Below, piece by piece: positions 1 to 64,000 of a DNA stretch of 64,000 nt. How positions within the stretch are numbered: position 1 is the stretch's first letter; the number at the start of each line of letters is the position of its first letter. The DNA is taken from contig OZ024741.1 in the NCBI GenBank assembly GCA_964016885.1, positions 295,120,001-295,184,000 on the forward strand. Direction: 5' to 3'. The notes beneath the pieces are model-generated. The model was given only the letters and a program-made list of their open reading frames with translations, was not told the DNA's origin and ran no database searches. Source of the DNA: Eledone cirrhosa (taxonomy: Eukaryota). The position numbers and the translations under genes were made by a program.

Positions 1-300
1 AATGTAAAGTTATGTTGGTACCACAACATCCAGTCCGAAACAAATGAGGTCCTGTAGATGTCACGACAAAAAACACACAGTCCACGCTGTAATGTGGCCG
101 TGTAGGTAACACGGTAAAAACCTCCCAGTCCACATTGTAAACGTGGTTGGTGTTGGGAAGGGCACCCAGCCGTAGAAAACCCGCCAGACAGTCCTATGCG
201 AGCAAGACAACCACTCTTGCCTCAAGTGGGAAAACTCCCGTCCAAACCCATGCAAGCTTGGAAGATGGACGTTAAACGATGATGATGATGATGATGATGA
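1..300 (+). mobile_element. RTE LINE 3' UTR with (GAT)n tail (element continues left of window)
   Basis: Closely matches 46467-46770 (GTTGGTGTT.GGAAGGGCA.CCAGC.GTAGAAAACC ... CCAAACCCATGCAAG ... GGACGTTAAACG) and ends in GAT repeats. Confidence 0.9.
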
Positions 301-659
301 TATATATACACACATAGACACACAGAAGTATTTATTTATGTGATGCATATATAAATTTCATCATTAAAATGTATTTATAGACATAGCTATTTTCTCGATT
401 CATCTCTCTATCTCTCATATAAACATACACAACGTTTGCTCTCTAAAATGTGTTCATACATACACATATGCACATACATATGTATACAGACATATGTATA
501 CATATATATACATGCATACATATATACATACTTGAATACATACATATATAGAATATCTATTTTCTCTTTAAAATGTGTATGCACATTGGATGTCTGTGTG
601 TGTAATATGTACAAACATATACAGAATAACATAGGCATATAAAATAGAATATGCATGCT

Positions 660-976
660 TATTATTTCTGTGTGTCTGTATGTTGTGTGTTGCATGTTTG
701 TATGTATGTCTGTTTGTATGTGTATTCTGCTTGTATGTGTGTGTTGCATGTTTGTGTGTGTATGTTGTCTGTTTGTTTGTGTGTGTCTGTGTGTATGTTA
801 CCTCTTTGTGTCGGTGTATGTTGCCTCTTTGTGTGTGTCTGTGTGTATGTTACCTCTTTGTGTCGGTGTATGTTGCCTCTTTGTGTGTGTCTGTGTGTAT
901 GTTAAATGTGTGTGTATGTTGCCTGTTTGGGTGTGTGTGTCTGTGTGTATGTTACCTGTTTATGTGTGTGTGTGTA
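660..976. repeat. (TG)-rich degenerate micro/minisatellite with ~50-bp duplicated unit
   Basis: Repeated TGTGTGTCTGTGTGTATGTTACCTCTTTGTGTCGGTGTATGTTGCCTCTT. Confidence 0.8.
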
Positions 977-1379
977 TGACTATCTTAATTAGTATGCTTG
1001 AGGGCATATTTCTTACTTTTTATCTAGTCAAACTTTTATTTATTTGTTCAGCGTAGAGAATTAAATTTCTTTCTTTCATCACAAGATACCTGATCATTTA
1101 GCACCTGTATAATAATAATAAAGACAGGTAGAGAGAGTTACTTGCTAGAATTAGAAAAAGGAAAGAGAGAATGAGTAAAAAAGCTGATTGAGTTTTTATC
1201 ACATTGTCTGCTTAGATCAATAATCAGAGTGTGTAAGATGTCTCCTTGTAAACTACTGTGTGAAAGTCTTGCAAGCAAAGTTGGTTTACAACGTTCACAT
1301 ACGAAACTAACAGGTAAGAAATATTTACTTGAATTACATTTACATATTAAATATGTTACCTTTTACCTTATATTGTGTG

Positions 1380-1412
<33 letters not shown>

Positions 1413-1557
1413 ATCTGTATATATGTATGTATATATGTATATGTGTGTGTGTGTGTGTGTGTAAATACATGTATCTGTATGTGGTTAACCGCTGAGAAAA
1501 AAGAGTACTCAATACCATAGTAAATTTTTGATATTTACTTTATTTAGCCTTAGTAAA

Positions 1558-1716
<159 letters not shown>

Positions 1717-1857
1717 TATATATATATATATATATATAAATATATACATGCAGATTGTATCTGGAATCTCAAATTTGGTGGTCACTCTAACACTGACGGG
1801 TACCATCGCTGAATGTTAATATCGGTAGGGTTTTTTTTTTATCGATATTGTTGGGCA

Positions 1858-1979
1858 TCCACTGATGATTTATAAGTGCCCACCTGCATATATTCCTATA
1901 GACTATGTGTAAGCTTCTACATAACCTGGATATTATTTTCCCAACTTCTAGAAAACTTATAATGAAACAATCGTTTGGA
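1858..1979 (+). ncRNA. Type-I hammerhead ribozyme motif with long stem II, in a ~400-bp island between (TA)n tracts
   Basis: TCCA-CTGATGA(1862-68)-T-TTATAAGT...ACTTATAA-T-GAAA(1964-67)-CAATCG-TT-TGGA; stem I TCCA/TGGA, perfect 8-bp stem II base. Confidence 0.65.
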
Positions 1980-2206
1980 AAGAGGGATGTATTTAATTAT
2001 GTTTCATATAAAATAATACAACTGGCTATCCGCAAAATACATATAGTTAGCACCCCAAACATATAATTGGTATTATACTAAGGTATATCCTAATGTTTGT
2101 TGAGTGAGACGGAAGTCGGTCGGAGTATTGCTTAAAGCTTTCTCTATTATTGTATTAAATATACATATATATATACGCATATATATATATATATATGCAT
2201 ACATAT

Positions 2207-2617
2207 CATCATCATCATCTTCGTTTAACATCCATCTTCCACGCTAGCATGAGTTAGATGGGAGTTGTCCCACTTGAGGCAAGATTGGTCGGGTGACCGT
2301 GCCTCGCTCATATAGGACTATCTGGCAGGTTTTCTATGGCTGGATGCCCTTCCTAACACCAACCAAGTTTACAGTGTAGAACTGGGAGCTTTTTACCGTG
2401 TTATCTACACAACCACATTACAGCGTGGACTGTGTCTTTTTTTTGTCGTGACACCTACACGATGTCGATTTCGCTCTCATTTATTTGGACTGGATGTTGT
2501 GGTACCAACTTTACAGAGAGAGGTTGAATTGGTGGTAGTGGGAGGATATGGTAGGAGTAGTGGATTGGGGTGTATATTTGGTTAAGAGGTGCCTACTGAC
2601 TGTAAGTTTCGCTTTAT
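2207..2617 (-). mobile_element. RTE LINE 3' UTR fragment
   Basis: (CAT)n followed by the reverse complement of the RTE 3' UTR. Confidence 0.85.
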
Positions 2618-2622
2618 ATGTA

Positions 2623-2670
<48 letters not shown>

Positions 2671-2671
<1 letters not shown>

Positions 2672-3298
2672 GGAAAAAATGAAACGAAATTTCATTTCCC
2701 ACTCTTAGTACGGCTGTTACTTAAATATAAATATGTACACGTGTACATACATATATGTATACAGACGTACAGTAGTATGTATATATATATATATACATAC
2801 ATGCACACATATATATACGTATGGATTCACCGAACATTTATTATAATGCTCGGTGTGTTTGTAAACAAACATCCTGTATTAAGCCGTAGTGTCCAGCAAC
2901 CATCGTTGCTCGTTTGTTCAACACTGACAAAGGAACACTGTACTAGTTTCAAGCTTATTAGCTATCGTCAGCAACGTATACCTTCCTGCCAGATTGTTGA
3001 ATGTATATACTTACCTTATGCATATTAACGGCTGAGTAGCCTAATTTGCATATCATCCGGGTGCACCGAAAACGATAAACGGAAAAAATGAAACAAAATT
3101 TCATTTCCCACTCTTAGTACAGCTGTTACTTAAATATAAGTATGTACACGTACATACATATATGTATACAGACGTACAGTAGTATGTATATATATATACA
3201 TACATGCACATATATATATATATATGTACGTATGGATTCACCGAACATTTATTATAATGCTCGGTGTGTTTGTAAACACACATCCCATATTAAGCCGA
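2671..3298 (-). mobile_element. Non-coding partial-tandem hammerhead element (family E), 409-nt unit x ~1.5
   Basis: CGGAAAAAATGAAAC.AAATTTCATTTCCCACTCTTAGTAC at 2671 and 3080; homologous to 34181-35174 and 37243-37950. Confidence 0.75.
2936..2976 (-). ncRNA. Minimal type-I hammerhead ribozyme (family E)
   Basis: Minus strand: CGTTG-CTGACGA-TAGCTAATAAGCTT-GAAA-CTAG-TA-CAGTG; palindromic CUAG loop III. Confidence 0.75.
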
Positions 3299-3317
3299 TA
3301 TAGATGTACATATATAT

Positions 3318-3640
3318 CATCATTTCATTTTACGTCCACTTTTCTCTGCTTGCAAGGGTGGGACAGGAACTGATTCTGGCTTGATTTCTACAGCTGGATG
3401 CTCTTCCTAACACCAACCTCATTTACGGTGCTTTTTTGCCGTGGCACCTCCACGACCACTTTGCAGTGGAATGATAGGGACCCCAGTCCCTATCATCTCA
3501 TTTCTACAGCTGAGTAAACTGGAGCAATGTGAAATAAAGTGCCTTGCTCAAGGAAACAACACATCACCCGATCTGAGAATTGAACTCACAACCTTTCAAT
3601 TGCAAGGCCAATGCTCTAACCACTAAGCCATGTGCCTCCA
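3318..3640 (-). mobile_element. tRNA-derived CORE-like SINE with RTE-like tail (family A)
   Basis: Minus strand: A box TGGCTTAGTGG, B box GAGTTCAATTC, CORE-like CCTTGAGCAAGGCACTTTA...CTCAGCTGTAGAAATG, tail shared with the RTE 3' UTR. Confidence 0.85.
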
Positions 3641-3700
3641 TTATGTACATATATGTACATATATATATATATATATATGTACATATATATATATATGTAC

Positions 3701-3735
<35 letters not shown>

Positions 3736-3762
3736 CATATATATTTATATGTACATATATAT

Positions 3763-4173
3763 ATGGTGGCTGCCAACTCGTTTTCGAGTACGGCCACTAC
3801 TTTATATCCATGTAGGAGAACCCCTACCGATGCGCTGAACGAGTGTGACTTTTTAGTCCAGCCTGCGACATGAAAACTCTGGTATAAACACTACTCTTGT
3901 GACGATTATTGACACATAGTGCTGGGCCCATGATACCATGTGACGACAAGTGCAGAGAGATCTCCAATTATAAAGCAAAGCCTGTGCCGTGAAGCTTTTA
4001 TAGTGAGCAAAGGCACTGCACAAAGCCAGTCCCACTCTCTTAACCAAGATGATATTTACCAAAAAGAACAACAAGTCAACATCATTGGATACCATCAGGG
4101 TTGCAGGTGTTATATCAGAGTTTTCCTTCTCCTAGAATTCTGCCTTGACAAAGGCTAAGGGGTCATCTCTCCC
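3763..4173 (-). mobile_element. Short RTE-derived non-autonomous retroelement in (TA)n, 5'-truncated
   Basis: Near-identical to 20171-20581 (reverse complement); remnant C2H2 finger coding sequence near the 3' end; (TA)n on both sides. Confidence 0.7.
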
Positions 4174-4818
4174 ATATATATATACATATGTATATACATA
4201 TATATGTATATACATATATATATGTACATATATACATATATATATATGTACATATATATATGTACATATATATATCTGTATATGTATATATGTGTATATA
4301 CATATGTATATATACATATGTATATATATATATGTATATATATATATGTACATATATATATGTGTACATATATATATATATATGTACATATATATATGTG
4401 TACATATATATATATATATGTATATATATATATGTGTATATACATATGTATATATATATATATGTACATATATATATACATATGTATGTACATATATATA
4501 TATATGTACATATATATACATATGTATATACACACATATATATATATACATATATATATATATACATACATGTAAAAGCATATGTATATATACATATCTA
4601 TATATTTATATATGCATGTATATGCATGTATATGTCTGTATGTATATGTATGTGTGAATGAATATATATATATATGTGTGTATATGGGTATATATGAATG
4701 TGTATCTATCTCTCTCTCTCTCTCTCTTTTTATATATATATATATATATATGCATGTGCATGTATATATATGTATGTATATATGTATGTGTATGTGAGTG
4801 AATATATATATGTGTATC

Positions 4819-4862
<44 letters not shown>

Positions 4863-4875
4863 CATGTGTGTGTGT
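4174..4875. repeat. Degenerate (TA)n microsatellite
   Basis: TA runs interrupted by TG/CA. Confidence 0.95.
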
Positions 4876-5964
4876 ATTCTATTAAGAGTATTTGAAGTAT
4901 GTATTAGAATAATTTGTGTTAATTTTCTGTGAAATATAACATTGGTTACTGTAACATAATGTCGTTTATGGAAACCAGGAGCACACCGAATATAAAACAG
5001 AAGCATATGAAATATAAAAACATTGAAAAAAGTTTAAGAAGATAAAAGAGAAAAAAAGCAATTTTTTTTTCCTCTCTGAAGATTTGTGTCAGAAAAATAC
5101 TAAAGTGCATTGAACTAAATGTTTTAGTAAAATTTATTTTAATATTGTTAGATAGAATTTAGCAATATTTAAAATATTTTAAATACAAATTGTAAAATAA
5201 TATATAAAATTTTAAATTGAATGTCATTTTAAATTCATTTTGAATAGCTTTATATCATCATCTTCACCACTATTTAACATCTATTTTCCTTGTTTGTATA
5301 AGTTATACGTATTTCATTTTTGTTTTTAAATGATATGTGTGGATCCAACATTGCCAAAGGGCTATGTGGTTTACTTCTCAATCTTGAAGTTTCAAATTCA
5401 GTCTCATTACATAGCATATTCGGCAAGCCTGTAGGTTAAATTAGTTTAATGAAAACTACAAGGTAGGTTAGATAAAGTGTAGCTGTCATGTATGTATGTG
5501 TGCGTGTGTGTGTCTTTGCTTCATATTGGCACAGTTTATGAGTCGGTGGTAATGTTTATGTCGGTGGCATAAACAACCTTTTGCAATTTACTGATGCAAC
5601 ATGCAAAGTGTTTATGTGGTAAGAATAAAGAACCACTATTTCATTGATCCTCTGCTGATCTTGTTACTATAGTTACCATATTAGGCAAGAGAAACTATTT
5701 TGTTCCCAATTACAAAATACTAGCAGACGACGCATAATTCAGTGTTTTTCTGTCACAAAATTGAAATTTGCGGCTGGCCACTTTTGTCACCCTATAAGGG
5801 TACTTTGCTACTAGATCTCACTACTGACATTCTATAGTACAATCTTTCATTGAAGATATACCTTATGGTATAGGCTTACTACCCTCTCTATAGTCTTGGT
5901 TACCTTTCTATTGTTTTGGTACCATATTTCACTGTTGACATCTTATAATATGGCAATAGCTGGG

Positions 5965-6255
5965 CGTTTACCCCTGCAATGGACTGGTATCCTGTCCATG
6001 GGGAGTCTTGTACTCTGTCACTTCACACCATGGAAACTGCGATAAGCACTGGCCTGATGAGCCTCTGGCCTCAAGAGAGACTTTAGATTTAGAAAAACAG
6101 TATACAGAGTTTAGGTGGTAAATTAGCGGAGTTGTTAGAACTAAATGGTTTGCCTTATTTGTTCTGGGTCTCAGTGCCCTCACTTTAACCCCAACAAAGG
6201 TCAACTATGTTTTTCATCTTTTGGAGGTCTATGAAATACAGTACCAGTCCAAAGC
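5965..6255 (+). mobile_element. Old SINE fragments (CCTGC.ATGGACTGG..TCC.GTCCA tail; family B central domain)
   Basis: Similar to 58915-59030 and to family B SINEs. Confidence 0.55.
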
Positions 6256-6261
6256 AGTGGC

Positions 6262-7048
6262 TTCATCATCATCATCATCATCATTGTTTAATGTCTATCT
6301 TCCACGCTAGCATGGGTTTAGACGGGAATTTTCCCACTTGAGGCAAGTTTGGTCGTCTCGCTCGTATAGGACTGTCTAGCAGGTATTCTACTGCTGGATG
6401 CCCTTCCTAACACCAACCATATTTACAGTGTAGACTGGGAGGTTTTTACCGTGTTACCTACACGGCCACATTACAGCATGGACTGTGTGTTTTGTTTTGT
6501 CGTGACACCTACATGACCTCATTTATTTAGGACTGGATGTTGTGGTACCAACATAACTTTACAGAAGAAGGGGTGGTGTTGATGTGGTGGGGGAGTTGGG
6601 GTAGAGGGAGGGGGTGTATATTTGATTAAGAGGTACGTACCGACTGTAGGTTTCGCTTTGTACTTAGGAAAGGCGGGTTTTCTGTATTTCTGCATAGCAC
6701 CAAAGATCTCGGTCCAGTGACATTATCTTGGAGAGGTGTAAGTGTGTAAGGTCAGAATTTATCAAATCGTCCCAGGTTTTTCTGGGTCTGCCTACTCCGT
6801 AACCTCCGTCAATTTTGATCGGCCTGTACGTTTTTATACAGCTGTCGTCTTTCATGCGCATCACGTGACCATACCAACGTAGTCTTCTCTCGAGTAAACA
6901 GCATCTGATCCCTCTTATACCTAATTTCTCACTTAATTCATTTATGCTTTGCTGTTTTCGTATATTACTATTACACATCCAGCGGAGCATGCATGCTTCG
7001 TTCCTCTCCAGTCTGCGCAGATCCTCTGCACACAATGCCCATGTCTCT
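6262..7048 (-). mobile_element. 5'-truncated RTE LINE (ORF C-terminus + 3' UTR)
   Basis: ORF 6664-7035 ...ERRLRWYGHVMRMKDD...GRPRKTW, homologous to 45938-46375; (CAT)n tail at left. Confidence 0.92.
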
Positions 7049-7327
7049 TGATGGAATAATCAGAATGTTAGATGTATGGCTTTGTGGTGTATATTCCAGT
7101 TCTTCACATTCTGAGTTCAAATTCCACTGTGCTCTAATTCAGTTTTAGACTTTGTAATTTAATTTCACACAACCACCTGGGAGTCGGGTGACTTAGGCAG
7201 AGTCCATTCTATTGCAAGAATTCAGATGAGGTCTCTAGTTTAACCCTTTTGTTACCAACTGGGTCAAAACCAGCTCTGGTGCTATGAAATAAAACAACCT
7301 GTTTTAAAGGTTTCCAATTTAAATTAA

Positions 7328-7555
7328 CCCTTTAATGTTCAAACCGGCCAAAACTGGCCAGAATTCTCTACCTCTTTCTGTTGAAACTGGCTGTAACTGG
7401 TCGCTCAAATTGATGTTAAGGTATTGTTCTCAAAATAAATACTTTCAAAATCTCATAGATTCAATATTATGTGAGATAATTATGTGAGATAAAGTCTTTA
7501 CTATGAAAATATAATAGTATATATAAAATAATAAAATAATGTCAATGCTAAAGGG
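7328..7555. mobile_element. piggyBac-like MITE, nested in a similar element (~7240-7695)
   Basis: TTAA-CCCTTTAATG ... AATGCTAAAGGG-TTAA termini; related ends at ~51985, ~52095 and 56030-56602. Confidence 0.55.
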
Positions 7556-9681
7556 TTAATATCTGCCAACGTAATTGTATATAAGAACCTTAGTAATGAA
7601 ATAATTAATAATTTTAGTAAATTTTTCAAAATTCTTCATTAATTAACTGAAATAGAATGTATTTCATTAGAAATGCTGTCACAGAAGCGTTAATGATATA
7701 GTCATTCCTCTATCACTTCCACCAGTCTTGGCAGCTCCAAAAAGTGTTATAGACACTGCCCTACCTTTCCTAACAAAAGAAGTAAAGACCAAACAGATAT
7801 TGATTCTGTTTAATATTTGAAATGTCAGAATATGTCATTATAAAATATATATACATGTACTGAAACATTATACCTTCAACAGTCAACTGATGAGAAGGGA
7901 TTGTCCTGTGTTCTATCTGTTTTTCTGCTGTCTTCACCCACCCCTTTTTATTCATTTTATATATGTGTTAGAGAGAGAGGGAGATCTGTGTGTGTGAGAG
8001 AGAGAGCGAGAGATCGAACTGTTAAGTAAATAATTAGATTAACTCATTTTAGTAGGAGCATATCTGAAATAAAAGAGAATGTAAGGTCATGTGACTGATG
8101 TACCTTACAACATAATTGTTTATCTAAAAGTATGCGTGTACATGTATGTTGCTGTGTGTGCATGTATTGGTGTATGTTGGTGCATGTGTTTGTGTATGTT
8201 GGTTCATGTGTGCATGTGATAGTGTATGTTGGTTTATGTTGCTGTAAGTGTGTGCATGTGTTGGTGTATGATGGTGCATCTGTTTGTGTATGTTGGTTCA
8301 TGTGTGCATGTGATAGTGTATGTTGGTTTATGTTGCTGTAAGTGTGTGCATGTGTTGGTGTATGATGGTGCATCTGTTTGTGTATGTTAATGCATGCATT
8401 TGTATGTTGTTGTATATGTTTGTGTATGTGTGCACATGTATGAGCATCTCTTTACCTGATAATCTTTAGGTTAATTCTAGAAAAAAGAGGAAAGAGTTAT
8501 CAAGATGATTAAAAATTAATTAGAATATTTAATTATTTGCTATCTTATAAAAGGTATTGTAGGGTGAGTGGCTGCTTTTTCTAATTCATTGTCTGCCATA
8601 ACCAAGACGTTGACTATTATAATCCTCCTCTTCCGTTTCACATCATCACCATTATAACTATAACCATCTTCATCATGAGCATCATCATCATCACTACTAT
8701 CACTATCATCACCATCACCACTGCCATCACCATATCATCATCATCATCACTATATTCATCATCGCCACTGCCATCACCATGTCCTCATTATCATCATCAT
8801 ATTCATCACCACCACTTCCATCATCATATTCATCATCCCCACTGCCATCAACATGTCATCATCATCATCATCATCAACATTCAGGATTTGATGTATTTTT
8901 TCCTTATGCATGAATAAGTTGAACATAACTCTATAATTGATTCCTTTCAGCTGTTCCTGTTTATAGTCTTCACTGGATATATCACCCTTTGCTTTCTTAT
9001 TCCACAACTTCCTTGCTCTATCTACAGCTACCAATAGCCTGGATTATACCACCTTCTACAAATTTACAACACCTGTTCATTCCTCACATATCTCTTATCA
9101 TTGTGTGATATGTTTTCCCTCAATTCCTTGTGATTCCTAGTCATTTTCTTGGATTTATCAAAATAATTTTTTCATTTATAATTTATATAGGAGCTACAAA
9201 TTAATTCTCTCTAATAGATTGATATACATAAGAAAACATTGACTTTATAGGAAATTGATTTATTAGGGTCAGTTGAATCGTTCAAGTGTAACCTGGTGTC
9301 TTTTGATGTCCTCCGAAGGTTGAAAAGCTACATCCAATTTGGTGAATTTGAACTCCTGATAATATGTGATAAGACTATGTGAAGCATTTAGCCAGCCAAC
9401 TCTTCATCCAAACATACCATATATACTCATGTTGCATTGGTGGATATGTTACACTCCTATTATACACAAGATATTCTTGGCTTAATACTTATAAAGCTTT
9501 GTAGGTCCAGTAGATAAGTCACATGGTGTTTTTTATTTATACCAATTTATTTTTATAATGGAAAACGATATGACTTATTGATTGAATCAATCAACAAGAT
9601 CCCAGACCTCATTCGCTTACCGCGTAGGGTGGAACTTGTCAGTGTTTTCATTGGCTCATCGATTAGTTAGTGTATACAGTG

Positions 9682-10157
9682 TCATCATCATCCTCATTTT
9701 TACATCCATTTTCCCATACTTGCATGGGTTAGACGGGTCCTTGTTATCACAGCATCTCTTCACTTGCCACGTTTCTTTATCTCCTCTGTGATTCTCGCGA
9801 TTTGTAGTCATCTCTCACCACCTCTGCCCAGATCTTTCTCAGTTTACCACTGTTATCCACTGGCATTTCCTGGCACCTTTTCACCCATCAATCATCATCC
9901 ATGCATATCACATGTCCGTACCAATGCAGTCTTCTCTTTTGCACACCACCTTGGATTCCTCTTAAACCCAGCTTCTCCCTCAGTTCATCTAAGTTCTCTC
10001 ATATTAACGTTTCAGATCCAACAAAGCATGGCTGCTTCATTTCTCTCCAGTCTATGCATGTTTTCTATAGTCACTGCCCATGTTTCACTACCATGCAGCA
10101 TCACACTGTGCACATAGGCATCATATAGTCGTCATTTTGTACAGAGGGAGAAACCTT
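9682..10157 (-). mobile_element. Older RTE subfamily 3' fragment with short 3' end
   Basis: Minus strand encodes decayed KGFSL..RLYDA.V.SVMLHGSETWA and runs directly into ACCCGTCTAACCCATGCAAG...GATGATGA. Confidence 0.8.
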
Positions 10158-11136
10158 CATCATCATCATCATCATCAACGTTTAACGTCCGTGTTCCACG
10201 CTTGCATGGGTTTGGACGGGGGTATTCCCACTTGAGGCAAGAGTGGTTGTCTTGCTCGCATAGGACTGTCTGGCAGGTTTTCTACAGTTGGATGCCCTTC
10301 CTAACACCAACCACATTTACAGTGTGGGACTGGGAGGTTTTTACCGTGTTGCCTACACGGCCACATTACAGCGTGGACTGTGTGTTTTTTTGTCGTGACA
10401 CCTACACGATCTCATTTGTTTCGGCCTCGATGGCGCGGCACCAACATAACTTTACATAGAACGGGGTGGTGTGGATGGGGTGTGGGTGGTGGGACAGGGT
10501 GTATTTTGTTAGAGATGCCTACTGGCTGTAGTAGGTTTTACTATGTATTTAGGTAAGGCGGGTCTTCTCTGTTACTGAGTACCGCCAAAGGTCTCGGTCC
10601 AGTGACATTGTCTTGGAGAGGTGTAAGTGTGTGAGGTCAGAGTTTATCAGCTCGTCCCAGGATTTTCTAGGTCTGCCTATTCCGTGGCTACCGTCTATCT
10701 TTATTGCCCTGCACTTTGTTATACAGCTATCGACTTTCATGCGCATCACGTGTCCGTACCAACGTAGCCTTCTCTCGAGTAAACAACATCTGATCCCTCT
10801 TATCTCTAATTTTTTCCTTAGTTCGTTTATGCTTTGCCGTTCACGTATATTACTATTACACATCCAGCAGAGCATGCAAGGTTCGTTCCTCTCTAGTCTG
10901 CGTATATCCTCTGCGCACAATGCCCAGGTCTCACTGCCATGCAACATTGCTGTTTGTATGCAGGCATCATACAACCTGCCTTTCATTTTTAGGGAGAACC
11001 CTTTAGTGGCTAATAGTGGTATAAGCTCTCTGAACTTTTTCCATCCAGTTCTGACTCTAGCTACAGTACTTTCGGAGCACCCTCCCCCACTGCTGATTTT
11101 GTCACCCAGGTAACGGAAGCTGTCCACTATTTCTAT
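10158..11136 (-). mobile_element. 5'-truncated RTE LINE
   Basis: ORF 10549-11127 DSFRYLGDKISSGGGCSES...YGHVMRM; full 3' UTR and (CAT)n tail. Confidence 0.93.
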
Positions 11137-11193
11137 ATTTATATATATAAATACAAATATATATATATCATCATTTCATCATCATATATATAT

Positions 11194-11224
<31 letters not shown>

Positions 11225-11230
11225 CATGAA

Positions 11231-11428
11231 GAAGTTATATTTAATTTGTTGAGATTCCAACAAGCTTAAAAGTTTATAACTAATATAAAGCACACAACAA
11301 GTTACCAGAGTAAATATTCAATTTGTATTTTATCTGATGAAAGCGCACCAAGACTGCCTTGGCTGCCCTTGAAATATATATAATAAAATAATTATGGTTT
11401 TATAAATATAGTTTCCATTTATTAATAT
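11231..11428 (+). mobile_element. Solo PLE terminal-repeat remnant with inverted segment (related to the PLE at 24.8-29.1 kb)
   Basis: 11322-11428 matches 28873-28979; 11231-11303 matches the reverse complement of ~28997-29070. Confidence 0.75.
11326..11390 (+). ncRNA. Type-I hammerhead ribozyme
   Basis: TATTTTAT-CTGATGA-AAGCGCACCAAG.actgc.CTTGGCTGCCCTT-GAAA-T-ATAT-A-TA-ATAAAATA; 8-bp perfect stem I. Confidence 0.8.
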
Positions 11429-14325
11429 ATTGTATATATATATATATGCATAGAGATATGTAAAATCCTGACTGCAGCACCAAGTGAGCTCAGCACTGTA
11501 GACTCTATTTATACATATATAAATAAAATTACATATACATATATGTTTGTGTATGTGTGTGTGTATATATATATATGGGGGGGGGGGGGCATGGAGATAC
11601 TGGGTTTGGTTTCCAAGCACACAGTTTGCTTACCAGGAGTGAAAGACCCTGAATACATTTTAGGGATCATTGAAAATCTATCTTGGATGAATGTACATGA
11701 ATGTAACCCCTATTTCTTAGTGTACTATCCTTTAAAAAAATAACTTTAAAACGAAGTCAGGGCTAGAGAGTTATATCAAAGCAGAGAAGGTAACATATGT
11801 GATAATTAAATGACTACAATAAAAGCGAGAGTTGCTGGCTAACAATATATTTAAATATTTCATGCTATTCTGATATATTGCGGTGAAGGGAGTCACATCA
11901 TCAGACACACAAAAGATTGCACTGTTATTTAGGAGTTTTGTTGCCTAGATAAAATCTGTCCAGTGATTCCTAAATTCGTTTTATATCCATCATTTATTTC
12001 ATGGTATCAAAATTTTTTTCACAATTCTTTGCAACCTGGTCACTGACACAGCTGTATTGGAACAGTGTTAGAGACAAAAAGTGCAGCACAATGAAAATTC
12101 TTAGTCTTTCAAATTGTAAAATCTTTGACTACTTTTCTTTAATAATTTTTACAACAAATATTTCATTGCTCTTTTCTTTTCTTTTCCAGGTAAGTGTACT
12201 TTAAACCTATTTTGGACTTTCATTTTCTTGTCATTTGCAGTTTGAAAGGTAAGTCTTATCTTCTATGCATCAGAGAGACGTGATTAAAACTTTATGAATT
12301 GGAAATAATTAGAAAACGTATCATTTCAAGTCAGAAAAATGTTCATATTTTTTCAAACATCTATAACATTTGATGTATCTTTGATATTATTTCATTGAGA
12401 GAGACATGTAACAATTTATGTGTTGAGTAGTGGTGTTGTGGTTATTTGACCATTTTATTAATTTTTGGTTGGTTATTCAATGGAGAGGATGTACTGTCTA
12501 TAGTGTTTTTTTTAATTGCCCTATATATCTAGATATGTATGGAATGAGGAGGTTAATACTTTCAGTCTTCTAGCTCAGTATTCCAGTTCTCAATGTTTCA
12601 CTATAACTATATCCCATCCATGATATCTCACATTCTGCAACTCACTTCTGTTTACTACTGTTTATTGTCATTTACACAATTTTATTCATAAATCATCAAT
12701 CATTTCATACTATTACTTTAGCCAGAGGTTTTTGTTATAATTATTTTCAAGTTCATATATTTATGTTATTTTTAATTTTAGTTGATAAATGTTTTTTTTA
12801 TTGATTTTTGTGCTGATGATCCGAATTGGTGATCATACCCATGAGAGGGAATTTGGGTTCTACAAGTTACTACAGATAATCTTGCAGATAACTATTTATA
12901 GATAAAACATAGGCTGGGATCGAATTACATAAGGATGATTACATTTCAAAATGTGGTTGGTATAATGTGGTCAATGGGGAGATCACTGAAATATTCAAGG
13001 CAATGTATACATTAAGTTGATTCATTGATCTAACATGTTCAATATTCTATTATTCAGATGTCAAATTGTACCCTAGTCAAATTTGTCTATCAGAATAGTC
13101 CATTTATTTGGTTCATTAAGTTCGACACATTCGTTAAAGTATATATGTCTTGCTAGTGTCAATTTTATATGTACATGACATCAATTTTTCCATCATCAGT
13201 ATATACAAATTGATTTCTGCTTTAAATAGTTTGTACATTGTTTTGTAAACTAAATATATTATGACTACATACTATCTTTATGTAAACAGGTCTGAAAAGG
13301 TGAACTCAATAGAAATAGTGTAAAAGTGTAATTATAGCATATGCCTGAAACTACAATCAATACATATATAAGCAAACAAGTACCTGTCCACAGGTCAACA
13401 CAGTCATCTATTGGCTGTTATGATTCATGGGACATTCTATTAGAAGAATCAAGGATGATTTCAGTCAGTAATACTGTCTGTACTCTCAGGTCTCAAATAA
13501 TGTGGTTGGAATAAGCAGGGAAATTGGAAAATTGGTAGATTTTCTAGGTTGTCTCCATTGATTCTTAAGAAAAAACAGAATTAATCATCTAGTTTACATA
13601 TTGAGACCCCAATCTATCTTATTTGTTTTATAACGTATCAGATTTCTAGTAATGTACATTTTTTTGGCCACGTATAATGTTTTTTTAATGCATAAAGAAT
13701 ATTACTTAAAATAAAGAACATTACTTAAAATAAAATTTCATCAGAGATACATTAGCAAAGTTTAATAAGTGGGTGGGTTGGAATAAGAGTGGTGATGTTG
13801 GAAAAAAATCTGAAAAATTATTAAGCTGGGTAGGACAATTATTTGAGACCTAAGAGACCACAACATGGGCAAATAAGTAGATCCAGAGAGAATCCAAGCT
13901 ATGTGAAACACATTGTTAGTTGCTTTAGTCATGATGTGCACCCTTGAAGAGGGTGAAATATATGAGGCTTCCAAGGACAGAGTAGCATGGAGATATGTTG
14001 CTGATGGAGGCAAATAATTTAAAAAAAGATAAACACCTGGATTTACCTGCAGACTAATTGATAACTTGAGCTGCAAGATTGTTCTCATGATTCTGATACC
14101 TGTAAAAGAAATACAGAATCTACTATTTCTATTCTAGTCTCATAATCTGAGACTTTAGACAATCTATTAACATAATTTACTGTTTTTTTCTGTGTATTTA
14201 TCTCCTTTATTTATATATATTTATTTAGTTTTCATATGTATTTATACGTTTTTATTTACATTTATTTAACGACATAGCTGTTTTTATTTTCAAAATTAGT
14301 ATTCATTCTAGTATTTTATACAAGC

Positions 14326-14756
14326 GTGGCTATGTGATTAAAGAACTAGATTCACAATCAGGAGGTTACAAGTTCAATTCCCAGACCTGGCAATGTGTTA
14401 TCTCCTTAAGAAAGACACTTTATTTCACATTGCTGCTTCTGCTAGGAGTTGTGACAGGGTGATGTGTTGTTTCCTTGAGCAAGACACTTTATTTCACATT
14501 GCTGTAGAAATGAGATGATAGGACTGGGGTCCCTATCATTCCACCGCAAAGTGGTCATGGAGGTGCCACGGCAAAAAAGCACCCAGCCCATACTGTAAAG
14601 TGGACATGTAGGCGCCACGGCAAAAAAGCACCCAGCACTCACTGTAAATGAGGTTGGTGTTAGGAAGGACATCCAGCTGTAGAAATCAAGCCAGAATCAG
14701 TTCCCGTCCCACCCTTGTAAGCAGGCAAAAGTGGATGTAAAATGATGATGATGATA
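14326..14756 (+). mobile_element. Family A CORE-like SINE (old head plus younger body), (GAT)n end
   Basis: CCTTGAGCAAGACACTTTATTTCACATTGCT, hairpin TGATAGGGAC-TGGG-GTCCCTATCA, RTE-like tail. Confidence 0.8.
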
Positions 14757-14769
14757 ATATATATGTATG

Positions 14770-14821
<52 letters not shown>

Positions 14822-14840
14822 TGTATATATATGTATATAC

Positions 14841-14886
<46 letters not shown>

Positions 14887-15067
14887 GTATGTATATATAT
14901 ACATATGTATGTATATATATACATACATATGTATATATATACATATGTATGTATATATATACATATGTACGTATATATATATATATGTATATATACACAT
15001 ATGTACGTATATATATATATGTATATATATACATATGTATGTATATATATATATATATATACATATG

Positions 15068-15116
<49 letters not shown>

Positions 15117-15360
15117 GTATGTATGTATATATATATGTATATACATACAAATATATATATACATATGTATGTATATATATAAGTATATATGTATGTATAT
15201 ATACATGTATATATGTATATATGTATGTATATATGTATGTATATATATATGTATGTATATATATATGTATATATGTATGTATATATACATGTATATATGT
15301 ATATATGTATGTATATATGTGTGTATATATATATATATATATGTATGTATATATATATAT

Positions 15361-17443
<2,083 letters not shown>

Positions 17444-17482
17444 GATATATATATATATATATATATTTATATATGTATGTAT

Positions 17483-17705
17483 ATCATCATCATCATCATC
17501 GTTTAACGTCCATCTTCCACGCTTGCATGGGTTTGGACGGGGGTTTTCCCACTTGAGGCAAGATTGGTTGTCTTGCTCGTATAGGACTGTCTGGCGGGTT
17601 TTCTACGGCTGGATGCCCTTCCTAACACCAACCACGTTTACAGTGTGGACTGGGAGGTTTTTAACCGTGTTACCTACACAGCCACCTTACAGCGTGGACT
17701 GTGTT
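17483..17705 (-). mobile_element. RTE 3' UTR fragment, tail-to-tail with the previous copy
   Basis: (CAT)n followed by the reverse complement of the 3' UTR. Confidence 0.88.
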
Positions 17706-17754
17706 TTTTCTTTCTTTTTTTTTATATATATGTATATATGTATATATATATATG

Positions 17755-17827
<73 letters not shown>

Positions 17828-17850
17828 GTATATATGTATGTATATATATA

Positions 17851-18110
17851 TGGAGGCACATGGCTTAGTGGTTAGGGTATTGGCCTTGCAATCGAAAGGT
17901 TGTGAGTTCAATTCTCAGACCGGGTGATGTGTTGTTTCCTTGAGCAAGGCACTTTATTCCCAGTTTACTCAGCTGTAGAAATGAGATGATAGGGACTGGG
18001 GTCCCTATCATTCCACTGCAAAGTGGTCGTGGAGGTGCCACGACAAAAAAGCACCCAGCACTCACTGTAAATGAGGTTGGTGTTAGGAAGGGCATCCAGC
18101 TGTAGAAATC
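17851..18110 (+). mobile_element. Family A CORE-like SINE, 3' end interrupted
   Basis: TGGCTTAGTGG A box, GAGTTCAATTC B box; near-identical to 3318-3640. Confidence 0.88.
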
Positions 18111-18162
18111 AACTATATAACACACGTACAAATCCAAAGAGATGTCTGAAATGTATGGCCTT

Positions 18163-18242
18163 ACACACGCTGATGAACCAAGGTTATTCCATTTCTGTCA
18201 ACAAATTACTGGCGAAACATCTCTTTGGATTTGTACGTGTGT
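18163..18242 (+). ncRNA. Type-I hammerhead ribozyme in a PLE-like remnant (18111-18410)
   Basis: ACACACG-CTGATGA-ACCA...TGGC-GAAA-CA...TG-TA-CGTGTGT; 7-bp perfect stem I. Confidence 0.72.
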
Positions 18243-18462
18243 TATATAGTTATAGAGGTATTTATTTATGCTTTAATTTATATTTTTAATTATCATGTCT
18301 ATAGTCTGCCTTTCATAGGTTATAGATTCTATACACTGGTGGTTTTTTCCTTGTTTTATTGATAGCGCACTGTATATCTCTCTCTGGTGTGTTACCTTTT
18401 CAACATATTGTATATATATATATATATATATACATATATATATACATTAATATATACATATT

Positions 18463-19480
<1,018 letters not shown>

Positions 19481-19714
19481 TATATGTATATGTATATGTA
19501 TATTTATGTATATATATGTATATGTATATTTATGTATATATATATATATGTATATATATGTATATATATATATGTATGTATATATATGTATATATATATA
19601 TGTGTATATATATATATGTGTATATATATATATGTATGTATATATATATATGACATACATATATACATACATACATACATATATATATATACATACATAT
19701 ATACATACATACAT

Positions 19715-20581
19715 ATGGTGGCTGCCAACTCGTTTTTCGAGTACGGCCACTACTTTATATCCATGTAGGAGAACCCCTACCGATGCGCTGAACGAGTGTG
19801 ACTTTTTAGTCCAGCCAGCGACTTGAAAACTCTGGTACAAACACTACACTTGTGACAATTATTGACACATAGTGCTGGGCCCATGGTACCATGTAACGAC
19901 AAGTGCAGAGAGATCTCCAGATATAAAGCAATGCCTGTGCCGTGAAGCTTTTATAGTGAACAAAGGCATTGCACAAAGCCAGTCCCACTCTCTTAACCAA
20001 GATGATATTTACCAAAAAGAAGAACAAGGTCGGGTCGTTGGCGAATAAACTGACAACCCCACCAAGGTTTCTTGGTGAGGAGGGTGACTTTGGACATCCT
20101 GCGGGACTAAAAACAAAACCTGTCAAAGGGCAAAGGAGCTCTTAAGAGTCAATGGCCATCCAAAATCACCGGGAGAGATGACCACTTAGCCTTTGTCAAG
20201 ACAGAATTCTAGGAGAAGGAAAACTCTGATATAACACCTGCAACCCTGATGGTATCCAATGATGTTGACTTGTTCTTCTTTTTGGTAAATATCATCTTGG
20301 TTAAGAGAGTGGGACTGGCTTTGTGCAGTGCCTTTGTTCACTATAAAAGCTTCACGGCACAGGCATTGCTTTATATCTGGAGATCTCTCTGCACTTGTCG
20401 TTACATGGTACCATGGACCCAGCACTATGTGTCAATAATTGTCACAAGTGTAGTGTTTGTACCAGAGTTTTCAAGTCGCTGGCTGGACTAAAAAGTCACA
20501 CTCGTTCAGCGCATCGGTAGGGGTTCTCCTACATGGATATAAAGTAGTGGCCGTACTCGAAAACGAGTTGGCAGCCACCAT
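19715..20581. mobile_element. Two divergent copies of the RTE-derived short element forming a ~313-bp inverted repeat
   Basis: 19715-20028 is the reverse complement of 20269-20581; the + copy (20029-20581) has CTAGGAGAAGGAAAACTCTGA and encodes [22 protein letters not shown]. Confidence 0.8.
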
Positions 20582-20600
20582 ATATATATATATGTGTATA

Positions 20601-20647
<47 letters not shown>

Positions 20648-20682
20648 ATATATGTATATATATATATATATATATGTGTATA

Positions 20683-20721
<39 letters not shown>

Positions 20722-20724
20722 ATA

Positions 20725-20755
<31 letters not shown>

Positions 20756-20793
20756 TAGGTATAGGATTATCCAAGATGTAGTGATGGTTAATC

Positions 20794-20905
20794 TGCTCTG
20801 AGGAAACAGTGGTCACAGCATTGGATATTCGAGTTCTGCAAATACTTGTGAATTTGCACGTAGCGGAACTAGGCTGCAGCACCACCGTGGAAACACTTGT
20901 AAGCA
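20794..20905 (+). ncRNA. Type-I hammerhead with branched long stem II in a ~200-bp island (20756-20956) within (TA)n
   Basis: TGCT-CTGAGGA-AACAGTGGT...ACCACCGTG-GAAA-CACTTG-TA-AGCA, followed by AATAAA. Confidence 0.68.
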
Positions 20906-20955
20906 CACGGAATAAACTACCTTTTTATGATGTCTACCTGTTATTATTCATTCTT

Positions 20956-22040
<1,085 letters not shown>

Positions 22041-22041
22041 G

Positions 22042-22180
22042 TCATCATCATCATCATCGTTTAACGTCCATCTTCCATGCTTGCATGGGTTTGGACAGGA
22101 GTTTTCCCACTTGAGGTAAGATTGGTTGTCCTGCTCGTATAGGACTGTCTGGCGGGGTTTCTACGGCTGGATGCCCTTCC
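22042..22180 (-). mobile_element. RTE extreme 3' end fragment
   Basis: (CAT)n-CGTTTAACGTCCATCTTCCATGCTTGCATGGGTTTGG. Confidence 0.85.
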
Positions 22181-22836
22181 ACAATCATGAAATCTCTCAC
22201 TGGTACTGCTAAACTATAGAAAAGTTTAATAGGTGGGGCGGGATACTAAATACGAGATTGTAGTGAAAGAATTTTATGAGTTAGTAGTACTCGGCCTAAT
22301 CTATCTTACAATGACAGGTCAACAAGTAGGGGGCCAAAATACTAAAAAAAAAAAAAAAAAAAAAAAATCCAAAACTAATACGAAATATTAATTCAGAATC
22401 CCGAAAATGAATACTAATACGATATATAAGAGTACCGCTACAATACATAAATTCTAATGCAAACTACATAAATGCTTGTATGATATATAAGAAAAAATTA
22501 ATACGAAAAATTATTGTAGGGGAATAGTAACCAGAAATTGTGTTTTTTTATATTTTTAACATTCTTATTTTTCTATATAGATTTACTCCATATAGATCTA
22601 CTTATTGTTTCGACTTCCTTCCCCCCCTCCCCCTCTTGACCTCTTATCGTTAGAATTCTGCTGTAGTCGTCACTTTCAACGCACGACTTGGTTTCCTCTA
22701 CTCCCTCTCCCTCTTTCTTTACTGGCAAGTTCAGCTACCCCTTCCTACCACAAAATGCCATGATAGAATTATGTGTCTCAACAACAAACTTTTGACCAAT
22801 CCTTGTGACAATCACTTTTTCCATATATGGAATATT

Positions 22837-22932
22837 ACCCCCTGAGAAGCTCAGCTATTCATTTACCAGGATAAAAATTTTCATTTAGTCCAGAATTAGC
22901 CGTCGAAACTGCTTGAGCTCAGCCGTCGGGGT
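22837..22932 (+). ncRNA. Degenerate hammerhead-like motif at the end of a probable PLE terminal repeat (~22181-22945)
   Basis: ACCCC-CTGAGAAG...C-GAAAC...GTC-GGGGT; core deviates from CUGANGA. Confidence 0.5.
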
Positions 22933-22978
22933 CCTACTCGTTCCTATATATACATATATATATACATACATATATATG

Positions 22979-23027
<49 letters not shown>

Positions 23028-23028
23028 G

Positions 23029-23060
<32 letters not shown>

Positions 23061-23064
23061 TGTA

Positions 23065-24115
23065 TAGATTTTGAGTATATGTTGGTTGTATACTCTCTGG
23101 CCTGGTACATAATCAGGAAAGTACCACCCGATAAAGAGGGATCTTGCATATGCAAACTATGCCTGAACGAGACCCTCGAGATACTAAGAGGTGGAAGCGG
23201 ACTGATAAACCTCAGAACCGACTTCTTGGGGACATGCAGACACCTTAGAGCCGGGACCTTCCTCAAGATATATGGACGGTAGCAACACAAGAAGATGTGA
23301 ACTCCCCTCAAGCTATAGGGACTTCTACAGAACATGTAGACACCTCTCGGCCAGACCTCCCTCAAGCTATATGGGCAGTAAAAACACCCTAGGTTATGAA
23401 CTCCACTCAAGCTATAGGGAACAACCCAGGCTGAGCAGACACCATGATAGCCTAGAGATTGAATCGGACACAGCCATTATAATTTGGCCAACATCTATAT
23501 AACACAAACACATTTTAATTTACTTGATTTCTGATTTTCAAGTTCCAATTTTAAATCTTGATTTCTCTTTATTAATTTGTTATTTGTTTTCTGTTCTCTT
23601 CACTGTATCACCTTATATTTATTTTGAAGTTGAGATTGATTATAACACAAACACATTTTGTTTGATTATCTTATTTTAACATCTTGTTCCTCATACCAAT
23701 TTATCCAACATATTTCTGACCTTGAGATCGGTTATAGCACACAGAGACTTTATCCTACTTTATTTGAATCTTCATTTTATTTTTCACTTCTCCATATTCA
23801 TTTTCATTACCTTTTCACCAATTTTTCATTTATTCTTTATTCCTTATTCTCTATTTATTATTCATTTTCTGTTTTCTTCAAGTACATATGTTGTTGAGGT
23901 GTATAATATAATTTTCGAGATAATATCTCTTCTTCAGAGGAAAGTAAAGCTGTTAAACCAGTGTTCTAAATAGCTTTTCCTTTCAGCATGACTTGGCAAG
24001 CTATTTAGAACACTGGTTTAACCGCTTTACTTCCCTCTGAAGAAGAGATATTATTTCGAAAATTAAGGACATTTAAATAAATCTAAGGTAAAAGACTAAT
24101 TGTCAACAATATCTT
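23065..24115 (+). mobile_element. PLE 3' fragment (GIY-YIG C-terminus + 3' UTR)
   Basis: YSLAWYII...CKLCLNETLEIL...LINLRTDFLGTCRH aligns with the C-termini of the two large PLEs. Confidence 0.75.
24034..24068 (+). ncRNA. Very minimal hammerhead-like motif, inside a 68-bp inverted repeat
   Basis: CCT-CTGAAGA-AGAGATATTATTTC-GAAA-AT-TA-AGG. Confidence 0.5.
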
Positions 24116-24116
24116 T

Positions 24117-24169
<53 letters not shown>

Positions 24170-24178
24170 GCGTGTATA

Positions 24179-24211
<33 letters not shown>

Positions 24212-24348
24212 GTGTGTATATATATATGTGTATATATATATATGTATATATATATATATGTGTGTATATATATATATATGTACATATATATATATATATA
24301 TATATATGTGTATATATATGTATATATATATATATATATATGTGTATA

Positions 24349-24397
<49 letters not shown>

Positions 24398-24877
24398 TTA
24401 TATATATTTGTATATATATATGTATATATATATTTATATATATGTGTATATATATATGTATATATATATTTATATATATGTATATATATATATATGTATG
24501 TATATATATATTTATATATATATGTATGTATATATATATTTATATATATATGTATATATATATTTATGTATATATATGTATATATATATTTATATATATA
24601 TGTATATATATATTTATATATATATGTATATATATATTTATATATATATATGTATATATATATTTATATATATATATGTATATATATATTTATGTATATA
24701 TATGTATATATATATTTATATATATATGTATATATATATTTATATATATATGTATATATATATTTATATATATATATGTATATATATATTTATATTGTTT
24801 AGGGCCTCATAACTTAACTATCACAGGGCCTCATTTGTCATAAATCCAGCACTGACAAGAGAAGACGTGCATACTCA

Positions 24878-27142
24878 ATGACACGCTACAGAAAAAAGAG
24901 AGCGCTTTACATTATAACTGAAAAAATGGAATTCTTTAAGATCTCTTCTTCTCTAAAAGACATACCTCTACCTAGGAACAAAGATTTTATTAAACAATTA
25001 ATAGAAAAATCAGACTCTTTTATAAGAAGAATCAGGTGGCGTGCTTTCCACTTTGATAAATCTAATCTAAATGAAAATGTTTCAAATCTGGTTAAAATTT
25101 TCAAATCTAAAAAAATCTACCCCCCAACAAACTACTAATGGATTTTGAAAATGATATCATATATATCATCCAAGGCATCAAATTCAAAAAAAACTTCAAA
25201 GGCCAGGATTACTTAAGAAGTATTAAGGATAATATTGAAAACTTGGAGAAAACAGAGAAAATTCTAGTGAAGTCGGACAAAACTAATAATCTTTATGGAA
25301 TACAAAAGGACATTTATAACGACCTTATATTGAAGGAACTAAGGAAAAAGTACAAGGTAGCAAATAAGGACGAACTTGAAAAACTGAATACAGATGCATC
25401 TTGTATAATGCATGAATTAGACATTGAGAATAAAACACAATCCTTCATGCCTAGGAAACCTAAGATCAATATGAAGGATCACAAAAGAAACTTTGAAAAT
25501 GATTTACCAGTCAGATTGATTGCACCATCTAAATCTGACCTGGGCAAACTTAGCAAAAATATTCTAGACAGAGTAATACAACAAATTAAAAACTTACCTA
25601 ATTTATCTTACTTAAAATTATGGAAAGGGACTAGTGAGGTTATCGATTGGTTTAAAGAAATTAAATATAACTATAATAATAAGTTTATTCAGCTGGATAT
25701 TGCTAACTACTATTCATCTATCACTCCTAATCTACTGAATAAGGCACTAAATTACGCATTTAAACATACAGACCTAACTAGCAATGAAATTCACATTATA
25801 TTATAGGCAAGAAAAACATTGATAGAATTTAATAACCAACTCTGGACTAGGGCAGATAGAAATAATAATTTCGACATAACTATGGGATCATCAGACTCAG
25901 CTCAGGTAACGGACCTTGTGGGCCTATTTATAATTAATTCGTTACATAGAAAAATACCAGGTGTAACCGGAGGCTTATATCGTGATGACATGCTTTTACT
26001 TATAGAAAATAATAGCTGTGAACTAAATAGAAAAAGAAAACAAATTATACAATTTTTTAATTACCTTAATCTAAAAGTAGAAATAGAGAATAACCATAAA
26101 ATAGTCAATTTTCTTGATGTAAATCTCAAGACATGTCTTCATTATCCATTTCACAAACTAAATGAGAACTTGAATTATGTTAATTTTAACTCTAATCACC
26201 CCAGATCTGTTAAAAATACTATAGTGAACTCTGTTCAAGAACGAATTTCAAGAATTTCATCTAATAAAAATATATTTGATGAAAAAGCGCAGTATTACAA
26301 CGAAGCGTTAAGTAGAGCTGGATATAGAAATAAAATTAAATACATCGATAATAATAATAATAAGCAAACTAACCAAAATAATAACAATTTTAATTATGGT
26401 AACAACTTTAACAACTATAATAGAAAACATTACAATAATTCAAAAACCCGAAAAAGAAATAGAACTAGAAATATATTATGGTTTGCTCCCCCTTTCTCAC
26501 TAAATATTAAAACCCCTATTGCTAAACTATTCTTTAAAGCTCTTGACAAACGCTTCCCTAGAACACATAAATATTACTCAATTTTTAATAGACATACTAT
26601 AAAATTAACTTACTCGTCCACCAAAAATTTAGCACAAAATATTAATAGAATTAATCATAGAAACTTAAAACCTAACCAAAATACCAATAATAACCCAAGC
26701 AATATTCAATTGAATAACTGTAACTGTAGAAATAAATCTAACTGTCCGTTAAATAACAACTGCTTAGCTAAAAATATAGTGTACAATTGTAATGTTAAAA
26801 CTAATTTAAATTCATTTAACTATGTCGGTTCTACCTCTACAGAATTTAAATTTCGCTTCAATAATCATAAAAATTCTTTCACAGATCCAAACAAAAAATC
26901 TTCAACTTCGCTATCTAGCCTACTATGGGACCTTAAACGAGATAATGTTAAATATTCGATGACTTGGAATATTATTTCATAAAGCTACTCCTTTTAATTC
27001 CTCTTCAGAAAATTGTGATCTTTGTATTGAAGAAATATTCTTTATATTAAAGTCCAAAAATTCCCTTAATTTAAGGAACAATTTATTCAGTTGCTGCAGA
27101 CATAGATTGAACTCAACGTTTAAATATAAATATAAAATGTAG
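24878..27142 (+). pseudogene. PLE RT-GIY-YIG polyprotein: frameshift ~25138, stops at 25804 and 26980
   Basis: QLDIANYYSSI, ITMGSSDSAQVTDLVG, GLYRDD, VNFLDV, CNCRNKSNCPLNNNCL, IVY...YVGST, CDLC...CRH. Confidence 0.9.
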
Positions 27143-28544
27143 TATAAATAATTAAGTAATTTAGTTAATATATGAAACCTGTCGATAAATCATTAGATTC
27201 CTTCACCTTTTTCTTTTTAAATTTTCTTCCTAAATATAAACATAGATATAATAAACTACTCTAAAATGTTTATACTTCCAATGTCTTAAATAAAATATAC
27301 GTAAGATAAATTTCTATACTAAATATAAGGATATCTGTAGAATCCTTGGCTTTTAAACATTTTTTTAATTTTTAAATTTTTTAAACTTTTTAAAATTTTT
27401 AAATTTTTAAATTATATTGATATAATATTTATTTAACTTTTATTTTTATTTTTATTTTTATTTTTATTTTTATTTTTATTTTTATTTTTATTTTTATTTT
27501 TATTAGGTTTGTTTTGATTCTGATAGCTTCTCATAATTTTCATAAGTCTACCCTTTCAATATCTTGATTAAAATATACGTAGGATAAATTTCTAAACTAA
27601 ATATATGAAACATATTATTTTAACTTAAGATACTCTATAGTGTTTTTAAAGATATTTAATGTTTTGATATCTCTAGAATTCGTTTGTCCTTTAGACTATA
27701 CTGATATAATTGTATTTCCAAAATATAATCCTTTGGTATTTTAAATTTATATTGTTATAATTATATTTCCAAATTATAATCCTTTAGTAATATATTGTTA
27801 TTTGATTATCTCTATACAGATGTGTATGTGTGTATGCATATAAAAGTGTTATATGTTTTTTTTATGATTGTATATCTGTCTGTATGTGAACATGAGCGAT
27901 GCGCGTCTAACAATTGGTGAAGACGCACGCAAATATTTATTTATACATATGTATGTGTATATATATATATGTATATGTATGTGTGTGGGTGAGAGTTATG
28001 TGTGTGCATGCCTACCCACGCAGTTTTGATTGCAGATATGCATAATTTTAACAGAATGTTAAATGCATGAATGGTAATCGTATATATGAAGGCATGAATG
28101 TTAATCGTATATATTTATGTATATATACTGTGAACTTTTTATAACACAAGGAATGTATAGCAGTGATTAAGAGAAATCATTTGCGTTTTGTATGTCTATA
28201 CTGTAGACCTGAGTGTGTATATATATATATTTGTCTATCTTTGCCGTAAGATAGTGGTTTCTCAAATTTTAGTATATTGATCTCAAGTTTTAAACTAAAC
28301 ATATAATCATTATTAAACAATGTTTAATTTCTCATATTATATATTTATGTCCCATTCATGAATATTAATATTTATATTTTTATTATTCATTTCATATAAA
28401 TTGTTAACTCAACTTAATATGACATGACGTAAAGTTTTCATTATCTCCCCCTCTCTCTATATATTATTTCTCTCTCTTGAGTTTTTCTATCTGTCTGATG
28501 ACTTGATATCTCTCTGTTGCTTTCCTCTGTTTTGCTTATTTCTT

Positions 28545-28630
28545 CCTTTTTTCTTTTTTCTTTTTTCTTTTTTCTTTTTTCTTTTTTCTTTTTTCTTTTT
28601 TCTTTTTTCTTTTTTCTTTTTTCTTTCTTT
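28545..28630. repeat. (CTTTTTT)n heptamer repeat
   Basis: About 11 consecutive units. Confidence 0.9.
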
Positions 28631-45900: not shown

Positions 45901-46770
45901 TATACCACTATTAGCCGCTAAAGGGTTCTCCCTAAAAATGAAAGGCAGGTTGTACGATGCCTGCATACGAACAGCAATGTTGCATGGCAGTGAGACCTGG
46001 GCATTGTGTGCAGAGGATATACGCAGACTAGAGAGAAACGAAGCTTGCATGCTCCACTGGATGTGTAATAGTAATATACGTGAACGGCAAAGCATAAACG
46101 AACTAAGGAAAAAATTAGAAATAAGAGGGATCAGATGTTGTTTACTCGAGAGAAGGCTACGTTGGTATGGTCACGTGATGCGCATGAAGGACGATAGCTG
46201 TATAACAAAGTGCAGGGCAATAAAGATAGACGGTAGCCACGGAATAGGCAGACCCAGAAAAACCTGGGACGAGCTGATAAATTCCGACCTCACACACTTA
46301 CACCTCACCAAGACAATGTCACTGGACCGAGATCTTTGGCGGTACTCAGTAATAGAGAATACCAGCCTTACCTAAATACAAAGTAAAACCTACTACAGCC
46401 AGTCGGCATCTCTAACAAAATACACCCCCGTCCCACCACCCCCACCCCATCCACACCGCCCCTTTCAATGTAAAGTTATGTTGGTGCCACAACATCCAGG
46501 CCGAAACAAATGAGATCGTGTAGGTGTCACGTCAAAAAAACACACAGTTCACGCTGTAATGTGGCCGTGTAGGCAACACGGTAAAAAACTCCCAGCCCCA
46601 CACTGTAAATGTGGTTGGTGTTAGGAAGGGCATCCAGCTGTAGAAAACCCGCCAGATAGTCCTATGCGAGCAAGATAATCACTCTTGCCTCAAGTGGGAA
46701 AACCCCCGTCCAAACCCATGCAAGCGTGGAACACGGACGTTAAACGTTGATGATGATGATGATGATGATG
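42920..46770 (+). mobile_element. Near full-length RTE-clade LINE (5' boundary approximate)
   Basis: Single APE + RT ORF, 3' UTR, (GAT)n tail. Confidence 0.93.
43145..46375 (+). pseudogene. RTE APE endonuclease-reverse transcriptase with PHD-like insert; 2 frameshifts and 2 stops
   Basis: VGTMNVGTL, CCIQETRW, ISAYAPQ, AGDLNGHVG, QVDYIL, SQHRL; NYRGIKL, DLEKAFD, QGSVLSP, YADD; C-x2-C...C-x2-C..W...C...C-x2-C. Confidence 0.93.
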
Positions 46771-46844
46771 TGTATATATATATATATATATATGTATATG
46801 TATATATATATATGTATATATATGTATATATATGTGTATATATA

Positions 46845-46885
<41 letters not shown>

Positions 46886-47160
46886 GTATATATGTGTATA
46901 TATATATATAAATATGTATATATATATATAAATATGTATATATATATATAAATATGTATATATATATATAAATATGTATATATATGTATATATATGTATA
47001 TATATGTATATATATATGTATATATATGTATATATATATATGTATATATATGTATATATATATATGTATATATATATATATAAATATGTATATATATATA
47101 TAAATATGTATATATATGTATATATATGTATATATATGTATATATATATGTATATATATG

Positions 47161-47207
<47 letters not shown>

Positions 47208-47222
47208 GTGTATATATATATG

Positions 47223-47270
<48 letters not shown>

Positions 47271-47401
47271 GATATATGTATATATATGTGTATATATATA
47301 TGTGTGTTTATATATATATATATGTATATATATGTTTATATATATATATATGTATATATATGTTTATATATATATTTATGTATATATATGTTTATGTATA
47401 T

Positions 47402-47435
<34 letters not shown>

Positions 47436-47663
47436 ATGTGTATATATATATATATGTATATATATGTGTATATATATATATATATGTATATATATGTGTA
47501 TATATATATATATATGTATATATATGTGTATATATATATATATATGTGTATATATATATATAATATATATATGTGTGTATATATATATATATGTATATAT
47601 GTGTGTATATATATATATATGTATATATATGTGTATATATATATATATATGTATATATACGTG

Positions 47664-47694
<31 letters not shown>

Positions 47695-47707
47695 GTATAT
47701 ATAAGTG

Positions 47708-47745
<38 letters not shown>

Positions 47746-47752
47746 TGTATGT
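46771..47752. repeat. Degenerate (TA)n microsatellite
   Basis: TA/TG runs. Confidence 0.95.
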
Positions 47753-48148
47753 ATAAGCACAATGAAAAATATAAATTATGATTAATTACCTATGTGATAT
47801 TAACTCATGTTACGCTCAGTGGCAAAAGTATACTCCACAAATTTCCCATTAGTATAACATGTAATATTCTCTATTTATAGTTCTGAAAGATTTCATCATA
47901 TGTTGATTGCTGCATAATTTCTGTGTTTGTAAAATGGTCATGTGAATAATTATTTCATCAACTTTCTATTCATTACCAAACAAGCTGTTATCTGTTTGTG
48001 TGATTTTGTTTCATTTTATACAAGTGCATATCATATCAGCTGCATCACCTTCCTTAATCAGGTGTATCCCCTGAGATCCTCAATACAACAGATGGACCCT
48101 TATCTAGTTTCTATTGTATTGATTGGATTACTGATTATATATATATAT

Positions 48149-48445
48149 GGTGCCACAACAAAACGTGGCCAGTCCACACTGTAAAGTGGTCATGAAGGTG
48201 TCACAACAAAAAGCCCTCTGATCACACTGTAAAGTGATCATTATGGTGCCACAATAAAAAGGACCCAGTCCATACTGTAAAGTGGTCGTGTAGGTGTCAC
48301 AACAAAAAGCACCCAGTACACATTATAAATGTGTTTGGCGTTAAGAAGAGAATCCAGCTATAGAAACCAGACTAGAAACAGTTCTGTATGAGCAAGACAG
48401 AGTCACCTGACCCGACGTTCCACAAATGGGACAACTTGTCTAGTA
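48149..48445 (+). mobile_element. SINE/RTE-tail fragment with four 48-bp tandem units
   Basis: GGTG(C/T)CACAA(C/T)AAAA...CCAGT.CACACTGTAAAGTGGTC at 48149, 48197, 48245 and 48293. Confidence 0.75.
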
Positions 48446-48736
48446 ATGGCTCACTGATTATTTTGCTTTTAGTTTTGTTTATGACCATCATGTATATTAT
48501 ATAAAATGTTCCACCATTTGTTGAATGCTGATGTATAGCCTATTTAACAAGAGAAGATTAATTGAACAAATATGTAATACTGTTCTTACACCATTTTTAT
48601 TGGGTTAGTATTACAAAAGGCAGTTCAACTTATTCATAAATAAATTAATATTTAATTTATAGAACCATCAGGTCTATGATATCTAATGAGTAAATGACGA
48701 GGAATCCAATTTCAATCCTTTGATGTTGTAAGATAA

Positions 48737-49275
48737 TAATTGTTTCTACTTTTGGCACAAGGCCAGCAATTATTCAAGTGTATTACTGGTACTTTATTTT
48801 ATCGACCCCGTAAGGATGAAAGGCAACGTTAACCTCGGCGGGATTTGAACTCAGACCATAAAGGGCCGTAACTCTTTGCTTCAATCGACTGCCCTATTGT
48901 TGTAAGATAATAATATAAGACAGCAACTTCAAGCAAGCTGGTGCCACCACAGTTGTTATGTGTGAAATTGAGTAGAAAAGATAAATTTAGTACAAGTTGT
49001 ATTTCCTTGCAATTAAACAAGATTTGCGTGAAGCAAGTGTTTGCAGTTTTTATTACTTACTATATTGGTGGTAGTATTGGTAGAGCATTGGACAACATGC
49101 TTTGCAGCATATAGTTACGACCTTTTCCATTCAGAATTCCAATCCCACCAAGGTTAGCTTTGCCTTTCATCCTTACACAGTCGATGAAATAAAGCACCAG
49201 TAATACACTGGGGTCAATATAATCTACTTCCCCTCCCCCAAAATGTTTGGCCTTGTGCTTAAATTAGGAAACATT
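48737..49275. mobile_element. Two family B SINEs (48737-48895 minus; 49065-49275 plus)
   Basis: GCCTTTCATCCT...GTCGAT.AAATAAAG.ACCAG domain and GGCCTTGTGC..AAA.TAG.AA(A)CA end. Confidence 0.8.
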
Positions 49276-49424
49276 ACTTACTATTATCTAATGTAGAGTT
49301 TTCCAAGGATTTTACATTGATGACACACAAAAAAAACAACTAAATAAATAAAATGTCATAATGCAAAACTAAGGTGATTAATAAACAAATAAATAGGTGC
49401 AGGCATGGCTGTGTGGTTAAGGTG

Positions 49425-49800
49425 TTCTTTTTCACCCACTTATTCCTGGGAGGATCGTGGGAGCAAAGTCCTAAACACCCCTTCCAGTGGGTCCTGCCAG
49501 AAGCAACCATCTTCAATTGATTCAGCTGGGTCCCCTAGTGAGACCAGCCGAGCTCAGGGATGTTATCCAACCATCTTGCTTGGGTATCATGTCAGTTAGT
49601 TTTGCTCGTAAAATTTGTCCATTCATTCTTTCCTGGGGCATTCTAACCACGTCTATAATATTGGAGCTGTGATCTCTACCTGGAGCAACTCTTTGAGCTA
49701 TGCACTCTATCGACTAACATTACTCCAAAGACCCTTTGGGTGAACCCTATTTTGGCTGCTTGTATTTTTTCAGCCATTACCCAAGATAATGGATAATGAC
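49425..49800 (-). mobile_element. Old RTE-type LINE 3' fragment (third family); relatives at 51275-51720 (-), 56880-57262 (+) and 61200-61345 (-)
   Basis: Mutually similar; the 57050 copy translates to IERSHLQYYRHVARI...KPTGRRPRGR...RWLDNI. Confidence 0.7.
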
Positions 49801-52800
49801 CGAAATAATAGCACAAATACTGAATTGAAGATAGCAAGTTTGGCTTTTTCACCTTCCTCCTTTCTTCTTGTTGGATTTTTATAATTACATGGTTTCTAGT
49901 TCACTCTCACTGCATGACAACTTGGGTAAATGCCTTCTACTGTGGACTCTGGTCTACCAATGCTTTGTGAGTGAAATTTGGGGGATGGAATCACCAGAAA
50001 CCCGTTATGTTTCTACACATTTGTGTGCCTGTGTGTGGGGGATATCTGTGTTTGTGTCCCACAACTTTGTGGTTCAACAAGTATATACATTTTTTTTATT
50101 AGGCAGTTTTTATGATAACAGGTAAGTTATCACATTACTGATGACATTTTAATCTATTTTTAGTAATAATTGATGTAAGTATTGCTGTTATTTAAATTTC
50201 ATTCTAAACATTTGTCAGACTTATGTCTCCTTAGAAAATTTTATTTATCTATTCACTGTTTAGTGAAAGGAGGAAAGGCGGGGGCCATGATCCTTTTCAG
50301 GGCCTTCAAGACTGGTAAGAAGAAGTAAAGTAGATATCCTCTATCAAAGAAACCTTGTCTGAATGCTTGCAACAGAGTGGACTCTGTTAAAGGCACCCAA
50401 ATAACAGGTGATGTTGTTAAACCAGGTGATAAATTAAATCTGCCAACCAAATAGACCACAACAGGATGTGAACTCAGAATTCTTGAACAAATACTGCAAC
50501 ACAACTCATCAATACTAAAAAAATTCTGCCAATTTACCACCCTGGTCTGGTACTTTATTTTATTGACCTCAAATAGATAAAAGGTAGATTTGACCTCAGA
50601 AGCAAAGTTAATGTACAAAATTAACTCTTTTTATCATATGATACATTTTTAGAAGTTTATAAGGAAAAACCTAATTCTAAGTTTGAGAAATTATGAGCCA
50701 CAAGAGAAATAGTTGAGATAATTTAATGTTTTTTATTCTGTAAATAATATATTGACAAATAAATAAATAATAAGTTATTATTTAAAGAAAACCAGAGAAA
50801 AAACAACCTTTATTTGATCTAGATAATTAAATATTTAAAAGCTTTTAAAATGAAAAGCACATGAATAATAAAGTGACTATAAAGGCTGTTTGAATCAGTG
50901 GTCTTTTATTTACAACTACATAGAAACTTTCAATTACATTGTCCATAGAGATTTATTGTCCATAGAGATGTTTCCTCCATTAAATAGCAGCAAAGATTGA
51001 ATCTTTTGAAAAACTTTCTTAACCAAATATTCTGGATACAATTATCAATTGGCTCCACAGATCCCGGAGTCTGTTTTTGTTTGCTTGCCATGTTGGTGGG
51101 CATTAAGCAGCTTTTATTGTTGGTGTTGTTGGGGAGTTCTGGACAGTCCTTAATGAGCTGACAGGATTTCAACAACTGCTATAGTAGAATTTCAATGATG
51201 TTTTTTTTTTCTTTTAACCTTTTTGATAAAAAGTGATTTGGAACTGCCCCTGGCTCTACAATACAAAGCTTCTTCTTTTTCACCCACTTATTCCTGAGAA
51301 GGTCATGTGGGGCAATTTCTCAAACACTCCTTCCAGTAGGTCCTATCAGAAGCAACCATTTCCAGCTTGATCCAGCTGTATCCTCAAGTGAGACAAGCCG
51401 AGCTCATGGATGTTATCCAACCATTTTGCTCAGGATCTACCCAGTTCGTTTTGCCCATAAAATATGTCCAGCGATTCTTTCCTGAGACATTCTAACCACA
51501 TGCCCACAGTATCGAAGCTATGATCTCTCAATTTGGAAAAGTAGTGGCTGTACCTGGAACAACTTTCTGATCTCCAAGCTATGCACTCTATCGAGTAACA
51601 TTACTTCAAAGACTCTTTGGAGAAACCCTATTTCAGCTACTTAAGTTCACGATCATATTCTTTCGGTTATTACCCAAGATTCATGACCATAGATAGGTAA
51701 GGGTTGACACAAATACCAAATATAACGATATTTATTTTTAAATGTTTATATTAATCTAAAAACCTTTAATCATGTTTCAAACTCAATGTTTACTGTTATA
51801 TTTTTATGGTAAAGGCTTTTCTTCACATAATTATCTTACATAATACCGAATCTATGAGATTTTGATATTATTTATTTTGAAAACAATTCCTTAACATCAT
51901 TATGAGCAGCCAGTTATGGCCAGTTTAAACAGAAAGAAGTGAGATCATTCTGGCCAGATATGGTTGGTTTAAATGCTAAAGGGTTAATAATGAAAAACTT
52001 ATTTTACTAAATTTATCCAAATTCTTATTATTTTCAAAAGGATTTGAAAACCATAGGCAGTGTCTTTCATTGAAAATATAATAATTAAAGGGTTAATTAC
52101 TAGAAATATTTACACTATTTTCTAGTCTTCTATTTTATGGATTCAAATACTGCTGCAGGTAGTTCATGTTGTTTACGTGATTCAACTCTAATTAGTTATG
52201 AAGTATTTAATGGAGGATTTGTTAAAGAATGCTTTTGTCAACATTTTCAAATGTTTCCACACTTCAGCCTGGTTCATAGTTATCACCAGAGAGGAAAACT
52301 GCTTGTTTTTCTTCATGAAAGGGGTGCTCTTAGCTAGTCTCTACAAGGGACTCTATTGAGAGCAAGATCTATCCTACATCATCATCATCATATAACGTCC
52401 ATTTCCTCTGCTAACAAGGGTTAGATGGGCCTTCATAGACCAAATCAGTACTGAAATGGTACTGCTGACCTCCTAGACAGGCCAAGGAGTCTGCATTCTG
52501 CTTACATACAGTCATATCAAGTGCAGAAGAAAAGTTATTGTGTGTTTTGACACAAACTGAAGTGTCCTCCCAAACCCTTGTTTGACAAGTTTTCTGCGCC
52601 TGGATCTCCTTCCTAAAACCAACCAATTTATACTTTGTACTGGGTGTGTTCATAGATCACCAGCACTAGGGAAGCTGCCATGTCCTTGATGCAACTAAAG
52701 GGTTCTCCCAACCCTTTGTCGGCAAACTTTCTACAGCTGGGTGCTCTTCTTATTGCCAACCACATATGTCCTACATGCATGCAATACTAGCCATTCAACA

Positions 52801-55324
52801 TAGACCTCATATGTCAGAGTAGAAATACATCAGAGTAGAAATACGGTCAAGTGAATCTGAATGGATGAAAAGTAAAAACCAGCCTCAGTGGGATTTAAAC
52901 CCAGCAAAATAAAGGGGTATACTAATCTTATGAAAATAATAATGTTTCCTAACTTTCAAGCAAATAATGGCAGTGCCCCAGCATACCCTCAGCCTGTCGG
53001 CTGGAACACGTAAAAGAGAAATAGAGTATTTTTTTAGAAAGAAACTTTGATTGAATAGACGTCCTGTATATTACTGGTATATAGAAGACAATATGGAAGA
53101 TAAAACCAATCTTATTTTCCATCACGTCTCATAATTTTTTTATTGATCTTAATATTTGAACTATATATTCTTTTAACGTAGCAAGAGTTATCTCCCTTAC
53201 ATCATACATTTTATTTCGTTCGAAATGCCAATAAAATGTCATTTTTTAAGTAGGTGCGAAAAGAAATTTTCTTTCCTAAATCTTTAGTTTACAGAATAAT
53301 ATTTTTCACATAAATCTGAAACTGTTAATACCTATTGTATAAACCTAATTAGAAGAATTGTGTTATTTTATTAGTGTTTTATTCTTTCTTGTTCTGTTCT
53401 AACTATATTTATGTATAGAATGGTTTCCCACAGAGGAACAGAAAGAGACCATAGTTAAATAAAGTAATCAATACATTAAGTATTTAGATAGGAATGTCTT
53501 CTACCGGATATATATATATGGAATGTCTTCTACTGGACTAGTCATATATATGTAGAGAGATAGATAGATTGAGAAAGAGAGAGAGAGAAAGGGAGCGGGA
53601 GATGTTACTTGCTAAGACTAGTAAGTCCACTATTCAACTTGTCTTATATTATATATATTTTAAAGAAAAGAAGTCGTACATGTTACACATGCTGGTAATT
53701 TGTTCTCTCTCCCATCCATGCATCCATTTATTTATTTATGTAATTCTTTACTTTTAAAAAGTAAAGAATTACATAAAGAGAAAAGGAAAAGAAGCATTTG
53801 TGAATATGAATTTGTCTGAAAATCGTTGTTTTAAAGAAAGAACGACGGACATAATAAAATATGCTGCTTAAATAAATAAATAAAAGTAAAAAGAGTAAAA
53901 ATAATTTTTTACAGAAATGATGTTTAAAAACAATAAATTCTTATCATTTACAACAGAGTTGGGGTCTTAAATTGGTGTAAAATTGGACCAAAATATCTGA
54001 TTAAATATGAATTCCCGATTTAATTTATCCCCCCCCCCCCTCATATCCAAATGAAATGAATGTTGTGATGGTCATGCACATAGTTTATAACTTTCCTAAC
54101 TGGTCAACTTTGTCTTTCATCCTTTCAAGGTCGATAAAAAGTACCCAGTCTAGTACTGGAGTCGATTCTGCTTTGATATCTCTTTCTCACTTTTTCTCTC
54201 TTATTTTCTATCCATCTCTGGAAGAAATCTGCAGCCTTAAGACCTGGAGAGGGAAAGGATTTGCCAGGCTTAAACTTCTTCAAAAACCGCTGTATGCCAC
54301 TACAATACCCCTATGACTCCATCAGGATTTACGGAGCCATACCATAACAAATGGAATAGAAAAAGGCATAAAATAATTGTTTCACAGAAACCTTATAGAC
54401 AAGTGGTTCTTAATGTTTCCAGATACCTCTCCAGACCCCTACTCCTCGATAAAGACTTATCTTTTAGTCTTCATTAATATAATGTTTACTGAGTAATAAT
54501 TTGAATTTCTACGACAGATTTCCTAAATCTTCCGTGGAAAAAAATACATAGAATAAATGTTTCTGTTTGTATGGCTGTCAATCTAGATTCAGTTAATTAT
54601 AGAAAACTGAGTAAATTGATCCTAATTCTCACCTCAAATCGTAACCCTAACGTTAATTTTGAATAAATTGATTTGGATTATATTATTGTCTTATTTATAT
54701 TAGTTTAACATAGACAACAAATTGACAGAATTGTTAAAACGTTGGATAGAACATTTTGCGATATTCTATCCAGCTCTCTGTGCTCTGAATTCAAATCCTG
54801 CCGAAGTTAACTTTTCTTTTTATCCTATTAAGGTCGATAAAACAATAAGTGCCAGTCCAGTGCTAGGATCGATTCGCTCACTCCATCTCTCTCCCTCTCT
54901 CCCTCTCTCTCTTTCTCTTTCTCTGAGAGATGAGATCTATGCCCAAGACACGCCATGCCATGCATATGTCACTATGACGCTCCTACAACTCCACCAGGGG
55001 TTGCTGGTCTGCACACATATACATATTAATTTACCATCGCTGCGTGAAGGAGTGTTATGGAGAAGCAGCATCTTTTCGTTAGCAAAGGATTTTCCCACAG
55101 GCCCTCAGCTACAAACCCCCCCCCCCCCCTCTTAGATTGCTATACACCGAGAATAACGATCGACAAAGTGAAATGTTTATACTTAGAGAAGAATTCATAT
55201 TACATAGCTTCTATTTTTAGCAGACTACTTGAAATTTTGAACTTATCCCACATACCACCAATATAACTTTCGGAACAACAGATGAAAACCGTCGTCATAG
55301 CTATGCCCGTGTAGGCTTATTGTG

Positions 55325-55356
<32 letters not shown>

Positions 55357-56109
55357 TGTGTGTGTGGAAATTAACTAAGGGAAGGAACTACGTTTAACTT
55401 ATACATGCAAGGGATATAACTCATTTTTGTTTATGCCTTGAACAGAAATTAATTAATCAGTCTTGATTCTTTCTCTATATCTCTTTCTCACTTCCTCTCC
55501 CTCACTTTTTATCCTCCTCTTGGAGAAATCTGCTGTAGTCGATGGGCTCCGCCAAGCTCAAAAAGCCCAATACGCCGTATTAACATACGGCGTCATCATG
55601 ACCCCTATCAGAACTGACACATCAGACTGGTTTCCTATAATATCATGTTCCATGATATTTTATGTCACTGGCAGTTATTAACCCTTGGCTTTCTTCATAA
55701 GGATTGTTTATTGGGGACGAGAAAATGTGAGTTGTGGTAACATCCATTTTCCCTCTCAAGAGTATTATTCACCAAATAATTAAAATGAAATTATTATACA
55801 TTGGGAATTAAATCTTGTTTGTGGACTCAGCTTACCAAAACATTATTTTCTACTATACCATAGCTGCACACCATGTTGTCTATCCCAGAAAATGTTCAGT
55901 TATACAGGATTTCAATTCTATACACAGAAGAGCTGGCACTATTAATCTGAAATGATAAAATATCAATTGAATAGCTTTGTTACCAAAATCACTTCAAATT
56001 TAATTTATTTTTAGATGAACTATCATTAACCCTTTTGTTACCATGTTTTAATGAAAGACATTTCCAATTTTGGAAATAATTTAAAATGTTGAGGCATTTA
56101 ATAATATAA

Positions 56110-56455
56110 TTATAGGGTAAAGTGTAAAGACCCCTTCAGTCAAGAATGGGATTTTCTCCTAGAAAGTTGTTCTCCGAGGCACAAGTTGGGGCAGAGTTGT
56201 TTGTAGAAGACCAGCAATCACCCATGCATACCAGTCTCCTTTCTCCATACCACTGATACTGTCCAAGGGAAAGGCAAAGACCAATACAGCTTGGCACCAG
56301 TGGCGTTGCTACTCATTTCTACAGCTGAGTAAACTGGAGCAACATGAAATAAAATGTCATCTCAAGAACACAACACACAGACCAGTCCCGAAATTGAACT
56401 CACAACCTCGCAAATGTAAGCCCAACACTCTAACCACTAAGCCATCTGCCTTCAC
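56110..56455 (-). mobile_element. CORE-like SINE with an alternative tail, nested in a piggyBac-like MITE (56030-56602)
   Basis: Same tRNA head + CORE as family A, unrelated 3' part; TTAA-CCCTTT...AAAGGG-TTAA outside. Confidence 0.7.
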
Positions 56456-58769
56456 GGTAGTGTACCTATATATTTATCTAAAAATCATCCAGACTCTAGT
56501 TTAATTGTGTAAAATTTAAATCCCTCCGAATTCCTAGTTATTTTCAAAATGTTTTGAAAATTATAGGCAGTGTCTTTCATTAAAAATATAGTAACTAAAG
56601 GGTTAAGAAAGAAATCTTTGGGTTAATTTCCCATTGTATATTCTAGTCACACTAATTAATTAGAAAGTGATGTTACTGTTTGCATAGAATGAGAACCTGT
56701 TAGCTAACCCTTCTTTTTAAGGTCTACATATGTTTCCCATTTCTTAGATCAGAATCTTCATATCAGACTATAACATTGCAGCACTCAATATGGCTTCAGT
56801 TAGGTGTCATGTCATGTCTAAAAATAATTCTATCGTCAAAACCAAGAAAACTACTGAAATTATTATGGGTCACATAGAATTTGGTATTTGTGTCGACCCT
56901 TACCTATGGTCATGAATCTTGTGTAATGACCAAACAAATATGATCGTGAATACAAGCAGCTGAAATGGGGTTCCTCCGAAGGGTCTTTGGAGTAACATTA
57001 TTCAATAGAGATCAGAGAGTTGCTCCAAGTAGAGCCACTACTTCTCCAAATTGAGAGATCACATCTACAATACTACAGGCATGTGGCTAGAATATCTCTG
57101 GAAAGAATCGCTGGACAGATTTTATGGGCAAAACCAACTGGCAGGAGACCTAGGGGTAGATCCCCAAGCAAGGTGGTTGGATAACATCTATGAGCTCAAC
57201 TGGTCTCACTTGGGATCCAGCCGGATCAATTGGAGAAAATTGTTGCTTTTCTATGTATGAATTAATGGGTCATTCAAACCTGCATAGTACAGATTTAACA
57301 GACCCAAACATATGTTATTTAACAAGGACTCCTACCTTTTCTGGTTCTATGTAAGAAAACAATTATATACACACATATGTACAGTTTATTGTTCTCCCTT
57401 GCAATCCATATTTTTCTACAAACTGATTCAAATGTTTACACAAATTAACATGTATTAATTTTTAGTATTGCTATTGATTTTGTTTCTTCAAACTTTTATT
57501 ATATTCATTTTATACATTGGCTGTAGGACTGTCTTAAATAGTCTTTCTATTTGTGTATGTTTGTGTTTGTTGATTTTTTTATTCATAATGTTCTGTCTAT
57601 AAATCTCTTGTCCTTTTTATCCCCCCTCCCTCACTATGTCTCTCCCTCACTCTCTCTCTGTCTCCCCCCCCCCCATCTATCTCTCCTCCTCCTTTCAATA
57701 TGTTGACCAAATAAACAATATAATTATCAATATATTTTTCATGCTACATAGTATTTTACTACCACTACTACATTAAATATAGTTGAAATGGCTATCACTT
57801 TAATCTAATCTCTAATTTTCATCTAATCTATATTTCAACACTCAACCCAATCATTAAGTCCTTCGTTTTCATATATTTCCTGCTCTGGATTTTTTTAAAT
57901 TTAAATTTATTTCATTTATGATTTATTTATAAGCTAACATAAGTTAAAACTTACCATGCAAATGTTTGTTTTCGAAGGTAAATAACTTTTATTTATTTAT
58001 TCTCTTCTTTCTGTTTTGTTTCATATATTTTCTAAATATTTCTTGTTTGAGGTGTGTTGTGAAAAACAACTATGTTCAACCTATAACATCATGACAACAA
58101 GGGAAATAGAGAACTAGTAGCTTTGTGGTTAAAAACTTGTTCAGCTGGCATATGAGAGATGCTGGATTCCATTCCATGCTAGCATATCTGTCCACTTTAT
58201 TCTAGGTGCTCTTGAGTTCCAAATAATAGGAGTAGGGAATAAGCGGAGTAGGCTGAGGTGAAAAAATTTATGATTTTCCTAGGTTGCTTCCCTTGATTTT
58301 TTTAACACCAGAATTAGTCATTTAGTTTACATATTGGGACCTCAACCCATCCTATTTATTTTATAACATATAGGATTTCTAATAATGTTCTTTTTTATGT
58401 CATATATAATGTTTTTTAATGTCTAAAGAAAATTAATTGTTGCAGAAATGCTACCACTTAAAATAAAATTTAATAAGCAGGGGATGGAAAAAATCTGAAA
58501 AATTAATAAGTGTGTGGGACACACACACACACGCGCGCGCGCGCACGCACACGCACACGCGCACACACACGCACACACATTTATTTACTTTACCAAATTT
58601 ATTAAACTTTTATGTATGTTTATCAATAATTATTATAACCATTTACATTTTGTAACAAGTGTATTTTTATCTATACATATACACATATATGAATTTTAAC
58701 GTATGTTAGTTTTTATTGACATCTTCAAAGCAGGTTTGATGACTGAAAAATAGACTAAAAATGACTAGG

Positions 58770-59030
58770 ATGCTTGACATATGATCATAATGTCATTTGT
58801 TCGATTCCAGGACTGGATTGTGTGTTGTGTTCTTGAGGAAAACAGCAAAACACTTTACTTCACGTTGCTCCACTACACTCAGTTGAGAGTAGGTACCAGC
58901 TGTAGCTGGAGTGTTACACCTGCTATAGTACAGTGTCCTGTCCAGAGAGAGTCTTGTACCTTCAGTCACTTAATGCCAAGAAAACCAGGGATAAGCACTG
59001 GCCTGATAACCTTCAGCTTGGAACAAACTT
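58770..59030 (+). mobile_element. Old CORE-like SINE with a third tail type
   Basis: GTTCGATTCC B box, GTGTTGTGTTCTTGAG...CACTTTACTTCACGTTGCTCCA, tail as at 5965-6085. Confidence 0.6.
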
Positions 59031-59145
59031 TAATAATAAATCTGAATTGAAGCTGTTAATGTTTTTTTTTAAAAAGCTAATAAACATTTAAATTCATAAT
59101 TTGTTCAATGACTTTAGAAATATGATTGTCCGTGTCCGCCCCCTC

Positions 59146-59176
<31 letters not shown>

Positions 59177-59284
59177 GATGTCTTGCTTGAAGGTTTTCTA
59201 AGATCAACTACTGTAATATCAACTACTGTAATATCAACTACTGTAATATGTAATGTGTTGTTGAATGTATTTCTTCTCTAATAA

Positions 59285-59795
59285 TGGTCTTTGAATTAGG
59301 CACAAGGCTAACAATTTTGAGAGAGAACTCATTTAAATTGAACCCAGTGCATTACTGGTACTTTATTTTATCAGCCCTGTAAGGATGAAAGATAAAGTTA
59401 ACCTTGGTGGGATTTGAACTCAGAACTTATAGGATCATAACTAAATGTCACAAACATTTTCTCCGATGCTCTATTGATACTACCAATCCACTGCTCTAAT
59501 AATTATTTCTACTTTAGGCACGAGGCCAGCAATTTGAAGGGGTGGGGAAAGTCGAATAAATCGACCCGTGTTTACTAGCATTTTATTTTGTTGACCCCGT
59601 AAGGATGAAAGGCAAAGTTAACCTTCGCGTTATTTCAACTCAGAACTTGAAGGATCATAACTAAATGTTGCAAAGCATTTTGTCTAATGCTCTACTGATT
59701 CTGCCAATCCATTGCCCTAATAATTGTTTCTACTTTTGGCACAAGGCCGGCAATTACCCTGTGCATTACTGGTACTTTATTTTATCAACCTCATA
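59285..59795 (-). mobile_element. Three head-to-tail family B SINEs
   Basis: GGCAC.AGGC.AGCAATT...GTAAGGATGAAAG..AAAGTTAACC repeated; third copy truncated. Confidence 0.8.
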
Positions 59796-60123
59796 AAACA
59801 GTTCTCTAGGCTCATGCTGGCCATCTCATGAAATCAAAACAGATAGAAAGTAATACAGAAAATGCATTTAACAATTCAGAGATGGGTTTTGTTATTTTTT
59901 TGATAATCTAAATATTTTCCCCCAAAAAATCTATGATTTTCTATTTCACTTAATTACCTTCCCAGAAGCAGCTTAAAAATTATCTGAAATAATCATGGAA
60001 ATAGAGCAAAACAAATAAAAATTATTGTTGTTAAGATGTTAATTGAAATGTGTAAACAATTACATGCCAATCCTAACAGATAGATTTCTGTTGACCTTCA
60101 GTTGTGTTATAGGTTCCATCAAC

Positions 60124-60160
<37 letters not shown>

Positions 60161-61678
60161 TCAACCCATGCAAGTATAGAAAAGTAGACATGATGGTATG
60201 TGTGTCTGTGTTCAATTCAGTGATCAGCTTAGTGTTGCAGTTACTTTAATCTGTTACAGATGAATGACCTTCACAGTTGTAATAAAGTTTGCTGCTTGAG
60301 GCTAATAAAAATGATAAACTACAGTGTTAACAGACTCAAAAGTAGTACTGTAATAATCTTACAGAAATAACTCACCTCTTTCTGTTTAAAATCTAAAGTA
60401 ATGATAAACAGTTATTTTGAATTTCAATTATTTGTGATTGGTTTTGTTGTAGACTTCTAGAATTAAATGGTTCAAAATTTTGCTAATTTAAAATTCTTTT
60501 TATTTATTTATTTTTTTTAAAGATTTTTTTTATTCAAAACTACTTATTTGTTTGTTATATCTACTAAACAAGAAATTTTGTGTTTGATTACATATTGAAA
60601 CAGATCATTTAACTCTAAACGTTCTATATTGCATGAAGCCACATTAATAATACATTCTTGAAAATGTTTAAACAGTGCTATGACTGCATCTAAGTTATTG
60701 TTTAAGTTGTTTGTAAAAGGGAACAAATTCTGCTACTGAAAAACCATTTTTGTCTCTAGGGCTTCTTATTAACTATGCATATTGAACAAAAATATCTCAT
60801 CTAACGAGGTCAACTTTGCCTTTCATCCATTCCAGGTTGATATTAACATACATGTCAAGTTGGGGGTCTATTTTTCCTCTATATCTCTTTCTCATTTCTG
60901 TTCTCTCACTCTCTATCCTTCTCTAGAAGAAATCTGCTATATTCAGACCTGGAGAGAAGATGAGCTCTGCTAGTTTTAAAAACATGGCATAGAAATGCTG
61001 TATGTCAATATGGCACCCTACAACCCCATCATACGTTATGGGACCATGCATGCATCTCATTAAAAACTGAAGATTTTACATTAATATTGCAAATTTTCAC
61101 AATATTCTATCCCCTAGTAAAGATACTACAGATATTTGAATTAACAAACACATTTTTAGATATCTTTCTGCTAAATCATTACATGATGTTAAGAGTTAAA
61201 ATGTGGTCCACCTCTGGGTCTCCTGCTGGTTGGCTTTGCCAGTAATTCTTACCTTAGACACTCTAACCACATGTCCTAAGTACTGGAGCTGTGATCTCTC
61301 AATGAGGAAAAGTACAAACTCTACCTGGAGTGACTCTCTGATGAGCTGACACAAACATAGAACCTAAAATATAATTTTAAATTTGCATTATTGTTTGTTT
61401 TCTAAGAAAAATGACTTTTTTAAAATACTATACTAATTTACATAATTATTCTAAATGAATTACTTTTCTCATCAGTTATTTTTCCAATGTCTATTAGAGT
61501 GCTTATGGGTTATACAATATTCACGACTTTTCTAAGAATATCGACAGCATCAGAAAATGTTACATAGCATATGACTTCCTCCCTCCTCTTTTAAAAGATG
61601 TATCACTGCAAAATTTCAGCTACCCAGGTGCATAACTGTTGCCCAGGATAAGCACATACATAGACACATGCATACATA

Positions 61679-62200
61679 CAGTGTCCCCCAAAAATGTATA
61701 CACATTTTGAATGGTAATAAAATCAATGTTTGTATAGAATATTAAAGTTTTTTTTATTATTCAAGACAAAGAAGACAGGGTTAGAATTTTTTTAGTTATC
61801 ACAGGTGTTCAAAATAATGATCATTCTGCTCCAGGCACTGCTGATAAAAGATGGATGGAATTGATGACTTCATCAATCATTTCATTTGGTGGTTTCTAGA
61901 AATTTGGTATCAAGAATCTTAACCCTGTCAATTTGAGACCATCTACCTAATTAAGAAACCACTATGTTAAATTGTTATAAACAGTTTTAATTGAAATAAT
62001 ATCTCTATCTGAATTATTATAGTCACAATGTTGTGGCTGATGCATCCCTTAGCCTTCTTCTGGTATCTGTCTTATTCAGTAATGTTCTCAGAATTTCAAA
62101 CCAAACTCTTTATTTCAACCACAGATTGTTCTTATTTTGTTGAATATTTCTGGATAAACCAGACACAATTTTGGAGAGTCCAATAGTGGAACCATTGTGA
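61679..62200 (-). mobile_element. Old Tc1/mariner remnant (right end; far boundary uncertain)
   Basis: TA-CAGTGTCCCCCAAAAATGTATACACATTTTGA TIR-like end; minus strand QQCLEQNDHYFEHL* transposase C-terminus. Confidence 0.65.
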
Positions 62201-62294
62201 TTATAATAACCAACATGACACAAGTTTACAGAGTACAGTATGATTATAAAAACTAACATGAACACACAAGTTTGAATAAATCAGCTTATAATAA

Positions 62295-62510
62295 TTATTT
62301 CTACTTTAAGCACAAAGCCAGCAATCTGAAGGGGAGGGGGGGGGGCGATTAAATCGACTCCAGTATGTTACTGATGTTTTATTTTATCGACCCCGTAAGG
62401 GTGAAAGACAAAACTAATCTCTGCGGGATTTGAACTTAGAACATAAAGGGCTGCAACTCTCTGCCATGAAGCATGGTGTCCGATGCTCTATCGATACTGC
62501 CAATCCACTA
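62295..62510 (-). mobile_element. Family B SINE
   Basis: Similar to 33499-33678. Confidence 0.8.
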
Positions 62511-63378
62511 ATGATAATTCCTCATCTCAGTAATCCAGATCAAATTAATCAATATGTTTGGTATATCAATACTCCATGTTTATCAATATGTTTGGTATAT
62601 CATTAGTCCATGTTTTTTAAAAGAAAGCATTATATTTTGACTGCTAAAAAACTAGGATAAATATTTGTTTCAGTTGTTTATTTATTTCTCACTTGTTGTT
62701 AGTATCTAACAATTGGCACAAAGTTGGTATTATGAAGTAGATTGAAACAATGGATATTAAATTTGTGAATCTGGCTGGAAATACTCATTAACAGACATAG
62801 CTTTATACTTAAGAAGTTCACTTTCAGACTATGTGGTTTGAGGTTTGCTCCTACCATGCAACACTTTAGACAAGTGTCTTCTCCTAAAGCCTCATCTATT
62901 AAATTTCATTTAATGCCATGGCAGTAAAATTTGATAGACAGAAATTGTGTATGTATGTTTTTGTTTTTCTCTATACGTTTCTTCACAACTTAGGTAGCAT
63001 ATGTTGGTTATGTCCTTCATAAACAATGTCCTGCAGCTTAGTGATTCTTTATAAGAAGATGAACAACTTGCTTAAAAAAAAATAAATTTGTTGGTATCAG
63101 AAAAGGTGCCCAGCTATGGAATACTGCCTCATAGTAATCTTGTCCAACCCATGCTAGCATGGAAAAAAGCTGTAAAAAATGATGGATGAGGAAATGATAT
63201 TGTTATTCTATACCTATTTTATATTTGATGTAATTTAATCATAAAATCTCCATATATATATGTGTGCTTGTGTGGGTGAGTGTGTGTATGTATGTGTCGG
63301 TGTAGATACCTCTTTCCATTTTTCTATTGGAGTCCTTCCTATGATATCATTTCATCATGATGTATACGTCTCGCAGGA

Positions 63379-63411
<33 letters not shown>

Positions 63412-64000
63412 GGTAGTTTAAAAATGTGATTAATCTCGTTACATTTATTTTTAACAAAAATCAACAATGAAGAAGATCTATGAACGAAAGAAATGAAATC
63501 AGATTGGTTGATTATAACAAATATTATCCATCATGAAATGTTGATAATTTAACAGTGTATAGAGGTGGTGGGGGGAGATGGAGGTGTGTATTTGTGTGTG
63601 CACATGTGTGTTTGTGTGCGACCATGTCCGTCCATCCATCCATAGCGTGTTGTGCATGCTACATCACTATGTAGTTTCAAATATTGATTTCACTTTTCCA
63701 GTTAATTATCCTCTTAATTTCCACATTATTCATCACAATAAGCCCAGTGCATTATGCATCTGTGTCGTTTTGAAACACAAAATAATATGTTGATAAAAAG
63801 AAATTAAATATATATATATAACATTAAAAGAAAGTAAACTAACTGAAGTGAATGAATTGGCTTTGGCAAAGAATGGTATTATGTGAATTTTGTTGAATAC
63901 AAAGTAATTCAGTGGGGTTTTTTTTTTAAATTTAATTTTCATCTTCTTTCTTAACATAGACACATTGATTGTCCAAAGATTGGCAGAAGAACCAATATCT

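Follow-up and report, generated by a model that had tools for sequence, protein, structure and literature searches.

Non-LTR retrozymes have been described from coral, mussel and axolotl as short, non-coding hammerhead repeats (PMC7229834; 10.64898/2026.07.22.740005). In these accounts, animal retrozymes yield abundant circular RNAs, and Penelope-like elements (PLEs) are the proposed mobilisers. A PLE origin has already been argued there, with the mechanism of mobilisation and the source of transcription left open. By a working definition, a retrozyme is active if two or more units, each bearing a ribozyme, follow one another (10.64898/2026.07.22.740005).

PLEs leave recognisable insertions, which form partial tandems with a 5'-truncated upstream copy and often an inverted piece; in several clades the preferred targets are microsatellites (PMC8557442). 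In an Anolis PLE, reverse transcription initiates inside the RNA, at a stem-loop downstream of the hammerhead, and the targets are AT-rich; cleavage by the ribozyme was dispensable for insertion in vitro (PMC11167929). Another hammerhead repeat, newt satellite 2, is reported to have an snRNA-type promoter (PMC2220036).

Here we describe a 409-nt family of repeats in a 64-kb window, which is the whole stretch of DNA that was analysed. Judged from its sequence, the family is probably an ORF-less animal (non-LTR) retrozyme, non-autonomous and likely mobilised by a microsatellite-targeting PLE. It shares with the described non-LTR retrozymes a non-coding unit in the range of 150-450 nt, a GC content under 45%, a canonical type I hammerhead, head-to-tail repetition and the presence of PLEs in the same genome (PMC7229834; 10.64898/2026.07.22.740005). 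The mussel repeats, at 350-390 bp, are close to it in length. It differs from them in that its loci hold 1.15-1.5 units and one ribozyme instead of dimers or arrays, and in the internal (TA)n and the 5' inversion; it is known here from DNA alone. A search of the cephalopod and octopus literature for hammerhead ribozymes, with most subscription journals outside its scope, returned a match that concerns other PLE clades. The word 'ribozyme' occurs 0 times in the main text of an octopus repeat annotation (PMC13282606), whose repeat libraries may already contain the family under an uninformative name.

The 409-nt unit and its copies

Copy A consists of a full unit and, upstream of it, a partial copy of its own left part, which is 92% identical to 2671-2886. 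The two parts (409 nt + 219 nt) amount to 1.53 units (Table 1). The original prediction of a unit repeated about 1.5 times, free of ORFs and containing an internal (TA)n, is borne out in each respect: the run is a (TA)8, and the longest ATG-started frames in A encode 83 aa (plus strand, across the TA tract) and 60 aa (minus strand), none of them meaningful. The window contains no tRNA gene, and thus no sign of a tRNA-type head.

Table 1. Positions of the 409-nt family and its elements within the 64-kb window.
Feature	Position	Strand	Details
Copy A, full unit	2671-3079	-	409 nt; 36% GC (35.7%); non-coding
5'-truncated partial copy of A, upstream	3080-3298	-	219 nt; ends 54 nt before the cut-site equivalent; without ribozyme
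(TA)n target tract at the 3' end of A	2615-2670	.	
Terminal hairpin	2672-2700	-	just inside the fixed 3' end
TA-rich self-complementary segment	2722-2822	-	internal (TA)8 at 2780-2795; 322 nt in B
Hairpin with invariant AUAAUA loop	2828-2855	-	3 double-sided changes, A vs C
Hairpin	2895-2910	-	present in B with different sequence (8/16 identical)
Extended helix I bearing the ribozyme	2917-3001	-	z about -3; -27.3 (minus) vs -18.5 kcal/mol
Type I hammerhead, one per locus	2935-2977	-	found by structural descriptor
Octamer block	3017-3052	.	octamer 3044-3051 and inverted octamer-like site 3018-3025; imperfect dyad, 18 bp apart
Copy B, second subfamily	34181-35018	-	full unit 34181-34945, partial copy 34946-35018; hammerhead core from 34817; octamer 34898-34905; (TA)16 at 3' end
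Inverted piece, 5' end of B	about 35117-35169	+	resumes at the stop of the partial copy (9-nt overlap), past a microsatellite spacer
Copy C	37243-37799	-	repeats B together with its flanks, beyond an N gap; same inverted piece downstream

Copies B and C belong to a second subfamily, with a unit of about 470 nt, to which A is 78% identical (319/409 positions of A). Over 369 nt, C matches B at 99.7% identity, and across the N gap the two have their left and right flanks in common. It is likely an assembly duplicate. C was therefore ruled out as an independent witness, leaving two independent copies, A and B. The N gap itself (about 36826-37026) is flanked by a long near-identical duplication (33973-36825 / 37027-40668) with very different microsatellite lengths, which is likely an assembly duplicate as well.

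Public DNA reads were used to assess the abundance of the family. Among 23 runs, none of them recorded as RNA, 20 contain part of the stretch and three, from one sample, contain at least half of the sampled words; four were examined in depth. The summed depth in run X1, which is not a copy number, reaches 1.5-1.6 million to either side of the ribozyme cut site and 0.56 million over the unit junction, compared with 2.3-3.2 million at the flanking interspersed repeat peaks and 0.08 million between repeats. Raw reads of X21, a reduced-representation library, number about 21,400 for the ribozyme, 25,600 for the right-hand repeat and 147 at 2522-2568. In order of magnitude, the abundance of the family matches that of the common repeats of the genome. 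Run X4, the one small-share run of another organism that was used, gives a few low-depth contigs over 2842-3053, too little for naming a range.

The reads also describe the structure of other copies. Loose ends in X21 match B-type sequence in 7,578-23,389 reads (among the 24 of 2,826 loose ends listed), so that B represents a second abundant subfamily and the family comprises at least two. The unit junction is deeply covered, without an ORF, in X1 and X3 (among the 15 of 319 joints listed). Loose ends at 3054 indicate that A lacks about 14 nt at this point, and that other copies return to the junction sequence and not to an ORF (again among the 24 of 2,826 listed). Between the two halves of A, 18 alignment columns differ. 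Among the 40 of 190 variant rows listed, the states of A at 2731, 2875, 3095 and 3121 are private relative to the majority, two in each half. On this pattern the halves likely began identical, and A is an old insertion.

Hammerhead motif and folding of the unit

A structural descriptor detects six hammerhead motifs in the window, three of them from the 409-nt family, compared with a mean of 0.04 (maximum 1) in 100 local shuffles. The minus-strand hammerhead originally placed at 2936-2976 corresponds to one of these matches. In A, helix I is formed by 6 bp (2977-2972 with 2940-2935) and is followed by CUGACGA (2971-2965), a 4-bp helix II on a U.U base, GAA (2950-2948) and the palindromic helix III ACUAGU (2947-2942), which has 2 bp and a palindromic loop. 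The predicted cut is after A2941, between 2941 and 2940. Rfam searches of the window gave no hammerhead at the gathering threshold (0 hits), nor at E<=10. The 72 sub-threshold matches within 2660-3310 also include no hammerhead; the best are microRNA models on the TA-rich segment, which we dismissed as composition effects.

The motif is well preserved between the subfamilies. Its core is conserved at 29/31 positions, compared with 78% for the whole unit. The earlier observation that stem I differs between copies and still pairs also holds: helix I reads ACGUUG/CAGUGU in A and AACGGUG/CAUCGUU in B. At 2937, most of the family (1.387 of 1.398 million in X1, among the 40 of 190 variant rows listed) carries a base that converts a G.U pair in helix I of A to G-C.

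The helix sizes (I 6 bp, II 4 bp, III 2 bp) fit the canonical dimer-type hammerhead of metazoans and not the minimal PLE type (PMC4209133, PMC6765202). In the axolotl retrozyme motif HHR_Amex2, helix II likewise stands on a U.U; this motif is described as cleaving weakly alone and well as a dimer (PMC7229834). In the 409-nt unit, the palindromic helix III of two molecules would form a 6-bp intermolecular duplex with a computed energy of -4.8 kcal/mol. One of nine Xenopus retrozymes cleaved in vitro (10.64898/2026.07.22.740005), so cleavage by the predicted ribozyme is not to be assumed. None of the three window loci (A, B and C) carries two ribozymes, or two consecutive ribozyme-bearing units. 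With a single hammerhead each, they cannot release a unit-length RNA by themselves.

The unit folds into a chain of hairpins. For its microsatellite-free part, the minus-strand z-scores are -3.9 in A and -4.2 in B, and the plus-strand scores are -2.2 and -2.4 (0 and 2 of 150 shuffles). Five of the six separately folded elements favour the minus strand in both A and B, one of them only marginally in A; the exception is the octamer block. Of 116 predicted pairs, 8 are changed on both sides between A and C, partly through misalignment, a count from two sequences that is descriptive rather than statistical. In the minimum-energy fold the catalytic core is mispaired, and a hammerhead-compatible fold costs 4.4 kcal/mol in A and 2.1 kcal/mol in B.

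Exact-pattern scans returned 0 loci in viral contigs, 0 in prokaryotic genomes and one in metagenome contigs (L001), unrelated to the family beyond the ribozyme core. The L001 motif, at 747-790 within a 1075-nt tandem repeat, has nearly the same core, including the U.U base of helix II and ACUAGU. TAACCC repeats lie about 60 nt downstream of this core, as described for telomere-associated PLEs. L001 also contains an octamer at 88-95, at another distance than in the 409-nt unit and likely by chance.

Other hammerheads are present on the plus strand of the window. A second family, at 11334 and 28885, consists of two copies that are 81% alike and lie near PLE-like ORF debris; helix II is long, and helix III is an 8-nt palindrome or near-palindrome. 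A third type I hammerhead, at 18111-18251 (core 18170), has a long helix III. Its 3' half is also present ahead of it in inverted orientation, an arrangement with the potential to block the ribozyme.

The octamer block and the promoter question

In newt satellite 2, an octamer has a role in the promoter. The octamer of copy A, originally described as lying about 70 nt 5' of the ribozyme, is 68 nt upstream of the hammerhead, counted from 2976, and the counterpart claimed at 34898-34905 is present in B. Copy C contains the octamer as well. The segment 3026-3054 is identical at 28/29 positions between A and C, comparable to the ribozyme core (29/31). The octamer-like half-site keeps its 18-bp spacing in both subfamilies, with one mismatch in each at differing positions. 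Within the dyad, the octamer arm is invariant. Its partner arm is changed at 3/11 positions, which breaks pairs; there is no compensatory change and no strand bias.

One reading of this block is an octamer-based promoter within the element, comparable to that of newt satellite 2, from which the family would be transcribed autonomously. Such a promoter would be compatible with mobilisation by a PLE and would compete with the retrozyme reading only on the source of the RNA. The identity of 28/29 in 3026-3054, within a unit that is 78% identical, argues in its favour, while the other hairpins drift and keep their pairing (8/16 and 18/26 identical). The invariant octamer arm, the pair-breaking changes in its partner and the lack of strandedness suit a DNA-binding site better than an RNA stem. 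The constant half-site spacing of 18 bp also favours the promoter reading. A plain RNA hairpin, which was also considered, is weakened by the absent compensatory changes and strand bias. A pile of X21 read ends at 3046 was set aside as evidence for conservation of the octamer, as it most likely reflects a restriction site of the RAD library.

The composition of the window argues against this reading. Eight octamers are found compared with 6.8 expected, a count reached by 41/100 shuffles, and 3.8% of 20,000 shuffled units contain the octamer. Conservation of an 8-mer between A and C is common (95/402 windows). The PSE is the essential core element of snRNA-type promoters. The best PSE matches in the unit have 3-4 mismatches, which is the level of shuffles, although the consensus is human and the PSE of the host may differ. 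STAF likewise gives no match above shuffle level with the human consensus.

The usual distance from octamer to transcription start is about 220 nt, so the start would fall downstream of the ribozyme. An invariant TATA-like 10-mer does lie about 205-235 nt downstream of the octamer, at 2837-2846 in A and 34664-34673 in B, about 100 nt downstream of the cut site. Its presence favours the promoter reading; however, it also forms a hairpin loop and contains AATAAA, and the spacing upstream of it is not fixed between A and B.

The pattern of the octamer block, as compared between two sequences, suits a protein-binding element. It is possibly part of an internal promoter, by analogy with the internal promoter reported for the terminal repeats of PLEs (pLTRs) (PMC8557442, PMC6765202). 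Some sequence-specific role is possible, given that the block is as conserved as the ribozyme core. On balance, we regard autonomous transcription from an octamer-based promoter as unlikely. We regard as equally unlikely the wider reading in which this abundant invertebrate retrozyme has its own promoter, built on an inverted octamer-type dyad with 18-bp spacing, that arose independently of newt satellite 2.

Comparison with newt satellite 2 leads to a similar result. Both are dimer-type hammerhead repeats in which an octamer is present. Here, a match to the human PSE consensus and a long array in the window are absent, and helix III has 2 bp, whereas that of satellite 2 has 1 bp with a tetraloop. 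The analogy is weak, and the 409-nt family should not be filed as satellite 2-like. The original interpretation is therefore retained as far as a non-coding, retrozyme-type hammerhead repeat with PLE marks is concerned, and its satellite 2-like snRNA promoter is not supported, with the PSE at shuffle level and the octamer at chance.

Insertion marks, Penelope-like elements and a proposed cycle

Both independent loci are partial tandems with a 5'-truncated upstream copy (2/2), and one of the two, B, has an inverted truncated 5' piece. The 3' ends of A and B, previously noted as a common left boundary, lie within 4 nt of each other. In 2/2 loci they lie 270 nt downstream of the cut site, immediately past the terminal hairpin, and continue into (TA)n. 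Any target duplication is masked by the microsatellite at the insertion sites.

These marks resemble those of Neptune-type PLEs, which have a C-terminal endonuclease (PMC8557442; PMC11167929). Partial tandems, a 5' inverted piece, microsatellite targets and a ribozyme upstream of a fixed internal 3' end are common to both. The 409-nt unit differs from them in the lack of an RT/endonuclease ORF and in its canonical rather than minimal ribozyme; the optional tail of 30-40 bp described for these PLEs is not seen in the two copies compared. The PLEs of Chlamys, such as MRC1, likewise include short non-autonomous elements with pLTRs and head-to-tail insertions; as described, their 3' ends resemble those of autonomous partners, they are mostly without hammerheads and their hosts are algae (PMC8557442).

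Coding PLE sequence is present in the window. A GIY-YIG domain (E 3.5e-7, Pfam) follows a CX4CXXC linker at 40504-41007 (+) and represents a Neptune-type fragment. Two of its three longer relatives contain an RT domain. The fragment and these RT-bearing relatives place coding PLEs in the same genome as the 409-nt family. No ORF combining RT and GIY-YIG lies between the repeats, as it would in an autonomous PLE, and no sequence link between the family and a coding PLE was found within the 64-kb window. The possibility that B is a terminal repeat of the nearby GIY-YIG fragment was rejected, as the two lie on opposite strands with kilobases of microsatellite and other repeats between them.

Further fragments were recognised by eye. 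An RT fragment at 42474-42683 (-), with 0 Pfam matches, is bounded by microsatellites, as is 40504-41007. The ORFs at 24818-26982 and 30973-32934 are PLE-like, also with 0 Pfam matches. The latter is a 653-codon frame on the plus strand within an element at 30415-34146 that has 468-nt flanking repeats, 97.7% identical, and a short inverted piece. Copy B and this PLE-like element share one (TA)n tract, in which they lie tail to tail. At 43519-46375, 15183-16843 and 18400-19356 are degraded frames of LINE-type endonuclease/RT and a frame resembling a Tc1/mariner transposase.

The unit could alternatively be the detached pLTR of a coding PLE, a passive product of truncation without a cycle of its own. 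Its parts, a conserved upstream block, the ribozyme and an internal 3' end, are arranged as in a pLTR, copy B lies amid PLE debris, and retrozymes of Xenopus are reported to share sequence with pLTRs (10.64898/2026.07.22.740005). However, both independent loci have the same junction, in which the 3' end of the unit is linked directly to its 5' start and no ORF intervenes, and this ORF-less junction is the one deeply covered in X1 and X3 among the 15 of 319 joints listed. The canonical helix sizes are also at odds with the long helix II and the G10.1-C11.1 pair of minimal PLE ribozymes, and the unit does not match the flanking repeats of the PLE at 30415-34146. We consider a detached pLTR quite improbable. 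Spread at the DNA level as a satellite or minisatellite with a relic ribozyme would fit the 18 differing columns between the halves of A, which indicate an old locus, and the local duplication at B/C, but is hardly credible in view of the dispersed copies, the fixed 3' end, the one 5' inversion, the 29/31 core across subfamilies that are 78% identical, and the minus-strand bias of folding.

A non-autonomous retrozyme moved by a PLE would have the following cycle. Loci with at least two ribozymes, none of which is in the window, would supply the source RNA. RNA from these multi-unit copies would be cut by pairs of ribozymes and likely circularised. A Penelope-type RT/endonuclease, for which a Neptune-type PLE is the best candidate, would then nick (TA)n DNA and, starting at the fixed internal hairpin, reverse-transcribe the RNA through more than one round. 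By analogy with the Anolis PLE (PMC11167929), the terminal hairpin may be the region in which reverse transcription starts. An insert copied simply from a monomer that the ribozyme had released would stop at the cut site. The insert does not end at the cut site, and read depth is level across it, which implies that the template kept an intact ribozyme site, as either a circle or an uncut multimer would. A religated circle is slightly favoured over an uncut linear multimer, which is nearly as plausible, because the repeats of the same kind in coral, mussel and axolotl give circular RNAs (PMC7229834). Copies A and B are likely dead-end products of such a cycle, as one ribozyme is unable to release a monomer.

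In this very abundant family, a unit with a canonical hammerhead of the retrozyme type bears PLE insertion marks, which makes it a convenient test case. Without a promoter role for the octamer dyad, it would be one more family of an established class. If the dyad were a promoter element, strong transcription would be explained without read-through from the host. The whole cycle of one family could then be read from the genome: promoter, dimer cleavage, circle and internal priming by a PLE at TA repeats.
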